Notes under the pieces: model-generated
Told to the model about the DNA's origin: nothing
Database searches by the model: none
Seen by the model: only the letters and a program-made list of their open reading frames with translations
Made by a program: the position numbers and the translations under genes
Source: an uncultured Pelagibacteraceae bacterium
GTDB taxonomy: Bacteria; Pseudomonadota; Alphaproteobacteria; Pelagibacterales; Pelagibacteraceae
Assembly: GCA_902530455.1 (NCBI GenBank)
Contig: CACAAD010000001.1
Coordinates: forward strand, 11,386-75,385
Reading direction: 5' to 3'
Length of the DNA stretch: 64,000 nt
Shown: positions 1-64,000 of the stretch, one piece after another
How positions within the stretch are numbered: the first letter of the stretch is position 1
How the letters are laid out: the number at the start of each line of letters is the position of its first letter

Positions 1-30
1 AAAACCCCGAAAATCTGATGTAAGAGCTTA

Positions 31-930
31 ATGGAGCTCTATCTAAAGTTAATTGATGTTCTTTTTCCCGTCTTTTTTGTAATAGGAGTAGGTTATTATT
101 TAGGCAAAAAAGATCGAAAATTCGATACTACTTTTATAACTAATTTTGCGGGTAACATAGGTACACCCGCTATGATTTTTTATACAATTACCACGACAGG
201 TGTCACACTAGATATTTTTATTGAATACTTTATTTATGCTGTAATAATTATTTGCGGTTTTGCAGTTGTAGGTGTTTTATTTTTATTATTTCTTAAAAAG
301 GATGCTATTACTGAATTACCCCCTTTGATATTGCCGAATACGGGAAACATGGGAGTTCCTATATGTCTTTTTGCTTATGGTACAGAAGGATTAGGTGTTG
401 CCTCAGCCATTGCCTCAGTTATTATTTTATTTCACTTTACTATTGGAGTTTTGCTGGCAAAGAAAAGTTTTTCTTTGGATATACTTATTAAAAATGTTCC
501 TATCTATGCAATTATTTTATCAGTAATTTTTTTATATTTTGAATGGGAAGTCCCTGGTTATATTGAGAACACTACCTTCTTATTAACCTACACAACAATA
601 TTTTTAGTTTTAATGTCCTTGGGTATCGCATTAACTAGACTAAAGGTTGTCTCCTGGTCTCATGCTTCTATACTTGGAGGCGTTAGAGTGATTATAGGGC
701 CTATTATAGGATATGCTCTGATAAGAATACTAAATTTAGATGGTTTGGCAGCTGGTGTACTACTTATTCAATCAGCTATGCCAAGTGCAGTTTTAACTTA
801 TTTAGTTGGATCCATGTATTCAAAAAAGAGGGCAGTAGATAACGTAGCAAGTGTTATAGTTACTTCGACTTTAATGTCTTTTATTTCTGCTCCTATTATT
901 GTTTATATAAGTCTACGTTTTTTTCAATAA
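31..930 (+). CDS. AEC (auxin efflux carrier) family permease
   Basis: 299 aa, ~10 hydrophobic segments, NTGNMGVPI and QSAMPSAV motifs typical of AEC/Mem_trans permeases. Confidence 0.85.
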   Translation: MELYLKLIDVLFPVFFVIGVGYYLGKKDRKFDTTFITNFAGNIGTPAMIFYTITTTGVTLDIFIEYFIYAVIIICGFAVVGVLFLLFLKKDAITELPPLILPNTGNMGVPICLFAYGTEGLGVASAIASVIILFHFTIGVLLAKKSFSLDILIKNVPIYAIILSVIFLYFEWEVPGYIENTTFLLTYTTIFLVLMSLGIALTRLKVVSWSHASILGGVRVIIGPIIGYALIRILNLDGLAAGVLLIQSAMPSAVLTYLVGSMYSKKRAVDNVASVIVTSTLMSFISAPIIVYISLRFFQ

Positions 931-1094
931 ATACAGTGGGTTATAGATAATTATTAAAGTAAATTATTAATATATAAGTAAATAATACTTACCTTAATGT
1001 AATAATAATTAAAAAAGCATTGGTATTATTGACATATTTAATCAATATTGTGAAAAAATTAAATTATATTAAGTAAAATACATCAAATCAGACC

Positions 1095-1301
1095 TTAAAA
1101 ATAACCCCAAAACCAATCATTTTCAGCTCCTCTAGAAGCAGCTAATACTGCGAATTCTAGAGCAATGCATAAAGGGAATATAGCGTTTAAAAGGCCATAG
1201 ATAGCATTTTTTTTGCGATTTTATATTCTATGGTACAACTGGACCGCGAGTAAACAAAAGAAGCAACCAAAAATTGAGAATTATGCTAAAACGCCCGTCA
1301 A
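1095..1301 (-). pseudogene. Possible decayed membrane-protein gene fragment
   Basis: One minus-strand frame reads LTGVLA*FSIFGCFFCLLAVQLYHRI*NRKKNAIYGLLNAIFPLCIALEFAVLAASRGAENDWFWGYF*; protein-like but interrupted by stops; lies in an unusually long (~380 bp) intergenic gap. Confidence 0.3.
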
Positions 1302-1310
1302 ACAACAATT

Positions 1311-1586
1311 CTAGAGCGTTATACCCTCCTTTTTTAGCAGTTTTCTTTTAGTTTTAATGCCACCTTTACCTGAATATCCTCCTAGTGAACCGTCTGACTT
1401 AATCACCCTATGACAAGGTATTTTGGGAGCGTAGGGGTTTTTACCTACTGCATTGCCCACAGCACGAGCTGAGTAGGGGCTTTTAATGGCCACAGCTACC
1501 TCTTTATAGGTTTTGACCTTGCCTTTTGGTATTTTAAGCAAATACTTCCAAACTTTAATCTGAAAATCAGTGCCTTTCAGCTTCAT
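1311..1586 (-). CDS. ogt: Methylated-DNA--protein-cysteine methyltransferase (short MGMT, C-terminal domain only)
   Basis: GTDFQIKVW, ARAVGNA and PCHRV active-site motifs; ATG at 1586 (MKLKGTDFQ) preferred over the ORF-track start at 1628. Confidence 0.9.
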   Translation of the reverse strand: MKLKGTDFQIKVWKYLLKIPKGKVKTYKEVAVAIKSPYSARAVGNAVGKNPYAPKIPCHRVIKSDGSLGGYSGKGGIKTKRKLLKKEGITL

Positions 1587-1968
1587 TTTGATATTTTGAA
1601 CTTGTTTTGCTAGAGTGGTGGGGACCAACCAGCATAATAGTCCACGCAGGCTTATTATACTTTAGTTTAAGGCTATGTTTGTCCGTGTTTTTTCTGAAAC
1701 CAATGTATCCAGGACCTCTCCAAAAAGTACCTTTATCAGTAGTTTCCCAATAACCGCCTTTTAATATGATTGTGATATATGACCAATAATGATCATGTAA
1801 ACTGCCATTGTCATCTTTAAGTATTTTATGAACTAGTATATTGAACGGAAACCATTTGGGCCTTTTACGAAATAAAACATAATATCTAATCATAAATGGC
1901 TCTGCTTTGTCGTAATCTGGCCAGCTTGGCCCTCTATCTAGAACAACTCTTTTTCTGCTCTCAAACAT
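1567..1968 (-). CDS. Hypothetical cupin-fold protein
   Basis: LHDHYW...ILKGGYWE...H...AWTIML pattern consistent with a His-ligated cupin barrel. Confidence 0.6.
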   Translation of the reverse strand: MFESRKRVVLDRGPSWPDYDKAEPFMIRYYVLFRKRPKWFPFNILVHKILKDDNGSLHDHYWSYITIILKGGYWETTDKGTFWRGPGYIGFRKNTDKHSLKLKYNKPAWTIMLVGPHHSSKTSSKYQNEAERH

Positions 1969-1971
1969 GAT

Positions 1972-2136
1972 TTAATCAATTAATAAGGCTATAATTAATA
2001 GAATTCCAACAATTAAAATAGCTACACCTGTTGTTAAAGTTAAATTTCTACTTTTGTTTTTTAATTTTTCCCAACGATACATTAAAAAAAAAGCTACGAT
2101 CGGAACTGATAAACCTAAAATTATATATTTAAGCAT
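1972..2136 (-). CDS. Small two-TM membrane protein (54 aa), below the ORF-track cutoff
   Basis: Manual translation MLKYIILGLSVPIVAFFLMYRWEKLKNKSRNLTLTTGVAILIVGILLIIALLID*; stop sits 3 nt before the cupin start codon. Confidence 0.7.
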   Translation of the reverse strand: MLKYIILGLSVPIVAFFLMYRWEKLKNKSRNLTLTTGVAILIVGILLIIALLID

Positions 2137-2182
2137 AAAATTATTTTATCTTATTTGCTTGACTTCTAAAATGAGTTATTAT

Positions 2183-2217
2183 ATTACTAATGATAATTAA
2201 TTGTTATCATTAGTAAT
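2183..2217. repeat. Perfect 14-bp inverted repeat with 7-bp asymmetric spacer; candidate recombinase target (lox/dif-like) site
   Basis: ATTACTAATGATAA-ttaattg-TTATCATTAGTAAT, ending 3 nt before the recombinase ATG. Confidence 0.75.
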
Positions 2218-2220
2218 GAT

Positions 2221-3174
2221 ATGAATGAGCTGACAACTGCCATAAAAGCTTTACATGAGAAAACTTTAAATAATCTTAAAGCCTCGAAAGCACATAATAC
2301 TTTAAGGGCATATAGGTCTGATTTTAGAGATTTTACGGTTTTTTGCGTAAAACATGGTTTTAAATCAATGCCCTCTGATCCAAAAATCGTATCATTATAT
2401 TTAACTCACCTATCAAAAAAATCAAAATTTAGCACTTTAAGACGTAGGTTAGTATCAATAAGTGTTATTCATAAATTAAAAGGTCATTATTTAGATACTA
2501 AACATCCAGTAATTATAGAAAATTTAATGGGTATAAAAAGAGCAAAAGGGAGCAAACAAGTAGGTAAAAAACCTATATTAATCAGTCATTTAACGAAAAT
2601 AATTAATGTGATAAATGAACAAAATATTGAGGAAATTGTTAAATTAAGAAATAAGGCTTTAATATTAGTAGGCTTTGGAGGTGGTTTTAGGCGTACTGAG
2701 TTAATATCTACCGATTATGAAGATTTAGAATTCGTTAGTGAGGGCGTAAAAATAACTCTCAAAAGGTCTAAAACAGATCAATTTGGTGAAGGAATGATAA
2801 AAGGTCTACCTTACTTTAGCAAAGAAGATTATTGTCCAGTAACAAGTCTTAAAAATTGGCTTAAAATATCAAAAATTAAAACTGGGCCGATTTTTAGAAG
2901 ATTTGCAAAAGGATCTGCATTAACAGAATATAGATTAACAGATCAGTCAGTGGTTCTAATTATAAAAAACTGTTTAAAATTAGCTGGTATAGAAAATAAT
3001 AATTTTTCAGGACATAGTTTAAGATCTGGTTTTGCGACAGTAGCTGCAGAAGCTGGCGCCGATGAAAGAAGCATAATGGCAATGACAGGTCATAAAACTA
3101 CGCAAATGGTTCGAAGATATATAAAAGAGGCAAATTTGTTTAAAAATAATGCTCTTAATAAAGTTAAAATATGA
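2221..3174 (+). CDS. Cre-like tyrosine site-specific recombinase
   Basis: N-terminal SKAHNTLRAY SAM-like region; catalytic R (GFRRTEL), K (SKTDQ), HxxR (GHSLRSG), H (TGH), Y (VRRYI). Confidence 0.92.
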   Translation: MNELTTAIKALHEKTLNNLKASKAHNTLRAYRSDFRDFTVFCVKHGFKSMPSDPKIVSLYLTHLSKKSKFSTLRRRLVSISVIHKLKGHYLDTKHPVIIENLMGIKRAKGSKQVGKKPILISHLTKIINVINEQNIEEIVKLRNKALILVGFGGGFRRTELISTDYEDLEFVSEGVKITLKRSKTDQFGEGMIKGLPYFSKEDYCPVTSLKNWLKISKIKTGPIFRRFAKGSALTEYRLTDQSVVLIIKNCLKLAGIENNNFSGHSLRSGFATVAAEAGADERSIMAMTGHKTTQMVRRYIKEANLFKNNALNKVKI

Positions 3175-3914
3175 AAAAAGATATAGAATTTTTAATTAAA
3201 AAATTATTTTTTTCTGAAAGTTACCTACTAAAAAAAAGATTAAAAAGAGCAATTAAAAAAGGATATGAAAAAGAACTAAAAATAATTGATAAATTTGCGA
3301 ATAAATCTAAAGATGCTTTGGATATCGGTGTTTATAGGGGTGTATATTCATATAAACTGTCTCAAAGCTTTAAGAATATTCACTCCTTTGAACCTAACCC
3401 CCTTCTATTTCCTTATTTAGATAAAAACTTAAAAAAAATTATAAAGAATATAAAACTATATAATTTTGCGTTATCAGATATTAATGGCAAAACAGAACTA
3501 AAATTGCCTCTAAGATCAAAATCAATATTTAAAGATAATATAGAAGAACTTTTTCAATTAGGGGCAGCAACTATGCACCCAAACAACAATATCAATAAAT
3601 TTAAAAAAGTGCCAATAAATACACGAAGATTAGACGAAATACAAATAGATAACAATGTAGGATTTATAAAAATAGATGTGGAGGGCCACGAAAAAAATGT
3701 GATAGTTGGTGGAAAATCTTTAATTATAAAAGATAAGCCTGTAATGCTAATTGAGATTGAGGAAAGACATACAAAAATACCAGTTAAGGATACTATAAAC
3801 TTTATTAGAGAAATGAACTATGAATGTTTTCATTTGGTTAATGATGAATTAATAAATATAGAAAATAATCATAGCAAAGTCTTAGAAAATAACTTTATTT
3901 TTTTACCTAAATAA
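3171..3914 (+). CDS. FkbM-family methyltransferase
   Basis: LDIGVYRG, SFEPNP and FIKIDVEGHE motifs. Confidence 0.9.
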   Translation: MKKDIEFLIKKLFFSESYLLKKRLKRAIKKGYEKELKIIDKFANKSKDALDIGVYRGVYSYKLSQSFKNIHSFEPNPLLFPYLDKNLKKIIKNIKLYNFALSDINGKTELKLPLRSKSIFKDNIEELFQLGAATMHPNNNINKFKKVPINTRRLDEIQIDNNVGFIKIDVEGHEKNVIVGGKSLIIKDKPVMLIEIEERHTKIPVKDTINFIREMNYECFHLVNDELINIENNHSKVLENNFIFLPK

Positions 3915-4589
3915 AAATGAGATAATTTTTTTTAAGCGATCTAAAAGTTTTTTTTTTACATTAGGATGAAAATATTTTTTACTTTCACCCTTAAAAATAA
4001 ATACAATATTTTGGTAAAAATGCACCGACTCAATTAAACCATCAAAACGTTTTTTTTTGAAAAAAGGTCTATCAAAATTTTCATAATTTACTGAGTCTGA
4101 TAAACTTTTAAAAAAATTCATTGAGGAGTTTTTTTTAATTAAATTTATTCTACTTCCGCCATATCTGGGTATATAAGAAGTTTGCAAATCCTCAACAATA
4201 TAAATACCGTTTTTACTTAAATGATCAAATAAATAATTAAAAGAATTTATAATATGTTTAGAAACATGTGAACCATCATCAATTATAATATCAAATTTAC
4301 CGTGTTTTTTTGCTATTTTATCCAACAGCGTTTTATCATTTTGATCACCCTGATAGATTTTGACATCCTGAATTGTAAAATCTTTTTTATCGATGTCTAT
4401 TCCACAAATTTCAGAGTTAAAAAAATACTCTTTCCATAATCTAAGGCTATCACCCTTGTCTACACCGATTTCTAAAATGTTGAGTTTTTTTTCCCTCAAA
4501 TCTTTAAAATATTTTTCATAAATATCCAAAAAACCATAATCATTTTTGTTAGTTGGATATTTTAAACCTATTTCTTTTAAACTAAGCAT
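3903..4589 (-). CDS. Class I SAM-dependent (sugar O-) methyltransferase
   Basis: ILEIGV, GIDID, FDIIIDDGSH and GIYIVEDL motifs. Confidence 0.85.
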   Translation of the reverse strand: MLSLKEIGLKYPTNKNDYGFLDIYEKYFKDLREKKLNILEIGVDKGDSLRLWKEYFFNSEICGIDIDKKDFTIQDVKIYQGDQNDKTLLDKIAKKHGKFDIIIDDGSHVSKHIINSFNYLFDHLSKNGIYIVEDLQTSYIPRYGGSRINLIKKNSSMNFFKSLSDSVNYENFDRPFFKKKRFDGLIESVHFYQNIVFIFKGESKKYFHPNVKKKLLDRLKKIISFLFR

Positions 4590-4590
4590 T

Positions 4591-5526
4591 CTAAATTTCC
4601 TTCCATTTAAAAGGCCAATAATCTTTATTTTTTATATCAAAATTCGAAAAATGTTTGTTATTGGGTCTCAAAACTATGCTATCTTTGTAATTTGACAGCC
4701 AACAACCCCACCAATTAAATGCAGAAGGTATTACAACAAAATGTTTGCAATTTGTCATTAAAAAAAGATCACAATGAACTCTATCTAGATCATCTTTTAT
4801 ATGTTCGTTATTAATAAATATTATATCTTTTATGTTAAATTTGTTGTCTAAGTTTTTAAAATCGTTAGACCACAAATAAAAAACAGGTTTTTTTAATCTC
4901 ATTTTAAAATAGGATATAGCTTTGTGTATATAGCTAATTTGATCAGATAAAAATTTATTTGATTTTTCTTTGTCATATATACTCGGTTTACCATATTTTT
5001 CTGAAAATCTATTTTGTCTAATACACAAAGAAACAGACTCTGTTTTTTTTATTTTTGATAAATACTCATTGTTAATAAAATCATTATATTGATTTGGTGT
5101 AAATTGTTTTCTAATTTCATCTTTATAGTCTGAAAAATATTTTTCTGACTCAAAATAACCTTCCATGTAAACAGTTTTAGCATATGTTTTGTCAAAAAGT
5201 TTTTCATCGTAAAAAGTTGTTTTATCAGAATTTCTCTTTTCCAATAAAAAATATTTATTTGATCTGTAAACGTCAATTTTTTTTAATAGTTTTCTTTTTA
5301 AATAACCTGATAATCCGTTAAATAGATATTTGCTCTCAGCAGGTTTTTCGTTCAAATTAAATTTCTCTAAACCAAATTTGGATATGTTTTTAAAAGAGTT
5401 GTAGGATGAAATTTTATCGTAATAAAAACTTCTCTTCAATTTTTTTGATGCAGCATATCCCGCAGCATACATAAACATTTGATTACCTATATTATTTGAC
5501 AATCTAATAATTAATTTTCCTGCCAT
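4591..5526 (-). CDS. Alpha-1,2-fucosyltransferase-like glycosyltransferase (GT11)
   Basis: GNQMFMYA, EGYFESEKYF and SAFNWWG motifs; the HxRRxD motif is divergent (CIRQNR). Confidence 0.8.
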   Translation of the reverse strand: MAGKLIIRLSNNIGNQMFMYAAGYAASKKLKRSFYYDKISSYNSFKNISKFGLEKFNLNEKPAESKYLFNGLSGYLKRKLLKKIDVYRSNKYFLLEKRNSDKTTFYDEKLFDKTYAKTVYMEGYFESEKYFSDYKDEIRKQFTPNQYNDFINNEYLSKIKKTESVSLCIRQNRFSEKYGKPSIYDKEKSNKFLSDQISYIHKAISYFKMRLKKPVFYLWSNDFKNLDNKFNIKDIIFINNEHIKDDLDRVHCDLFLMTNCKHFVVIPSAFNWWGCWLSNYKDSIVLRPNNKHFSNFDIKNKDYWPFKWKEI

Positions 5527-6520
5527 TAGCTAGTAAATTTTCTATTCTTCTTATTGTTATACTGAAATTTTTTTTTGGAATTATAAATTGGTAGTTTTTT
5601 TGTTTAGGGACAAACTCATGAAATGCATTTTTATACTTGTAAAAGTCTTCAATAGATTTAATTTCACAATTAAATAAATCAATAACTTTTATCTTTTGTA
5701 TAGCAGCCATTGAGGTAATGGTGCCATGAAAAGAAATAACAATCTTTGCTTCCCCAATTAAATTGAATAAGTGTTCTCCTTTAATATTAGGATAATATTC
5801 AACAATTTGCTCGCCTTTGCTTTTATATTTTTTTAATAATAAATTGTTTGTTTGATGATCATTTAAATCATTAGTTAATGAAATTTTCATTCCAAAGTTT
5901 TTTAATTTGTCTATTAGTACTTCTAAATCTTGTAAATCCAAATTTAATTTGTTGAATTTAAATTTATTATAATGAATTAAAATATAGTCCCGTTTTTTTT
6001 GATTATTGAAATATTTTTCTTTAACAATACCAAATTTATGTTCTGAGCTATTATCTTTTTTTAATAAATTCATGTGTAGCTCGTGTATTGATTTTCTAAT
6101 TTTTTTTGAGCCACGATCATTGATTACCAACTTATTTAAAAAGTTTCTTAAAAATAAAGCTGGTCTTCTATAATTATTCTTGTCTATACAAATTCCAAAA
6201 AAATTTATCCTTTTAAAATAAAATATAAGTGGCAAATAAAATAAAAAATTACTAGGTTTAAAAATAAAAACTTCTTTAATATTATTTTTAAGAAAAAAGA
6301 AAAATAACTTTATTTTGTCTTTTACATTAATTTTTTCTGTGATAACTTTAAAATTTACGTTTTTCGACTTAAATAGAAACTTCATTTCAGAATTATATTG
6401 TGATAAAAAAATAAATACTTCTTTATTTAAATTATTATCTATAATATTCTTTATTGCATTATAAGCATGGATCAAGTCACCAATTTTATCATTCTTGAAG
6501 ATGATAATTTTTTCATTCAT
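5504..6520 (-). CDS. GT9 (heptosyltransferase-like) glycosyltransferase
   Basis: N-terminal NDKIGDLI motif; likely start ATG at 6520 (MNEKIII). Confidence 0.65.
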   Translation of the reverse strand: MNEKIIIFKNDKIGDLIHAYNAIKNIIDNNLNKEVFIFLSQYNSEMKFLFKSKNVNFKVITEKINVKDKIKLFFFFLKNNIKEVFIFKPSNFLFYLPLIFYFKRINFFGICIDKNNYRRPALFLRNFLNKLVINDRGSKKIRKSIHELHMNLLKKDNSSEHKFGIVKEKYFNNQKKRDYILIHYNKFKFNKLNLDLQDLEVLIDKLKNFGMKISLTNDLNDHQTNNLLLKKYKSKGEQIVEYYPNIKGEHLFNLIGEAKIVISFHGTITSMAAIQKIKVIDLFNCEIKSIEDFYKYKNAFHEFVPKQKNYQFIIPKKNFSITIRRIENLLANGRKINY

Positions 6521-8642
6521 TATGCCATATATGTTTGTTTTTACTTTTAACATCAAAAGTTTTATTTATAATGAAATCAGCTACTAATGTAGAATTAAAA
6601 TATTTTAAATATTTATTCCTACCATTTTTTCCTATCTTCTTTCTTAACTTTTCATCTTGAGATATTTTCGATATTTTTTCCGAAAGATCATCTATATTTT
6701 TATAAAATACCATTTCATTTTTGCTGAAAAAATCCTGGTAACCCGTTTTTTCATCGATAAGAGTTACTAAGCCATTGCCAATAATTTGAGTTATTCTATC
6801 ACTACTATAGTATTTTATGGGCTCACCTCTGCTAAGATTTAATCCCATTTTTGAATTTGAAATAGTTTTAAAGTAATGATCTGCCCAAATAGGCTGTACT
6901 TTATCAATTCCATATATATCAAATTTAACATTTTTAGTTTTATCAATTAATCTTTTTACAAACATAGCTCTATCATCATATTTTCCTGATTTTAAAATAC
7001 CTCTATGAACACCATGACTAAGTGCAAAAAAAACATCCATGTTGCAATTTTTATTATAATTTTTTAATGTTTCAAAAGAACTATCAGATGGATTTGGTAT
7101 AAAGTAATTCCTTGTTTTCTTAGATAAAAAACTTAATACATCAGGACTAGTTGTTAAAAAATTTGCCTCCATATAATTAGATTTATCTAAAATTCTGTTC
7201 TTATTTCTTGTAAAATCCGGACCTCTTTTGTTAAGAGGATCAAGGAACCACTGGGACATTTTTAAATTAGGATAATCATCTTTAAGTTCGCCTAAAGTAT
7301 CTGGGGATACTAAGTCAGCATGTCCAAATATTATCAAATCAGGTTTAAAATTATAACAAGTTTTTTTTAATTTATTATTTAAATTTTTAGATCCTGATAA
7401 ATCACTATAATTTTTATAATATTTTTGTATATCTCTATCACTAAACTCTAAAATACTATGCCCTAATCTTATTAAACCATTATTTATTCTTCTACCTGTA
7501 TTAAAAAATAATCTACCATCATGTCTCTCATTAAAATTTGTAACATGCAGTATTCTTAAAGAAACATTTTTTTTGATATTAAATATTTTAGAATATTTAA
7601 ATTTCTCATCTCTATAAGAGTCAATATTAGAAGAAACAAATTTATGTGTTAAATAAAAATTTTTTATAGATTTTTTTTGGTAATTTATTCTTTGTATTTT
7701 ATTTTTAATTAGATAATCAATATTCTTATATAAAGTTTTTACATTTAAATTTTTAAGAATTAAACCATTGGTAATAGTTTCAGGAAGACCACCTCTATTA
7801 CTAATGATTACTGCACATCCTGCAGAAGAAGCTTCTAGACTTGTTCTTCCAAATGGCTCTTCCCATCTGGAACATACTATAGCAATGCTAGTTTTTTTAT
7901 AAATATTGATTACTTTGTTGTGAGGAATAAAACCATAATTCTTTAAATTCTTATGTTTAAATTCAATTTTATCTCTTTGCTCATCACCAACAACATTTGC
8001 TTTCCAATTGGGGTATTTGGTCAAAATTTTTATTACGGCTTTTCCAAAAATATCATAACCTTTTGACCTATTTAATTTGCCAACAAAAGTAATTTGCTTC
8101 ATTTTTTTCTTTAAGTTTACTGTAATTCTTTTTGCAGATTGAAAAACTACCAATAATTTTTCACTGTTAACAAATTTATCATGCATTCCTTCTAAAAATC
8201 TTTTTTTTGACCAATTACTATTGAAAATAATTTTATAACAATTTTTTAAAAGAAATTTTCTTTCATTAATTGATTTTGATCCCGTCATTGTTAGTGGATC
8301 ATTGTGAAAATATAAAACCAAATTCCTTTTACCTAGAGATTTTACAATATCTGATAGATAGTTTGGACGATTATGAACTTCAATTAAATCAGATGGATTA
8401 TCTTTTTCTATTTTAATAAATTTATCAACATATTGCTTACTTTTACTTTGAAATTTAAATTTTGATAATGAAATATTATAGTATTTAATTGGAAAAATTT
8501 TTTTATAATCTGTATTTCCGTAAACTACTATATTTTTTTTATACTTGCTTAAATTGGCTGTATCTTTAACAAATAATGAAACTGCTCCTGGATATATTGG
8601 TGAGAAATTTTCTTTATAAGGTAGTAGTATCGATATTTTCAT
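6513..8642 (-). CDS. Fused glycosyltransferase (GT4 N-half plus CgeB/Glyco_trans_1_2 C-half)
   Basis: SRWEEPFGRTSLEA GT4 motif in the first half; KMGLNLSR...SDRITQIIGNG in the second half. Confidence 0.85.
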   Translation of the reverse strand: MKISILLPYKENFSPIYPGAVSLFVKDTANLSKYKKNIVVYGNTDYKKIFPIKYYNISLSKFKFQSKSKQYVDKFIKIEKDNPSDLIEVHNRPNYLSDIVKSLGKRNLVLYFHNDPLTMTGSKSINERKFLLKNCYKIIFNSNWSKKRFLEGMHDKFVNSEKLLVVFQSAKRITVNLKKKMKQITFVGKLNRSKGYDIFGKAVIKILTKYPNWKANVVGDEQRDKIEFKHKNLKNYGFIPHNKVINIYKKTSIAIVCSRWEEPFGRTSLEASSAGCAVIISNRGGLPETITNGLILKNLNVKTLYKNIDYLIKNKIQRINYQKKSIKNFYLTHKFVSSNIDSYRDEKFKYSKIFNIKKNVSLRILHVTNFNERHDGRLFFNTGRRINNGLIRLGHSILEFSDRDIQKYYKNYSDLSGSKNLNNKLKKTCYNFKPDLIIFGHADLVSPDTLGELKDDYPNLKMSQWFLDPLNKRGPDFTRNKNRILDKSNYMEANFLTTSPDVLSFLSKKTRNYFIPNPSDSSFETLKNYNKNCNMDVFFALSHGVHRGILKSGKYDDRAMFVKRLIDKTKNVKFDIYGIDKVQPIWADHYFKTISNSKMGLNLSRGEPIKYYSSDRITQIIGNGLVTLIDEKTGYQDFFSKNEMVFYKNIDDLSEKISKISQDEKLRKKIGKNGRNKYLKYFNSTLVADFIINKTFDVKSKNKHIWHNE

Positions 8643-8884
8643 TTTTTATTTTTTATAAAGTTTCTAAAAGATCTATTCTTCTTTATATAATATTCTCTAG
8701 AAATTGCCTCTTTTTTTGTTTTATATTTTTCTTTATAAATTAGCTTCCATTTGCGGCCTCTAGTGAATTTAGCACCTTTACCTGAGTTGTGTTGTTTGAT
8801 TCTTTTGTAAAGATTATTAGTATAACCTACATACGTAATTGGTTTAAGATCTGAACTTTTAAGCATATAAACGTAAAAGTTCAT
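8639..8884 (-). CDS. Small GIY-YIG nuclease family protein (YhbQ/UPF0213-like)
   Basis: YVYML...TYVGYT...RIKQHNSGKGAKFTR...A.SRE. Confidence 0.9.
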   Translation of the reverse strand: MNFYVYMLKSSDLKPITYVGYTNNLYKRIKQHNSGKGAKFTRGRKWKLIYKEKYKTKKEAISREYYIKKNRSFRNFIKNKK

Positions 8885-8894
8885 TTATGGGTTT

Positions 8895-9686
8895 TTAATA
8901 TCCTTTATTGTCTGGACCTTTTTTAGAACCTTTCATTTTTTCTATTGTGGATTTGGCACCCGCACTCATGTGCCTCTGGTCTGACCCAATTGTTACAAAA
9001 TTAAATCCCGTCTCAATCATTTCTTTTGCATATTCAGGTGAAGCATTATGTACTCCCGCAAATAATTTGTGTTTTTTGGCGTGTTTAAGGATGTTTAAAA
9101 TTTCTGAATGTGTTTTGGATCCCTTAGGGTTATCGAAACCTGGTTTTTGGCCAATAGCTAAGCTTAGGTCAGCTGGTCCGATATAAATGCCATCTAAATT
9201 TGGAGTAGACATAATTTCATCTAAATTTTTCAAAGCCTCGCTGGTTTCAATCATTGCTAATTTAAGTATCTCATCATTAGCATGTGATCCATAGTCTTGT
9301 CCGCCATATAATAATCCTCTTATCGGTCCAAAACTTCTGTAACCTTTAGGAGGGTATAAACAGGCTTGAACAAAATTTTCAGCTTCTTTTCTATTGCTTA
9401 CCATTGGACAAATAATTCCATAACAGCCTGCGTCAAGAATTTTCATTATTTGCCCAGGTTCGTTCCAATTGACTCTAGCGAGAGGTGTTGTTTCGGTAGT
9501 TGAAATTGCTTGTAACATTTGTAAAGCGTTTGGATAATCAATTACACCATGCTGCATATCCAAAGTGAGAGAGTCCCAGCCTTGTTGAGCCATTACTTCT
9601 GCTGAAAATGAGCTTGGAATTTGTAGCCAACCATTGACAACGGGTCGACCTTTTTTCATCATTTTTTTTATTTTGTTTTCTCTCAT
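8895..9686 (-). CDS. HpcH/HpaI family class II pyruvate aldolase
   Basis: LDMQHG, LDAGCYGIICPMV, YPPKGYRS, MIET and YIGPADL motifs. Confidence 0.9.
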   Translation of the reverse strand: MRENKIKKMMKKGRPVVNGWLQIPSSFSAEVMAQQGWDSLTLDMQHGVIDYPNALQMLQAISTTETTPLARVNWNEPGQIMKILDAGCYGIICPMVSNRKEAENFVQACLYPPKGYRSFGPIRGLLYGGQDYGSHANDEILKLAMIETSEALKNLDEIMSTPNLDGIYIGPADLSLAIGQKPGFDNPKGSKTHSEILNILKHAKKHKLFAGVHNASPEYAKEMIETGFNFVTIGSDQRHMSAGAKSTIEKMKGSKKGPDNKGY

Positions 9687-11131
9687 TACTCGTAATGAAC
9701 ACCTAAGTGAGTGTACTTGATATTTAGATAATCCTTAATTGCCATTGAACCACCTTCTCTTCCGTAACCAGTTTGTTTTATACCTCCGAATGGAGCCTCT
9801 GCTACTGCAACAACGGGAGTATTCACAGCAACAGTTCCACTTTCCATTAATTCTGAAGCTTTGTTAGCTTTCTTCATATCATTTGTATAAATATAGCTTG
9901 CTAGACCAAGTTCATTATTATTTGCCCTTTCAACAATTTCGTCAAAATTTTTAAAAGTTAAAATTGGAACGAGTGGTCCAAAAGGCTCTTGCTTCATAAT
10001 TGTGTAATCATCTTTCACATTGTCAAATATTGTTGGTTCATAAAAATACCCTTTATTAAATCCTGCAGGTCTTTTTCCACCACACAATACATTTGCACCT
10101 TCTTTTTTTGTTGTTTCAACAAGGCTTTCAATTTCCTCTAGTCTTTTTTTCGTGGTTAAAGGTCCTAAAACTGTCCCTTTGTCCATACCATTTCCAATTT
10201 TAAGTTTTTTCGTTTTTTCTAACATCAATTTAGTAAAATCAGTTTTTTTGCTTTCGTGAATATAAAATCTTCCAGGGGATATACAAACTTGACCATTATT
10301 TCTAAATTTTGCTGTGATCGCCATATCAGTAACTTTATTAATATCTACATCATCAAAAACAATAAAAGGTGAATGTCCGCTTAATTCCATTGTTACTCTC
10401 TGAACCTTATCAGCAGCTTTTTTTAAAATAAGTTTACCAACTCTAGTAGATCCTGTTATCGAAACTTTTTTTATGATATCAGAAGATAATAACTTATCTG
10501 AAATGTACGCAGGATCACCAGATAATAAATTAATTACACCTGGAGGTACACCAGCTTCTTTACAAATCTCAACCAATTGCATTACTGAACCTGGAGTTAT
10601 TACATCAGGTTTAACAATTACCGAGCACCCCGCAGCTAACGCTGTAGAAATTTTTCGCGATGCTAAAATTATTGGGAAATTCCATGGAACTAATGCTGCT
10701 ACTACACCAACTGGTTGATAGTAAACATGTATTCTAGTATTTGGAAATCTGCTTTGTAAAGTTTCACCATAAATTCTTTTTGTTTCTTCTGAATTCCATT
10801 CAAAAATATCAGCAGCTCCTCCAACCTCACCCGCTCCTTCAGTTAACGGTTTGCCAACTTCTAATGTTAACCATTTTGATAAAATATCTACATTTTTTCT
10901 AATTAATTCTGAAATTTTTCTTATAATTTTTGCTCTTTCCCAAGGTGATGTGTTTTTCCAAATTTCAAGACCTTTTTCAGCAGATTTTAATGCAAGTTCA
11001 ATATCTTTATTGTCGGCTTTAGATGCTTTTCCAATTATTTCCTCTGTTGCCGGATTTAAAACTTCGTATGTTTCACCGCTAGAGGATTTTTGCCATTTGC
11101 CATCTATAAATTGACCAAATTTTTCGTACAT
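9686..11131 (-). CDS. NAD(P)-dependent semialdehyde dehydrogenase (SSADH/KGSADH type)
   Basis: PWNFP, TGSTRVG, MELSG, GQVC (catalytic Cys), EPFGP and PFGGIKQTGYGREG motifs. Confidence 0.9.
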   Translation of the reverse strand: MYEKFGQFIDGKWQKSSSGETYEVLNPATEEIIGKASKADNKDIELALKSAEKGLEIWKNTSPWERAKIIRKISELIRKNVDILSKWLTLEVGKPLTEGAGEVGGAADIFEWNSEETKRIYGETLQSRFPNTRIHVYYQPVGVVAALVPWNFPIILASRKISTALAAGCSVIVKPDVITPGSVMQLVEICKEAGVPPGVINLLSGDPAYISDKLLSSDIIKKVSITGSTRVGKLILKKAADKVQRVTMELSGHSPFIVFDDVDINKVTDMAITAKFRNNGQVCISPGRFYIHESKKTDFTKLMLEKTKKLKIGNGMDKGTVLGPLTTKKRLEEIESLVETTKKEGANVLCGGKRPAGFNKGYFYEPTIFDNVKDDYTIMKQEPFGPLVPILTFKNFDEIVERANNNELGLASYIYTNDMKKANKASELMESGTVAVNTPVVAVAEAPFGGIKQTGYGREGGSMAIKDYLNIKYTHLGVHYE

Positions 11132-11181
11132 AATAAATTCGTTGAAAACGAGAGTATATTTAATTAGGTTATAAAGAATTT

Positions 11182-13026
11182 ATGAAAAATATTCAACTTA
11201 CTTGCGCTCAAGCAATAGTTAAGTTTCTCATCAAACAAAAAATATTGATTAATGGAAAAAAAGAGCCCTTATTTCCAGGTGTATTTGGAATTTTTGGACA
11301 TGGGAATGTAGCTTGTTTAGGTCAAGCATTAGAAGAAAATCAAAAAACACTTCCTACTTGGAGAGGTCATCATGAACAAAATATGGCATTAACAGGTATT
11401 GCTTATTCTAGAGCTAAAAGAAGACAGCAAATTTTTATCGCTACTAGTTCGGTTGGCCCAGGTTCTACAAATATGATTACAGCAGCCGCAGTTGCAATGA
11501 GCAATAGACTTCCAATTTTATTTTTACCAGGTGATACTTTTGCAAATAGAATGCCGGACCCTGTTTTGCAGCAAGTTGAACATTTTGGAAACCCTGGGAC
11601 TACACAAAACGATGGATTTAAATCTGTAGTAAGATATTTTGATAGAATAACCAGACCTGAACAAATTATTTCAACCTTTCCCCAGGCTATTGAAGTTATG
11701 CTCGATCCTGCTGATTGTGGCCCTGCATGTATTTCATTAAGCCAGGATGTCCAAGGTGAAACTTTTGACTACCCCGAGGAGTTTTTTAATGAGAGAATTC
11801 ATGCAATTAGAAGACCTAGACCTGATGATTTTCAAATAAAAAAAGCTGTAGATGTTATTAAAAAATCCAAATCACCTTTAATTATTTCAGGTGGTGGTGT
11901 TTTTTATTCAGATGCCATGGACGAATTATCAAATTTTGCAAAGAAGCATAATATTCCCGTAACACAAACTGTGATGGGTTATTCGACGATGAAAAGAGAT
12001 CACACTCATTTCCTTGGTCCCATAGGAGGTCTAGGCGGCAAGGCAGCTAATAATATGGCAAAAAAAACAGATTTAGCTATAGCAATCGGAACCAAGCTCG
12101 CAGACTTTACAACAGGATCCTGGGCAAATTTCGAAAATCAAAATTTTAAATTAGTAACAATTAACACAGCTAGATTTGACGCCAATAAACATATGGCTCA
12201 AGCTATAGTTGGTGATGCAAAAGTTTCTTTAAACGATTTATCCATAGCCCTTGGCAACTGGAAAGCAGATGAAAGTTGGAATAAAAAAGCTCAAGCGGAA
12301 TTAAAAAGTTGGAATGAATATGTAGATAAAGAAAGTGGACCAACTAATCAAAAATTACCTAGCTACGCACAAGCTGTTGGGGCAATATATAGAAATTCTG
12401 AACCATCTGACATAGCAGTCACAGCAGCCGGAGGTTTAGTTGGTGAAGTTGTTCAAGTATGGAGACCCAGAGAACTTAATACTCATGAAACTGAATGGGG
12501 TTTTAGTTGTATGAGTTACGAGATATCAGGCGCTCTTGGAATAAAAATGGCCAACCCCGAAAAAGAAGTTATAGCATTTGTTGGTGATGGATCTTATTTG
12601 CTCTTCAATTCTGATATTTATAGCTCCGTAATAACTAACAACAAACTGATTATTATTGTTTGTGATAATGGAGGACACGCTGTTATTAATAGGCTTCAGT
12701 TGTATAAAGGTGGTAAAGAATTTAATTGTCTTTTAAAAAGCTCGAAAACTCCAAATTTAGTTCCTGTAAACTTCTCAGAACATGCTAAAAGCATGGGTGC
12801 GAATGGTGAGCATGTAAAATCTATCTCAGATCTTGAAGAAGCTTTTAAAAGAGCTAAAAAATCTAAAAAGACATATGTAATAAGTATACATACAGATGGT
12901 TATCAATGGTTAGAAGGATCAGCCTATTGGGAAAGCCCAACCTTATCTTTGCCCACAACAAAAGAAAATGAAAAAGCTTTAAAAGAACACCTTGAGGGTA
13001 AAAAAAAACAAAGAAAAGGTGTTTAA
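11182..13026 (+). CDS. iolD: 3D-(3,5/4)-trihydroxycyclohexane-1,2-dione acylhydrolase (decyclizing)
   Basis: GIFGHGNV, PDPVLQQVE, GFSCMSYEI and the TPP-binding GDGS...N motif. Confidence 0.95.
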   Translation: MKNIQLTCAQAIVKFLIKQKILINGKKEPLFPGVFGIFGHGNVACLGQALEENQKTLPTWRGHHEQNMALTGIAYSRAKRRQQIFIATSSVGPGSTNMITAAAVAMSNRLPILFLPGDTFANRMPDPVLQQVEHFGNPGTTQNDGFKSVVRYFDRITRPEQIISTFPQAIEVMLDPADCGPACISLSQDVQGETFDYPEEFFNERIHAIRRPRPDDFQIKKAVDVIKKSKSPLIISGGGVFYSDAMDELSNFAKKHNIPVTQTVMGYSTMKRDHTHFLGPIGGLGGKAANNMAKKTDLAIAIGTKLADFTTGSWANFENQNFKLVTINTARFDANKHMAQAIVGDAKVSLNDLSIALGNWKADESWNKKAQAELKSWNEYVDKESGPTNQKLPSYAQAVGAIYRNSEPSDIAVTAAGGLVGEVVQVWRPRELNTHETEWGFSCMSYEISGALGIKMANPEKEVIAFVGDGSYLLFNSDIYSSVITNNKLIIIVCDNGGHAVINRLQLYKGGKEFNCLLKSSKTPNLVPVNFSEHAKSMGANGEHVKSISDLEEAFKRAKKSKKTYVISIHTDGYQWLEGSAYWESPTLSLPTTKENEKALKEHLEGKKKQRKGV

Positions 13027-13031
13027 AATAG

Positions 13032-14189
13032 ATGAAGAAAATTTTTAATGTAGGCCTGATAGGCTGCGGTCATATAGCCGAGACATATTTTAGGGCACAT
13101 AAATATTTTAATAATTTTAAAATAATAAAATGTGCTGATATCAACAACAAAGCTGCAATTAAATGTGCTAAAGAGAATAGAATTAAAGCTGTTTCAATAA
13201 AAGAGTTATTAAATGATAAAAATATAAAAGTAATTTTAAATTTAACAGTTCCAACAGCTCATTATTCTGTTGCAAAACTTGCTCTTACACATGGTAAGCA
13301 TGTTTACTCAGAAAAACCTTTAGCAATAAATCTATCTGATGGAATAAAATTAATTAAATTAGCAAGAAAAAAGAAATTGTATGTTGGAAATGCACCAGAT
13401 ACATTTTTGGGTGGCGGCATTCAGAAATCAAGAGAGCTTTTAGATAAAAAAACTATTGGTAAGGTTAAATTTGGAAATGCAATTTTTGCGTACCCAGGTG
13501 TCCAATCTTATCATCCAAACCCTGAACCGTGGTTTGCAAAAAAAGGTGGTGGTCCTGTAATAGATATGGGCCCATATTATTTAACTGCTTTAGTAAACTT
13601 ATTAGGCCCGGCAAAAGAAGTTTTTAGTCAATCCGAAAAAGGTAAATCAAAAAGAGTTATTGGCATTGGCCCTAAGAAAGGTAAAAAGTTTAAAGTGCAA
13701 TGCCCAACAACTTATTTTTCAACAATTAAATTTTTAAATGGAACTATTATCAGACTAACACTTTCTTTCGATGTAATTTCACATTTAAGAAATCATATTG
13801 AATTATATGGTAATAAGGGATCAATGATTGTTCCTGACCCAAATATGTTTGGTGGATCAGTTTTAATTAGTAAAAAATTAGGAAGTTCATGGAAAAATTT
13901 TAAGACAAATCAAATGACTCTTGGAAAAATTAATATTAGAACACAAAGTTCACGAGCTAATGAGTCACCGACTAATGCTAATTATAGAGGTGTAGGATTG
14001 TCTGAGATGATAAGTTCTATTCAAAAAAAGAAATTGCATAAATGTAACGGAAATCTATCTTTACATGTGTTAAGCATCATAGATGCAATACACAATTCTG
14101 CAAAAAAAGGAAAAAAAGTTAAAATAAATCAGTTATGCGATAGACCTAGTGTTTTCTCTAAGAAAGAGATTAAAAATATTATTAAATAA
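13032..14189 (+). CDS. Gfo/Idh/MocA family oxidoreductase
   Basis: GLIGCGHI, GKHVYSEKPL, APDTFLG and GGGPVIDMGPYY motifs. Confidence 0.9.
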   Translation: MKKIFNVGLIGCGHIAETYFRAHKYFNNFKIIKCADINNKAAIKCAKENRIKAVSIKELLNDKNIKVILNLTVPTAHYSVAKLALTHGKHVYSEKPLAINLSDGIKLIKLARKKKLYVGNAPDTFLGGGIQKSRELLDKKTIGKVKFGNAIFAYPGVQSYHPNPEPWFAKKGGGPVIDMGPYYLTALVNLLGPAKEVFSQSEKGKSKRVIGIGPKKGKKFKVQCPTTYFSTIKFLNGTIIRLTLSFDVISHLRNHIELYGNKGSMIVPDPNMFGGSVLISKKLGSSWKNFKTNQMTLGKINIRTQSSRANESPTNANYRGVGLSEMISSIQKKKLHKCNGNLSLHVLSIIDAIHNSAKKGKKVKINQLCDRPSVFSKKEIKNIIK

Positions 14190-15066
14190 GATTATCTCTT
14201 GCTAAAAACGCTGCACCTCTAACTCCACTCGCATCACCATGAGCAGGATGACTAAATATTGTATGCAATTTTTTAACTTCAAGATATTTTAATACAATAT
14301 TTTTAATTTCGTCTAAATTTTTAATTTCGTTTGATAAACCACCACCAAAAACAATTATTTCAGGATCAATAATATTTATTAATGAGGCTAAAGAGCGTGC
14401 GAGTCTATTTTTAAAAGATAATATAAATTTTTTATTATTCTTATCATTTAAAATTTGATGAGCACTTTTTTTAGAATTTTTTTTGCTTTTATATAAATTT
14501 TCTAGTCCCTTTCCTGATATAAATTGTTGAGATGTAAATTTATAATCATATTTAACCTTAGTTTTTTTTTCATCTAATCCATAACCAGGTAAAAAATTAT
14601 GACCCCATTCACCAGCTATATGATTTGCCCCACGTATTATTTTTTTATTTATTACATATCCACCACCTGTACCAGAACCAAGAATTATTCCAAAAACTGA
14701 ACTATAATCTTTTGCTACACCATCAATTGACTCCGATAAAGCAAAACAGTTTGCATCGTTTTCGAATTTTAATTTATTTGGAATCAATGCTGATAAGTCG
14801 TGCTTAATCTTTTTATTTTTAATACATTTTAAGTTATATGTATTAAAAACTTTACCTTTTGAGTCTATGGACCCTGGGTGGCAGATACCTACATTTAAAT
14901 TTTGATTATATTTCGTTGATAAACTTTTAATGATAGATGAAATTGTTTCTAAGAGTTTTTTATAATTACTTGGTGTAATTTCTCTTTGTCTAACTATTTC
15001 TGAATTATTACTATCTAGAATAATATATTCAATCTTAGTAGCACCTAAATCTATACCTATTTGCAT
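14182..15066 (-). CDS. ROK family sugar kinase (Mak-like)
   Basis: GIDLGATK, ENDANCFALSE, GIILGSGTGGG, AGEWGH and GDASGVRGAA motifs; no N-terminal HTH. Confidence 0.9.
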   Translation of the reverse strand: MQIGIDLGATKIEYIILDSNNSEIVRQREITPSNYKKLLETISSIIKSLSTKYNQNLNVGICHPGSIDSKGKVFNTYNLKCIKNKKIKHDLSALIPNKLKFENDANCFALSESIDGVAKDYSSVFGIILGSGTGGGYVINKKIIRGANHIAGEWGHNFLPGYGLDEKKTKVKYDYKFTSQQFISGKGLENLYKSKKNSKKSAHQILNDKNNKKFILSFKNRLARSLASLINIIDPEIIVFGGGLSNEIKNLDEIKNIVLKYLEVKKLHTIFSHPAHGDASGVRGAAFLARDNLI

Positions 15067-15068
15067 TT

Positions 15069-15860
15069 CTACGTAGAAATTCTATTCATTTCTTTAAGTT
15101 CAACTTCTAATTTATCAAGCTCTTCTCCGCCAGCCATCATACTCAGAAGTTTTTCTCTGGAAATATCTTTCTTTTCATATGTTCCTAAACTTTTACCTCG
15201 ATTGAGAACTGTAAAACTATTTCCTACTGGATAAGCGTGATGTACGTTATGTGTTATTAAAATTACCGCTAAACCTTGTGATGCAGCTTTAACTATATAT
15301 TTTAACACTACTGATGCTTGATGAACTCCTAATGCAGAAGTAGGCTCATCGAGAATTAAGACCTTAGCCCCAAAGTATATAGCTCTACTAATAGCAAGAC
15401 ATTGTCTTTCTCCACCAGACATAGTTCCAACTGCTTGTGATGGGTCCCTTATATCGATACCTATTTGTCCCATTCTTTCTGCAGCAATTTTATTTGCCTT
15501 TTTTATGTCAAAAGTTTTAAAAAAAGGAGGTCCTTTTAAAGGTTCCCTGCCCATAAAGAAATTTCTTGTAACACTCATTAAGGAAACCAAAGCTAAATCT
15601 TGATAAACCGTAGCAATACCTATATCCAAAGCTTCTTTCGGACTATCAAAAATTATTTTTTCTCCTTCAAATATAATTTCTCCCTCGTCAGGTTTGTGGA
15701 CCCCTGCAAGTGTTTTGATTAAAGTGGATTTACCTGCTCCATTATCTCCTAGCAAACACATAATTTCACCCTTACGAAGTTTCATAGTAACGTTTTTAAG
15801 CGCAATTACTTTGCCAAAAAATTTACTGATATTATTAAATTGAACTAAATATTCAGACAT
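15069..15860 (-). CDS. Sugar (inositol) ABC transporter ATP-binding protein
   Basis: [16 protein letters not shown] and ILDEPT motifs. Confidence 0.92.
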
Positions 15861-16987
15861 TATTTGCTTTCTGTTACCTTTTTCCTTATATAATTATTAA
15901 ATATTACGGCTATTAACATCATTGCACCTAAAAATACTTTAAACCAATCTGTATCAACGTCAGTATAAAAAATTCCCATAGATACAGTTCCAAAAATTAT
16001 AGCGCCAAATGCAGCACCAATGGCAGATCCGTATCCACCTGTTAGTAAACATCCACCTACAACTGCAGCCGCAATAGCCTCTAACTCTTTTAAGGTTCCT
16101 CGCATAGTATCTGCAGAACCAGCATCTAAAACTTGAATAGTTGCAAATATTGTTGCTGCTACAGCTGTGCCAATGAACAAACTTATTTTTACTCTTCCAA
16201 CTGGAACACCTACATTATTTGCTCCATTTTTATCTCCACCAGAAGCAAATATCCAATTTCCATATCTTGTTTTCATAAGTATCCAAGTAGTTAAAATTGC
16301 AAGAGCTATAAACCAAATAACCGATGGAGGTATACCAGTTGCTAAAGGAGTTCCATCAGTTCTTAAAGCTATTAAATTCATTGAACCAAGCCATGTAAAG
16401 AGCCACTTAAATGAGTCTGTAGCAAAAATCCAAGCTATTGGATCATTTTCAATTAAAACTCTTAGTCCGGGTACTTGAGTACGCCCAGTAATCAATCTTG
16501 TTAATGCTAATGTTGCTCCCCTTAAGATAAATAACATTGCAAGAGTAACTATAAAGGAGGGCAAACCTGTTCTAACAACGAGTATTCCATTAAAATAACC
16601 GACTAAAACTGCCATCGAAAAAGCAAATATAATACTCATCCATAAAGGCCACCCCCAATAGATAGCTGGAATAGCTATACAAATCCCTGCGAAACCAATC
16701 ATTGAACCTATAGATAAGTCAAACTCTCCACCAATCATTAGCATCGCTGCAGCGATAGCAATAATCCCAAGATTAGCAGATACATCTAAAAAATTTAGAA
16801 TTCCATAAGCACTAAACATTCCAGTATCGCCTGCAACAATACCAAAAAAAATAAAGACTAAAATTGCACCACCTAAAGCACCTAATTCAGGTCTGTTTAA
16901 TAAAACTTTGAACTTTGAAACCTTTTTAAGCCTATCGTCCTGATTGAAATCAGTTTTACTTTCTATACTTTTTGACTTTGTAGACAT
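15860..16987 (-). CDS. Sugar (inositol) ABC transporter permease
   Basis: [17 protein letters not shown] and [15 protein letters not shown]_transp_2 motifs. Confidence 0.92.
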
Positions 16988-16997
16988 AATAAAAACT

Positions 16998-17035
16998 AAA
17001 AAAAAAGGCCTAGTGAAAATTCACCAGGCCTTTTT
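16998..17035 (-). terminator. Intrinsic terminator / mRNA-stabilising hairpin after the SBP gene
   Basis: Minus strand AAAAAGGCCTGGTGAA-TT-TTCACTAGGCC followed by a T run. Confidence 0.85.
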
Positions 17036-17043
17036 GATATATT

Positions 17044-17967
17044 TTATCTATAACCTTGAGCAGCCCATTTAATTACACTCTTAGCATTTTTAGGTGTAAC
17101 AAAACCAGGTCCTGTCATAACTACACCAGCTGGCATAGTTCCGTATCTCATATATTGAGAAAAGATTGCTATAGGTAAATAACCTTGTAAGTACTGTTGT
17201 TGGTCAATTAAGAACTCAACTTTTCCAGCGGCAGCAGCTTTTAGCATACCTGGAGACATATCAAATGTTCCAAGCTTAATGCTTCCAACTTTACCAGCTG
17301 ACTCTAATGCTTTAAGAGCAGCTTCACCTGCTAGACCAGCTCCTAAAGTAAGAATAGTGTCATATCCACCACCTAACTTAGCAGCAACAGCTTTTTGAAT
17401 TTCAGTTGGGTCATTAGACGTTCCTAATATATCTACAGAACCTCCAAAACCTTTTTTGAAACCAGCACATCTTCTATCTAAAGCAACGTTACCAACCTCA
17501 TGGTTAACACATAATGCTTTTTTTCCACCAGCGGCTTTCATTTTTTGTCCGCCACCTACTCCTGCTTCAAATTCGGTTTGACCTACGTGAGCACTAATAC
17601 CAAGTTTCATGTAGTCATCTGAACCAGAGTTCATAGAGATTACTGGAATACCAGCAGATATTGCAGCTTTAACAGATTTACCTAAAGCGGCAGCATCTGG
17701 CAAAGTTATAACGATACCTTTTGGTTTTTGAGAAACGGCGTTATCAATTAGTTTAGCCATTTCAACCATATCGAATGTTGCTGGAGCAGTATATTTGCAA
17801 GATACTTTCATATCTTTACAAGCTTTATCTACACCATTTTTTGCAACTGACCAGAAAGGGTCATTAGCTTGCCCGTGTGACACAACGATAATATCTACTG
17901 CTAATGCAGCAACAGATGTCATCGCCCATGTTAAAAGAGCAGCAATTGTTAAGTATACTTTTTTCAT
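17044..17967 (-). CDS. Sugar (probably myo-inositol) ABC transporter substrate-binding protein
   Basis: Signal peptide; DPFWSV and IDQQQYLQGY motifs; lies within the iol cluster. Confidence 0.9.
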   Translation of the reverse strand: MKKVYLTIAALLTWAMTSVAALAVDIIVVSHGQANDPFWSVAKNGVDKACKDMKVSCKYTAPATFDMVEMAKLIDNAVSQKPKGIVITLPDAAALGKSVKAAISAGIPVISMNSGSDDYMKLGISAHVGQTEFEAGVGGGQKMKAAGGKKALCVNHEVGNVALDRRCAGFKKGFGGSVDILGTSNDPTEIQKAVAAKLGGGYDTILTLGAGLAGEAALKALESAGKVGSIKLGTFDMSPGMLKAAAAGKVEFLIDQQQYLQGYLPIAIFSQYMRYGTMPAGVVMTGPGFVTPKNAKSVIKWAAQGYR

Positions 17968-18082
17968 TATTATCCTCTTTTTGTTAATTAATTTGATCGC
18001 ATTAAAACAAATTATAGACGCAATATCAAAAAAAAATAATTTCTATACAACCTGTAGTATATCTAAAAAGCTTATATTTTAT

Positions 18083-19075
18083 TTAAACCTTAATGGTTCT
18101 CTTCAACCTTAATGATTTGTAAGCTGCATTTGCTAATTTTAAAGCAAAGTAACCATCTTCAAACGTTGATCTTGATTTAATTTTATTTTTATGAAGCGAG
18201 ATTAATTCTTTCAGTTGAATTTTGTACGCATCATTATATCGCTCAATAAAAAAATTTAAAAAAGGTTTTTGAGAGTTAGTTTGAAACGAGTTGAATAACT
18301 CAGTCGAATTTTCTTTTTTATTACCTGAAATTAACATTCCCTTTTTACCAAATAATTCAACTCTTTGATCGTAACCAAAAGAACAATGTCTTGAATTAGT
18401 AATAACGCAAATCACTCCTTTTTTTGATTTCATTGTAACAACAGCTAACTCATGATCTTTTATTCTTTTATAAAAAGGCATAAATGATGACGTAAAAGCA
18501 TGGATTTCATTAATTTCATCATTTCCTAGGTAAAATCTACATAAATCAAAATCGTGTATCATCATATCTCTAAAAATTCCTCCTGATGATTTCAAATAAG
18601 AAATTGCTGGTGGCGATGGATCTCTACTTGTAATAATTATTTTCTCTAGCTTCCCTATTTTATTTTTGATCAAGTCTTTTTTAATTGAAAAATGTCCTGG
18701 ATCATATCTTCTATTAAATCCTAATTGAATTTTAGGCTTAATTTTTTTAACTTTTCTTAAACTTTTAATTATTTTGTTAATATCTAAATCTAAAGGTTTT
18801 TCACAAAAAATTGTTTTTTTTCTCTTCATCCCTTCGTCGATAAATTTTATGTGAGTATTTGTAGAGCTTGAGATAAAAATAATATCTACATTCTTATCAT
18901 TAAAAATCTTTTTATAATTTTTTTCAATTTTACATCCATAAATTTTTTTAGCTTTTTTGCTTAGTTGATCAATTTTTTCATGAACGTATAATAATTTTAT
19001 TTCTTTATTTTTAGTAAGATTTTCTGCATGCATTTGACCTATGCGTCCAAATCCGAATAAAGCTACATTAATCAT
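18083..19075 (-). CDS. iolG: Inositol 2-dehydrogenase
   Basis: GFGRIG, CEKP, GFNRRYD, SRDP, SGGIFRDMMIHDFD and GYDQRVE motifs. Confidence 0.92.
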   Translation of the reverse strand: MINVALFGFGRIGQMHAENLTKNKEIKLLYVHEKIDQLSKKAKKIYGCKIEKNYKKIFNDKNVDIIFISSSTNTHIKFIDEGMKRKKTIFCEKPLDLDINKIIKSLRKVKKIKPKIQLGFNRRYDPGHFSIKKDLIKNKIGKLEKIIITSRDPSPPAISYLKSSGGIFRDMMIHDFDLCRFYLGNDEINEIHAFTSSFMPFYKRIKDHELAVVTMKSKKGVICVITNSRHCSFGYDQRVELFGKKGMLISGNKKENSTELFNSFQTNSQKPFLNFFIERYNDAYKIQLKELISLHKNKIKSRSTFEDGYFALKLANAAYKSLRLKRTIKV

Positions 19076-19129
19076 ATTTTTTGTATTAAGTTGATATTTG
19101 TAATATAAACTTAGTACTTTATTTAAATT

Positions 19130-20029
19130 ATGTCTATAAAATTAGGTATAGCACCCATAGCTTGGAGTAATGATGATATGCCTGAATTGGGTGGTGATAC
19201 TACATTAGAACAATGCTTATCTGAAGCAAGTAAAGCTGGGTTTACCGGAATAGAGTCAGGTGGAAAGTTTCCTAAAAATTCAAAAGAATTAATACCAAAA
19301 CTAAAAAAAGAAAATCTACAGCTTTGTTCTGGTTGGTACGGTGCATCACTTTTAAAGAATACTCCAAAAGAAGAATTCAAATTAATGCGTGAACAAATGG
19401 ATTTATTTAAAGATTGCAAATCTCCATGCATGGTATTTGCAGAAGTAACAAATTCAGTTCAAAGCGATCCGAAGACACCGCTATCAAAGAAACCAAAACT
19501 TTCTGAAGAAGAATGGAAATTATTAATTTCTAGAATTAATGAAATTAGTAAAATGATGATAGATGAAAATATGCCTCTTGCTTATCATCACCACATGGGA
19601 ACAGTTATTGAAACTGAAGCAGAGACAAGAAGATTAATTGAAAGTACCAATGATAGCGTGAAATTATTAATTGATACTGGTCACATGTTATTTGCTGGAG
19701 GAAACTCTATTAAAATAACAGAGGATTTTATTGAGAGAATAATCCATATTCATTGCAAAGATATTCGTAAAAATATTTTAGATAAATCATTAAAAAATGA
19801 TAGCACCTTTCGACAAGCTTTTCTTGATGGGGCTTTTACTGTCCCGGGAGACGGATGTATTGATTATAAACCTTTCTTAACTCTCTTAAAAAGTAAAGAT
19901 TATAGTGGTTGGCTAGTAGTTGAAGCTGAACAAGATCCCGCAAAAGCAAATCCATTTAAATACGCCAAAATTGGTTATAACTATTTAAGCAAAACTGCTA
20001 AAGAATGTGGATTGAATATAATAAGTTAA
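19130..20029 (+). CDS. iolE: Myo-inosose-2 dehydratase
   Basis: IAPIAWSNDDMPELGG, YHHHMGT, DTGH, HCKD and VEAEQDP motifs. Confidence 0.95.
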   Translation: MSIKLGIAPIAWSNDDMPELGGDTTLEQCLSEASKAGFTGIESGGKFPKNSKELIPKLKKENLQLCSGWYGASLLKNTPKEEFKLMREQMDLFKDCKSPCMVFAEVTNSVQSDPKTPLSKKPKLSEEEWKLLISRINEISKMMIDENMPLAYHHHMGTVIETEAETRRLIESTNDSVKLLIDTGHMLFAGGNSIKITEDFIERIIHIHCKDIRKNILDKSLKNDSTFRQAFLDGAFTVPGDGCIDYKPFLTLLKSKDYSGWLVVEAEQDPAKANPFKYAKIGYNYLSKTAKECGLNIIS

Positions 20030-20535
20030 CGATAAGCTGACACAAGCTCGTTATTACCTGCAGCTACGCAAGGTGATTTAATACATGTTCCAATCACCCA
20101 CTCAGATCCAACTTCAGACTGAAAATTACTTTCTGAGACAAAGATAATACCTTTATCTGTCGACTGACCAGCCTTCCCTTCTGCTTGAATTCTAGGATCT
20201 TGTGATGTTTGTATTAAGGGTTTGTCAATATTGTAAGGATTATTAAGTTTTATATTATTTAAAATATGTTCAACAATTTTTGAAGAGATCCAAGCTGAAT
20301 TACAATTGTCACCCCATGAAGTAGTACCTTTTTCATTTGAACTACATTTATTAATTTGATTGTTAATAAACTCCACAACTAATTTATGGTTTGCTTTTAT
20401 ATCATTAGCCTTTTGTACAACTGCCGATCTTGTAGAAGCAGTCCAGATTAACATAATTACAACATAAGCTAGTGAACTTAAAACTAAAGCTTCAAGTGAA
20501 CCAAAATTTTTTAGTTTTTTTCTAAATTCGATCAT
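20026..20535 (-). CDS. Hypothetical pilin-like membrane-anchored protein
   Basis: Basic N-terminus, F-G-S-L-E followed by a hydrophobic helix, NNPY, Cys pairs. Confidence 0.5.
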   Translation of the reverse strand: MIEFRKKLKNFGSLEALVLSSLAYVVIMLIWTASTRSAVVQKANDIKANHKLVVEFINNQINKCSSNEKGTTSWGDNCNSAWISSKIVEHILNNIKLNNPYNIDKPLIQTSQDPRIQAEGKAGQSTDKGIIFVSESNFQSEVGSEWVIGTCIKSPCVAAGNNELVSAYR

Positions 20536-21488
20536 ATTTTAACTATCATCGATTTATCTATTTTATTTTCAAAAAAATCAATAATATTTTTTGTTGTCTC
20601 TATGCTCATTCTAGACAAACATTCATCAGTGTTTGTTGCTATGTGAGGACTTAATATAACTCGATCATTTTTTAATAATGGATTATCTTTTTGGATTGGT
20701 TCATTTTCAAAAACATCTAAACCAGCCCCAAATATTATATTTTCATTTAATGCTTTATGTAGATCCAATTCATTAATTATCCCCCCTCGAGCAGTATTTA
20801 TTATAATAGAATTTTTTTTCATTTTTTTTAAATTTTGGAAATTTATTAAATTTTTAGTTTTAGAATTTAATGGCATATGTACAGATAAAAAATCACATTC
20901 TCTTAGTGAGTCATCCAGTGAGTCAACTTTAGTACAATTATGTAAATTTATTGTATCCTTACTCACAAATGGATCATAGACTTTAATTATCATATTGAAG
21001 CCTGAACACATTTTTGCTAAAGACTTTCCTATTCTACCAAAACCGGCGATTAATATTGTTTTATTTAAAAGCTCTATTGTTTTGATTTTATTGGAATTTT
21101 TTTTGAAATTACCATCTCTTACCTCCTTATTATATAAGGATAAAGATTTACAAATAGTTAAGATCATCGAAATAACATGTTCTGCTACAGCAGATGCATT
21201 TGCTGTTGCTGTTATTAGAAGAGCAATGTTGTTTTTTTTAATATATCCCAGGTCGACATTATCATAACCAACTCCATGTCTTGAAATTACTTTTAGATTT
21301 TCACATTTGCTTAAAATATTTGAGTTTAGTTTACTTACTCTTAATGTGCAGGCATCAAAATTTGGTAATTTGTTAATTAGATTTTTTTCTGAGGTATCAT
21401 CGATAATTTCATGTTCATATCCAGGGGTATTTTTGAGCAAATCTAAACCATCACTGTGAATGTTTTCAATTATTGCTACTTTTTTCAT
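20532..21488 (-). CDS. D-isomer-specific 2-hydroxyacid dehydrogenase (SerA-like, no ACT domain)
   Basis: RHGVGYDNVD, GFGRIG, NTARGG, LDVFENEP and SPHIA motifs; real start ATG at 21488 (the ORF-track extension reads through a tRNA fragment). Confidence 0.88.
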   Translation of the reverse strand: MKKVAIIENIHSDGLDLLKNTPGYEHEIIDDTSEKNLINKLPNFDACTLRVSKLNSNILSKCENLKVISRHGVGYDNVDLGYIKKNNIALLITATANASAVAEHVISMILTICKSLSLYNKEVRDGNFKKNSNKIKTIELLNKTILIAGFGRIGKSLAKMCSGFNMIIKVYDPFVSKDTINLHNCTKVDSLDDSLRECDFLSVHMPLNSKTKNLINFQNLKKMKKNSIIINTARGGIINELDLHKALNENIIFGAGLDVFENEPIQKDNPLLKNDRVILSPHIATNTDECLSRMSIETTKNIIDFFENKIDKSMIVKI

Positions 21489-21492
21489 AATT

Positions 21493-21519
21493 TGGCGGTC
21501 CCAAGAGGAATCGAACCCC
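21493..21519 (-). repeat. Displaced 3' fragment of tRNA-Glu (att direct repeat)
   Basis: TGGCGGTCCCAAGaGGAATCGAACCCC matches 22928-22954 at 26/27 nt. Confidence 0.92.
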
Positions 21520-21599
21520 ATTTGGTAGATCTTGACCCTTGGTCTTTTCCACTTGTTAAACAACAATACTAAATCATTTCATTAATAACAATAAGAGTT

Positions 21600-21621
21600 T
21601 GATCACGAATTGATCATAATT
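21600..21621 (+). repeat. Two tandem 11-bp repeats (candidate integrase arm-type sites)
   Basis: TGATCACGAAT TGATCATAATT. Confidence 0.55.
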
Positions 21622-21682
21622 GAAATAATTTTAACAAAATTTAATCATTTTTATAACATTAATTTATTAGAAGCTTATCTAA

Positions 21683-22270
21683 ATGAGATTTTTTATTATT
21701 GCTTTACTTTTTATATTTACATTTAACAAAGCTTTAGCAGATGAAACCAACTTTACTTGCAAACCAATTTATGCCGCTGTTCAAACTGTCAATGGTACTT
21801 TTTATGAAGAATCATTAGAAAATATGGATGAAGAGGCAGCTTTATTATCTGTTGTACCAGAGTCAAAATTTTCTATAAGAAAAAATGGAATTTTTTACAA
21901 AAATAATGACAATAGAAAATACGAATTTTTAAAAACTTATAAAGAAATTATCTCAGATTATGAATTATCTCCAAAAATTATAAACACTGTTAGAGAGATT
22001 AATGATATTTCAAAGGAGTTAGATAAAAAACTTGGTGTAGAGAATTTTAAAGCTTTTTATCTGCCATATTCTAATTATTCCCAAGAAGGAGAGCTTTTAA
22101 GTTCGTCATTAAAGAGGATAAGTATAGACACCAAAAATTATTTCACCTCTGAAATTACAATACCAAACCAACCGATGGAAGGTGTAAACATGTACTATTT
22201 TCTTCGAGAGTGTGATGTAAAAGGTATAGAAGTTGACTTTGAACCAGTTTTTAATAAAGCCTTATCCTAA
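21683..22270 (+). CDS. Hypothetical exported protein (island cargo)
   Basis: Sec signal MRFFIIALLFIFTFNKALA; acidic mature region with one Cys near each end. Confidence 0.75.
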   Translation: MRFFIIALLFIFTFNKALADETNFTCKPIYAAVQTVNGTFYEESLENMDEEAALLSVVPESKFSIRKNGIFYKNNDNRKYEFLKTYKEIISDYELSPKIINTVREINDISKELDKKLGVENFKAFYLPYSNYSQEGELLSSSLKRISIDTKNYFTSEITIPNQPMEGVNMYYFLRECDVKGIEVDFEPVFNKALS

Positions 22271-22837
22271 TTATTTAAATCCCCTTATTAACCACAATAT
22301 TGTTTTTTTTGAAATTAACCATGTAGGAATAACAAAGAGTGGTAATAATAATAACCATACAAAAATTAAAATAAATTCAAATAACATAATTGATTTACTT
22401 ATATATCTTTCACAGTTTTCTTTTTTATTAAAAATAATAAATTTAAAAAAACTTCCACCAACATAAGTTCCGTTTACCGATGATCCAAAATATGTATCGT
22501 TTTTGTCTAATACTTTAATACCATCTTCAACAGCGGTAATGATTAAATATTTATTTGGTCCTATGTAGACTTTTTTATTAGAATAAATATTTGTGTAGGA
22601 AAGGTCTGGAAAAAGGCTAGAAGTTGCACAGCTCATTTTTTGTGATAATCTTTTTTTTAAATAATTAAATTGATTTATTTCTCCACTAAATAACAAAATC
22701 AGTACAGAAAAATAAAAAAGTCCTGTGCCTAAAATCCAAAAACGAAAGAGACCTCTATCTAATCGATTTATTTCAAAGAATAATGCTAGTTTTTTGATTT
22801 TCAAGTGAAAGCTTTTTTTCATAAATAAATCTAACAA
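22271..22837 (-). CDS. Hypothetical two-TM membrane protein (island cargo)
   Basis: N- and C-terminal hydrophobic helices flank a loop with two Cys; start may be the ATG at 22822. Confidence 0.65.
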   Translation of the reverse strand: MLDLFMKKSFHLKIKKLALFFEINRLDRGLFRFWILGTGLFYFSVLILLFSGEINQFNYLKKRLSQKMSCATSSLFPDLSYTNIYSNKKVYIGPNKYLIITAVEDGIKVLDKNDTYFGSSVNGTYVGGSFFKFIIFNKKENCERYISKSIMLFEFILIFVWLLLLPLFVIPTWLISKKTILWLIRGFK

Positions 22838-22842
22838 AAAAA

Positions 22843-22875
22843 AGATCTCAAAACGATCGCAATCTGATCACACTG
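22843..22875 (+). repeat. Three tandem 11-bp repeats (candidate integrase arm-type sites)
   Basis: AGATCTCAAAA CGATCGCAATC TGATCACACTG; GATC at 22844, 22855 and 22866. Confidence 0.55.
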
Positions 22876-22927
22876 AACGTAAATTTTAAAAAAAAAAGTG
22901 ATTATTAACTCTTATATTAGAAGCTTT

Positions 22928-23002
22928 TGGCGGTCCCAAGGGGAATCGAACCCCTCTTTCATGGATGAAAACCATGTGTCCTAACCGATAGACGATGGGA
23001 CC
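22928..23002 (-). tRNA. tRNA-Glu (TTC)
   Basis: GGTCCCATCGTCTATCGGTTAGGACACATGGTTTTCATCCATGAAAGAGGGGTTCGATTCCCCTTGGGACCGCCA; cloverleaf with encoded CCA. Confidence 0.96.
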
Positions 23003-24765
23003 TTATTTTTGTGAGTCTTATTAACAGAAATATCATCGATAATAAACTCTACATTTTTTTCACCCTTCCATTCATTCAAACTCAGTTTTCCTACGATGTT
23101 AAAGGTATTTTTCTTATTATTAAGCAAAAATTGGCCAAGATCGGTATCATAAGAATTAAAGGCGATAGTTGTGATTGTTGAACCATCTTTTGATAATAGA
23201 ATCGACTTAATATGATTTTTACCGATAATTAGTGATTTTAAAACTTTAACATTTTCTATAATAAATTTTGGCTCAGGATTTCCAGATCCAAAAGGTGATA
23301 ATTTTTCAACTCTACTATAAAAATCCAAATTAAGTGCTGAAGCAGAGATTAAACTATCCAAATAAATTTCATTTTTTCCTGAATTTTTGTCAATTTTTTT
23401 GTTAAACATTTTTATTATAAATTCTTTAAGTTCTTGAATTTTATTTTCCTCAATTGAAAATCCTCCTGCCATTTTATGTCCACCTCCTTTGATTAAAATT
23501 TTATTTTGTATTGCGGCCAAAATAACTGCTCCAATATCAAAACCTAAAACCGATCTAGCAGATCCCTTACCAATATCATCTTTTAAAGAAATTATTATAG
23601 TAGGTTTATTAAACTTTTCTTTAATACGTGAGGCAATAATACCAATTACTCCTTCGTGCCAGTTATTTCCATATAGGACTAATACTGGATCATTAATATC
23701 ATCATTAACTGTATTCAAAACTAAATTAAGAAGATCTCTTTCAAGGTTTTTTCTATCTAAATTAAATTGTTCTAGTTCAGTAGCTATTTGAAAACTTTCT
23801 TTTGGATTATTGTTAAGCAACAAATTCGCACCATGAGAACATTTACCAACTCTACCGCCAGCATTTATCCTGGGTCCAATTATATAACCTAAATGGTAAG
23901 TTGAAGCTTTTGTTTCAATTTTACACAAATCAATCAGTGTTTTTAATCCTAAATTTTTTTTAGAATTAATTACTTTAAGACCTTGTTTTACAATAGCCCT
24001 ATTCAACCCAATTAAAGGGACTACATCGCAAACGGTACCTAAGGAAACTAAGTCTAAAAATTCAAGTAAATTTGGTTCTTTAATTTTTTTTTCTAAAAAC
24101 CACCCTTGTTTTCTTAAAGCAGAATTTATTGAAATTAAAGTCATAAAACATACTCCAGCAGCACATAAATAATTCAGTTTTGAATCGTCATCAAATCTAT
24201 TGGGATTAATTATAGAATGTGCTTTGGGTAAATTTATTTCAGACTGATGGTGATCTAGCACAATAACATCGACTTTGTTTTTATTTGCAAAATCTATTGC
24301 ATCAAAAGACATGGTTCCGCAATCGACGGTAATTATAAGATCTACTTTTTTTTCAATTAAATTTTGAAAACTTTTAATTGATGGACCATATCCTTCTAAC
24401 CTCCTATCTGGAATATATATTTCAAAATCTTGATTTATTATTTTAAAATAATTTCCAATTATAGCCGTAGAACTTGCTCCATCTACATCATAATCACCAA
24501 ATATTCCAATCTTCTCATTTTTAGTAATTGCCTTCAATAACCTAAGTGTCGTTTTTTCCATATCTTTTAAATTGTTAGGGTTTGGTATGAGATTTTTTAT
24601 TGATGGTTTTAAAAAAGTTTCAATAGAGTCTTTTTTTATGTTTCTTATTGATAGAAGTTTTGCTGTAATTTCATCTAAAAAAAAATTTTCCTTTAAATAT
24701 TCAACATAAGATGAGTCGAATATTTTATATTTCCAATTTTTTCCTGATAGTGATAATTCACTCAT
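22981..24765 (-). CDS. recJ: Single-stranded-DNA-specific exonuclease RecJ
   Basis: GDYDVDG, VDCG, LDHH, GPRINAGGR and GGGHKMAGG motifs; likely start ATG at 24765. Confidence 0.95.
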   Translation of the reverse strand: MSELSLSGKNWKYKIFDSSYVEYLKENFFLDEITAKLLSIRNIKKDSIETFLKPSIKNLIPNPNNLKDMEKTTLRLLKAITKNEKIGIFGDYDVDGASSTAIIGNYFKIINQDFEIYIPDRRLEGYGPSIKSFQNLIEKKVDLIITVDCGTMSFDAIDFANKNKVDVIVLDHHQSEINLPKAHSIINPNRFDDDSKLNYLCAAGVCFMTLISINSALRKQGWFLEKKIKEPNLLEFLDLVSLGTVCDVVPLIGLNRAIVKQGLKVINSKKNLGLKTLIDLCKIETKASTYHLGYIIGPRINAGGRVGKCSHGANLLLNNNPKESFQIATELEQFNLDRKNLERDLLNLVLNTVNDDINDPVLVLYGNNWHEGVIGIIASRIKEKFNKPTIIISLKDDIGKGSARSVLGFDIGAVILAAIQNKILIKGGGHKMAGGFSIEENKIQELKEFIIKMFNKKIDKNSGKNEIYLDSLISASALNLDFYSRVEKLSPFGSGNPEPKFIIENVKVLKSLIIGKNHIKSILLSKDGSTITTIAFNSYDTDLGQFLLNNKKNTFNIVGKLSLNEWKGEKNVEFIIDDISVNKTHKNKVPSSIG

Positions 24766-25705
24766 ATTTTGAATAAAAATTTTTAACTTTTTTAAGGATT
24801 TTAAAATCTCTATGTAAGGCAAATGTAGATACTTCATATTTATCGCCCAAATCTTTAATTCCTTCTACAATATCACCTCTAGTAATAGCTGAAGCACAAA
24901 ATATAACGTCCCCTTTTATCATTTCATCTATATTATATTTTTTTTTCTCATCTCTAATGCCTAATTTTTTCGCTCTTTGAAGTTGTTTATCATCCAAAAC
25001 TAGTCTTGTTTGTATTTGACCACCCATACAAGATAGTGCAGCTGCCGCTAAAACTCCTTCAGGACCTCCACCAGTACCCAGATAAATATCAATGTTTGTG
25101 TTAGGATCAGCAACAGATATTGCGCCTAATACGTCGCCATCAGTTATAAATTTTATATTTATATTTAATTTTTCTAAGCTTTTAATAATTTTATCATGCC
25201 TAGGTCTCTTTAAGATGCAGGCTGTGATTTTATCGTAGTTTTTTTTTTTTGCTTCAGATAAAAGTTTAATATTTTTTTCTACGCTATTGTCTAAATCTAA
25301 TAGATCTTTAGGCAGATTTGGACCAACTGCTATCTTTTCCATATAAGTGTCCGGAGCTGAGAATAAATTTCCTTTTTCGCAGACTGCTAACATTGAAAAT
25401 GCATTAGGTAAATTATTAGCAACAAAATTAGTTCCTTCAAGAGGATCTAAAGCAATATCAAGTTCTAAGCCAATTTTTGTACCAACTTTTTCTCCGATAT
25501 AAAGCATTGGTGCTTCATCCATTTCACCTTCACCAATAACTACCTCGCCTTTCATATTTATTCTATTAAGTTCATTTCTCATCATGTCAACAGAGCCCTT
25601 ATCGGCTGCATTTTTATCTCCTTTACCTATAAATGGAAATGCACCTATCGCAGCTTTTTCGGTAGTTCTTATAAATTTATTTAAATAATTTTTATCTATG
25701 GACAT
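24758..25705 (-). CDS. glpX: Class II fructose-1,6-bisphosphatase
   Basis: VIGEGEMDEAPMLYIGE, DPLEGT and GGGPEGVLAAAAL motifs. Confidence 0.95.
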   Translation of the reverse strand: MSIDKNYLNKFIRTTEKAAIGAFPFIGKGDKNAADKGSVDMMRNELNRINMKGEVVIGEGEMDEAPMLYIGEKVGTKIGLELDIALDPLEGTNFVANNLPNAFSMLAVCEKGNLFSAPDTYMEKIAVGPNLPKDLLDLDNSVEKNIKLLSEAKKKNYDKITACILKRPRHDKIIKSLEKLNINIKFITDGDVLGAISVADPNTNIDIYLGTGGGPEGVLAAAALSCMGGQIQTRLVLDDKQLQRAKKLGIRDEKKKYNIDEMIKGDVIFCASAITRGDIVEGIKDLGDKYEVSTFALHRDFKILKKVKNFYSKYE

Positions 25706-27000
25706 CAGCCATTTTCAATTCTTAATAATTTTGGTTTTTGAATTATATAAGACTTTTTGGCTAAAGTTTTCAATGTTTTTTGAATATCATTATCTTTTGA
25801 TCTGTGAGTAATTATGACTATTGAAGATTTTTTTTTATTTTTATATGGATTTTGTAAAACCCTTTTTATTGACACTTTATTGTTAGAAAATATTTTAGTC
25901 ACATCTGATAATACGCCATATTTATCTTTTACGTTTAGTCTAATGTAAGATGAAAAAAACAAATCTTGTATTTTACCACTAGAATAATTTTTCCTTCTTT
26001 TGTTAGATATAGCGAATGGAAATTTTATATTACCTCTTAATATCGATGAAATATCAGACACTAAAGCTGATGTTGTTGCTGAAGGTCCAGCACCTTCTCC
26101 TTGTATAATATTTTTACCTATGGGATTGCCCTCAACAATCACTGCGTTTAAAACTCCATTTACGCCTGCAATATATGAAGACTTTTTAACCAAAGTAGGA
26201 TGTACTCTTTGAAAAATTTTGTTATTTAATATTTCAGAGAATCCCATAAGTTTAATTTTATAACCTAATTTATTTGCATTGGTAATATCTTCATCATCAA
26301 CATCCTTAATCCCTTCAACATGTATTTTTTTATTAATAAAAGAATTAAAACTTAAACATGACAATATTTTAACTTTTGAAGCGACGTCAGCACCATTGAT
26401 GTCAGAAGATGGATCTGACTCCGCATAACCAAGTTTTATAGCTTTATTAATTGTTTCTCTAAAAGTGGTTTTATTTATTTCCATTGAAGATAAAATATAA
26501 TTAGAAGTACCATTTAAAATTCCATAAATACGATTAATCTTGTTTGCGATAAGTCCTTCTTTAATTGATCTAATAATTGGGACTCCCCCACAAACTGATG
26601 CTTCGTATTCTAAATTTACTTTATTTTTTTCAGCAATCATTGATAATTTGTCACCATATTTTGATATTAATGCTTTGTTAGCTGTAACTACGTGCTTTTT
26701 ATTTGATAAGGCGCCAAAAACTAATTTTTTTGCTGGACCTTCTGCTCCACCTATTAATTCAACAATTATATCTACTTCTTTATTTTTTAAGATATTATTA
26801 AAATTGTTTACCCACTGGTTTTTTTTAAATTTGATATTTCGTCTTTTATGTTTATTTTTTGCTGAAACATATAGGATTTTAAAGCTTGAATTATTCTTGT
26901 TAGATATATTATCTCTGTTTTTATTTAGAAATTTAAACAAATAACATCCAATGTTTCCAAGTCCAACAATAGCAATATTATATAATTTCTTTTTTTTCAT
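25705..27000 (-). CDS. hom: Homoserine dehydrogenase
   Basis: GLGNIG, VVTANKA, YEASVCGGVP and GILNGTSNYIL motifs; C-terminal ACT domain. Confidence 0.95.
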   Translation of the reverse strand: MKKKKLYNIAIVGLGNIGCYLFKFLNKNRDNISNKNNSSFKILYVSAKNKHKRRNIKFKKNQWVNNFNNILKNKEVDIIVELIGGAEGPAKKLVFGALSNKKHVVTANKALISKYGDKLSMIAEKNKVNLEYEASVCGGVPIIRSIKEGLIANKINRIYGILNGTSNYILSSMEINKTTFRETINKAIKLGYAESDPSSDINGADVASKVKILSCLSFNSFINKKIHVEGIKDVDDEDITNANKLGYKIKLMGFSEILNNKIFQRVHPTLVKKSSYIAGVNGVLNAVIVEGNPIGKNIIQGEGAGPSATTSALVSDISSILRGNIKFPFAISNKRRKNYSSGKIQDLFFSSYIRLNVKDKYGVLSDVTKIFSNNKVSIKRVLQNPYKNKKKSSIVIITHRSKDNDIQKTLKTLAKKSYIIQKPKLLRIENG

Positions 27001-27002
27001 AA

Positions 27003-27518
27003 TTATTCTCTTAACGAAATATTAGGATAATCTTTTTCATTGCTCTTTTTAATTAAATATTTAGCTATTGAATCAATATCACATTTTTCCAGCTTTAGAC
27101 AAATATCTGAAGAAGTATCTGTAGAATTATTAAAGGATGAAGTATTAATTTTAATTTTTTTCTTCAAATTTTCCTCTTTTTTAACTATTTTCTGTTTATG
27201 TTTTAATCTTTTTTGCTTTTTATTAATTTCTATTTTTTTTTCTTTAATTTCTTCTTTTGAAAGTTTTTTAACTACTTTATTATTTTTGTTTTTAATGACT
27301 TTAATATTACGTTCATCATTTGCTAGATTTAGATCTACTAAATTGTAGCTAAGTCGCTTATCTTTAGAAATAATTTGAACCTCTAATGATAAATTTTCTT
27401 CAAAATGTTGTTCTGCTTCGGCTTTATTTACGCATTTGTGATCTCCACAAATAAGTATAGTTTGTGGTTTTGTGCAAGAAAATAATAAGACAAAAAATGC
27501 AATAAGTAAAAATCTCAT
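27003..27518 (-). CDS. Hypothetical lipoprotein
   Basis: Lipobox LFSC; ICGDHKC motif; Lys-rich linker. Confidence 0.7.
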   Translation of the reverse strand: MRFLLIAFFVLLFSCTKPQTILICGDHKCVNKAEAEQHFEENLSLEVQIISKDKRLSYNLVDLNLANDERNIKVIKNKNNKVVKKLSKEEIKEKKIEINKKQKRLKHKQKIVKKEENLKKKIKINTSSFNNSTDTSSDICLKLEKCDIDSIAKYLIKKSNEKDYPNISLRE

Positions 27519-28546
27519 TTTAAACCAGAAGTTTCTCTAAAATTATACAAGATATTCATATTTTGAATTGCTTGACCAGCTGCGCCTTTGATTAAATTAT
27601 CTATAGAAGAAAAAATAACAATTTTATTTTTTAGTCTTGTCTGACAAACGGAAATATCACAATTATTTGTCTCTATGACACTGCCAGTACCAATTTGTGT
27701 ATTTGGTTTATAAATTTTTATAAAAAAATCATTCTTATAATAGGCTTTTAAAATATTTACTATTTTGTTTAATGAAATATTACTTTTTTTATACAAATAA
27801 ATTGATGAAAGAATACCTCTAAAACTGGGTATCAAATGAGGATTAAATGTGAATTTTATTTTTTTTGATATTTTTTTAAGTTCCTGATCAATTTCTGCAA
27901 TATGTCTATGATTCTTTACTGCGTAAGCATATGTAGATATATAAAAATTTTTAAAGTTAAATTTTAATTTATAGTTTTTTCCAGCACCAGAATAACCAGA
28001 TTTTGAATCAATTGTTATATTTTTTAATTCAATAATTTTTTCCTTTAATAAAGGCACCAATGGAATTTGAATTGATGTTGGATAACAACCTGGATTTGAA
28101 ATTATCCTATAATTTTTGGTTTTTTTCTTTTTGAGCTCAGCAATTGAATATATTGATTTTTTTATTAAATTTTTAGCTTTATGTTTTTTGTTGTAAATAT
28201 TTTTATATATATTCGCATTTTGTAATCTAAAATCTGCTGATAAGTCTATAAATTTTAAATTTTGATATTTATTATATAGTTTATTAATTAATATTTGTGC
28301 CTCACCATTTGGTAAAGATAAAAAAAGAAGATCAACATTTCTCCAATTAACATTATTAATTTTTGAAATTTTTGGAAGTTTTTTCTTAATTCTTTTATCA
28401 AAACTTGTAATTTTTTTTCCAACGTTTGTTCTAGCACATAAATTAACAATTTTTATATTTGGGTGCTTTGTTAATAAATAAACAAGATCTAATCCTACGT
28501 AACCCGTGGCTCCAGCAACAACAACATTAATATAATTTTTAGTCAT
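27515..28546 (-). CDS. argC: N-acetyl-gamma-glutamyl-phosphate reductase
   Basis: GATGYVG, DLSADFRL, NPGCYPT and DNLIKGAAGQA motifs. Confidence 0.95.
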   Translation of the reverse strand: MTKNYINVVVAGATGYVGLDLVYLLTKHPNIKIVNLCARTNVGKKITSFDKRIKKKLPKISKINNVNWRNVDLLFLSLPNGEAQILINKLYNKYQNLKFIDLSADFRLQNANIYKNIYNKKHKAKNLIKKSIYSIAELKKKKTKNYRIISNPGCYPTSIQIPLVPLLKEKIIELKNITIDSKSGYSGAGKNYKLKFNFKNFYISTYAYAVKNHRHIAEIDQELKKISKKIKFTFNPHLIPSFRGILSSIYLYKKSNISLNKIVNILKAYYKNDFFIKIYKPNTQIGTGSVIETNNCDISVCQTRLKNKIVIFSSIDNLIKGAAGQAIQNMNILYNFRETSGLK

Positions 28547-28589
28547 AAATAACTTATATCACTAAATTAAAATTTTTAAATTTAAATGA

Positions 28590-29030
28590 TTATCTTTTAG
28601 AAAATTGAAAACTTCTACGAGCTTTTCTATGACCGTATTTTTTTCTTTCAACTACTCTGGAGTCTCTAGTTGTTAATTTGTCCTTTTTTAAATCTTTTTT
28701 CAAATTTTCATCATGAGAAATTAAAGCGCGGGATATTCCTAAAATTATTGCACCTGCTTGACCAGACAGTCCCCCGCCTTTTACAGAACATTTAACATCA
28801 TAATTATTTATTACATTAGTAATTTCAAGTGGTCTAGTGACTATAAGTTGATGCACAGGTCTTTTAAAATAATCACCCATTAATTTACCATTAACAAAAA
28901 TTTTTCCTGTGCCTTTTTTGACCCATACTTTAGCTATTGATTTTTTTCTTCTACCAGTTGAGTATTTACTATCTTTAAAGTCAAGTTTTAGTTTTTTGGT
29001 TTTTTCTTTATTTAATTGAGTTTGTTCCAT
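28590..29030 (-). CDS. rpsI: 30S ribosomal protein S9
   Basis: TGRRK, GGGLSGQAGA and ARRSFQFSKR motifs. Confidence 0.97.
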   Translation of the reverse strand: MEQTQLNKEKTKKLKLDFKDSKYSTGRRKKSIAKVWVKKGTGKIFVNGKLMGDYFKRPVHQLIVTRPLEITNVINNYDVKCSVKGGGLSGQAGAIILGISRALISHDENLKKDLKKDKLTTRDSRVVERKKYGHRKARRSFQFSKR

Positions 29031-29491
29031 TAATTTTTAACAATATTTTTTTTGTTGAGTTTTGTGAAATCAATTAATTTTGGATTTTGATTTTGATGTG
29101 GGTGAGTTAAACCTTTGTAAATTTTTAATTTTGTCATCTGTTTTTTTGCTAGCGGTCCACCTGGAAGCATCCTTTTAACTGCAAGTTTCAATATATCTTG
29201 TGTCTTATTTTTTTCAGACAGGGTTGATGGTGTTGATATTTTTATTCCTCCTGGATGGCCTGTATGTCTGTAATATTTTTTGTTTGTAAATTTTTTTCCA
29301 GTAAATTTAATTTTATCAATATTAGTAACAACCACAAAATCCCCATTATCGATATGAGGGTTGTAGGTAGATTTATTTTTTCCTCTTAACACTTTAGAGA
29401 TAAATGCAGCAAGTCTTCCAACAGCAGCATTTTCAGCATTAATAAGATACCAATCTTGTTTAATTTCTTTTTTTTTTATAAACGGAGTCAT
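29030..29491 (-). CDS. rplM: 50S ribosomal protein L13
   Basis: GRLAA, LRGKNK, HTGHPGGIK and AVKRMLP motifs. Confidence 0.97.
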   Translation of the reverse strand: MTPFIKKKEIKQDWYLINAENAAVGRLAAFISKVLRGKNKSTYNPHIDNGDFVVVTNIDKIKFTGKKFTNKKYYRHTGHPGGIKISTPSTLSEKNKTQDILKLAVKRMLPGGPLAKKQMTKLKIYKGLTHPHQNQNPKLIDFTKLNKKNIVKN

Positions 29492-29536
29492 TTTAAACGC
29501 GATAACTACTAATAAAAAAACAAAAAGTCAATTTGT

Positions 29537-30553
29537 TTATGATAATTTATAATTAAGGTCTAGAACGGTATATACTAAGATTACACTAGTAATTTGATGT
29601 AGTGATGCAAGATAAAGATTTAACCCACTTATAAGTGTAAAAATACCTAAAAAAACCTGAATAATTAAAACAACAAATACAGCAATATAGTTGAATAAAA
29701 AAAATTTTTCTTTTTTAAAATATAATTTAAAACCAATAAACAATGCTAATAATAAAATTAAATAAGCAGTTGTTCTATGTAAAAACTGTACAAAACTTTG
29801 ATTGTTAAGCAAATTTATTAAATTAAAATCAATTAATTTTAAGTCATCTGGAAAGTATGAAAGATTCATTTTTGGCCAAGTTTGATAAATTAAACCAGCA
29901 TCCAAACCTGATACAAATGCTCCAAATATAATTTGAAATAAAATAAACATAAAAAAAATTTTCGGTAACATTGGTTTTAAATTAAAAAATATTTTTTTTT
30001 GATTATTTTTATAATTAAGGTAATTCCATATTAAAAATGATATAATAACAAATGCTAAAAAAAGATGTAAAGATAGTCTATAGTGGCTAACAGATACATT
30101 TGAAGTCAATCCACTTTCAACCATATACCAACCTATAACGCCCTGTAGCAAAATTAAAAAAAATATAAAGTAAAAAGTTAATAATGTTTTTTTATTAAAT
30201 ACTCTAGCGAATGTAAAAATTATTAATGGAATTAGGTAAACTAAACCAATAACTCTACCAAATAATCTATGAAAATATTCCCAATAAAAAATGACTTTGA
30301 ATTCTTCCAGAGTCATTAAAGGATTAATAAGTTTAAATTGAGGAATTTCTTTATATAAATTAAAATAAATTATCCAAGTTTCCTCTGTAAATGGAGGTAA
30401 AATACCTTTAAACAATTCCCATTCTGTAATTGATAAGCCAGAGTCAGTAAGTCTAGTTAATCCCCCAACCATAATCATCAAAAAAACTAATATTATCATT
30501 AATAAAAGCCAGGTGCGGATAATTAAATTATAATTAATTTTAGAAATTTGCAT
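29537..30553 (-). CDS. ctaA: Heme A synthase (COX15/CtaA)
   Basis: GGLTRLTDSGLSITEW, WEYFHR and GWYMVESGL motifs. Confidence 0.93.
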   Translation of the reverse strand: MQISKINYNLIIRTWLLLMIILVFLMIMVGGLTRLTDSGLSITEWELFKGILPPFTEETWIIYFNLYKEIPQFKLINPLMTLEEFKVIFYWEYFHRLFGRVIGLVYLIPLIIFTFARVFNKKTLLTFYFIFFLILLQGVIGWYMVESGLTSNVSVSHYRLSLHLFLAFVIISFLIWNYLNYKNNQKKIFFNLKPMLPKIFFMFILFQIIFGAFVSGLDAGLIYQTWPKMNLSYFPDDLKLIDFNLINLLNNQSFVQFLHRTTAYLILLLALFIGFKLYFKKEKFFLFNYIAVFVVLIIQVFLGIFTLISGLNLYLASLHQITSVILVYTVLDLNYKLS

Positions 30554-30604
30554 TATATAAATATATAATTATTATTTGAAATCTCATATAATATTTATGT
30601 CGCT

Positions 30605-30883
30605 ATGATAAATAAAAAATTGGAAAAAATTAGAAAAAAACTTGATAATCTTGATAATCATTTTCTGTCATTAATAAAAAAAAGAACATTATTAGTAAAT
30701 CAGGTTTTGTTAACTAAAAAATTTAAAAATCAAATAATTGATAAAAAAAGGATAAAAAAAATACTTTTAAATATTGAGTCAAAATCTAAAAAAAGAAATA
30801 TAGACGTCAAAATTACGAGGTATATATGGAAAGCAATGATAAGGGCTTACATTAAGTATGAGTTTAGAAACTTTAAGAAATAA
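30605..30883 (+). CDS. Chorismate mutase (AroQ type II)
   Basis: LEKIRKKLDNLD...LIKKR...IIDKKR pattern. Confidence 0.8.
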   Translation: MINKKLEKIRKKLDNLDNHFLSLIKKRTLLVNQVLLTKKFKNQIIDKKRIKKILLNIESKSKKRNIDVKITRYIWKAMIRAYIKYEFRNFKK

Positions 30884-30885
30884 AG

Positions 30886-31077
30886 TTATTTACTATGTGG
30901 TGGTAATTTTTTTTCAACAAAAAATTCGTGTTTTCTTGTATTTGGATTATATTTTTTAATTTTTAATTTAACTTTTGCTTTTTCACCTTTAGTTGGTTTT
31001 TTTGCATAATATACAAAAGCGCTGTCGGGTTTGCTTTCTGGTACCATTCTAACTTTTAAATGAGTTTTTTTAGCCAT
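30886..31077 (-). CDS. rpmG: 50S ribosomal protein L33
   Basis: KLKIKKYNP..RKH.FFVEKK motif. Confidence 0.9.
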   Translation of the reverse strand: MAKKTHLKVRMVPESKPDSAFVYYAKKPTKGEKAKVKLKIKKYNPNTRKHEFFVEKKLPPHSK

Positions 31078-31438
31078 GATTTTTAAGTCCTTTAATCTTT
31101 TTTAAAATATTATTGGATTTATTCTTAATACTATTTTTTAAATAATCTTTTTCTATAATATTTTCATCTGTAACGTCAATATTTTTTTTCTTTTTCAAAA
31201 TATTTTTGGCTCCTTTTATCGTCAATCCCCTATCTTTTAATAAGTATTTAATATATTTAATTTTGTCTACTTGTTTTTGATTATAATAGCGTCTATTTCC
31301 TTTAAAAATTGTAGGTTTTATTTCATTAAATTCTTTTTCCCAAAATCTTAAGGTATGATTTGCAGGTTTTCCTGTTTTTTTATTAACTAAATTTAACTCA
31401 ATTGAAAGCTCTGATATATCTAAATAATCTTTCACCAT
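31070..31438 (-). CDS. MerR family transcriptional regulator
   Basis: HTLRFWEKEF...RRYY...GLTIKGA; conserved position after ihfA. Confidence 0.9.
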   Translation of the reverse strand: MVKDYLDISELSIELNLVNKKTGKPANHTLRFWEKEFNEIKPTIFKGNRRYYNQKQVDKIKYIKYLLKDRGLTIKGAKNILKKKKNIDVTDENIIEKDYLKNSIKNKSNNILKKIKGLKNHG

Positions 31439-31445
31439 AAGAATT

Positions 31446-31742
31446 TTAATTCAATTTTTTTTTCAATGATTCTGAGGCTTTAAATCTTACTGCATTTCTT
31501 GAATTTATTTTAAATTCTTCTTTGGTTTTAGGGTTTCTTCCATCTCTTTGTTTTTTAAAGATAATTTTAAAGGATCCTAGATTTTTTAAAATAATTTTTC
31601 TATGTTTAATGAGATTAGATGTTAATATGATAATAATATCATCTGTAATTTTTTTAATATTCTGTGAAGAAAATCCAATTTCTGATCTGAGTTTGCTAGT
31701 AATTTCTTTTTTTCCTAAATTTTGTTTAATTTTTATTATCAT
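31446..31742 (-). CDS. ihfA: Integration host factor alpha subunit / HU family protein
   Basis: LGSF...GRNPKTKEE...VRFKAS; plsX-ihfA-merR synteny. Confidence 0.8.
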   Translation of the reverse strand: MIIKIKQNLGKKEITSKLRSEIGFSSQNIKKITDDIIIILTSNLIKHRKIILKNLGSFKIIFKKQRDGRNPKTKEEFKINSRNAVRFKASESLKKKLN

Positions 31743-32766
31743 TAAGATGGCTTAAATTATCTTTTATTTGACTCATTAAATTACCTTTTACAATATTATA
31801 GCATAGATCAATAGAGTGGTAAAATCCAAACGAGTCAGTAGAACCATGACTTTTTACAACAGGCCCATTCAAACCTAAAAAAATTGCACCATTAAACTTT
31901 CTTGGATCTAATTTTTCTTTGAATTTTTTAAGACTAAAATATGAAAATAATATTGAAAATTTTGATAATAAATTTTCTTTTAATGAAATTTTTAGATTGT
32001 CTGTTATAAATTTTGCTGTTCCTTCCGCAGTCTTTAATGCTATGTTACCTGTAAAACCGTCTGTAATTATTACATTGCTCAAACCCTCTGTTATCTTATT
32101 TCCTTCAATATACCCATTAAAAATAAAGTCACCGTTTTTACTAATCTCTTTTAATGCTGAGTATGCTTTTTTTATTGTTTCTGTTCCTTTAATTTCTTCA
32201 GAACCAACATTGAGTAGAGCTACTTGAGTTTTTTCTTCTGGAAAAAGCGACTTGTGTAAAGCGGATCCCATTTCTGAAAATTCAATTAAATTTTTTTCAT
32301 CACATTCAATATTAGCTCCAAGATCCAAAACAATATTCATGCCTCTCATATTTGGCCATAACCCTGCAAGAGCAGGCTTACTTACTCCATTGATTGTTTT
32401 TAATATCATTCTGGATATAACTAATAATACACCTGTGTTTCCAGCAGATAAAGAAATGTCGCTTTCTGATTTAACTTGAGAATAAACACAGTTCCACATA
32501 CTGCTATTTTTTGAGGTTTTGACTGCTGTTAATGTAGTCTCATCATCTGAGACTGTTGAAGACGTATGAAAAATTTTAAAATGTTTATTTGAAATATTAT
32601 GTTTTTTTAGCTCTATATTAATCTTATTTTCATCACCAAAGATATTAAAAAAATAGTCATCTTTTTTTATGTATTTTTTGCAAAATAAACTAATACCTTC
32701 AATGTTTTTAATAGGAGCGTTTTCACCTCCCATTGCATCAATTGCAATACAAATTTTTTTATCCAT
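31726..32766 (-). CDS. plsX: Phosphate acyltransferase PlsX
   Basis: IDAMGG, SAGNTG, LDLGAN, DGFTGNIALK and VKSHGS motifs. Confidence 0.95.
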   Translation of the reverse strand: MDKKICIAIDAMGGENAPIKNIEGISLFCKKYIKKDDYFFNIFGDENKINIELKKHNISNKHFKIFHTSSTVSDDETTLTAVKTSKNSSMWNCVYSQVKSESDISLSAGNTGVLLVISRMILKTINGVSKPALAGLWPNMRGMNIVLDLGANIECDEKNLIEFSEMGSALHKSLFPEEKTQVALLNVGSEEIKGTETIKKAYSALKEISKNGDFIFNGYIEGNKITEGLSNVIITDGFTGNIALKTAEGTAKFITDNLKISLKENLLSKFSILFSYFSLKKFKEKLDPRKFNGAIFLGLNGPVVKSHGSTDSFGFYHSIDLCYNIVKGNLMSQIKDNLSHLNDNKN

Positions 32767-32774
32767 ACTATAAA

Positions 32775-32948
32775 TTATATGTCTAAAATTTTTTTTCCGT
32801 TATAAAAACCAGTTTTAAGATCAATATGATGGGAATTTCTGTACTCACCTGTTTTTTTGTCTTCAACAATATTAACGTTTGAAATCTTGTGATGAGATCT
32901 TCTTTTGTTTCTTTTAGAAACTGTTGTTTTTCGTTTAGGTACAGCCAT
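32775..32948 (-). CDS. rpmF: 50S ribosomal protein L32 (not in ORF track)
   Basis: Manual translation MAVPKRKTTVSKRNKRRSHHKISNVNIVEDKKTGEYRNSHHIDLKTGFYNGKKILDI*. Confidence 0.95.
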   Translation of the reverse strand: MAVPKRKTTVSKRNKRRSHHKISNVNIVEDKKTGEYRNSHHIDLKTGFYNGKKILDI

Positions 32949-32950
32949 AA

Positions 32951-33454
32951 TTAGTATTCAAATTTATCAAGATCTTTTATCATATTTTTATCAATAATAT
33001 CAAAACAAAAATTATAATATTTTACAAAATAATTGTTAAGTTTTGCTGATATTTCATCATTTTTATTAAGTAAAAATAAAAATTTAGTAATTTCATTTAT
33101 ATTAACTTTGTTTTGTTTTTTTTGGTCTAAAAATTTTAGAAGAAGATCGTGGAAAATTTGGTTTAGATTTTTCATTTTTTTATTAACTGTTACATCGCCA
33201 TGTCCCATTTCTCTTAAATTATTTTCGATATTCAGAAATATATTATCATAAATTTCTTGAGATAGATTTTTGTTAACTTTATTCTTTTTTAAACAAATAA
33301 GGATTATAACTAAGTGTGCAAAAATAAGAATAATTCTATTTTCTAGTTTATCCTCAAGTTGAATATCTTTGTAAAAGTAAATATTTCGTGATAATTTTAC
33401 CAAATTATTGTAAATAAAGTTATGTTTTTTATATTTAAAATCAAACATTTTCAA
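32951..33454 (-). CDS. Ubiquinol-cytochrome c chaperone (Cbp3-like)
   Basis: LREMGHGDVTVNKKMK motif; divergent from bamE as in other alphaproteobacteria. Confidence 0.85.
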   Translation of the reverse strand: MKMFDFKYKKHNFIYNNLVKLSRNIYFYKDIQLEDKLENRIILIFAHLVIILICLKKNKVNKNLSQEIYDNIFLNIENNLREMGHGDVTVNKKMKNLNQIFHDLLLKFLDQKKQNKVNINEITKFLFLLNKNDEISAKLNNYFVKYYNFCFDIIDKNMIKDLDKFEY

Positions 33455-33898
33455 AAATTTATTTGTATTACTACAATATTTATATTATCTCATTGTCAAT
33501 TTAAAGAGCCAATAAAAGGTCACGGTATAAACTTTCTAAAAAATAGATCCGAGAAAATACTCATAAATAAAAGCAATAAAAACGATGTGATAAATGTGCT
33601 TGGGAATCCTCATACAACATCCGTAGATGATGAAAATTTATGGTTTTATTTTGATAGAAAAATTGCCTCTGGAAAATTAATAAAATTTGGAGATGTTGAT
33701 TTGCTAGAAAATAATGTTTTAGTGTTAAATTTTAATAGATATGGAGTTGTTGTAAATAAAGAATTTTTTGATAAGCAAGATATGAAAGAAATTAAGTATT
33801 CAGAAATGAAAACTGAAAATCCTGTAACTAAAGATAGCTTTGTAACGTCTTTTTTGCAAAGTGTCAGACAAAAAATGTATGGGAAAAGAAAATTCTAG
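33422..33898 (+). CDS. bamE: Outer membrane assembly lipoprotein BamE
   Basis: Lipobox LSHC; [11 protein letters not shown] and WFYF motifs. Confidence 0.8.
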
Positions 33899-35997
33899 TG
33901 AGCTATTATAGATAATAGTAATAGTGCTACTATATTCGTAATCTTAATCATCGGGTTAACTGCTGGTCCAGCAGTATCTTTATATGGGTCTCCCACCGTG
34001 TCGCCTGTTACTGCAGCTTTATGAGCTTCTGATCCTTTGCCACCAAAATTTCCATCTTCAATATATTTTTTGGCGTTGTCCCATGCTCCACCACCAGCTG
34101 TCATTGAAATTGCTACAAACAAACCTGTTACTATAACTCCTAGTAACATTGCACCTAGCGCTGCTAAGGCTGCAATTTTTCCTGCTATAAATAAAATTAT
34201 GATGTAAAGAACAATAGGAGATAAAACTGGAAGTAGAGATGGAATAATCATTTCTTTGATTGCTGCTTTAGTAAGTAAATCTACTAGTCTTCCATAATCT
34301 GGTTTTCTTTTTCCTCTCATGATTCCAGGTATTTTTTTAAATTGTCTTCTTACCTCTATAACCACCGCTCCTCCAGCTCTTCCAACAGCTTGCATCCCCA
34401 TTGATCCAAATAGATATGGTAATAAACCACCTATCAACAAACCAATAACTACATAAGGATTGGATAAATCAAAACTGACTTCCATTTGATATAATGAAGA
34501 AGTTTTGTCCATTGAGTAATATTTTATATCTTCAGTATATGCTGCAAATAAAACTAAAGCACCTAAGCCTGCAGAACCTATAGCATATCCTTTGGTTACG
34601 GCTTTTGTTGTATTCCCTACGGCATCTAATGCATCAGTTGTTTTTCTCACATTTTTAGGAAGTTTAGACATTTCGGCAATTCCACCAGCATTGTCTGTAA
34701 CCGGCCCGTATGCATCAAGAGCAACGACCATTCCAGTTAAAGCTAGCATTGACGTTACTGCAATTGCTATACCAAACAAACCTGCAAAATTATAAGTACT
34801 GATAATTCCAATGACAATTATAAGGGCAGGAATAGCCGTAGCCTCCATAGAAATTGCTAGACCTTGTATCACATTAGTCCCGTGACCAGTTGTAGAAGAT
34901 TGAGCAACGCTTTTAACAGGTCTAAAGTTAGTACCTGTATAATATTCTGTAATCCATATTATTAAACCAGTAATTATCAATCCAATTACTGCGCACACGT
35001 ATAAATCAAAGCCAGTAAAATTTATATTTGAGTAGGAATAATTCTCATTCAAACCAAGAGTGGCATTTGTTAAAGGGTATAAGATTATTAATGAAAGAAT
35101 AGCAGTAGCTATAAAACCTTTGTATAAAGCTCCCATTATATTTTTACTTTTGCCTAATCTTACAAACCAAGTTCCTATAATCGATGTAATAATACATGAT
35201 CCACCTATTGCTAACGGATAAACCATCATGTTAGATGAATCAGGGAAAAATATGGAAGCTAAAACCATTGTTGCAACTATTGTCACTGCATAAGTTTCGA
35301 ATAAATCTGCTGCCATACCAGCACAATCACCTACATTATCACCAACGTTATCAGCAATTACAGCAGGGTTACGCGGATCATCTTCTGGAATACCAGCCTC
35401 AACTTTACCAACTAAATCTGCTCCAACATCTGCTCCCTTTGTAAAAATTCCTCCACCTAATCTTGCAAAAATTGAAATTAAAGAAGCACCAAATCCTAAG
35501 GCAACTAAAGCATTAATAATGTCTCTGCTCTCTGTGTTAAGATTAATTAAAATAAGATAGTAAATTGCAATCGATAAAAGAGCTAAACCCGCTACCAGTA
35601 AACCAGTTATAGCTCCTGATTTAAAAGCAATACTTAAACCTGATTGTAAACTTTTTCTAGATGCTTCTGCTGTTCTAACGTTTGCCTGTACTGAGATTAA
35701 CATCCCAACATAACCTGCTAATCCTGATAAAGCTGCACCAACTAGATAACCAACCCCGACTAAAAAATTAAAAAAATAAGTTACTATAATCAAAACTATT
35801 AATCCTACAATTGCTATTGTTTTGTATTGTCTATTTAAATAAGCTTTAGCACCAATCTGTATAGCTCCTGCAATTTCTCTCATTTTTTCATTACCAGCAC
35901 TGGAGGATAAAATTTGACCTGATAAGAGATAGCTATAGCCAACTGCTAATATTCCTGAAAATATTATCAAATAGAGAAGTTCAAGAGAAGAATTCAT
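33895..35997 (-). CDS. hppA: Membrane-bound ion-translocating pyrophosphatase (K+-independent H+-PPase type)
   Basis: [26 protein letters not shown] (Lys variant) and [10 protein letters not shown] motifs. Confidence 0.95.
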
Positions 35998-36078
35998 ATA
36001 ATTTAACGATAAATGCCAAAATATAATAAAAAACGCAAGCTAAACTTTTAATAATTATCCAGCTTATTGTACAAAAAA

Positions 36079-36474
36079 TTAATTTTTTCTAATTAAATCT
36101 GATAATTTGTCTAAAATAGCATTCAAATATTTAATTTGAGCTTTTTCTAAAAAAAAATGAGAAGTTTTTAGGTATTCACTAATTATCACTTTTTTTGGAT
36201 TATTATGCTTGTATAATAACTCAAAAACTGCTGCAAATATTATAATTTTAAGTAATTTATCTGTTCTTTTAAGATCAATATCGTCCTTTAAAAATTTTAC
36301 TACAGTTTCCTCTATGAGCTCTCTTCTCTCTAGAGTTCCTTCAGTTACATCTTTGATAAATTTTTTGTACTGGCTTTTGTTATATATAATTTTTTCTTCT
36401 GGATTTAAAACTTTAGCATAAAGTTTTTGAATAATTTTTACTCTTGGTGTTGAATTTTTAGCTACATTAACCAT
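36079..36474 (-). CDS. nusB: Transcription antitermination factor NusB
   Basis: AVFEL...KVIISEY...YLNAILD; follows ribH. Confidence 0.85.
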   Translation of the reverse strand: MVNVAKNSTPRVKIIQKLYAKVLNPEEKIIYNKSQYKKFIKDVTEGTLERRELIEETVVKFLKDDIDLKRTDKLLKIIIFAAVFELLYKHNNPKKVIISEYLKTSHFFLEKAQIKYLNAILDKLSDLIRKN

Positions 36475-36862
36475 TTTTAATCACTTCTAAAACTGCGTTA
36501 GCAGCCTCTTGTCCTTTTAAATTTGATCTCTTCTTTGCTTGACTCATATTTAATGCTGTTATTATACCGTTACCTATAGGTTTTTTTGATTGAGTGGATA
36601 AATTTAATAAAGAATTAAAGGTAGAATTACATATAAAATCAAAATGCGGAGTCTGTCCTTTTATAACACATCCTAAAACTATAAAAGCATCAAACCTCCT
36701 TAAATTTTTTGATATAACAACTGGGATTTCAAAAGTTCCTGGAACCTTAATGATGGCAATATTTCTTTCCGATTTGTTTAGTTTTTTTAAGCATCCTGCT
36801 ATTAAATTCTTTGTAATATCTTTGTAATAATTTGAGGAAACTATTAAAAATTTTTTTTTCAT
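36467..36862 (-). CDS. ribH: 6,7-dimethyl-8-ribityllumazine synthase
   Basis: VPGTFEIP and LGCVIKGQTPHFD motifs. Confidence 0.95.
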   Translation of the reverse strand: MKKKFLIVSSNYYKDITKNLIAGCLKKLNKSERNIAIIKVPGTFEIPVVISKNLRRFDAFIVLGCVIKGQTPHFDFICNSTFNSLLNLSTQSKKPIGNGIITALNMSQAKKRSNLKGQEAANAVLEVIKNG

Positions 36863-37929
36863 TTTATAATTTCTTGTTTTATAATTTTAATACCAAATCC
36901 ATCTAAACCTATAATTTTCTTTTTAGATCTAGATACTAATATCATATTTTTGATATTTAAATCTTTAATTATTTGAGCACCGACTCCGTAATATCTAAGT
37001 ATATTGTTATTTTTTGTTTCCTCAAAAATTTTTTGCTTTAGAGACTTTTTGTCTTTAATTATAACTAATGCAAAATCATTATATTTTGATAAATATATTA
37101 AAGAATTTTCTATTTGCTTATTTTTAATGCTTAATTTATTATTTTTCATTAATTGAGATAGTACACGTACTCGAGTTGATTTATTTTTATTAATCTTTCC
37201 CTTTTTAATAACAAAGCATTCTGACTTATCTACTAAGTTTTCATAAGTCAAAAAATCGAATTTTTGTTTTTTAAATATTATATTTTTATTACTTGTACAT
37301 TTGATTAATTTTTCATTCTTAAGTCTAAAAGAGATTAAATCCTCAATACTAGCAATTTTTAATTTATGTTTTTTTGCAAATATTTTTAAATCTTTTAACC
37401 TGGCCATTCTACCGTCTTGGTTCATTACTTCACAAATAACTGCACTAGGGTTTAATTTAGAAAGTTTTGAAATATCTACAGAAGCCTCTGTGTGACCAGC
37501 TCTCTCTAATACTCCTCCGGATCTAGCTACAAGTGGAAACACATGTCCAGGAGATACTATATCTTTTTTTTTTGATTTTTTGCTTATAGCAACTCTAATT
37601 GTTTTAGCTCTGTCAAATGCTGATATACCAGTCGTAATTCCCTTTTTTGCTTCAATTGAAATCGTAAAAGCTGTTTGCATTCTAGCTTTATTTAAAGATG
37701 ACATTAGTGGAAGGTTTAGTTCCTCCACTTTTTTCTTTGTGAGAGCTAAACAAATCAACCCTCTACCATGGGTTGCCATAAAATTTATATTATTGGAATT
37801 ACATTTAGACCCGGGTATTATTAAATCTCCTTCGTTTTCTCTGTCTTTATCATCTACTAAAATGAACATCTTTCCTTTTTTAGCATCTCTAATAATATCT
37901 TTTATCGGTGATAAGTAATTAATAGTCAT
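36859..37929 (-). CDS. ribB: 3,4-dihydroxy-2-butanone-4-phosphate synthase with degenerate GTP cyclohydrolase II domain
   Basis: DDKDRENEGD, PGHVFPL and RAGHTEA motifs; C-terminal domain keeps RVRV and YGVGAQII but lacks the Zn-binding Cys. Confidence 0.9.
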   Translation of the reverse strand: MTINYLSPIKDIIRDAKKGKMFILVDDKDRENEGDLIIPGSKCNSNNINFMATHGRGLICLALTKKKVEELNLPLMSSLNKARMQTAFTISIEAKKGITTGISAFDRAKTIRVAISKKSKKKDIVSPGHVFPLVARSGGVLERAGHTEASVDISKLSKLNPSAVICEVMNQDGRMARLKDLKIFAKKHKLKIASIEDLISFRLKNEKLIKCTSNKNIIFKKQKFDFLTYENLVDKSECFVIKKGKINKNKSTRVRVLSQLMKNNKLSIKNKQIENSLIYLSKYNDFALVIIKDKKSLKQKIFEETKNNNILRYYGVGAQIIKDLNIKNMILVSRSKKKIIGLDGFGIKIIKQEIIK

Positions 37930-38514
37930 TTAATTATTAATTTGATGAAGGTACTTTCCAAAAATATCGAATTCAATATTAACTAAATTTTTTGGTTTTA
38001 GATTTTTAAGGTTTGTTAATTTTAAAGTATGTGGAATAATATTAATTTCAAAATATTTATTTTTTTTCTTAGAAATAGTTAAAGATACTCCATTTATATG
38101 TATAGAGGCTTTCTCTGTTACATATTTGTTAAATTGTCTTTGAATATTAATTTTTATTATCCAAGTTTTATCTATAATTTTAATATCTAATATTTTTCCA
38201 ACAGTATCTACATGTCCTTGGGTGTAATGACCAGAAATACTATCCCCATATCTTAAAGATTTTTCCATATTTATAAGATTTCCAACTTTAGCTTTAGAAA
38301 AATTTGATCTTTTAATTGTTTCATTGGACAGGTAGAAAGTTAACATTTTATTTTTTTTGGAGGTAAGTGTTAAACATACACCATTACAAGATATGGAATC
38401 ACCTAAAGAGTTTTTTTTCAATTTTAAATTAGATTGAATCGTTAATAACATACTTTTCTTCTTTTTTTTTATATACTTTATTGTACCAGTATTTTTTATA
38501 ATTCCGTTAAACAT
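37930..38514 (-). CDS. ribE: Riboflavin synthase
   Basis: MFNGII, GDSISCNGVCLT and GHYTQGHVD motifs. Confidence 0.95.
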   Translation of the reverse strand: MFNGIIKNTGTIKYIKKKKKSMLLTIQSNLKLKKNSLGDSISCNGVCLTLTSKKNKMLTFYLSNETIKRSNFSKAKVGNLINMEKSLRYGDSISGHYTQGHVDTVGKILDIKIIDKTWIIKINIQRQFNKYVTEKASIHINGVSLTISKKKNKYFEINIIPHTLKLTNLKNLKPKNLVNIEFDIFGKYLHQINN

Positions 38515-39611
38515 TAATTTAATCTTTCAAGGTAAGCTTTATCATTATTTAAATAAACTTTAAGTTTATTTTTAAGTTTTATCTTTTTAATATGTTTATT
38601 ACTAGAGTTATTGAGTCCATTTTTATTAAGATTAATATTAGTTTTAAAAATATAAATATTATTTATCAATCTATTAATAACTAAAAAATTAATAAATGTT
38701 AAACCGGTTTCGATAAAAATACGGGAAAAATTTAATTTTGAAAATGATTTAAATATTTTAATAAAGTCTTCTTTTGTATCCATTTTATCGACTAAAATTA
38801 CCTTTACATTTTTTTTTTTAAGCCAATTTATTTTTTTTTTGTTGTTATTAGTTGTGTAAACATAAATTCTTCTATTAATCTTCTTTTTAAAAATATTCAA
38901 ATTTTTTTTAATTTTTAAATTTCTATCTATTATAATTAAACTTGGTGATTTATGCTCTAAGCCCTTAATTCTGCAATTTAACATTGAGTCATCATTATTT
39001 ATACTTTTTGATGTTGACAACAAAGCGTTATACTTAGTTCTGAAAAGATGAGTGAGATTTCGAGAATTTTCATTTGTAATCCATTTATTTGATTTGTCTA
39101 TTGTATAATAATCCTTCGATAAAGCTATTTTAGCATCGATTAAAGGCAATTTATTCAATTTAAATCTTCGATAACTTTCATAAAACCTTAAAGCTTTCTT
39201 TTTGAGATAAAGTTTTCCAATGGAAATATTACTTTTTATTAATATTTTTCGAGATTTATTTTTACTTCTTTTATCAATATCATTTATTGAATAGAAAACT
39301 TTCTTAACTTTTTTATTTATTAAAATATTGATACATGGAGGTGTTTTACCATAATGCGAACATGGTTCTAAAGTTATATAAACATTTGTGTCTTTAAAAT
39401 TAATATCTTTATTCAAAGCATTAAACTCTGCGTGAGGCCTTCCATTTATTGATGTATATCCACTAGAAATTATACTACCTTCTTTTTCAACTACGCATCC
39501 TACAGAAGGATTTTCTCTCGTTGAGCCTAAATTTATCTTTGCCAGTTCAAATGCTAAAGCTAAATTTTCAATATGTTTTGCTTGAGATTTATTTCTTTTT
39601 TGACTTGCCAT
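38514..39611 (-). CDS. ribD: Bifunctional pyrimidine deaminase/reductase RibD
   Basis: NPSVGCV, HAE and [14 protein letters not shown] motifs; likely start ATG at 39611. Confidence 0.93.
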
Positions 39612-40056
39612 GTAACTCATCAATATATTCACCAAATTCACCAATTTCTTTAAAATTTGTATATACTGAGGCAAACCTTATATAGGCAATTTTATCAAGT
39701 TCTTTGAGCTCATCCATTACTTTTCTTCCAATTATACTTGATTGAATTTCTGATTGTCCCATTTCCTCAAGTTCTCTCGAAATTTTCGAAACAATTTTTT
39801 CAGTGGTGTCTGAATCAATTGGTCTTTTTTTTAATGCCGTGAAAAGTGATTTGGCTAGTTTTTCTCTATCAAATGCTGATCTTCTTCCATTTTTTTTTAT
39901 TACAGTTAATTCCCTGAATTGTACTCTTTCAAAAGTTGTAAAACGTTGACCACCCCCACAAGTACATACTCTTCTTCTTCTTATTGCTGTTCCATCTTCT
40001 GTTGGTCTAGAATCAACGACGGATGTATCTTTTTCTCTACAAAAAGGACAAATCAT
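39589..40056 (-). CDS. nrdR: Transcriptional repressor NrdR
   Basis: CPFC...DSR...RRRRVC...RFTTFE; ATP cone; AYIRFASVY. Confidence 0.96.
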
Positions 40057-40068
40057 AGAATGTTTTTA

Positions 40069-41370
40069 TTATCCACTATATATTGGAAAATCTGAACAGA
40101 GTTCAATAACTTCTTTCTGTACTTCTTTTTCAATTTTTGAATTATTTTTTGGGTTTTCTGAAAGCCCTTTAATAACTTTTGTTATAAGTTTTCCAACTAA
40201 TTTAAATTCTTCTGCTTGAAAACCTCTTGTTGTAGCTGCAGGTGTTCCTAATCTAATACCTGAAGTAATCATGGGACTTTGTGTATCAAACGGAATACCG
40301 TTTTTATTGCAAGTTATATTTGCTCTACCTAAACTTTCCTCAGCATCTTTACCTGTAACTCCGTAAGGTCTTAAATCAACTAACATTAAATGAGTATCTG
40401 TTCCACCCGAAAATATTTTAAAATTATTTTCAATAAGTGTTTCACTTAAAACCTTAGCATTTAAAATAACATCTGAAGTATATTTTTTGAATTCTTCACT
40501 CAAAGCTTCTTTGAAACAAACAGCTTTAGCTGCCACAACGTGCATTAACGGTCCGCCTTGAAGACCAGGAAAAACAGCGCTATTAAATTTTTTATAGAGA
40601 GTTTCATCATTAGTTAATATTATTCCACCACGTGGTCCTCTCAGTACCTTATGTGTTGTAGATGTTACAACGTCAGCATATTCTAAAGGATTTGGGTAAG
40701 CACCTCCAGCCACCAATCCGGAAAAGTGAGCCATATCAACTAACAAATAAGCGTTAACTTTTTTACAAATATCTTTGAATTTTTTAAAGTTTATGACTCG
40801 TGAGTAAGCGCTGCCTCCGGCAATTATTAATTTTGGCTTATGTTCTAAAGCTAACTTTTCTACATTTTCATAATCAATTAATCCTGTGTTCTCCTTGACA
40901 TCATAGTGTACTGCGTTAAACCATTTTCCTGATTGTGCTGGTTTTGCTCCATGGGTTAAATGCCCACCAGAATTCAAACTCATACCTAATATAGTGTCTC
41001 CTGGTTTAATTAAAGCTAAATATACAGCTCCATTAGCTTGTGCGCCTGAGTGTGGCTGAACATTTGCAAATTTACAATTAAAAAGTTTTTTTGCTCTCTC
41101 TATCGCTAAATTTTCTGATATATCAACAAACTCGCAACCTCCATAATATCTTTTGCCAGAATAACCCTCAGCATATTTGTTTGTTAAAACTGAACCTTGA
41201 GCTTCTAAAACAGCTCTAGAAACAATATTTTCAGATGCAATCAATTCAATATGATTTTTTTGTCTTACAAACTCCTGTGAAATTGAGTTAAAGAGATCCC
41301 TATCCGAGTCTTTTAAATCTCTCTCGAAAAAAATACTAGATATTCTTTTAATTTTAGTTACTGTCGACAT
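40069..41370 (-). CDS. glyA: Serine hydroxymethyltransferase
   Basis: LIASEN, NKYAEGY, GGHLTHG and [13 protein letters not shown] motifs. Confidence 0.97.
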
Positions 41371-41808
41371 TTAAATTTTTTTAATTCTCCTTTTGTGTCT
41401 TCCGCCTTCAAATTTTGTATTCAAAAAAATTTTAATAATTTTTTTGATATCCTTCCTTTTAGTCAATCTCGATCCTAAACACAATACATTAGCATTATTA
41501 TGCTGACGAGACAATTGGGTTGATTTGATATTATATCCTACGGCAGCTCTAATTCCTTTTATTTTATTGGCTGAAATCGCCATACCTGTTCCTGAACCAC
41601 AAACTAATATGCCTATATCACTTTTTCTTTTAGAAACTCTATTTGAGACCTTTTTGGCATAATCAGGATAATCAACTGATTTCTTCATAAAAGGTCCTAA
41701 ATCTATAGTGGATATTTTTGATTTAATTAAGTGCTCTTTGATAAATTCTTTAATCTCATAACCTGCATGATCAGATGAAATACAAATTTTTTTAAATATT
41801 GAATTCAA
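41371..41808 (-). CDS. rpiB: Ribose-5-phosphate isomerase B
   Basis: SDHAG, DYPD, CGSGTG, HNNANVL and FEGGRH motifs. Confidence 0.96.
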   Translation of the reverse strand: MNSIFKKICISSDHAGYEIKEFIKEHLIKSKISTIDLGPFMKKSVDYPDYAKKVSNRVSKRKSDIGILVCGSGTGMAISANKIKGIRAAVGYNIKSTQLSRQHNNANVLCLGSRLTKRKDIKKIIKIFLNTKFEGGRHKRRIKKI

Positions 41809-42405
41809 TTAGTTGAATCTATTTTCTAACATGCAGGCAACAATATGAATTCTATTTTGCTCACCTCCATTAAAGAAATTATGATATCTTGTATTATTCG
41901 TAATCCAAACTTTTCCATCAGCTGGCATGTGCTTTGCAACGTCCTCTATAACCATTTTACACCCAGGATTAGTTATTATTGGAATGTGTAATCTCGGCTC
42001 AGGATCTCTGTGCCAACTTAAAGTGGATCTAGGCTCTTTTAATAATAGTCGTACTCTTCCTAACTTAAATTTTTTACTTAACGTATTATAAACTTCTTCA
42101 AAGTAAGTGTTTTTAAATTCTTTTGTTATTTCAGAATATTTTGACTCATCTATAGGCTCATCTCTGACAACTTCTTTTCCAGACTCATCTGGTTTTGTAT
42201 AGTATATTCCTCTAACATTGTGACCTTGAATAGAGCTTTCATCACCAGGAATTTGATTCATTGGAATTGCGGCAAAATTTGTTATTCCAAGTGTTTGATA
42301 TTTTGAATTTTTTAAAACTTTTTCAAGGTCGGATCTTAATTTACTAATATCGAAAGTTAGGCCCGGCACTTGATAGAAATCTTCAAATGTTGCTGAGTTA
42401 GACAT
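41809..42405 (-). CDS. Aspartyl/asparaginyl beta-hydroxylase-like 2OG-Fe(II) oxygenase
   Basis: HRD...RLHIPIITN...H.FFN....RIH pattern (HxD...H facial triad). Confidence 0.8.
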   Translation of the reverse strand: MSNSATFEDFYQVPGLTFDISKLRSDLEKVLKNSKYQTLGITNFAAIPMNQIPGDESSIQGHNVRGIYYTKPDESGKEVVRDEPIDESKYSEITKEFKNTYFEEVYNTLSKKFKLGRVRLLLKEPRSTLSWHRDPEPRLHIPIITNPGCKMVIEDVAKHMPADGKVWITNNTRYHNFFNGGEQNRIHIVACMLENRFN

Positions 42406-42484
42406 ATTTATCTATTAAATTACTTTGCTTATAAGGTATAATATTATATTTGTCGCATAAAAAATAATATAAAAAAATTAAAAA

Positions 42485-43480
42485 ATGAAGATTTTAGGCA
42501 AATTTCCATCAACAAGATTGAGAAGAGTTCGCAACTCTGATTGGATTAGGAGACTAATATCAGAAAACAACTTATCAGCAAATGATTTAATTCTACCAAT
42601 ATTTTTAACTGAAGGTAAAAATAAAAAAGAAAAAATTAAAACAATGCCAGGTATCTACAGATATTCATTGGATAAATTATCAGCCATTTTAGATGAGGCA
42701 GAAAAATTTAAGATACCTATGATAGCACTTTTTCCAAATACTTCTAATCATCAAAGAAATCATAACGGTTCTGAAGCACTAAATGAAAATAATCTTGTTT
42801 GCAGAGCTATTAAACTAATAAAAAAAAAATATAATAAATTTGGAGTTATGACTGATGTTGCTCTAGATCCATATACATCTCATGGTCATGATGGAATAAT
42901 ATTAAACGGTAAAATTGATAATGATGAAACTCTAAAGATTTTAGAGAAGCAAGCTTTATTACAAGCATCAGTAGGTTCTGATGTTATTGCTCCTTCAGAT
43001 ATGATGGATGGAAGGATAGGAATTATAAGAAAGTCTTTAGATAAGAAAAAATTAAAAGATACTCAAATTCTATCTTATGCAGTTAAATACGCTTCAAATT
43101 TTTATGGGCCATTTAGGGATGCAATAGGCTCGAAACAAAAATTAAAAGGTGATAAAAAAACTTACCAAATGGATATGAGAAATTATACAGAGTCTTTAAG
43201 AGAAGTTGGTTTAGATATAAAAGAGGGAGCTGACTTTGTTATGGTAAAACCTGGAATGCCTTATCTGGACATTATAAGCCAAATAAAACAAAATTTTAAA
43301 ATCCCAGTTTTTTCATATCAAGTTTCCGGGGAGTACGCTATGATTGTAAATTCGATTAAAAATAAAAGTCTAAATGAAAATGTTGTCTATGAAAGTTTAA
43401 TATCACTGAAAAGAGCAGGCTCAAATGCTATAGTAACTTATTTTGCATTAGATATTGTAAAAAAAATGAACAAATATTAG
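42485..43480 (+). CDS. hemB: Porphobilinogen synthase
   Basis: DVALDPYTSHGHDG, PSDMMDGR, VKPG and YQVSGEY motifs. Confidence 0.96.
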   Translation: MKILGKFPSTRLRRVRNSDWIRRLISENNLSANDLILPIFLTEGKNKKEKIKTMPGIYRYSLDKLSAILDEAEKFKIPMIALFPNTSNHQRNHNGSEALNENNLVCRAIKLIKKKYNKFGVMTDVALDPYTSHGHDGIILNGKIDNDETLKILEKQALLQASVGSDVIAPSDMMDGRIGIIRKSLDKKKLKDTQILSYAVKYASNFYGPFRDAIGSKQKLKGDKKTYQMDMRNYTESLREVGLDIKEGADFVMVKPGMPYLDIISQIKQNFKIPVFSYQVSGEYAMIVNSIKNKSLNENVVYESLISLKRAGSNAIVTYFALDIVKKMNKY

Positions 43481-44145
43481 GAAAAACAATTTTCAAAAAA
43501 TACCCTGGACTTGGGCATGTACAAATTATTAGGTAAAAAAAATTTATTTAGCATCAAATTCCGGGTAAAAGATAAAGCGTGATTTACAATTTCTTTTGAG
43601 TAAATTTCAGGTATTTTGCCATTAATTATAAACTTTGGAACTTTATATGAAATATTATCTATGTTTATAGATAAGATATCTTTTGATGAACTTATTTGGT
43701 CAGTTGTAAATCCGAAACCTAATTCCTTAATAAGATTAACTTCCCAAAATGAATAAATTAAAGGCCAACTTTTATTGTCTAAATTTCTTATTAAATTATC
43801 TAATGATAAATAAATATTATTATGTGGTTCTTCATCTGGTAATAAAGAATTAAGTAAGTCCGCAATAGATAAAATTAGGTAAGACCTTTTTTTATCATTA
43901 AAATATCTTGGACTAATGGCTTCAATAATTTCAGTTTTTAAATAACCTAATTTATTACGATTTTTTGTACTATGTATAAAAAAAATTTTATTTCCTACTT
44001 GCAAGTAATTTTTAATTTTTCTAGATGTACCTCCATAAACTATTCCTGAAATTTTGCCGTGTGTTTTAGTAAAAGCACTAATTATAATAGCATTTTCCCG
44101 AAATTTTTTTTTACTTAATAAATAACCTTCATCTTCCCAGTTCAT
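43477..44145 (-). CDS. recO: DNA repair protein RecO
   Basis: MNWEDEGYLL...FTKTHG...ELGFG; follows rnc. Confidence 0.88.
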   Translation of the reverse strand: MNWEDEGYLLSKKKFRENAIIISAFTKTHGKISGIVYGGTSRKIKNYLQVGNKIFFIHSTKNRNKLGYLKTEIIEAISPRYFNDKKRSYLILSIADLLNSLLPDEEPHNNIYLSLDNLIRNLDNKSWPLIYSFWEVNLIKELGFGFTTDQISSSKDILSINIDNISYKVPKFIINGKIPEIYSKEIVNHALSFTRNLMLNKFFLPNNLYMPKSRVFFENCFS

Positions 44146-44807
44146 ATTTTTAAATCTTCAATTAATTTTTTTGCTGCATTTTGTTGCGCGTCTTTTTTTG
44201 ATGATCCGTTTGCAGTTATCATTTTTGAATTAGGTGTTTTTACTGTGACTTTAAAAATTGGTTTATGATGTGGCCCAGATGTTTTTATTAAAGTATAAGT
44301 TGGAAGTTTTTTAAATTTTTTAAGACTATATTCTTGTAATTTTGTTTTTGAATCAACGATTGTTAAATCAGACTGCTTGAGAGAAGAATCCCAATACTTT
44401 AAAATAAATTTCTCTGCATTTTTTAAATTACCATCTACAAAAATTGCTCCGATAAGCGCCTCTAGACAATCCCCAGTAATTTTTTCATTTTTGTGCTCAT
44501 TTTTTTTATAATTTGAACCTAATAACATATATTTTTTTAAATTGAGTGTATTAGCAATTTCTGAACATTTTTTTTTGTTAACGAGATTTGCATATTTTTT
44601 ATCAATCACACCCTCTTTCTCGTAAGGGTATTTAGTTATTAAATTTTTTGAAATTACTAGTCCCAAAACTCTATCTCCTAAAAATTCAAGTTTTTCATTA
44701 TTGATATTTTCATCATAGCTTTTGTGGGTTAAACACCGTGTCAATAGGTCTTGAGAATTAAATTTGTATTTAATAGCCTCCTCTAAATCTTTTAATCTAC
44801 TTATCAT
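44142..44807 (-). CDS. rnc: Ribonuclease III
   Basis: NEKLEFLGDRVL and DCLEALIGA motifs; dsRBD KTKLQEY. Confidence 0.96.
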   Translation of the reverse strand: MISRLKDLEEAIKYKFNSQDLLTRCLTHKSYDENINNEKLEFLGDRVLGLVISKNLITKYPYEKEGVIDKKYANLVNKKKCSEIANTLNLKKYMLLGSNYKKNEHKNEKITGDCLEALIGAIFVDGNLKNAEKFILKYWDSSLKQSDLTIVDSKTKLQEYSLKKFKKLPTYTLIKTSGPHHKPIFKVTVKTPNSKMITANGSSKKDAQQNAAKKLIEDLKI

Positions 44808-45541
44808 AATTTTTTAAATGTTCTTTTAAATCTAAAAGAGTCTTTCCAATTCCAAAATTTAAAAACACTGCCCTTTAATGTATCATTTGAAAAAAAAATT
44901 AGTTCTGCTTTTCCAACTAAATTTAACTTATTTACATAGCCTACTTCGGATAAAAATCTGCTATCCTTTGAACAGTCTCTATTATCACCTAGTAAAAAAT
45001 AATTGTCATCTGGTACTTTATACACATCTGTATTTTGAAGTGTTCCGACACTGTTATAGACGGCTTTATATTTTACTCCATTTGGTAATGTTTCCTCATA
45101 AATTTTTACAGGAAAATTTATTTTACCACATCTAATACTCATACTTTCATCTATTTGATTTTTTATTATTTTCTTTTTATTTAAATAAATATCTCCATTT
45201 ATAAATTGTAGGGTATCACCCGGCTTGCCTATTAATCTTTTAATGTAATCAGTTCTATTGTCTGAGGGTGTTTTAAAGACAACTAGATCTCCTCTTTGTG
45301 GCTCTTTAAAAAATATTCTTTTTTTATATACGGGTGGACTAAATGGAAATGAATGTTTGCTATAACCATAAGCGAATTTAGAAACAAACAATCTATCGCC
45401 AACAAGCAAAGTTGGTTCCATTGATGAGGATGGAATATAAAAAGGCTGATACAACAAAGATCTTAAAAGTACAGCAATAATAAGAGCATAGATAAGAGTT
45501 TTGATATTATCTATTACAGCATTTTTTATATTTTTTTTCAT
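44804..45541 (-). CDS. lepB: Signal peptidase I
   Basis: IPSSSMEPTL, YIKRLIG and GDNRDCSKDSR motifs. Confidence 0.96.
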   Translation of the reverse strand: MKKNIKNAVIDNIKTLIYALIIAVLLRSLLYQPFYIPSSSMEPTLLVGDRLFVSKFAYGYSKHSFPFSPPVYKKRIFFKEPQRGDLVVFKTPSDNRTDYIKRLIGKPGDTLQFINGDIYLNKKKIIKNQIDESMSIRCGKINFPVKIYEETLPNGVKYKAVYNSVGTLQNTDVYKVPDDNYFLLGDNRDCSKDSRFLSEVGYVNKLNLVGKAELIFFSNDTLKGSVFKFWNWKDSFRFKRTFKKL

Positions 45542-45921
45542 ATTGAAATTGTAACAAATGCAACAGCGTAATCTTTTTCGTCAGCAATAGACAAAGAGAT
45601 TTTGTATATTTTTTTTTTTAGTTTTCTCTCGACAATTTTTTTTGTCTTATTAATCAATTTTATATATGGTTTACCAGATTTTTCATTTAAAACGACGATT
45701 TCATTGAAACTAATACCTTTAGATATACCTGTTCCTAAAGCTTTTGAGAATGCCTCTTTAGCAGCAAATCTTTTTGCAAAACAATTAGAATTTAAATTAC
45801 TTCTTTTACACTTTAAAATTTCTTCCTTGCTGTATATTCTTGATAAAAATGGTTTTTTGTTAAGAGATTTTTTTAATCTATTTACTTGTATTATATCAGT
45901 GCCAACACCGAATAGTTTCAT
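45538..45921 (-). CDS. acpS: Holo-ACP synthase
   Basis: GVGTDI, RFAAKEAFSKALGTG and GKP motifs. Confidence 0.95.
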   Translation of the reverse strand: MKLFGVGTDIIQVNRLKKSLNKKPFLSRIYSKEEILKCKRSNLNSNCFAKRFAAKEAFSKALGTGISKGISFNEIVVLNEKSGKPYIKLINKTKKIVERKLKKKIYKISLSIADEKDYAVAFVTISI

Positions 45922-46646
45922 TTATGCAAAATCCTTTTAAATTTTATAATAGTTTTGCTTAAACCTTCAAAAATTGATTCTCCAATTAGAAAATGTCCAA
46001 TATTAAATTCTTTAATTCCTTTGACTTTTTTTAGTATTTTAGCAGATTTAAATGTCAGACCATGGCCTGCATGTACCTCTAAACCTAATTTGTTACCCAA
46101 TACTACAGCTTTTTTAATCTTATTAAGTTCGTAATTGAAATTTTTATTGTCGTTAACAAGATTGCAAAATCTTCCTGTATGAATTTCCACACAATCAGCA
46201 TTTAATTCTTGTGATTTTTTAACATCTTGGATGCTAGGTTCAATAAATAAACTCACTCTGAATCTATTTTTTTTTAGTTTTTTTATCAATTTATTTAAAA
46301 ACCTGTTCCTATAGCTTAAATTTAAACCACCTTCTGTAGTTAATTCTTGCCTTTTCTCTGGAACGATACAAATAAAATCTGGTTTGCTTTTTAAAGCTAT
46401 TTTAAGCATTTCGTTCGTAGCGGCTATTTCTAGATTAAGTGGAATTTTTAATTTTGATTTAATTTCTTTAAGATCGAATTCTCTTATATGACGTCTATCT
46501 TCTCTTAAATGTATTGTAACAGACTCAGCCCCACTCTTCTGAGCCAATAAAGCTGCTCTCAAAGGACTAGGATAATCTTCACCTCTTGCGTTTCTTACAG
46601 TTGCAACATGGTCTATATTTACTCCAAGTCTGATTTTGCTCATCAA
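45918..46646 (-). CDS. pdxJ: Pyridoxine 5'-phosphate synthase
   Basis: LGVNIDHVATVRNAR, HLREDRRHI and HAGHGL motifs. Confidence 0.96.
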   Translation of the reverse strand: MMSKIRLGVNIDHVATVRNARGEDYPSPLRAALLAQKSGAESVTIHLREDRRHIREFDLKEIKSKLKIPLNLEIAATNEMLKIALKSKPDFICIVPEKRQELTTEGGLNLSYRNRFLNKLIKKLKKNRFRVSLFIEPSIQDVKKSQELNADCVEIHTGRFCNLVNDNKNFNYELNKIKKAVVLGNKLGLEVHAGHGLTFKSAKILKKVKGIKEFNIGHFLIGESIFEGLSKTIIKFKRILHK

Positions 46647-47224
46647 AGATTTCTACTTCCAGGTTTAACTGCTTTAAGATCTGATAAGCTACTTGGTAAA
46701 TTTTCCTCTGTGTATGTTGGAATATTTAAATCAACTTGTGAAACGATTTTTCCTTTTAAAGAAGATTTTCCATTGGACCTGTTAATCAAACATGCATATC
46801 CAACAATATTTGCTTCGTTATCTAATACTAGTTTTGAACATTCTAAACTTGATTTTCCTGTGGTAATAACATCTTCTACAATTAAAACTTTTTGATCTTT
46901 TTTTATTAAAAAATCTCTTCTTAGTTTAAATTCTCCATTTACTCTTTCGGAAAAAATAGTCTCTTTATTTAATAATCTACCAATCTCATAGCCAATTACA
47001 ATGCCTCCCATAGCAGGAGATAATATAATGTCAAATTCTTTAAATTCACTATTAATTTTTTCTGAGAGAGACTCACAAATCTTTTTTGCTTTGTCTGGTT
47101 TGCTCATTAATTGAGCACATTGAACGTATTGTGGGCTGTGTAATCCTGAAGATAATATAAAATGACCCTCTATAAGGGCATTAGCTTCTTTTAAAATTTT
47201 CAAAGATTCTTTGTAAGAAAGCAT
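46643..47224 (-). CDS. pyrE: Orotate phosphoribosyltransferase
   Basis: GHFILSSGLHS and VEDVITTGKS PRPP motifs. Confidence 0.95.
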   Translation of the reverse strand: MLSYKESLKILKEANALIEGHFILSSGLHSPQYVQCAQLMSKPDKAKKICESLSEKINSEFKEFDIILSPAMGGIVIGYEIGRLLNKETIFSERVNGEFKLRRDFLIKKDQKVLIVEDVITTGKSSLECSKLVLDNEANIVGYACLINRSNGKSSLKGKIVSQVDLNIPTYTEENLPSSLSDLKAVKPGSRNL

Positions 47225-48926
47225 TTTTTTTATTTTTATGTCTAACTATTTTAAATTTATAATCTTTTTGCTTAATCTGACTTATCAAGTTTGTAAAATT
47301 TTTCAAATCTTTAATTTGAATATCGAAAGAAAATTGTAAATAATCTTCTTTTCTTTTTAAAAGTTCAATATTTACAATATTGCTTTTGTTGAGACCAATT
47401 AAAGTACTTATTTCACCTAAAACACCAGGATTGTGGGGCAAGTCAATTATTAAAGATGTATTATAAACTTTTTCCTCGTCCTGTTGTTTATTACGCCTAC
47501 CTTGCCAATATCTTCTTATTGAAGCACGTGCCTTTCCAGTTTTTGAAGATGACAGCCAATGTAAAGAGGGTGAAACATTCGAAGATGTAAGAATTTTAAC
47601 CATATCACCATTTTTAAGTATCGTTTGTACTGGCATTTCTTTTCCATTAATTTCACATCCTATAGCTGTATCGCCAACTTTAGTGTGAACAGCATAAGCA
47701 AAGTCTATTGGGGTACCATTTTTAGGTAATTTAATTACTGCTCCTTTTGGTGTAAAACAAAAAACGTTATCTTGAAACATTTGTAATTTTGTAAATTCAT
47801 AATAATGCTCAGGACTATTTCCTGTTTCAATAATTTCAACTAAATCTCTTAGCCAATCATATTCTTTCCAAGAAAGTTCTGAAAATTTTTCTGAAGATTT
47901 ATATTTCCAATGAGATGCAATACCTCTTTCAGCGAACTCATGCATTTCATAAGTTCTTATTTGTACTTCAATTCTTTGTTTATATGGACCTATTAAAGCA
48001 GTATGGATAGATTTATACTTATTGATTTTAGGTGTAGAGATATAATCTTTAAATTTTCCTGGAATTGCAGAGTATTTAGAATGTAAAATACCAAGAGTTT
48101 TATAACAATCCTCAACAGAATTTAATAAAATTCTAAAACCTACAATGTCAGTCAATTGTTCTAAAGATATTTTTTTGTTTTGCATCTTACGCCAAATTGA
48201 AAAAGGGGTTTTTTCCCTCCCTGCTATTTTAGCCGTGACTCCATTTTCTTTTAGTAGATTTATTAAGTCTACTGAAATTATTTTAAAATTATCATCTCTA
48301 TTGTTTTTAATAAATTTAAGTCTCTCTTGTATCAAATCCCTTGCTTTCTTATTTAAAATTTCAAAAGATAAATCTTCCAACTCATCTCGTATCCTATTCA
48401 TTCCCATTCTATCTGCTAAAGGTGCATAAATTTCCATGGTCTCCTTAGCTTTTCGCACCATTTTTTCTTTACCTTTAACAAATTTGATAGTTCTCATGTT
48501 ATGTAGTCTGTCTGCTAATTTTACTAATAAAACACGGATATCTTTAGAAGTTGCTAAAATTAACTTTCTAAAATTTTCAGCTTTAGAGTCACTTGAAGCT
48601 TTATCTTCAAGAGCAGAGATTTTAGTAACTCCATCAACTAAATTTGCAACCTCTTCGCCAAATTCTTTTTTAACTGTTTCATAAGTTACCTTAGTATCTT
48701 CGATTGTGTCATGTAACAATCCAGTAGTAATAGTTGCGCTATCAAGTTTCAAATCTGTGAGAATTTTTGCTACAGCCACTGGGTGAATAATGTATGGAAC
48801 GCCTTCATCTCTTTTTTGGTTTTTATGAGCATCAATTGCAAATTTAAATGCCTTATTTAGTGAGTCATGATTAAGAAATTTATTATAAGACTTAATTTCA
48901 TTTATTAATTCATTGTTATTAATCAT
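47181..48926 (-). CDS. spoT: Bifunctional (p)ppGpp synthase/hydrolase (Rel/SpoT)
   Basis: HDTIED, KLADRLHNMRT, EVQIRT, TGS (DFAYAVHT) and terminal ACT domain. Confidence 0.94.
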   Translation of the reverse strand: MINNNELINEIKSYNKFLNHDSLNKAFKFAIDAHKNQKRDEGVPYIIHPVAVAKILTDLKLDSATITTGLLHDTIEDTKVTYETVKKEFGEEVANLVDGVTKISALEDKASSDSKAENFRKLILATSKDIRVLLVKLADRLHNMRTIKFVKGKEKMVRKAKETMEIYAPLADRMGMNRIRDELEDLSFEILNKKARDLIQERLKFIKNNRDDNFKIISVDLINLLKENGVTAKIAGREKTPFSIWRKMQNKKISLEQLTDIVGFRILLNSVEDCYKTLGILHSKYSAIPGKFKDYISTPKINKYKSIHTALIGPYKQRIEVQIRTYEMHEFAERGIASHWKYKSSEKFSELSWKEYDWLRDLVEIIETGNSPEHYYEFTKLQMFQDNVFCFTPKGAVIKLPKNGTPIDFAYAVHTKVGDTAIGCEINGKEMPVQTILKNGDMVKILTSSNVSPSLHWLSSSKTGKARASIRRYWQGRRNKQQDEEKVYNTSLIIDLPHNPGVLGEISTLIGLNKSNIVNIELLKRKEDYLQFSFDIQIKDLKNFTNLISQIKQKDYKFKIVRHKNKKNAFLQRIFENFKRS

Positions 48927-49438
48927 TAATTCAATATATCACTTTTAATAAGTCTTGTAATCTCATTATGAGAATTTTTATCTAATTCTTTAAAAAAACT
49001 ATCTATATTTTTATTATATATTGGATGAAACCAATTAGGTTCAATCTCTTTTAAAGGGTAAATTACAAAATTTCTTAAATGTAGCCTCGGGTGTGGTGTT
49101 TCTAGTTCTTCGTTTTTAATAATTTTACCGTTAAAATCGATTATATCTATATCACATGTTCTTGGCTCATTCTTTTTAATACGAGTTCTTCCGAGTTTTT
49201 TTTCAATTTTTTTTATTTCATTGAGTAATTCAATTGCTTTAAGGTTGCTTTCAAATTTGACACATAGATTTATAAATTTTGGATCTGAATTATTTGGGTA
49301 CGATGGAGTTTCATAAAAACTCGATATTTTTAATATATTTAAATTTAATTTTTTTAAGTGGTTTATTGCTTTTAATATATTGGTTTCTCTACCTCCATCC
49401 TCGATAGGAAGATTTGACCCTATATTTAAATAAATCAT
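48926..49438 (-). CDS. folK: 2-amino-4-hydroxy-6-hydroxymethyldihydropteridine diphosphokinase
   Basis: [14 protein letters not shown] and [11 protein letters not shown] motifs. Confidence 0.95.
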
Positions 49439-49905
49439 TTGTTTTTTCTACTAAAAATTTTTGCTTTTTCTCTCTGCCAATCTCTTTTTTTCTTAACTAA
49501 TCTTTTATCATATAATTTTTTTCCTTTACCTACGGCTACTTGAATTTTTGCTCTTCCCTTATAAAAATACATTTTTGTTGGCACGATAGTCATTCCTTCC
49601 TGATTAATTCTACCAATAAGAGTATTAATTTGTTTTTTTGAAAGTAGTAATTTTCTCTCTCTTTTTGGATCGTGATTATTGTATGAAGATTGCTTATACA
49701 ATGGAATATGTGAATTAATTAAAAATATTTCACCTCCTATGTCTACGGCATAAGAGTCGGCTATACTTCCTTTGCCTATTCGTAATGATTTAACTTCAGA
49801 TCCTTTTAATACAATTCCAGCTTCATACAATTCTTTAAAATAATAATTAAAACTTGCTTTGCGGTTTAGGCAAATTATTTTTTGAGAAACATTTTTTGAT
49901 TTCAT
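49435..49905 (-). CDS. smpB: SsrA-binding protein
   Basis: [19 protein letters not shown] and [10 protein letters not shown] motifs. Confidence 0.96.
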
Positions 49906-50777
49906 TAGAGTAGTTTTGCAAATTTAAGTGCTTTTTCTACTTCTTTTTTTGTTTTTTCAGTTACTTGTACTAATGGCAGTCTTACCTCTGCCGGAGAAAG
50001 TTTTAAAAGAGATGCAGCGTATTTTACTGGTGAAGGATTGCTTTCAATGAAGAGTGCTTTGTGTAATGGGGATAAAAGATTATTGATAGATTGTGCAGTT
50101 TCATTGTCTTTCGACAAGGAAGCTTTATGAAAATCGGCGCAAAGTTTTGTTGCAACGTTAGCGGTAACGCTTATACAACCAACACCTCCCCTTTTATTGA
50201 ATTCGAGCGCATTATCATCCTCCCCAGTTAATTGGATAAACTCTTTTCCCATTTTGTTAAGCTGTATAGACACCCTGTTTAAATCACCTGTAGCATCTTT
50301 TACACCTTTTATATTTTTTAACTCATATAATCTTGCCATTGTATCTACTGTCATATCAATAACAGATCTCGAAGGTATATTGTAAATGATAATTGGAATA
50401 CCAACGCAGTCATTAATTGATTTATAATGTTGGTATAGTCCTTCTTGAGTTGGTTTATTATAATATGGTGTTACAATAAGTAATCCATCTGCGCCAGCAT
50501 TTTCGGCATGTTTCGAAAGCTCTATCGCTTCTGAAGTAGAATTGGATCCAGTTCCAGCTATAACTGGTATTTTGCCTTTACATTCTTTAATTGCTATCTC
50601 AATTACTTTTTTATGTTCAATATGAGATAAAGTTGGAGACTCGCCAGTTGTACCAGCCGGTACAACACCATTAGTGCCGTTTTTAAGATGGTGGTGTAAT
50701 ATTTCACCATAATTGGCCTCGTCTAATTTATTATTTTTAAACGGTGTTATTAACGCTACGATTGAACCTTTGAACAT
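49905..50777 (-). CDS. dapA: 4-hydroxy-tetrahydrodipicolinate synthase
   Basis: GTTGES, PYYNKP, YNIPSR and KDATG motifs. Confidence 0.96.
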
Positions 50778-50810
50778 AAATCAATATAAGATTAATTATT
50801 ATCTATTTTT

Positions 50811-53063
50811 ATGCTTATTCGATTAATTAGTCTAGCTATTTTATTGCTTTTAATTGATACAAATCACATCAGTTTATCTGATGAAAATTTCATATTGCCT
50901 AAAGACAAACCTTCAGTTTTTAAAAAAATTGAAAAACCTAGAGCACCAAGTAAAGACTTATTACCACAATCAAAACCAATTATTAAAACTGAAACTACTC
51001 AAAAAAAGGAGGAGGTTAAAGAGAAAGTCAAAATAAAAGTAAAGACAGAAGAAAAAATAGCAAAAAAAGTTGAAAAAAAAATTACTTCTGATGCTTTCGT
51101 ATTGCCTCGAAAAAAGCCAAAAACAATTAGAAAAACAACTGCTTCAGTAAAAAAATCAAAGTTTTTAAGTCAAAAAGATTTTGAAAGGGCAAAAATAGCA
51201 TTTAGTCAAATAAAATCAGGAAAAGTGATTACTGGATACAAAACTTCTGAAAAAATAAAAGATAAAGACTTTAAATTGTTTGTTCAGTGGCTTTATTTGA
51301 TGAAAAGTTCAAATAACGCAACTTTTTCAACATATGAAAATTTTATAAGAAATAATTTAGATTTTCCGAGAATAGGAAGATTACAATACTTGGCTGAACA
51401 AAAGATTTATCTCAAAAATTCCTCCCCTAAAAATATAATTAGATGGTTTGATGATTTTCCGCCTGTTAGTGGTACGGGAAAATTAAAATTAGGTGAAGCG
51501 TACTTTGATCTTAAAGATATAAATAATTCTAGAGAATTAATAAAAGAAGGTTGGATAAATGCAGATTTGAGTAAGAGTCAATTAAGATTTTATCGAAAAA
51601 AATTCAAATCAATATTAGATAGTGAAGATCATATAAAAAGAGCAGATTATTTGGCCTGGAATAAAAAGTATTGGGACCTAAAGAGAATGCTTGTCTATTT
51701 GCCTTCAGATTTTAAAGCACTATATAACGCTAGACAAATACTAATGAGTAATTCTTATGGAGTTGATAATGCTATTGCAAAAGTTCCTGATAGATTTAAA
51801 AAAGATATTGGACTTGAATACGATAGATTAAAATGGAGAAACAGAAGAGGAAGATTAGAATCCTCTCTTCAAATACTTTACGATAATTCAAATAGATCTG
51901 AAGAAGAACTTGTTAGAGCTGACCTGTGGTGGAAACAAAGAGAAAGTATAGTAAGAAGTTTAATTTATAAAAAAAGGTATAAAACTGCTTATAAAGTAGC
52001 AAGTGAACACTCACTTTCTTCTGGGCCAGAATTTGCAGAAGCTGAATGGTTGGCGGGTTGGATTGCTCATTCATTCCTTAAATCACAAGAATACGCTATA
52101 AACCATTTTTTAAATTTTTATGATAATGTAAGTTACCCTATTAGTGTGGCAAGAGGTGCTTACTGGTTAGGAAAGTCATATCAAGAAACTGGTAATATCA
52201 AAAAAGCTGAAGAATATTTTAAATCTGGTTCAAAATTTTTAACAACATATTATGGACAACTTAGTTTCAAAGAAATTAATTATGGGGGAGAATTTACTTT
52301 AAAAGAAGACTCTTTATATTCCAAAGATTATGAGAAAGAATTCTCGAAAAATAGACTTGTAAGAATCATTAAAATTCTTAAAGAACTTGATCACACGAAA
52401 TATTCAAAAGATGTCCTTAAACATCTAGCAAGTTTAAATATTGATCAAGGTAGCGAGGTATTAGCAGCAAAATTATCTACTGAGATAGAGAGATATGATT
52501 TTGCTATTCAAATTTCTAAAAAAGCTTCGTATGAAAAAAGATTTTATTTGAAATATAATTATCCGATTATTTCAACACCAAGAGAAATTAACAATAAGCC
52601 TATGCCCCCAAGTGAAATGATACACGCTATTATAAGACAAGAAAGTGAATTTGATAGTAAAGCAAATAGTTATGCTGGTGCTAGAGGTATGATGCAATTA
52701 ATGAAATATACCGCCAAGATTGTAGCAAAACAAGCAAAGCTGCCTTATAGCATTAGTGGTTTAACAGATGATCCTATTTATAATATAAAATTAGGGTCTT
52801 ATTATTTTGACGGATTATTAACTGATTATAACGGAGTTTATCCATTCGCAATAGCAGCCTACAACGCGGGCCCTAATAGGGTAAAAACTTGGAGAAGAGT
52901 TAATGGTGATCCAACTAAAAATCAATTAAGTTATATAGACTGGATTGAATTAATAAGGTTTAAAGAAACTAGAAATTATGTTCAAAGAGTTCTAGAAAAC
53001 GTTAATGTATATAAATACATGATTAGTAAGGAACCAGTTAAAATTGAGGAATTTTTTAAATAA
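50811..53063 (+). CDS. Soluble lytic murein transglycosylase (Slt70-like)
   Basis: IRQESEF, GARGMMQLM, AYNAGP and ETRNYVQRV motifs. Confidence 0.92.
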   Translation: MLIRLISLAILLLLIDTNHISLSDENFILPKDKPSVFKKIEKPRAPSKDLLPQSKPIIKTETTQKKEEVKEKVKIKVKTEEKIAKKVEKKITSDAFVLPRKKPKTIRKTTASVKKSKFLSQKDFERAKIAFSQIKSGKVITGYKTSEKIKDKDFKLFVQWLYLMKSSNNATFSTYENFIRNNLDFPRIGRLQYLAEQKIYLKNSSPKNIIRWFDDFPPVSGTGKLKLGEAYFDLKDINNSRELIKEGWINADLSKSQLRFYRKKFKSILDSEDHIKRADYLAWNKKYWDLKRMLVYLPSDFKALYNARQILMSNSYGVDNAIAKVPDRFKKDIGLEYDRLKWRNRRGRLESSLQILYDNSNRSEEELVRADLWWKQRESIVRSLIYKKRYKTAYKVASEHSLSSGPEFAEAEWLAGWIAHSFLKSQEYAINHFLNFYDNVSYPISVARGAYWLGKSYQETGNIKKAEEYFKSGSKFLTTYYGQLSFKEINYGGEFTLKEDSLYSKDYEKEFSKNRLVRIIKILKELDHTKYSKDVLKHLASLNIDQGSEVLAAKLSTEIERYDFAIQISKKASYEKRFYLKYNYPIISTPREINNKPMPPSEMIHAIIRQESEFDSKANSYAGARGMMQLMKYTAKIVAKQAKLPYSISGLTDDPIYNIKLGSYYFDGLLTDYNGVYPFAIAAYNAGPNRVKTWRRVNGDPTKNQLSYIDWIELIRFKETRNYVQRVLENVNVYKYMISKEPVKIEEFFK

Positions 53064-53064
53064 C

Positions 53065-53156
53065 TGGCGGAAGAGGAGAGATTCGAACTCTCGGTACGAT
53101 GTTACTCGTACGGTTAGTTAGCAACCAACTGGTTTCAACCGCTCACCCACTCTTCC
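53065..53156 (-). tRNA. tRNA-Ser (GCT)
   Basis: GGAAGAGTGGGTGAGCGGTTGAAACCAGTTGGTTGCTAACTAACCGTACGAGTAACATCGTACCGAGAGTTCGAATCTCTCCTCTTCCGCCA; long variable arm. Confidence 0.96.
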
Positions 53157-53225
53157 ATATTTCCAGTGTTATTTAGTTCTAATTATTAAATTATTACCAT
53201 ATAAATCAATCAAAAAAATGGTGAA

Positions 53226-54098
53226 ATGAAAAAAAAATTATTTGAAGGATCTCTGTTTACAGCTGGTGCCTCTCTTTGGTGGGGTATCATAGGTGTAATT
53301 TATTTTAAATTTGTGTCATTTGCATCACCTCTTGAGTTGACAATACATCGTACTATTTGGACTACATTGCTTTTAGTGTTTACAACCTTTTATTTTGGAA
53401 AATGGTCAGAATTTAAAAAAGTATCAAAATCTCTAAGTACTTTGGGTTTATTATTACTCACTGGGGTTTTAGTTTCTATAAATTGGTTTACATGGCTTTA
53501 TTCCATCTCAGTAAACAACATGCTAGATGCATCACTTGGTTATTACATTTTTCCTATATTAAGTGTTTTTTTGGGTAGAATATTTTTAAAAGAAAAAATT
53601 AATAGAAATAAATCAATCGCTATATTGCTTGTCTTTTTATCAATAATTTATTTACTAATTGAATTTAAGAGTATTCCATGGATTGGGTTGACAGTCGCAA
53701 TCACATTTAGTTTTTATACATTAATAAGAAAAAAAATAAATATTTCATCAGATATAGGACTATTTTTTGAAACATTGTTAATTTCTCCAATAGCATTAAT
53801 TTTATTCAGTTCTCTAGTTCTAAAGAGCACAAATGTCTTTGGATTTGAAAATCCTACATTATCTTTTTATTTGTTTTTTGCTGGTTTAATGACGCTAGTC
53901 CCTCTCTTTATGTACATAAAAGGATTTGAACTAATAGGAATAGGACCTGCGAGTATGATATTTTTTCTGACCCCAACAGCTCAATTTTTTTTAAGTATAT
54001 TTTACCTTGGTCAACCACTTGAAATAGAAAAATTAATCAGTTTCTTATTTATATGGATAGCAGTAATAATTTATCTTAATGAATTACGTAAAGAGTGA
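53226..54098 (+). CDS. rarD: EamA family transporter RarD
   Basis: NWFTWLY...DASLGYYIFP...FLKEK; ~10 TMs. Confidence 0.88.
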   Translation: MKKKLFEGSLFTAGASLWWGIIGVIYFKFVSFASPLELTIHRTIWTTLLLVFTTFYFGKWSEFKKVSKSLSTLGLLLLTGVLVSINWFTWLYSISVNNMLDASLGYYIFPILSVFLGRIFLKEKINRNKSIAILLVFLSIIYLLIEFKSIPWIGLTVAITFSFYTLIRKKINISSDIGLFFETLLISPIALILFSSLVLKSTNVFGFENPTLSFYLFFAGLMTLVPLFMYIKGFELIGIGPASMIFFLTPTAQFFLSIFYLGQPLEIEKLISFLFIWIAVIIYLNELRKE

Positions 54099-55522
54099 GA
54101 AAAAACTATTATAAAAGGAACAAATAAAGATACGAGAAATGATATAAAAAGTAAATTTGTTCTTATAAAAATTGAAAAATTATCAATTGGTATTAAATTA
54201 CCGACTAAAATACTTGTCTCAAAATTTTGACTTGGAAAAAATAACAGGCCGAAAATCAAACCAAGAGATATTGAATAAGCCGCAAGTTTGGGATTAATCT
54301 TTTTGTTAAAAAAACCGTAGAAAATTGTAACAACCGCCCCACAACATAGAAGATCAGCTAGTAAAAATAAGTATAATATACTATATCCTCTTGATGCAAA
54401 AATAAAAACTATAGAGCATATTAATAAAATAATAAAATTTGTTTTCTGTTTAATTTTTTTTCCTTTAAGTATTTTGTTTATTTGATTACCATTTACGATT
54501 AACAAACTTGAAATAGCATTTATTAATGTATCAATGGTACTAAACGTTAATGAAAGTGCTAAAATTAAAATAGCCACGACTATTAATGAATTTTTTTTAT
54601 CTAGAACTAAATCAAAAAAAGCGAGATCTGGGGTTACTTTAGAATTTAAAGAAAAAGATATTAAACCTGAATATCCCATCCAAAAAACTATTATAAAAAT
54701 TATTATAGAAGAATTAATTAAACTTTTTTTCAATATTAAATTATTTTTTGCTGAAAAGACTCTTTGCCAATTTCCTTGATGAAATAAATTTGTACAAGCC
54801 ACTGCTATGAAAAAAGTTAAACCCGCTGTGTAAGTGGGTAAATAATCTTTGCTAATTAATTGTGGTGAATTTATTTTAATTATTTCGTAACTTGTTAGAT
54901 TTAAATTGTTTAATATTAGTATTAAAGAAAATAAAATAATGCATATTATAAAAATAAACTGATATTTGTCAGTAATAACTGAAAGTTTGAATCCACCTCT
55001 TAATATATAAAGTAAACAAATTATTAATGTTAAGCCTGCCGAAACCCATAATGGAATTTTTGAAATATAATTTAATAAAAATGCTATAGCTGTAACCTCA
55101 GCAATTAAAAAAATTATCAAATAAAATAGTATTAAGAATAAACTTAATTTTAATATAGTTTGACCAAATCTTTTTTGTATAAATTCTGTTAGTGTTAAAC
55201 CGTTTGGAAATTCTCTTCGGATTTTAGGGCCAAAATTGTAAAGAAATAACATTGGTGCGGCTGTACCTAATGCATAACCGATTACGGCACCTATCCCTCC
55301 CCAAGTAGCTGCAGAGGGAGGGCCAAATAAAATCCAAGCTCCCAGTGCTGAGGCTGTTAGGCTTGAAGTTAATGAAAACGTATTTTCATCCCGTTCACCA
55401 ACAATATAATTTTTATTATTAAATATTTTTTTATTATTTAAGTAACCCAGCCATATAAAGAACAGACCAATTAATATTGTGATAGTTGCTGTTGTTTGTT
55501 GCGTTAAAAGTATTTTATCCAT
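54071..55522 (-). CDS. thiV: Sodium:solute symporter, ThiV-type (thiamine-precursor/HMP transporter)
   Basis: SSS-like TM pattern (ASALGAWIL, TDKYQ, FHQGNWQRV) directly under a TPP-type riboswitch. Confidence 0.75.
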   Translation of the reverse strand: MDKILLTQQTTATITILIGLFFIWLGYLNNKKIFNNKNYIVGERDENTFSLTSSLTASALGAWILFGPPSAATWGGIGAVIGYALGTAAPMLFLYNFGPKIRREFPNGLTLTEFIQKRFGQTILKLSLFLILFYLIIFLIAEVTAIAFLLNYISKIPLWVSAGLTLIICLLYILRGGFKLSVITDKYQFIFIICIILFSLILILNNLNLTSYEIIKINSPQLISKDYLPTYTAGLTFFIAVACTNLFHQGNWQRVFSAKNNLILKKSLINSSIIIFIIVFWMGYSGLISFSLNSKVTPDLAFFDLVLDKKNSLIVVAILILALSLTFSTIDTLINAISSLLIVNGNQINKILKGKKIKQKTNFIILLICSIVFIFASRGYSILYLFLLADLLCCGAVVTIFYGFFNKKINPKLAAYSISLGLIFGLLFFPSQNFETSILVGNLIPIDNFSIFIRTNLLFISFLVSLFVPFIIVFSHSLRNSLR

Positions 55523-55588
55523 AGTTCCCTTACTGAATTACCGGTCAGGTTCGTCGGGTATAATCTCAGTCTTTCTGACACCCCGTAT
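55523..55588 (-). promoter_or_regulatory. TPP-class riboswitch (minimal, variant P5 and J5/4)
   Basis: GGGGTGTCAGAAAGACTGAGATTATACCCGACGAACCTGACCGGTAATTCAGTAAGGGAACT immediately before the ATG; has GGGGUG, CUGAGA, AUACCC and GAACCUGA. Confidence 0.85.
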
Positions 55589-55592
55589 TTTT

Positions 55593-56876
55593 TTATACTA
55601 CTATTTTAGGCAAAGAGTCAAATGAAGCAGTATCTATTTTAGATGAATGTTCTCTTCTCATTTTCCAACCTTTGCTCAGTCCTGCTTGAGCTATACTGAT
55701 CGCATATCTTCCGTATTTTGTATTAGTATAATCTATAGCCTTCATTAATTTCTTAGATTTGTTTTCAAGAAGTGGAGTTAAAAGGTTCTGATCATTTTGA
55801 TTTGCATCTTTCAATCCTGACAAGATTATTCCAGCTTTTTGATAAGCATAACCGTATTTGTATATATCGGTTAGTGCTTTAACAGCATTTTTTATTAATT
55901 CTATACTATTACTAGTAGGGATTGCTAAATCTATTGTTTTTGAATTAGAGTAGTATCTTCTATTTTTATCAAATGGACTTGTTCTAATAAATACTGTTAT
56001 TGTTTTTGCTATTTGATCATCAGCTCTAATTTTTTCTGCTGCATTCAAGCAGTGTGTAATAACCGATTCCTCTAATTCATTTAAATCTTTTACTTTTCTA
56101 CCAAATGATCTTGAAACGCAACAATTCTTTCTTTTTTCTTGATCTATTTGTAAGTCAATACAAGGTATCCCTCTTAATTCCATCGCTGTTTTCGCACCTA
56201 AAACATTTGTTCCCTTTTTTACCCAGGTATTTGAAACATTTTTTAAATCATAAGCGTTACTTATATTATTCTTATGGTAAAACTTAGATAGCTGTTTGCC
56301 TACTCCCCAAACATCTTCGATTGGAAAGTTTTTTAATTTTTCATCAATATTCGTATTTAAATAAATTACACCTGCTTTTTCTTTTTTCGCTATATGATTG
56401 GCTACCTTGCTTAATGTTTTTGTACTGGCTATACCTACGCTTGTTGGTATACCTGTCCACTTAAGAACTCTTGATCTTATCTCTCTTCCATAATCTTCAG
56501 CTCCTTTTTCGTCTATAAAAGATAAATCAATAAAAGCTTCATCGATCGAGTAAATTTCTACTTTTGGTGAAAAAGTTTTTAATACTTTCATAACTCTTCT
56601 CGATATATCTCCATACAATGCGTAGTTTGAAGAATACACTTCAACTTTATTTTTTTTTACTAAATCTTTTACTTTGAAGTAGGGCTCTCCCATTTTAATA
56701 CCTAAATCTTTTGCTTCTCTTGATCTAGATATTACGCATCCATCATTATTTGACAAAACAACCACAGCTTTTTTTTGTATCTTAGGATTAAAAAGTCTCT
56801 CACAAGATACGTAAAATGAATTACAATCTACTAAGGCTATTTTATTTTTCTTAGTTGTGTACTTGATGGATGACAT
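55593..56876 (-). CDS. umuC: Y-family DNA polymerase V catalytic subunit
   Basis: VDCNSFYVSCE, LSNNDGC, SSNYALYGD and YSIDEAF motifs. Confidence 0.95.
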   Translation of the reverse strand: MSSIKYTTKKNKIALVDCNSFYVSCERLFNPKIQKKAVVVLSNNDGCVISRSREAKDLGIKMGEPYFKVKDLVKKNKVEVYSSNYALYGDISRRVMKVLKTFSPKVEIYSIDEAFIDLSFIDEKGAEDYGREIRSRVLKWTGIPTSVGIASTKTLSKVANHIAKKEKAGVIYLNTNIDEKLKNFPIEDVWGVGKQLSKFYHKNNISNAYDLKNVSNTWVKKGTNVLGAKTAMELRGIPCIDLQIDQEKRKNCCVSRSFGRKVKDLNELEESVITHCLNAAEKIRADDQIAKTITVFIRTSPFDKNRRYYSNSKTIDLAIPTSNSIELIKNAVKALTDIYKYGYAYQKAGIILSGLKDANQNDQNLLTPLLENKSKKLMKAIDYTNTKYGRYAISIAQAGLSKGWKMRREHSSKIDTASFDSLPKIVV

Positions 56877-57249
56877 AAGTTACTACTCCCCAAATAATTA
56901 CTTCTTGATCTTTTGCTAAATGAATTCTTTCTGATTTTTTTTTAGATCCAGACGTTAAAAATGTTTCCCCTTTTTCTTTCAGGATTGTTTTCACCACTAA
57001 TTCATCGTTAACATTGGCTATAACTGTTGAAAGGTTTTTTGGGTTAATACTTCGATCTACTATTAATAAATCACCATCGTAGATTCCTACGCTATTCATA
57101 GACTTGCCTTGCACTCTAATTATAAATGTTGCTGGTGAATTTTTTATAAGATGATGATTTAAATCTACATCGTCCTCTATGTAATCTGTTGCGGGAGAGG
57201 GAAAACCCGCTCCTACTTTGTGTATGTAATAAGGTATTTTCAGCTCCAT
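56851..57249 (-). CDS. umuD: DNA polymerase V accessory subunit (S24 peptidase)
   Basis: AGFPSPA cleavage region, GKSM, VVK and WGVV motifs. Confidence 0.93.
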   Translation of the reverse strand: MELKIPYYIHKVGAGFPSPATDYIEDDVDLNHHLIKNSPATFIIRVQGKSMNSVGIYDGDLLIVDRSINPKNLSTVIANVNDELVVKTILKEKGETFLTSGSKKKSERIHLAKDQEVIIWGVVTYVIHQVHN

Positions 57250-57253
57250 AAAT

Positions 57254-57268
57254 GTTCTTATTTTGTTC
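57254..57268 (-). promoter_or_regulatory. Alphaproteobacterial LexA (SOS) box
   Basis: GTTC-TTATTTT-GTTC (GAAC-N7-GAAC on the coding strand), 4 nt upstream of the umuD start. Confidence 0.85.
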
Positions 57269-57358
57269 TTTTATAGAAAAAAATTTTACTTTAGTCAACC
57301 ATTATATATGGGGCAATATGCGTTTGGAAAATGAACGACTGAAAAGTTAAGAATAAAT

Positions 57359-58126
57359 ATGAAAAAAATTATTGTAGTTTTTACATTATTACTAATGACC
57401 GCATCAGCAAACGCGGAGTCTAAACTTCAAACAATTAAAAAAAATGGGGAATTAAGAGTTGGAACGACTGGAGATTGGGATCCAATGTCTATGAAAGATC
57501 CAGCAACTAATAAGTATAAAGGTTTCGACATAGATGTAATGAAAGAGCTCGCAAAAGATTTGGGTGTAAAGGTAAAATTCGTGCCTGCAGAGTGGAAAAC
57601 AATAGTGGCTGGAATTACAGCTGATAGATATGATATTTCTACAAGCGTAACTAAAACTCCGAAAAGAGCTGAAGTAGCCGGCTTTACTGAAACATATTTT
57701 AAATACGGAACTGTGCCTTTAGTGCTAAAGAAAAATCTGAAAAAGTTTCAAACTTGGGATTCTTTAAATAACAAGAAAGTGAAAATAGCTACTACTTTAG
57801 GTACATCCCAAGAAGAAAAAGCTAAAGAATTTTTTCCAAAATCAAAACTAAGATCAATAGAAGCTCCAGCAAGAGATTATCAAGAAGTTTTAGCTGGAAG
57901 AGCTGACGGAAATATTACTAGCTCACTAGAAGCAAACAAATTAGTCATTAAATATCCTCAATTAGCTATTGTGCCAGACGGAGGGAAGAACCCTGCTTTT
58001 TTAGCTATGATGGTTCCAAAAGGAGATAAAGTTTGGAATGATTACGTCAGCAATTGGATTAAAAGAAAACAAATTTCTGGGTTTTTCATGACCTTAGAAG
58101 CAAAATACAATCTTAAAAGCTTATAA
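57359..58126 (+). CDS. Polar amino-acid ABC substrate-binding protein, cyclohexadienyl dehydratase (PheC)-related
   Basis: Signal peptide; [12 protein letters not shown] and GFDIDV motifs; SBP_bac_3 pattern. Confidence 0.85.
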
Positions 58127-58167
58127 TTTTAGTTTTAATAACTTCCATTAGTTAATATAGTGAATGG

Positions 58168-58902
58168 GTGAAGGCAAGTAAATTTATTTTATTATTATTT
58201 ATTCTTCCAGGATGTAGTTCTAACTACGAGTGGGGTTGGTATATATTAAGTCCGGACAACGTTGAAGGTTTAACCAATTTGAAGTTTTTAATAAGTGGTA
58301 TTACAACAACTATTTATATTTCAATAGTTTCTATTTTTTTGGCAATGATTATTGGATTGATAATAGCATTACCCTCTTTATCTAATAATAAATTTTTAAG
58401 TTATTTTAATATTGCTTATGTTGAAATAGTGCGTGCAATACCATTATTAGTTTTAATCCTTTGGATATATTATGGATTACCAATAATGTTGGGAATTAGC
58501 TTTTCACCTTTCGTATCTGGTATAATTGCTTTAACGATTAGCGAAAGTGCATTCCAAGCTGAAATTTTTAGGGCTGGAATAAACTCAATAAACAAAGGTC
58601 AGCATGAAGTATCAGATTCTCTTGGGATGGATTTTTGGAAAAAAATGAGATTAGTTATACTTCCTCAAGCAATCAAAGTAGTTTTGCCAGCTATGGGTAA
58701 TCAATTTGTTTATGTGTTAAAAATGTCATCATTGGTATCAATTATCGGGATAGCAGACTTAACGAGGAAAGCAAACGAACTTGTGACAACAACTTACAGG
58801 CCTCTTGAAATTTATACATTTTTAATTTTAGAATATTTAGTTTTAATTTTGGTTGTATCTTATTTTGTAAGAAAATTAGAAAATAAATTAAAATACGAAT
58901 AA
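58168..58902 (+). CDS. Amino acid ABC transporter permease (HisM family)
   Basis: YVEIVRAIPLLV, AEIFRAGI, GQ.E...LG and ILPQA motifs. Confidence 0.92.
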   Translation: MKASKFILLLFILPGCSSNYEWGWYILSPDNVEGLTNLKFLISGITTTIYISIVSIFLAMIIGLIIALPSLSNNKFLSYFNIAYVEIVRAIPLLVLILWIYYGLPIMLGISFSPFVSGIIALTISESAFQAEIFRAGINSINKGQHEVSDSLGMDFWKKMRLVILPQAIKVVLPAMGNQFVYVLKMSSLVSIIGIADLTRKANELVTTTYRPLEIYTFLILEYLVLILVVSYFVRKLENKLKYE

Positions 58903-60249
58903 TCTTTTAAATGAAACTCTAAAAACCTTTTTTAAAAAGAACGGCACAAAAGCTAATACTATTATTCCCATACACCAATTAGTTGCCATTATTGTATAAA
59001 AAATGTCCTGATATTCTCCTTTTTTTATATTTATAACGTACCACAAAGACATAAATGGTATTAATGTTAATCTGAGAATAGTCATATACAAACTATAAAT
59101 AGGTTTTTTAAGTGCTTGAAATAAAGCTGAGGTGATGAAGAATACTGGATACACTGGTCCAATTAAAGCTGCGACTTGTAAATAAAGTGCTCCACTTTTA
59201 ATAACTTGAAGATCATTGGTAAATAATGAAATTATGATTTCAGATGTCAAAAATACAAAAAAACCTGCTAATACCATGAATCCAGAACCAAACATTAATG
59301 CTTTTCCATAAACTTCTTTAACCCTAAAGTGCATTTTTGCTCCATAATTTTGACCGGCGATTGATAAAACGGCAGTATTTAAGCCTATAACAGGTAGTAA
59401 TAAAACTTGTTCTATTCTAACCGCCGTACCATAACCTGCTGTTGCTAGCTCGCCAAATTGACCAACAAAATAGAAAATATTAAATACTCCAAACATTATC
59501 ATTAACATAGTAAACATTATTGGAACCGACTGTTTAAAAAGTGTGCTGATGTAATCAAACTTTGGTTTAAAGCATTCTAAGTATAAGTACTTTTTTAACT
59601 TACAACAATAAACTTTATTAGCTAAATAAATTAAACCTATACACTGAGATACTAATGTGGCTATTGCTAAGCCGGCAATTCCAAATGCTGGGATAAACCC
59701 ATAACCAAAAATAAATAAAGGATTAAGAAATATATTTAAGAAGAAAGTAAATATTAAAACGTTTCTATAACTTTTCGTATCACCTTGTGCATTCAAAGTT
59801 CCATTTAAAGATAACTGAACTAATACAATTATAGCGCCAAAAAATATTATATCTAGGTATTCACGTGTTAAAATTATACTTTCTTCAGTAGATCCCATAA
59901 TTCTTAAAAGTTCATCGGAAAAATTTAAACCAAACACAGTTACAAAAATCGAGATAACAATTGCTAGTACTATAGACTGAGCAACATACATGGAGGCTTT
60001 TTTGTCTTCTTTAGCTCCTATAGAATTACTTATTAAGGCTGTAGTACCAGCACCAATACCAACAGCCACAGCTATAGCTATAAAATAAATTGGCCAAGAT
60101 TTAGCTATTGCTGCTAGTGCTTCTGGAGAAATTCTTCCTGCAAAATAAGTATCAACTAGATTATAAAAAGTTTGAAAAAGAGATCCAGTGCTAGCGGGTA
60201 TAGTTACTTTTCTTAAAAGTTGCCAAATTGAGCCTTTTGTTAAATCCAT
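58888..60249 (-). CDS. MATE family efflux transporter
   Basis: YNLVDTYFAG, GDTK, NIFLNPLFIFG and GQNYGA motifs. Confidence 0.92.
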   Translation of the reverse strand: MDLTKGSIWQLLRKVTIPASTGSLFQTFYNLVDTYFAGRISPEALAAIAKSWPIYFIAIAVAVGIGAGTTALISNSIGAKEDKKASMYVAQSIVLAIVISIFVTVFGLNFSDELLRIMGSTEESIILTREYLDIIFFGAIIVLVQLSLNGTLNAQGDTKSYRNVLIFTFFLNIFLNPLFIFGYGFIPAFGIAGLAIATLVSQCIGLIYLANKVYCCKLKKYLYLECFKPKFDYISTLFKQSVPIMFTMLMIMFGVFNIFYFVGQFGELATAGYGTAVRIEQVLLLPVIGLNTAVLSIAGQNYGAKMHFRVKEVYGKALMFGSGFMVLAGFFVFLTSEIIISLFTNDLQVIKSGALYLQVAALIGPVYPVFFITSALFQALKKPIYSLYMTILRLTLIPFMSLWYVINIKKGEYQDIFYTIMATNWCMGIIVLAFVPFFLKKVFRVSFKRLFVF

Positions 60250-60251
60250 GT

Positions 60252-61157
60252 TTAATATTCCTTTTGAAACTTATGCTTCTTCCCTGCTTTTTTAGCAAGA
60301 TTAATTTGATTTTGCCTCATTCGAAATCTTGATTTTTGCAAACTTGATAGTATATTATAACATCTTTCACAAGAAACGCCCTCTTCATATTTTTTTGATT
60401 TCTTATCTTTAGGTGATATAGGTTTTCGACAACCCCCGCAAATTGAAAAAGTTCCTTGTTTTAATTTATGTTTTAAAGAAACTCTATTATCAAAAACAAA
60501 ACATTCGCCTTTCCATAAGCTATCTTTTTTTTTAGTTTTGTTGAGATAATTAATTATTCCACCCTTTAATTGAAACACGTTTTTGAAACCCTTTTTTTTT
60601 AAAAAAATTGATGTCTTTTCACATCTAATACCTCCAGTGCAGAACATCGCAACAGGTTTTGTCTTTTCGATTTTATTCAAAAATTTAGGAAAATCTCGAA
60701 AATTTTGTATATTTGGATTCATTGCATTCTTAAAAGTGCCAACGCTATATTCGAAGGGTTTTCTTACGTCAATCACAAGAGTTTCTTTTTTTGTAATTAA
60801 TTTATTCCAAGATTTTCCAGACAAATACCTATTAAGTTTTTTGCTTTCACCCTTAATTTTTAACCCAATTGGTACAACTTCTTTTTTTACTTTAACTTTT
60901 GCTCTGTGAAATGGTTGAAAACGACTAGTAGAAATATTACTACTATCAAATTTTGTGAATTTAAATTTTTTTTTTAGTAATTTTAAAATTTTAAAAATAT
61001 CTTTGTTATTGCCTGCAAGAGATCCATTAATACCTTCGGAGGAGATTATAATTGATCCCTTAATACTGGTATTAGATATTTCGTTTTCAAGATAAGTTTT
61101 GTATTTTTTTAGGAAATTAATCTTTTTAAACTTATAGAATCCAGAAATAGTGAACAT
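60252..61157 (-). CDS. trhO: Rhodanese-domain tRNA uridine(34) hydroxylase (YceA/TrhO)
   Basis: EGINGS, KVKKEVV, FCTGGIRCEK, LKGGI and GECFVFDNRV motifs. Confidence 0.9.
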   Translation of the reverse strand: MFTISGFYKFKKINFLKKYKTYLENEISNTSIKGSIIISSEGINGSLAGNNKDIFKILKLLKKKFKFTKFDSSNISTSRFQPFHRAKVKVKKEVVPIGLKIKGESKKLNRYLSGKSWNKLITKKETLVIDVRKPFEYSVGTFKNAMNPNIQNFRDFPKFLNKIEKTKPVAMFCTGGIRCEKTSIFLKKKGFKNVFQLKGGIINYLNKTKKKDSLWKGECFVFDNRVSLKHKLKQGTFSICGGCRKPISPKDKKSKKYEEGVSCERCYNILSSLQKSRFRMRQNQINLAKKAGKKHKFQKEY

Positions 61158-61810
61158 TATTTTTTAATACAAATAGTCAATCCATCGCCAATAGGAATTA
61201 TATTCTTTGTAATCCTTTTATCTTGTTTAACATGATTATTAAAATCCCTGATAATATTTGTAAATTTATCGTTATTTGCATCATCGGCAATTTCACCATG
61301 CCATAATACGTTATCAATAACTATAAGACCTTTTTTATCTATCAAATCCATACAAGATTCATAATAATTTAGGTAATTTTCTTTATCTGCGTCAATAAAA
61401 ATTAAATCAAATAACTTTTTTGTATCTTTTAATTCTTTCAAACTCTCTAAAGCTGGCTTGATAATTTGTTTAATCCTTTTTTCTTTAGCTTTGTCATAAA
61501 AGTATTTAGCCTTATTGCTAAATTCAGGATTTTTATCTAAACTAATGAAAGTTCCATCAGCAGGAAGTGCCATAGCCATAGATAAAGCACTAAACCCAGT
61601 AAAACTACCAATCTCTAAAATTTTTTTTACATTTGAAACTTTTATCAATGTTTGTAGAAATTGAGCTTGTGATATAGATATTTGTAATCTTTGCTGATCT
61701 CCTAAACTTATATTATACTGAATTATTTCTTTTTGAACGTCAGATAAAGTTTCTGAGTGATCAATAATATATTTCTCAAGACTATCAGTTAAATCTAATT
61801 TTTTAGGCAT
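61157..61810 (-). CDS. COMT/CCoAOMT-family O-methyltransferase (TrmR-like candidate)
   Basis: ILEIGSFTGFS, FDLIFIDADKENY, DNVLWHG and IGDGL motifs. Confidence 0.85.
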   Translation of the reverse strand: MPKKLDLTDSLEKYIIDHSETLSDVQKEIIQYNISLGDQQRLQISISQAQFLQTLIKVSNVKKILEIGSFTGFSALSMAMALPADGTFISLDKNPEFSNKAKYFYDKAKEKRIKQIIKPALESLKELKDTKKLFDLIFIDADKENYLNYYESCMDLIDKKGLIVIDNVLWHGEIADDANNDKFTNIIRDFNNHVKQDKRITKNIIPIGDGLTICIKK

Positions 61811-61812
61811 AA

Positions 61813-63285
61813 TTAGCCTTTTAAAAGTTTTTTTAAGATTTCGTTTGTTAACTGTGGATTGGCTTTTCCGCCTGATTGTTTCATAACTTGACCAACAAAA
61901 AAACCAAATAATTTTTCTTTACCGGACTTATACTGGTCAACTTTATCTTTGTTCTTAGTCAATATTTCATTTACAATTTTTTCTAATTCTTTGGGATCGC
62001 TTTGTTGTTTCATGCCTTTTGACTCGATTATTTTTTTAGGATTATCTCCGCTCTTTACCATTAATTCAAAAACTTCTTTTGCTATTCTGCCCGAAATTTC
62101 CCCTGACTTTATTGATTGAACCAATTCAGCAAAATTTTTAGCAGAGATAGGTGACTTAGATATATTAAGTCCTTTATCATTTAACATTGCAAATAAATCT
62201 CCCATCATCCATGTGGCTGCAAGTTTTTTATCGGATAATTTTGCAACCTCTTCATAGTAATTTGAAATTTCTTTTTCAGAAACTAGCACATTGGCTTCAT
62301 ATGAATTAAGTCCGTAATCATTCATAAATCTTTCTTTTTTATTATCAGGTAACTCTGGTAAAGTTTTTTTTAAATCATCTATTAATTTTTGTTCAATTTT
62401 GAGAGGCAAAAGATCCGGATCTGGAAAATATCTGTAATCATGAGCATCCTCTTTTGATCTCATAGATCTTGTCTCATTTTTTTTCGTATCAAAAAGTCTT
62501 GTTTCCTGGTCAATCTTTTTCCCCTCATCTAATAATTTAACTTGCCTATTAGCTTCATACTCTATTGCCATTTGCATAAATTTTATTGAATTTACATTTT
62601 TTATTTCACATCTTGTTCCAAAATTTTTATCTCCTACTTGTCTTACCGATACGTTAACATCAGCTCTTAATGAACCCTCTTGCATATTACCGTCACAAGT
62701 TCCTAGATATCTCATTATAGTTCTTAGTTTTTTTATATAAGCATTAACTTCTTCTGGAGATCTAAGATCTGGTTTGCTTACAATTTCCATTAACGCAATT
62801 CCAGAACGATTTAAATCGACATAAGTATTTAATGGATCCACATCGTGAATACTTTTACCTGCATCTTGTTCTAGATGAAGTCTTTCAATACCAACCTCTT
62901 TTGAACCATATGGCATATCTAATAAAACTTTTCCTTCGCCAACTATTGGATTTTTATACTGCGAGATCTGATAGCCTTGAGGAAGGTCTGCATAAAAATA
63001 ATTTTTTCTATCAAAAACAGAATTATTATTAATCTTAGCATTTAATCCTAAACCAGTCCTAATGGCTTGTTTTACGCACTCTTTATTTATAACTGGAAGC
63101 ATACCAGGAAAGGCGGAATCTATGAGACTTACTTGGCTATTAGGTTCAGCCCCAAATTTAGTTGCAGAACCTGAGAAAAGTTTTGAGTTTGAAGATACTT
63201 GAGCATGAACTTCCAAGCCAATTATTACCTCATACTTTTTCTCTCCTTTTATAAAATAATCAAATACATCTTTGTTCATAACCAC
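61813..63285 (-). CDS. gatB: Asp/Glu-tRNA amidotransferase subunit B
   Basis: GLEVHAQ, RKNYFY.DLP.GYQISQ and [10 protein letters not shown] motifs. Confidence 0.97.
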
Positions 63286-64000
63286 CAGTTTTTTATTTCA
63301 TTTTTAAAATTACAATTTTTTTCAAAAGCATAGGCCACATTCAATATATTTTGCTCATCTAAAGTCTTTCCAATTAACTGCAAACCTAGTGGATAGCCCT
63401 TTTTGTCTAAACCTGCGGGTACCGATATTGCAGGTAAACCAGCTAAATTTACTGGTACTGTAAATATATCATTAAGATACATAGAAATAGGATCATTAGT
63501 TTTTTCACCAATTTTAAATGCAGAACTTGGTGTTGAAGGTGTCAAAATAGCATCTACTTTGCCAAAATTTTCATCAAAATCTTTTTTAATAAGCTGTCTA
63601 ACTTTTTGAGCCTTAAGATAATAAGCATCATAGTACCCTGATGACAAAACGTAAGTACCAATTAAGATTCTTCTCTTTACCTCATCTCCAAATCCTTCGG
63701 ATCTTGTATTCTCATACATTTCAATTAAATCATTTCCTTTTGATGATCTATAACCATACTTTACTCCATCATATCTAGCCAAATTTGAAGAAGCTTCAGC
63801 TGGTGCAACTATATAATATGTTGGCAGCGCATACTTTGTATGAGGGAGTGAGATATCAATTATGTCAGCGCCTAAGTCTTTTAAAATACTTTTTCCCTTG
63901 TTCCACAATTCCTCAATTTCTTTTGGCATATTTTCAACTCTATATTCCTTAGGTATACCAATTTTGAGACCTTTAACATCTGTTTTCAAATTTTTTGAAT
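63276..64000 (-). CDS. gatA: Asp/Glu-tRNA amidotransferase subunit A (5' part outside the window)
   Basis: [31 protein letters not shown] and [11 protein letters not shown] motifs. Confidence 0.96.

Follow-up and report, generated by a model that had tools for sequence, protein, structure and literature searches.

Cre/loxP placed at dif can replace XerCD/dif in E. coli, where it depends on FtsK translocation rather than on activation (PMC2680272). Among natural enzymes, XerS and XerH have been classed in a Xer subgroup (PMC8138268), TnpS has been described as Cre-related (PMC4337579), and Cre-type pairs with 8-bp spacers have been mined to give about 500 predicted pairs (PMC10250229); these and the other papers given by PMC number are cited for the parts of their text that were accessible. 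Carnoy and Roten listed P. ubique as lacking dif/Xer, reported in the accessible sections no evidence for loxP/Cre-like substitutes, and asked how cells without dif/Xer handle dimers (PMC2731167). The available portions of PMC3025954 and PMC8138268 do not mention Pelagibacter, the main text of a preprint on the SAR11 cell cycle (10.1101/2025.06.25.661606) contains neither Xer nor FtsK, and our literature search, outside which most subscription papers fell, returned no published description of the module treated here.

The locus considered here lies in a window of 64,000 nt (the whole stretch of Pelagibacteraceae DNA that was analysed) and combines a tyrosine recombinase gene with a palindromic site immediately upstream. 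From sequence comparisons across the family, we regard it as quite likely that this is a domesticated plasmid-type Cre/lox module which resolves chromosome dimers of the Pelagibacteraceae in place of XerC/XerD.

The recombinase and its adjoining palindrome

The recombinase gene (2221..3174, + strand) is an uninterrupted reading frame for a 317-aa protein that matches PF00589; it was the only PF00589 gene found in the window's assembly and, by profiles, fold and orthologues, represents a Cre-type enzyme present in single copy across the Pelagibacteraceae. Alignment placed K184, H265, R268, H291 and Y300 on Cre K201, H289, R292, W315 and Y324, while R157, aligned one column before Cre I174, falls on Cre R173. 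These six residues, the R-K-H-R-H/W-Y set of the tyrosine recombinases, were invariant in 77/77 orthologues, and the sequence-only reading, which had proposed an intact enzyme with a full R-K-HxxR-H-Y set, was right on this point. The codon of the predicted catalytic tyrosine, Y300, occupies 3118..3120 (+), as judged from alignment and invariance.

The same reading had described a Cre-type N-terminus, and Cre was indeed matched over both domains. A profile of 40 orthologues found Cre as its best match across the two, and XerD and XerA in the catalytic part only; the predicted model (pLDDT 84) matched Cre with a TM of 0.77, Z of 24.6 and rmsd of 3.3 over residues 15-317, XerH with a TM of 0.59 and Z of 19.0, and XerD with a Z of 13.1. 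On the predicted model, the enzyme has the Cre fold in both domains and is nearer Cre than Xer or lambda Int. Scores against the Xer models were far below their cut-offs (XerD 72 of 330 bits, XerC 62 of 335, XerA 61 of 220, XerS 40 of 267). The enzyme has neither the sequence nor the second paralogue of a XerC/XerD pair, and it does not belong with XerS, XerA or XerH, the last ranking below Cre by profile and fold and the site having a 7-nt centre against one of 6 nt. A divergent tnpT partner and a Tn3-family transposase, which mark TnpS/TnpT systems, are both absent from the locus. Outside the family, the closest sequences are those of uncharacterised plasmid enzymes of the recombinase kind, 35-43% identical; the pWW0 integrase is 28% identical to the recombinase (E 2e-36) and Cre 18-22%. 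In all seven plasmid relatives inspected, a palindrome sharing the inner motif of the window site lies at most 1 kb upstream, with centres of 6 nt in four, 7 nt in two and 8 nt in one.

The site upstream of the gene is an inverted repeat, perfect over 14 bp, with a left arm of type A (2183..2196, +), predicted to bind one monomer, a right arm (2204..2217, +) pairing with it, and an asymmetric 7-nt centre (2197..2203, +), the predicted strand-exchange region, which measures 7 nt in 76/76 host loci. Three nucleotides separate its end from the ATG at 2221, so that the repeat, spacer and start codon of the sequence-only reading were borne out to the nucleotide. The 622-kb assembly holds 14 perfect inverted repeats with arms of at least 11 bp, and this palindrome alone reaches at least 14 bp; a comparable 14-bp repeat arose in 1/60 Markov resamples of the window. 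That reading had also seen no second copy of the site, and across the assembly (622 kb, 54% complete) none was present within 6 mismatches. One intergenic palindromic site per chromosome is the rule; G049 has two, with the gene duplicated and broken.

The spacer had been called odd, differing at 7 bp from dif (6) and loxP (8). The 7-nt centre stands, but in the loxP register (13-bp arms counted from the inner TAT) the window site reads 13+9+13, and its spacer is thus one base longer than loxP's, not shorter. The site therefore departs from the 8-bp spacer between 13-bp arms that is typical of Cre-type enzymes, having 9 bp in the lox register, and agrees with them in having a palindromic target with arms of 13-15 bp near the gene, type B arms being fully paired over 9 bp. 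Nor is 7 bp a peculiarity of this system, since it is shared with two plasmid relatives and phage copies use 6, 7 or 8.

The -35-like hexamer TTGACT noted earlier is present at 2159..2164 (+) and is assigned to the predicted recombinase promoter. Its spacing is kept in 76/76 loci, the distance from the start of TTGAC to the spacer being 37-39 nt throughout and 38 nt in 46/46 type A loci. The predicted -10 element (2182..2187, +), placed by its spacing of 17 nt after the -35 and of weak consensus, overlaps the left arm; a strict sigma-70 promoter scan did not call this -35/-10 pair.

Since the site covers part of the predicted -10 and keeps a fixed distance from TTGAC, the palindrome could be only an operator, through which the recombinase or a host regulator represses the gene, while the enzyme acts elsewhere or is itself a regulator similar to MrpR of SPbeta. 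Recombinase-fold repressors do occur among the structural matches (SroF, Z 13.4; MrpR, Z 12.4), and 43/46 phage copies have spacers unlike the host's. Nonetheless, the invariance of six catalytic residues in 77/77 orthologues argues against a mere regulator, the asymmetric spacer keeps its length, and nearly its sequence, when an operator would need neither, and the site core lacks the extra copies expected of a regulon. An operator would moreover leave the chromosome position and the mutual exclusion with XerCD unexplained, and we hold this explanation to be improbable as compared with dimer resolution.

The genes around the recombinase encode a membrane transporter, an O6-methylguanine methyltransferase and methyl- and glycosyltransferases, and iol genes are also present. 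Its immediate surroundings contain no cargo or transposase, in agreement with the earlier remark that phage and conjugation genes are missing nearby (ORFs annotated to about 14 kb). Divergently from the recombinase run an ORF of 133 aa (1567-1968, - strand, no Pfam/NCBIfam match) and then a short ogt-like gene (1311-1628), which the ORF overlaps. On the other side, in 3171-8642, an FkbM methyltransferase gene overlaps the recombinase stop codon and is followed by convergent methyl-/glycosyltransferase genes, and the sequence downstream of the recombinase varies among relatives. Further on, 8895-15066 is probably a catabolic cluster of the inositol type, with iolD, genes for an aldolase, a semialdehyde dehydrogenase and a further dehydrogenase, and a kinase-like ORF.

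Chromosome position and occurrence in the family

G175 and G046 are complete genomes of two different genera; their cumulative GC-skew maxima (995,999 and 427,063) lie 2.8 and 0.9 kb from the sites (998,842 and 426,163). On the window's own contig the maximum at 15,353 is 1.8 kb from the site at 13,585, with a skew of +0.137 on the left and -0.077 on the right. Beyond these three sequences, position rests on motif polarity and on the distance from dnaA. The octamer GAGNAGGG, selected for polarity in G175 and G046, points toward the site at 38:6 and 29:4 respectively in these two selection genomes, and its best-fit switch interval, covering 1-5% of the genome, contains the site in 8/9 other genomes (G103 was left out); the genomes tested are related and hence not independent. 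In G175 the polarity of GAGNAGGG does not depend on gene strand (16:2 within lagging-strand genes); in G046 it does (5:4). Canonical KOPS, GGGNAGGG, for which the sequence-only reading had suggested a polarity check, is polarised at the site in G175 (13:2) and not in G046 (7:6); GAGNAGGG, being more polarised than canonical KOPS, may be the FtsK-orienting motif of SAR11. The distance from dnaA to the gene is 0.40-0.50 of the genome in 44/45 one-contig genomes (sizes rounded, two adjusted). G061 fails both the motif-polarity and the dnaA-distance test; G061:C1 implies one very short and one very long replichore, and is likely a mis-ordered scaffold or else carries a large inversion.

GC skew tracks gene orientation in these genomes, and skew and gene convergence therefore count as one line of evidence, not two. 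Orientation-corrected skew, computed on fourfold sites, gave sharp origins (about 340 kb in G175, 1,015 kb in G046) whose antipodes lie about 5 kb and 59 kb from the site. The corrected terminus is a flat plateau, at about 790-1,110 kb in G175 and 400-530 kb in G046, with point minima 89 and 102 kb from the site and a G/C maximum 153 kb away in G175. Since these extremes are 89-153 kb off, the tight convergence on the site reflects gene direction and a polar motif, and the point where forks meet is loosely placed. The suggestion of a terminus location thus holds at the switch of skew or polarity (G175, G046 and the own contig, with G061 as the exception), while corrected skew, too flat to pinpoint the site, delivers only a broad terminus plateau.

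The module is nearly universal in the family. The family set comprised 146 genomes (G000 and 145 others of 93% completeness or more; the unpublished G064 counts as one genome in the tallies and is the sole basis of no claim). The recombinase gene and the 17-nt site core occurred together in 135 of them, against 5 matches for a reversed control pattern; the 11 genomes without gene and site are fragmented assemblies of 20-70 contigs each, and all 45 one-contig genomes have the gene. The best 80 relatives in the GTDB collection are all titled Pelagibacteraceae, Pelagibacterales or Pelagibacter. In 7/8 genera, almost every genome has one intact copy of the gene. It is frameshifted by one base in 2/45 one-contig genomes, G087 and G093 (loci L373 and L375), possibly through sequencing error, and both gene and site are duplicated and broken in G049 (duplicated copy L374), the only one of the 146 with two host-type cores. 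A loose site pattern gave extra matches in ten genomes, with spacers other than the host's except in G049.

Conservation of the palindrome upstream of orthologues, which the sequence-only reading had named as a check, was borne out: the site core precedes the gene in 76/76 loci, with a 7-nt centre every time, and in 79/80 of an overlapping set of GTDB loci, the single miss being at a contig edge. L012, in which the recombinase is 5'-truncated, was left out of the 76; in this locus (G013:C15) the 5' end is replaced by a fusion to iolD-like sequence, possibly an amplification chimera.

The replacement of XerCD raised by the same reading is supported by the distribution of the two systems. The XerD model TIGR02225 was above cut-off in 0/146 genomes; its top score, 89.5 bits, came from the recombinase gene itself, as did all 9 matches at E<=1e-22, and no gene of XerC/XerD grade was present among the 146. 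The sister family possesses XerC and XerD and not the recombinase gene: G025 reaches 316 and 254 bits with the XerD model, two strong PF00589 genes are found in 15/16 genomes, a canonical-looking dif core in 3/5, and the recombinase gene in 0/20 at E<=1e-30. In one sister-family locus, L218 (G028:C21), the dif-like core occurs twice, inverted, making one palindromic site. RecA was found in 4/4 complete Pelagibacteraceae genomes and FtsK with its gamma domain in 5/5.

These data also bear on the proposal that the Pelagibacteraceae have ordinary XerC/XerD and dif, with the Cre-like module as an accessory. A preprint (10.64898/2026.10.07.757358), in its accessible part, names XerC and XerD from annotation in 15 Arctic SAR11 genomes, and a loose dif pattern matched in 2/4 family genomes. 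Databases, however, label the recombinase "site-specific recombinase XerD", which can explain that annotation, and an XerD-grade match was present in 0/146 genomes. The loose dif pattern gave 3 matches against 6 for the reversed control, and only one match was near the site, 15 kb off, in G052. As P. ubique too was reported to lack dif/Xer (PMC2731167), we consider this proposal very improbable indeed, and replacement of XerC/XerD by the Cre-like module the better account.

Arm types, gene exchange and copies in phages

Two types of site and enzyme occur in the family and go together in 76/76 loci. The 46 proteins with a 12-residue hairpin and Q242 all stand behind type A arms, in which pairing extends to position 14, and the 30 proteins without hairpin and with K at 242 all stand behind type B arms, fully paired over 9 positions; two spacer sequences cover 70/76 host loci. 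In the window, this type A mark is encoded by codons 226-242 (2896..2946, +). Within it, K230 aligns with Cre K244 and Q242 with Cre R259, and in Cre these two residues, R259 and K244, read the loxP arm and its outer edge. Both types are found in genera g1, g8 and g11. A Fur-type box was set aside as an explanation of the palindrome, given that arm type follows recombinase type with both types in three genera; the half-site spacing of a Fur box is also unlike the palindrome's.

In the gene tree, monophyly was rejected for genus g8 (p-AU 1e-4) and for genus g1 (2e-86), which indicates that the module moves between genera, although the trees were quick ones and the tested groups were picked after the first tree. 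The gene tree had no Xer rows, and Cre and the pWW0 integrase sat on very long branches, for which reasons it was taken as unrooted. Type A as a single clade was not rejected (p-AU 0.605), and the match between arm and protein may hence reflect one event. In genus g8, the type A gene of loci L060 and L061 (G051 and G055) clusters with genes from g11 and g1, and the promoter stretch before it resembles that of other members of g8; an in-place swap of the gene, at or close to the site, may have occurred. Overall, a resolvase of plasmid type is the probable source of the module, acquired after the lineage had parted from the sister family with its XerCD, and exchange in place between genera probably continues.

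Such mobility raises the alternative of a remnant of mobile DNA or a landing pad, i.e., a plasmid or transposon resolvase near the terminus that serves cassette or phage integration. Plasmid recombinases are the nearest relatives (35-43% identity), the tree rejects g8 and g1 as clades, glycosyl- and methyltransferase genes lie downstream of the recombinase, and phage contigs bear the site. A remnant would, however, hardly persist as one intact copy in almost every genome of 7/8 genera, and neither cargo nor transposase adjoins the gene. Only G049 among the 146 genomes has two host-type cores, and there the gene is doubled and broken as well, so that no integrated element between two sites was seen in the set. 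We therefore judge this alternative unlikely, to much the same degree as the operator, and retain dimer resolution as the main function of the module.

Viral contigs nonetheless carry the site in number (L228-L243 and L325-L370; L244:6001-6035 for phage Greip). Exact host-type sites were found in 16 viral contigs, several of them near-duplicates, 12 with both arm types adjacent and none with the SAR11 recombinase gene within the flanks inspected. With the centre left free at 4-9 nt, type A arms occurred in 46 viral contigs (about 35 distinct), against none for the reversed control, and the centres were of 6 nt (12), 7 nt (25) or 8 nt (9) and of no other length. A type-B-like site lies at most 70 nt away in 22/46 contigs, terminase genes adjoin 28/46, and the centre is identical to a host spacer in 3/46 and different in 43/46. 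In the cultured Pelagibacter phage Greip, a type A site with a centre of 6 nt lies between genes, some 550 nt ahead of the terminase gene. A PF00589 gene was found in none of the 5 phage records searched, four of which are fragments. The viral search with the recombinase protein returned a distant phage integrase fragment and nothing closer; in a phage collection the protein matched 9 records, four of them near-full-length at 25-27% identity.

Marine phages probably carry copies of the palindrome in order to borrow the host enzyme, as far as sequence can indicate, and their divergent spacers would be easier to reconcile with self-recombination or simple binding than with integration into the host site. 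A reading that joins host and phage is more tentative, and we rate it as doubtful though conceivable: Cre/lox would have replaced XerCD/dif in the form of two swapped alleles, integrase-less phages would borrow the enzyme, and host and phage would be engaged in an arms race. In such a scheme, the SAR11 specificity alleles (Q plus hairpin, or K without hairpin) would be swapped in place between genera, and integrase-less SAR11 phages would circularise or monomerise their own genomes with the host enzyme. The phages would keep the arms near their terminase genes while the spacer drifts and so avoids recombining with the chromosome, tandem A and B arms would let a phage work in either host type, and the arms race over a housekeeping recombinase would maintain both alleles.

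Proposed mechanism and relation to known systems

For dimer resolution itself, one monomer would bind each arm, as Cre binds loxP, and two sites on a chromosome dimer would synapse as a homotetramer, in which Y300 would exchange strands across the 7-bp core to yield two monomers. Uniting the two sites at the septum would be the task of FtsK, which Cre/loxP also requires when it stands at the dif position of E. coli; complex prediction for the catalytic domain and the gamma domain of FtsK scored 0.00 in two runs, a result that weighs neither way. Enzyme bound to the left arm would cover the predicted -10, repressing its own promoter and staying scarce.

The module supplies a named gene and a 35-bp site for the question of dimers in SAR11, the general form of which was put by Carnoy and Roten (PMC2731167). 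If the reading is true, it would be a natural exchange of Cre for Xer, achieved until now by engineering alone. Two recombinase/site pairs that are likely orthogonal come with it, together with a natural switch of specificity, and a site that can serve as a precise terminus marker for SAR11 genomes and possibly as a host-range marker in SAR11 phages.

In its working, the module would resemble the single-recombinase systems of dimer resolution (XerS, XerH and XerL), with an enzyme that is Cre-type and of plasmid kinship by sequence. XerS/difSL of streptococci and lactococci and XerH/difH of Campylobacter and Helicobacter likewise consist of one recombinase with an adjacent site near the terminus and replace XerCD; difSL and difH differ in their 6-nt centre and other arms (PMC2731167), the XerS model gives the SAR11 enzyme 40 bits against a cut-off of 267, and the fold match to XerH is below that to Cre. 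XerL/dif of the Legionellales, here compared by description, is alike in belonging to a lineage once listed without dif/Xer, in its long unbroken arms and in the copying of the site by mobile elements; the XerL gene of Coxiella is plasmid-borne, and that of L. pneumophila lies more than 400 kb from its site, unlike the adjoining SAR11 pair (PMC9765430). With XerCD/dif the module shares the predicted job, the terminus position and an FtsK with gamma domain, but it uses one enzyme and two equal arms, and scores only 72/330 bits on XerD and 62/335 on XerC.

By sequence, the nearest systems are the Cre-like enzymes of plasmids and transposons, including TnpS of the Tn4651 type; the seven plasmid relatives share the inner motif of the palindrome, with centres of 6-8 nt. 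The pWW0 integrase is taken to be TnpS from its divergent DNA-binding neighbour, and in its intergenic region the site core was found only with two mismatches. As compared to the TnpS systems, the SAR11 locus has no TnpT-like partner or transposase, and is distinguished by its terminus position and by its single copy throughout the family.

Cre/loxP of phage P1 remains the best match by fold and profile, and shares identical arms, an asymmetric spacer and a site upstream of the gene; the inner arm motif of other Cre-type sites is also that of the SAR11 site (PMC10250229). The SAR11 enzyme, at 18-22% identity, has His where Cre has W315, and its site has a spacer one base longer than loxP's in the lox register and lies directly over the predicted promoter. 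In contrast to Cre/loxP, moreover, the SAR11 module is natural, chromosomal and nearly universal in one family.

Follow-up and report, generated by a model that had tools for sequence, protein, structure and literature searches.

In the window, that is, the whole 64,000-nucleotide stretch analysed here from an uncultured Pelagibacteraceae bacterium, a small unit lies between a 2-hydroxyacid dehydrogenase gene and recJ, bounded by an intact tRNA-Glu(TTC) gene on one side and by a displaced copy of the tRNA 3′ end on the other (Table 1). The two copies (21491-21519 and 22926-22954) are identical at 28 of 29 positions and stand 1435 bp apart. An initial reading of this DNA from its letters alone, here referred to as the sequence-only reading, had reported this duplication over a shorter span, for which its figure of 26 of 27 is accurate, and had correctly placed the displaced CCA 4 nt from the ATG of the next core gene, that for the dehydrogenase. 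On the other side, the recJ frame extends into the tRNA-Glu gene at its 5′ side (22981-23002) and then stops. One Pelagibacteraceae record (L203) has dehydrogenase, tRNA-Glu, and recJ in the same order as the window. The unit contains two convergent open reading frames (ORFs) of 195 and 183 aa, neither of which has a family match in Pfam, PHROGs, or NCBIfam, in agreement with the earlier statement that no integrase is encoded inside. As judged by its ends, the unit would retain both attL and attR.

Table 1. Features of the tRNA-Glu locus (window coordinates)
Feature	Position	Strand	Remarks
Flanking 2-hydroxyacid dehydrogenase gene	20532-21488	-	ATG 4 nt after displaced CCA
Displaced tRNA-Glu 3′ fragment (T-arm to CCA), distal att core	21491-21519	-	One mismatch, at 21506
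Left (distal) end	21520-21617		Conserved; nearly identical to left half of L186 attP
Left pair, likely arm-type sites TGATCAC, TGATCAT	21600-21617	+	107 and 118 nt from core start, as in satellite
Cargo gene 1, 195 aa	21683-22270	+	N terminus resembles a signal peptide (by eye)
Cargo ORF 2, 183 aa from ATG	22271-22822	-	Two hydrophobic stretches
Right trio, likely arm-type sites AGATCTC, CGATCGC, TGATCAC	22843-22871	+	Outermost degenerate
Spacer, right repeats to tRNA	22872-22927		Common to G151.3; partly G008.2, G018.1
Intact tRNA-Glu(TTC), target	22928-23002	-	ARAGORN; no second tRNA-Glu gene in the 54%-complete assembly
Flanking recJ, longest ORF	22981-24837	-	True start probably further in

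GATC words are present at 21601, 21612, 22844, 22855, and 22866 with a period of 11 bp, two on the left and three on the right, as had been described. Among 5000 shuffles of the element, 0.6% contained an 11-bp GATC pair and none contained a triple, and GATC-N7-GATC occurs at 7 sites (14 strand matches) in the 622-kb assembly, 3 of which lie inside the 1435-bp unit. The consensus given earlier, nGATCnCAA, has to be replaced by TGATCAC, a word that is perfect in only two of the five repeats of the window unit. The right-hand words lie 85, 74, and 63 nt before the core, a geometry that is also found in the units G008.2 and G018.1 and in others. The inverted 9-mer that had been pointed out near the two ends is indeed present (21591 and 22907) but is at chance level, occurring in 17% of 5000 two-end shuffles, and its right copy is found in only 2 of 10 GATC-type units; hence, it carries no weight. 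A search for an IHF-like consensus was uninformative, as at two mismatches it was present in 83 to 89% of shuffles. Promoter and terminator scans gave background numbers, with 13 found versus 9.8 ± 3.1 expected.

The tRNA-Glu site across the genus

We searched 178 genomes of the genus, 138 of which matched, and the tRNA region was fetched, mostly with ~10 kb on the array side. This yielded 128 loci with an intact tRNA-Glu gene from 127 genomes (G059 contributes two); six loci without a core (L042, L043, L046, L169, L170, and L172) and the genomes G060 and G085, which are without an intact tRNA, were omitted from the counts. The check for empty sites in related genomes proposed in the sequence-only reading had a positive outcome: at least 83 of the 128 loci are empty, 56 of them adjoining the dehydrogenase gene and 27 adjoining an aldehyde dehydrogenase gene, a lower bound since 18 single-core loci were left unclassed by the neighbour test. 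Core-bounded units, referred to below as cassettes, number 37 and occur in 27 of the 127 genomes, with lengths of 528 to 4173 bp and in tandem stacks of up to four. As anticipated, other cargo is found between the same ends among these units.

Two types of ends are present at tRNA-Glu, one with TGATCAC repeats, to which the window unit belongs, and one with GACAC repeats. The repeat types on the left and right are concordant in 34 of the 37 units and discordant in none, with 3 being untypable. In most units of both types, the right repeats lie at 63 to 64 and 74 to 75 nt from the core, some having an additional repeat at 85 to 86 nt, and in the unit survey the left repeats lie at either 107/118 or 84/95 nt. 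From the core out to the outer repeat, the sequences are well conserved, and directly past it conservation drops to about half, on both sides and in many unrelated cassettes. The expectation that the GATC repeats are conserved in related elements is thus borne out, and their distance is fixed relative to the core and not to the cargo starts. A scan of 401 genomes sampled from the order detected the GATC-type right-end pattern in 3, each of them a member of this genus.

Beyond the tRNA gene as seen from the array, L033 (G022) has a ~0.9-kb insertion at the recJ 3′ end (~2000-2950), with ~30 nt of recJ sequence directly repeated at its two ends.

A satellite-like element with matching ends

A metagenome scan with the left-arm pattern of the window unit returned 18 stretches (17 listed loci). 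Among these, L186, L187/L188, and L197 represent one 5.5-kb element (93 to 98% alike), with L186 and L197 assembled with 99-nt terminal overlaps and L187 with head-to-tail copies. The sequence-only reading had suggested a search for an integrase next to the tRNA-Glu core and the repeats, and this circular assembly combines the three: its junction consists, in order, of four TGATCAC repeats, the tRNA-Glu core, a window-like left end, two TGATCAC repeats, and the integrase start, which from the sequence is the putative attP arrangement of a circular element. The left end of the window unit is 95.2% identical to this junction over 125 nt (window 21492-21616; 107/113 ungapped). At the right end, the match is confined to the core, the spacer is unrelated, and the repeats lie 63, 74, and 85 nt from the core in the window unit versus 66, 77, 88, and 100 nt in the satellite. 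In view of this mismatch and of the 2- to 3-nt difference in geometry, the exact L186 integrase may not accept the window right end.

L186 codes for a 332-aa tyrosine integrase (PF00589) with a complete R-K-H-R-H-Y catalytic set, a primase/helicase (AAA_25 and PHROG matches), and a small terminase (PF03592). Pfam returned no arm-binding family for the integrase. In a model of the protein, the N terminus has three strands (2-7, 10-15, and 23-27) followed by a helix (30-45), which we take to be an arm-binding fold, and the model matches full-length lambda Int (1z1g) across 350 alignment columns; an N-terminal arm-binding domain is predicted on this basis. None of the seven L186 ORFs scanned had a capsid, AlpA, or Stl-type regulator match, four small ORFs being without any family, and no relaxase or conjugation family was detected among the scanned ORFs of L186 and G139.1. 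The latter is the GACAC-type counterpart at tRNA-Glu and has an integrase and a primase. In L183, the left end and the integrase are located beside a dehydrogenase gene, and hence the 5.5-kb element also integrates at this site. The rest of the metagenome loci have a window-type left end with other cargo, or the stretch ends close to it; one of them, L194, has cargo gene 1 with a different partner gene.

Integrases related to these target tRNA-Leu(GAG) and tmRNA genes. In 10 of 11 such loci inspected by eye, the integrase has its own 11-bp-spaced repeat pair directly before its start, and the repeat word differs at different targets. The co-variation of word and integrase is the strongest sequence-based argument for the repeats being arm-type sites, and, as for lambda-like arm-type sites, repeats lie on both sides of the core at a fixed distance in attP. 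Two GATC-type cassettes, G151.1 and G156.1, have a broken integrase start behind their left repeats, the remnant in G156 being 61% identical to the GATC-type integrase, which indicates that the cassettes descend from a satellite. The GATC repeats could also be thought of as host regulator or methylation sites for cargo promoters, with the tRNA fragment being only a scar. Such a role would be in keeping with the presence, on both sides, of repeats that precede a cargo gene and with a worn repeat pair that accompanies cargo gene 1 at a site without a tRNA core in G107 and G126. However, it is very improbable in light of the same pair preceding the integrase start in the satellite, of a word that changes with the integrase, and of a distance set by the core instead of by the cargo starts.

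We favor, with a probability of roughly 0.6, the reading that the window unit is an integrase-less cassette, likely derived from a satellite and likely still moved by a satellite-type integrase via its putative TGATCAC arm-type sites.

Additional small integrase-primase elements were observed at tmRNA and tRNA-Leu(GAG) genes in Pelagibacteraceae records (L204-L210, L218, L236, and L201), several of them 4.5 to 6 kb in length and some with a terminase-like ORF. In L205 and L208, one element is flanked by a tmRNA fragment and a tRNA-Leu gene. In a separate observation, ~93 nt of the satellite's right end (91% identical) is fused to non-satellite DNA beside tRNA-Glu in L116 (G061), with the distal end off the contig; G061 was rejected as an integrated satellite, as the match spans 93 nt only.

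Searches for an integrase, a carrier, and a circle

No intact GATC-type integrase was found in the 178 genus genomes, in which the matches were a GACAC-type element, an integrase of another site, and a remnant, or in the window's own assembly, which is 54% complete. The only PF00589 match in that assembly is a 317-aa tyrosine recombinase (window 2221-3174) located 18 kb from the unit, with a score of 34 bits versus the 265-bit integron-integrase cutoff and far below the XerC and XerD cutoffs. This protein was set aside as a helper, since neither satellite integrase matched it at E ≤ 1e-8 or 1e-10. A satellite-cassette tandem was not seen among the 37 units in 27 genomes, intact satellites being too rare in this sample. 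Similarly, a cassette circle joint, in which the right end would run on into the left end, was absent from the joints listed for contigs of 7 to 8 runs, a result that says nothing about absence, since contigs break at the 29-nt core, and two of the 8 runs may be one data set. A joint skipping 21493-22928 was not counted, as its short side has 27 letters.

In IMG/VR, the core pattern was present in 8 stretches, none of which had arm repeats and which, by their flanks, belong to other tRNA genes, mostly in tRNA clusters; the arm patterns had no match, nor did the G139 integrase, and an integrase alignment found only relatives with ≤33% identity. There was no DNA match in cultured phages, whose closest integrases are ~30% identical, and no packaging signal was identified. 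The sequence-only reading had named a phage or island integrase as a possible helper. An integrase-bearing element was indeed found, in the form of the 5.5-kb phage-satellite-like element, but no phage carrier, and the helper is likely to be such a satellite-like element and not a phage. It is improbable, to our minds, that movement is instead provided by the integrase of a temperate pelagiphage or of an unsampled tRNA-Glu satellite with a 63/74/85 right end, although the 64/75 geometry of cassette right ends of both types, which is absent from both sampled satellites, would fit this idea, and IMG/VR and the phage set may lack such small elements. No phage record has the core together with arms or either type of end, the closest cultured-phage integrases are distant (~30% identity), the left end of the window unit is nearly the satellite's own, and G061 shows that the right end of the sampled satellite also lands on cargo.

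Movement between hosts and a proposed mechanism

From core to core, whole cassettes are 97% identical in G000 (the window's genome) and G151, apart from one extra gene, 95% identical in G052/G080, 97% in G102/G166, 99.9% in G118/G188, and 94% in G003/G190, whereas the recJ flanks of the same pairs are only 78, 74, 79, 81, and 78% identical, respectively; the pairs come from kin genomes and are not independent tests, but the contrast between cassette and recJ is large. In all five pairs, identity falls at the distal core. The left neighbours are unrelated in G000/G151 and G052/G080 and 74 to 91% alike in the other three pairs. The window cassette has no other unit beside it in G000; in G151 it is the third unit, next to the tRNA, and has one gene more, a difference that sits between two similar A-rich start-codon stretches. 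Furthermore, near-identical DNA is present in marine metagenomes, with at least half of the cassette's sampled words found in 9 runs. As the same packet occurs in a distantly related genome, satellite-like elements likely ferry cassettes between species.

The tRNA-Glu gene was also noted as a mosaic breakpoint when L375 (G086) and L382 (G101) were compared with window positions 19600-25000. G086 is 97.8% identical to G000 on the left and 75% in recJ, and G101 is 96.9% identical in recJ and has a different gene on the left. Whole-flank swaps of this kind mean that homologous recombination acts at tRNA-Glu too, and it can explain part of the variation, above all the turnover of cargo between conserved ends, as in G008.2 and G018.1, which have the same ends and different cargo; it accounts less well for empty sites having been filled and for mixed-type units being absent. 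In its strongest form, this alternative holds that the satellite decayed in place and left an inert relic, whose ends, along with the tRNA, are anchors at which host recombination swaps cargo without any integrase action. The different cargo of G008.2 and G018.1, the flank swaps of G086 and G101, the rarity of integrases in the genus (2 to 3 of 178 genomes), and the partly degenerate repeats of the window unit are in line with such a relic, as is a preprint whose available text describes SAR11 variable loci as compatible with homologous replacement (10.64898/2026.10.07.757358). Nevertheless, we consider it unlikely, as no fewer than 83 of 128 loci, the majority, are empty and filling such a site needs a circle and one crossover in a 26-nt core. 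In addition, one and the same cassette can occupy different positions in an array and have unrelated neighbours, many unrelated cassettes lose conservation exactly at the repeats, and units with mixed left and right types are absent, though anchor swaps could make them.

With regard to the origin and movement of a satellite-derived cassette, the following scheme is proposed. The relatives with an integrase remnant show that such cassettes arose as satellite genes were lost and cargo was acquired. When a satellite enters a cassette-bearing cell, its integrase and a putative directionality factor would recombine the two cores, and a crossover in or next to the T-loop would free the cassette, either alone or joined to the satellite. 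In this regard, three distal core copies lose identity directly after the T-loop, and T-loop and junction classes of tRNA integration sites have been described in the literature (PMC4383910, as far as its available text goes). If precise excision occurred by a T-loop crossover, the 21506 mismatch would stay in the restored tRNA as a T-stem G-U pair. The circle could then reach another cell in a phage particle or a vesicle and integrate at tRNA-Glu; the tRNA would thereby be restored and older units displaced outward, which would give rise to arrays, while the cargo between the conserved ends would turn over by ordinary or microhomology recombination. The "complete attP" and the mobilisation in trans put forward in the sequence-only reading would form part of this scheme, but tandem cotransfer with the satellite fits equally well.

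Relation to known systems

Integron arrays consist of small, promoter-poor cargo units that are handled by a tyrosine recombinase, with the newest unit nearest the entry site. The arrays described here are likewise made up of small, promoter-poor cargo units that would be moved by a tyrosine recombinase, with the newest presumably nearest the entry site, but they are without a resident IntI and attC, and their joints are tRNA cores with ~100-nt double-stranded arm regions. Tentatively, it can be proposed that this SAR11 genus has a cassette system akin to an integron but with no integrase in residence, in which the tiny two-arm cassettes are a selected, self-standing class of satellite parasites, a single tRNA-Glu array receives units of at least two satellite specificities (TGATCAC and GACAC) from across species borders, and the GACAC right end is a fixed expression slot; we hold this broader proposal to be doubtful at present.

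In several respects, the window unit resembles the CIMEs that arise from ICESt1/ICESt3-type elements and undergo tandem accretion (PMC5704250): it has no integration or transfer genes, appears from its sequence to keep attL and attR, and belongs to units that stack at the 3′ end of a target gene. In contrast to CIMEs as portrayed in the available parts of that source, the parent-like elements (L186 and G139.1) are 4- to 5.5-kb integrase-primase(-terminase) elements in which conjugation genes were undetected and are not ICEs or IMEs, and the units are 0.5 to 3.5 kb in length, are trimmed to the arm repeats, are common to several species, and have no helper alongside. The window unit works like a CIME but, as an ICE or IME parent is not apparent, is not filed as one.

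L186 itself is similar to VEIMEs and PICIs in having a tyrosine integrase, a primase/helicase, and a small terminase, a size of <6 kb, a head-to-tail arrangement, and Pelagibacteraceae relatives (PMC9618062 and PMC11876622, in the portions at hand). The circular and head-to-tail assemblies of L186, as sequences, would fit helper-phage induction and packaging. The window unit differs in being without integrase, primase/helicase, and terminase, and about 20% of VEIMEs are stated to be without a recognised integrase in the available text of PMC9618062. The corresponding text of the two VEIME papers (PMC9618062 and PMC11876622) contains no description of att sites, arm repeats, or dependent cassettes, and the VEIME sequence datasets may contain L186-like elements.

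The additive flexible islands of SAR11 and "Ca. Actinomarinales" (PMC11796062 and PMC7771536) resemble the present locus in having small tRNA-site cassettes, a partial tRNA repeat, and almost no integrases nearby; in the accessible text of these papers, however, no recombinase or arm sites are named, while the present locus has a candidate integrase donor whose ends match. Tycheposons of Prochlorococcus are also tRNA-targeted integrative elements that carry cargo or are satellite-like and build islands, but according to the consulted portion of their description (10.1101/2020.12.28.424599), they usually encode an integrase, which the window unit does not. Similar to what is outlined for the KplE1-type attL (PMC2951348, in part), the helper's likely arm-type sites lie directly before its integrase start, and attL thus probably overlaps the integrase promoter; this is a feature of the helper and not of the cassette.

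Att-retaining decayed elements, tandem accretion at tRNA genes, and tRNA-fragment-marked cassettes in SAR11 and Actinomarinales are known already, as far as the text available from these sources goes. A literature search retrieved no paper linking such SAR11 cassettes to satellite att arms, as far as the text at hand goes; relevant material may be contained in the VEIME datasets and in Fig. S2 of PMC11796062. SAR11 bacteria have huge flexible gene pools and almost no mobile-element genes, and the available text of two sources leaves the underlying mechanism open (PMC11796062 and 10.64898/2026.10.07.757358). The locus described here offers a concrete and testable route for one hotspot, in which rare, transient satellites would supply the integrase to many integrase-less cassettes, and about a fifth of the sampled genomes (27/127) have such units at tRNA-Glu. 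The enzyme, the core, and the repeats are named for an in vitro test and might provide a small SAR11 integration vector.

Cargo genes

Cargo gene 1 has 129 homologues at an E value of ≤0.001, with a Pfam family in none among the 120 listed, and differs from its G151 counterpart by 11 synonymous and 7 nonsynonymous codon changes. Cargo ORF 2 is present in only 2 of the 178 genomes (G000 and G151), between which the frame stays open, with 3 synonymous and 10 nonsynonymous changes; by these counts, the evidence for ORF 2 as a selected gene appears weaker than that for gene 1. Copies of cargo gene 1 with 73 to 74% identity were found between two core-looking genes in G107 (L169, 10375-11079) and G126 (L170, 3165-3831), with a worn repeat pair upstream and no tRNA core, and are probably cassette cargo that became fixed at another site.

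Across units, the cargo is varied and consists mostly of small proteins with hydrophobic N termini. In the GACAC-type units (e.g., L031, L081, L129, and L159), a cargo ORF of at least 60 aa begins at an ATG that overlaps the outer right repeat in 16 of 26 cases, and the last stop codon is often within ~10 nt of the left repeats. From this layout, it is possible that the right end of GACAC-type cassettes acts as a fixed expression slot. The cassettes in L159, L164, and L081 (G076.1, G162.1, and G053.2) have two to three paralogous exported-protein genes with a common conserved C-terminal tail, by which the number of genes could expand and shrink.
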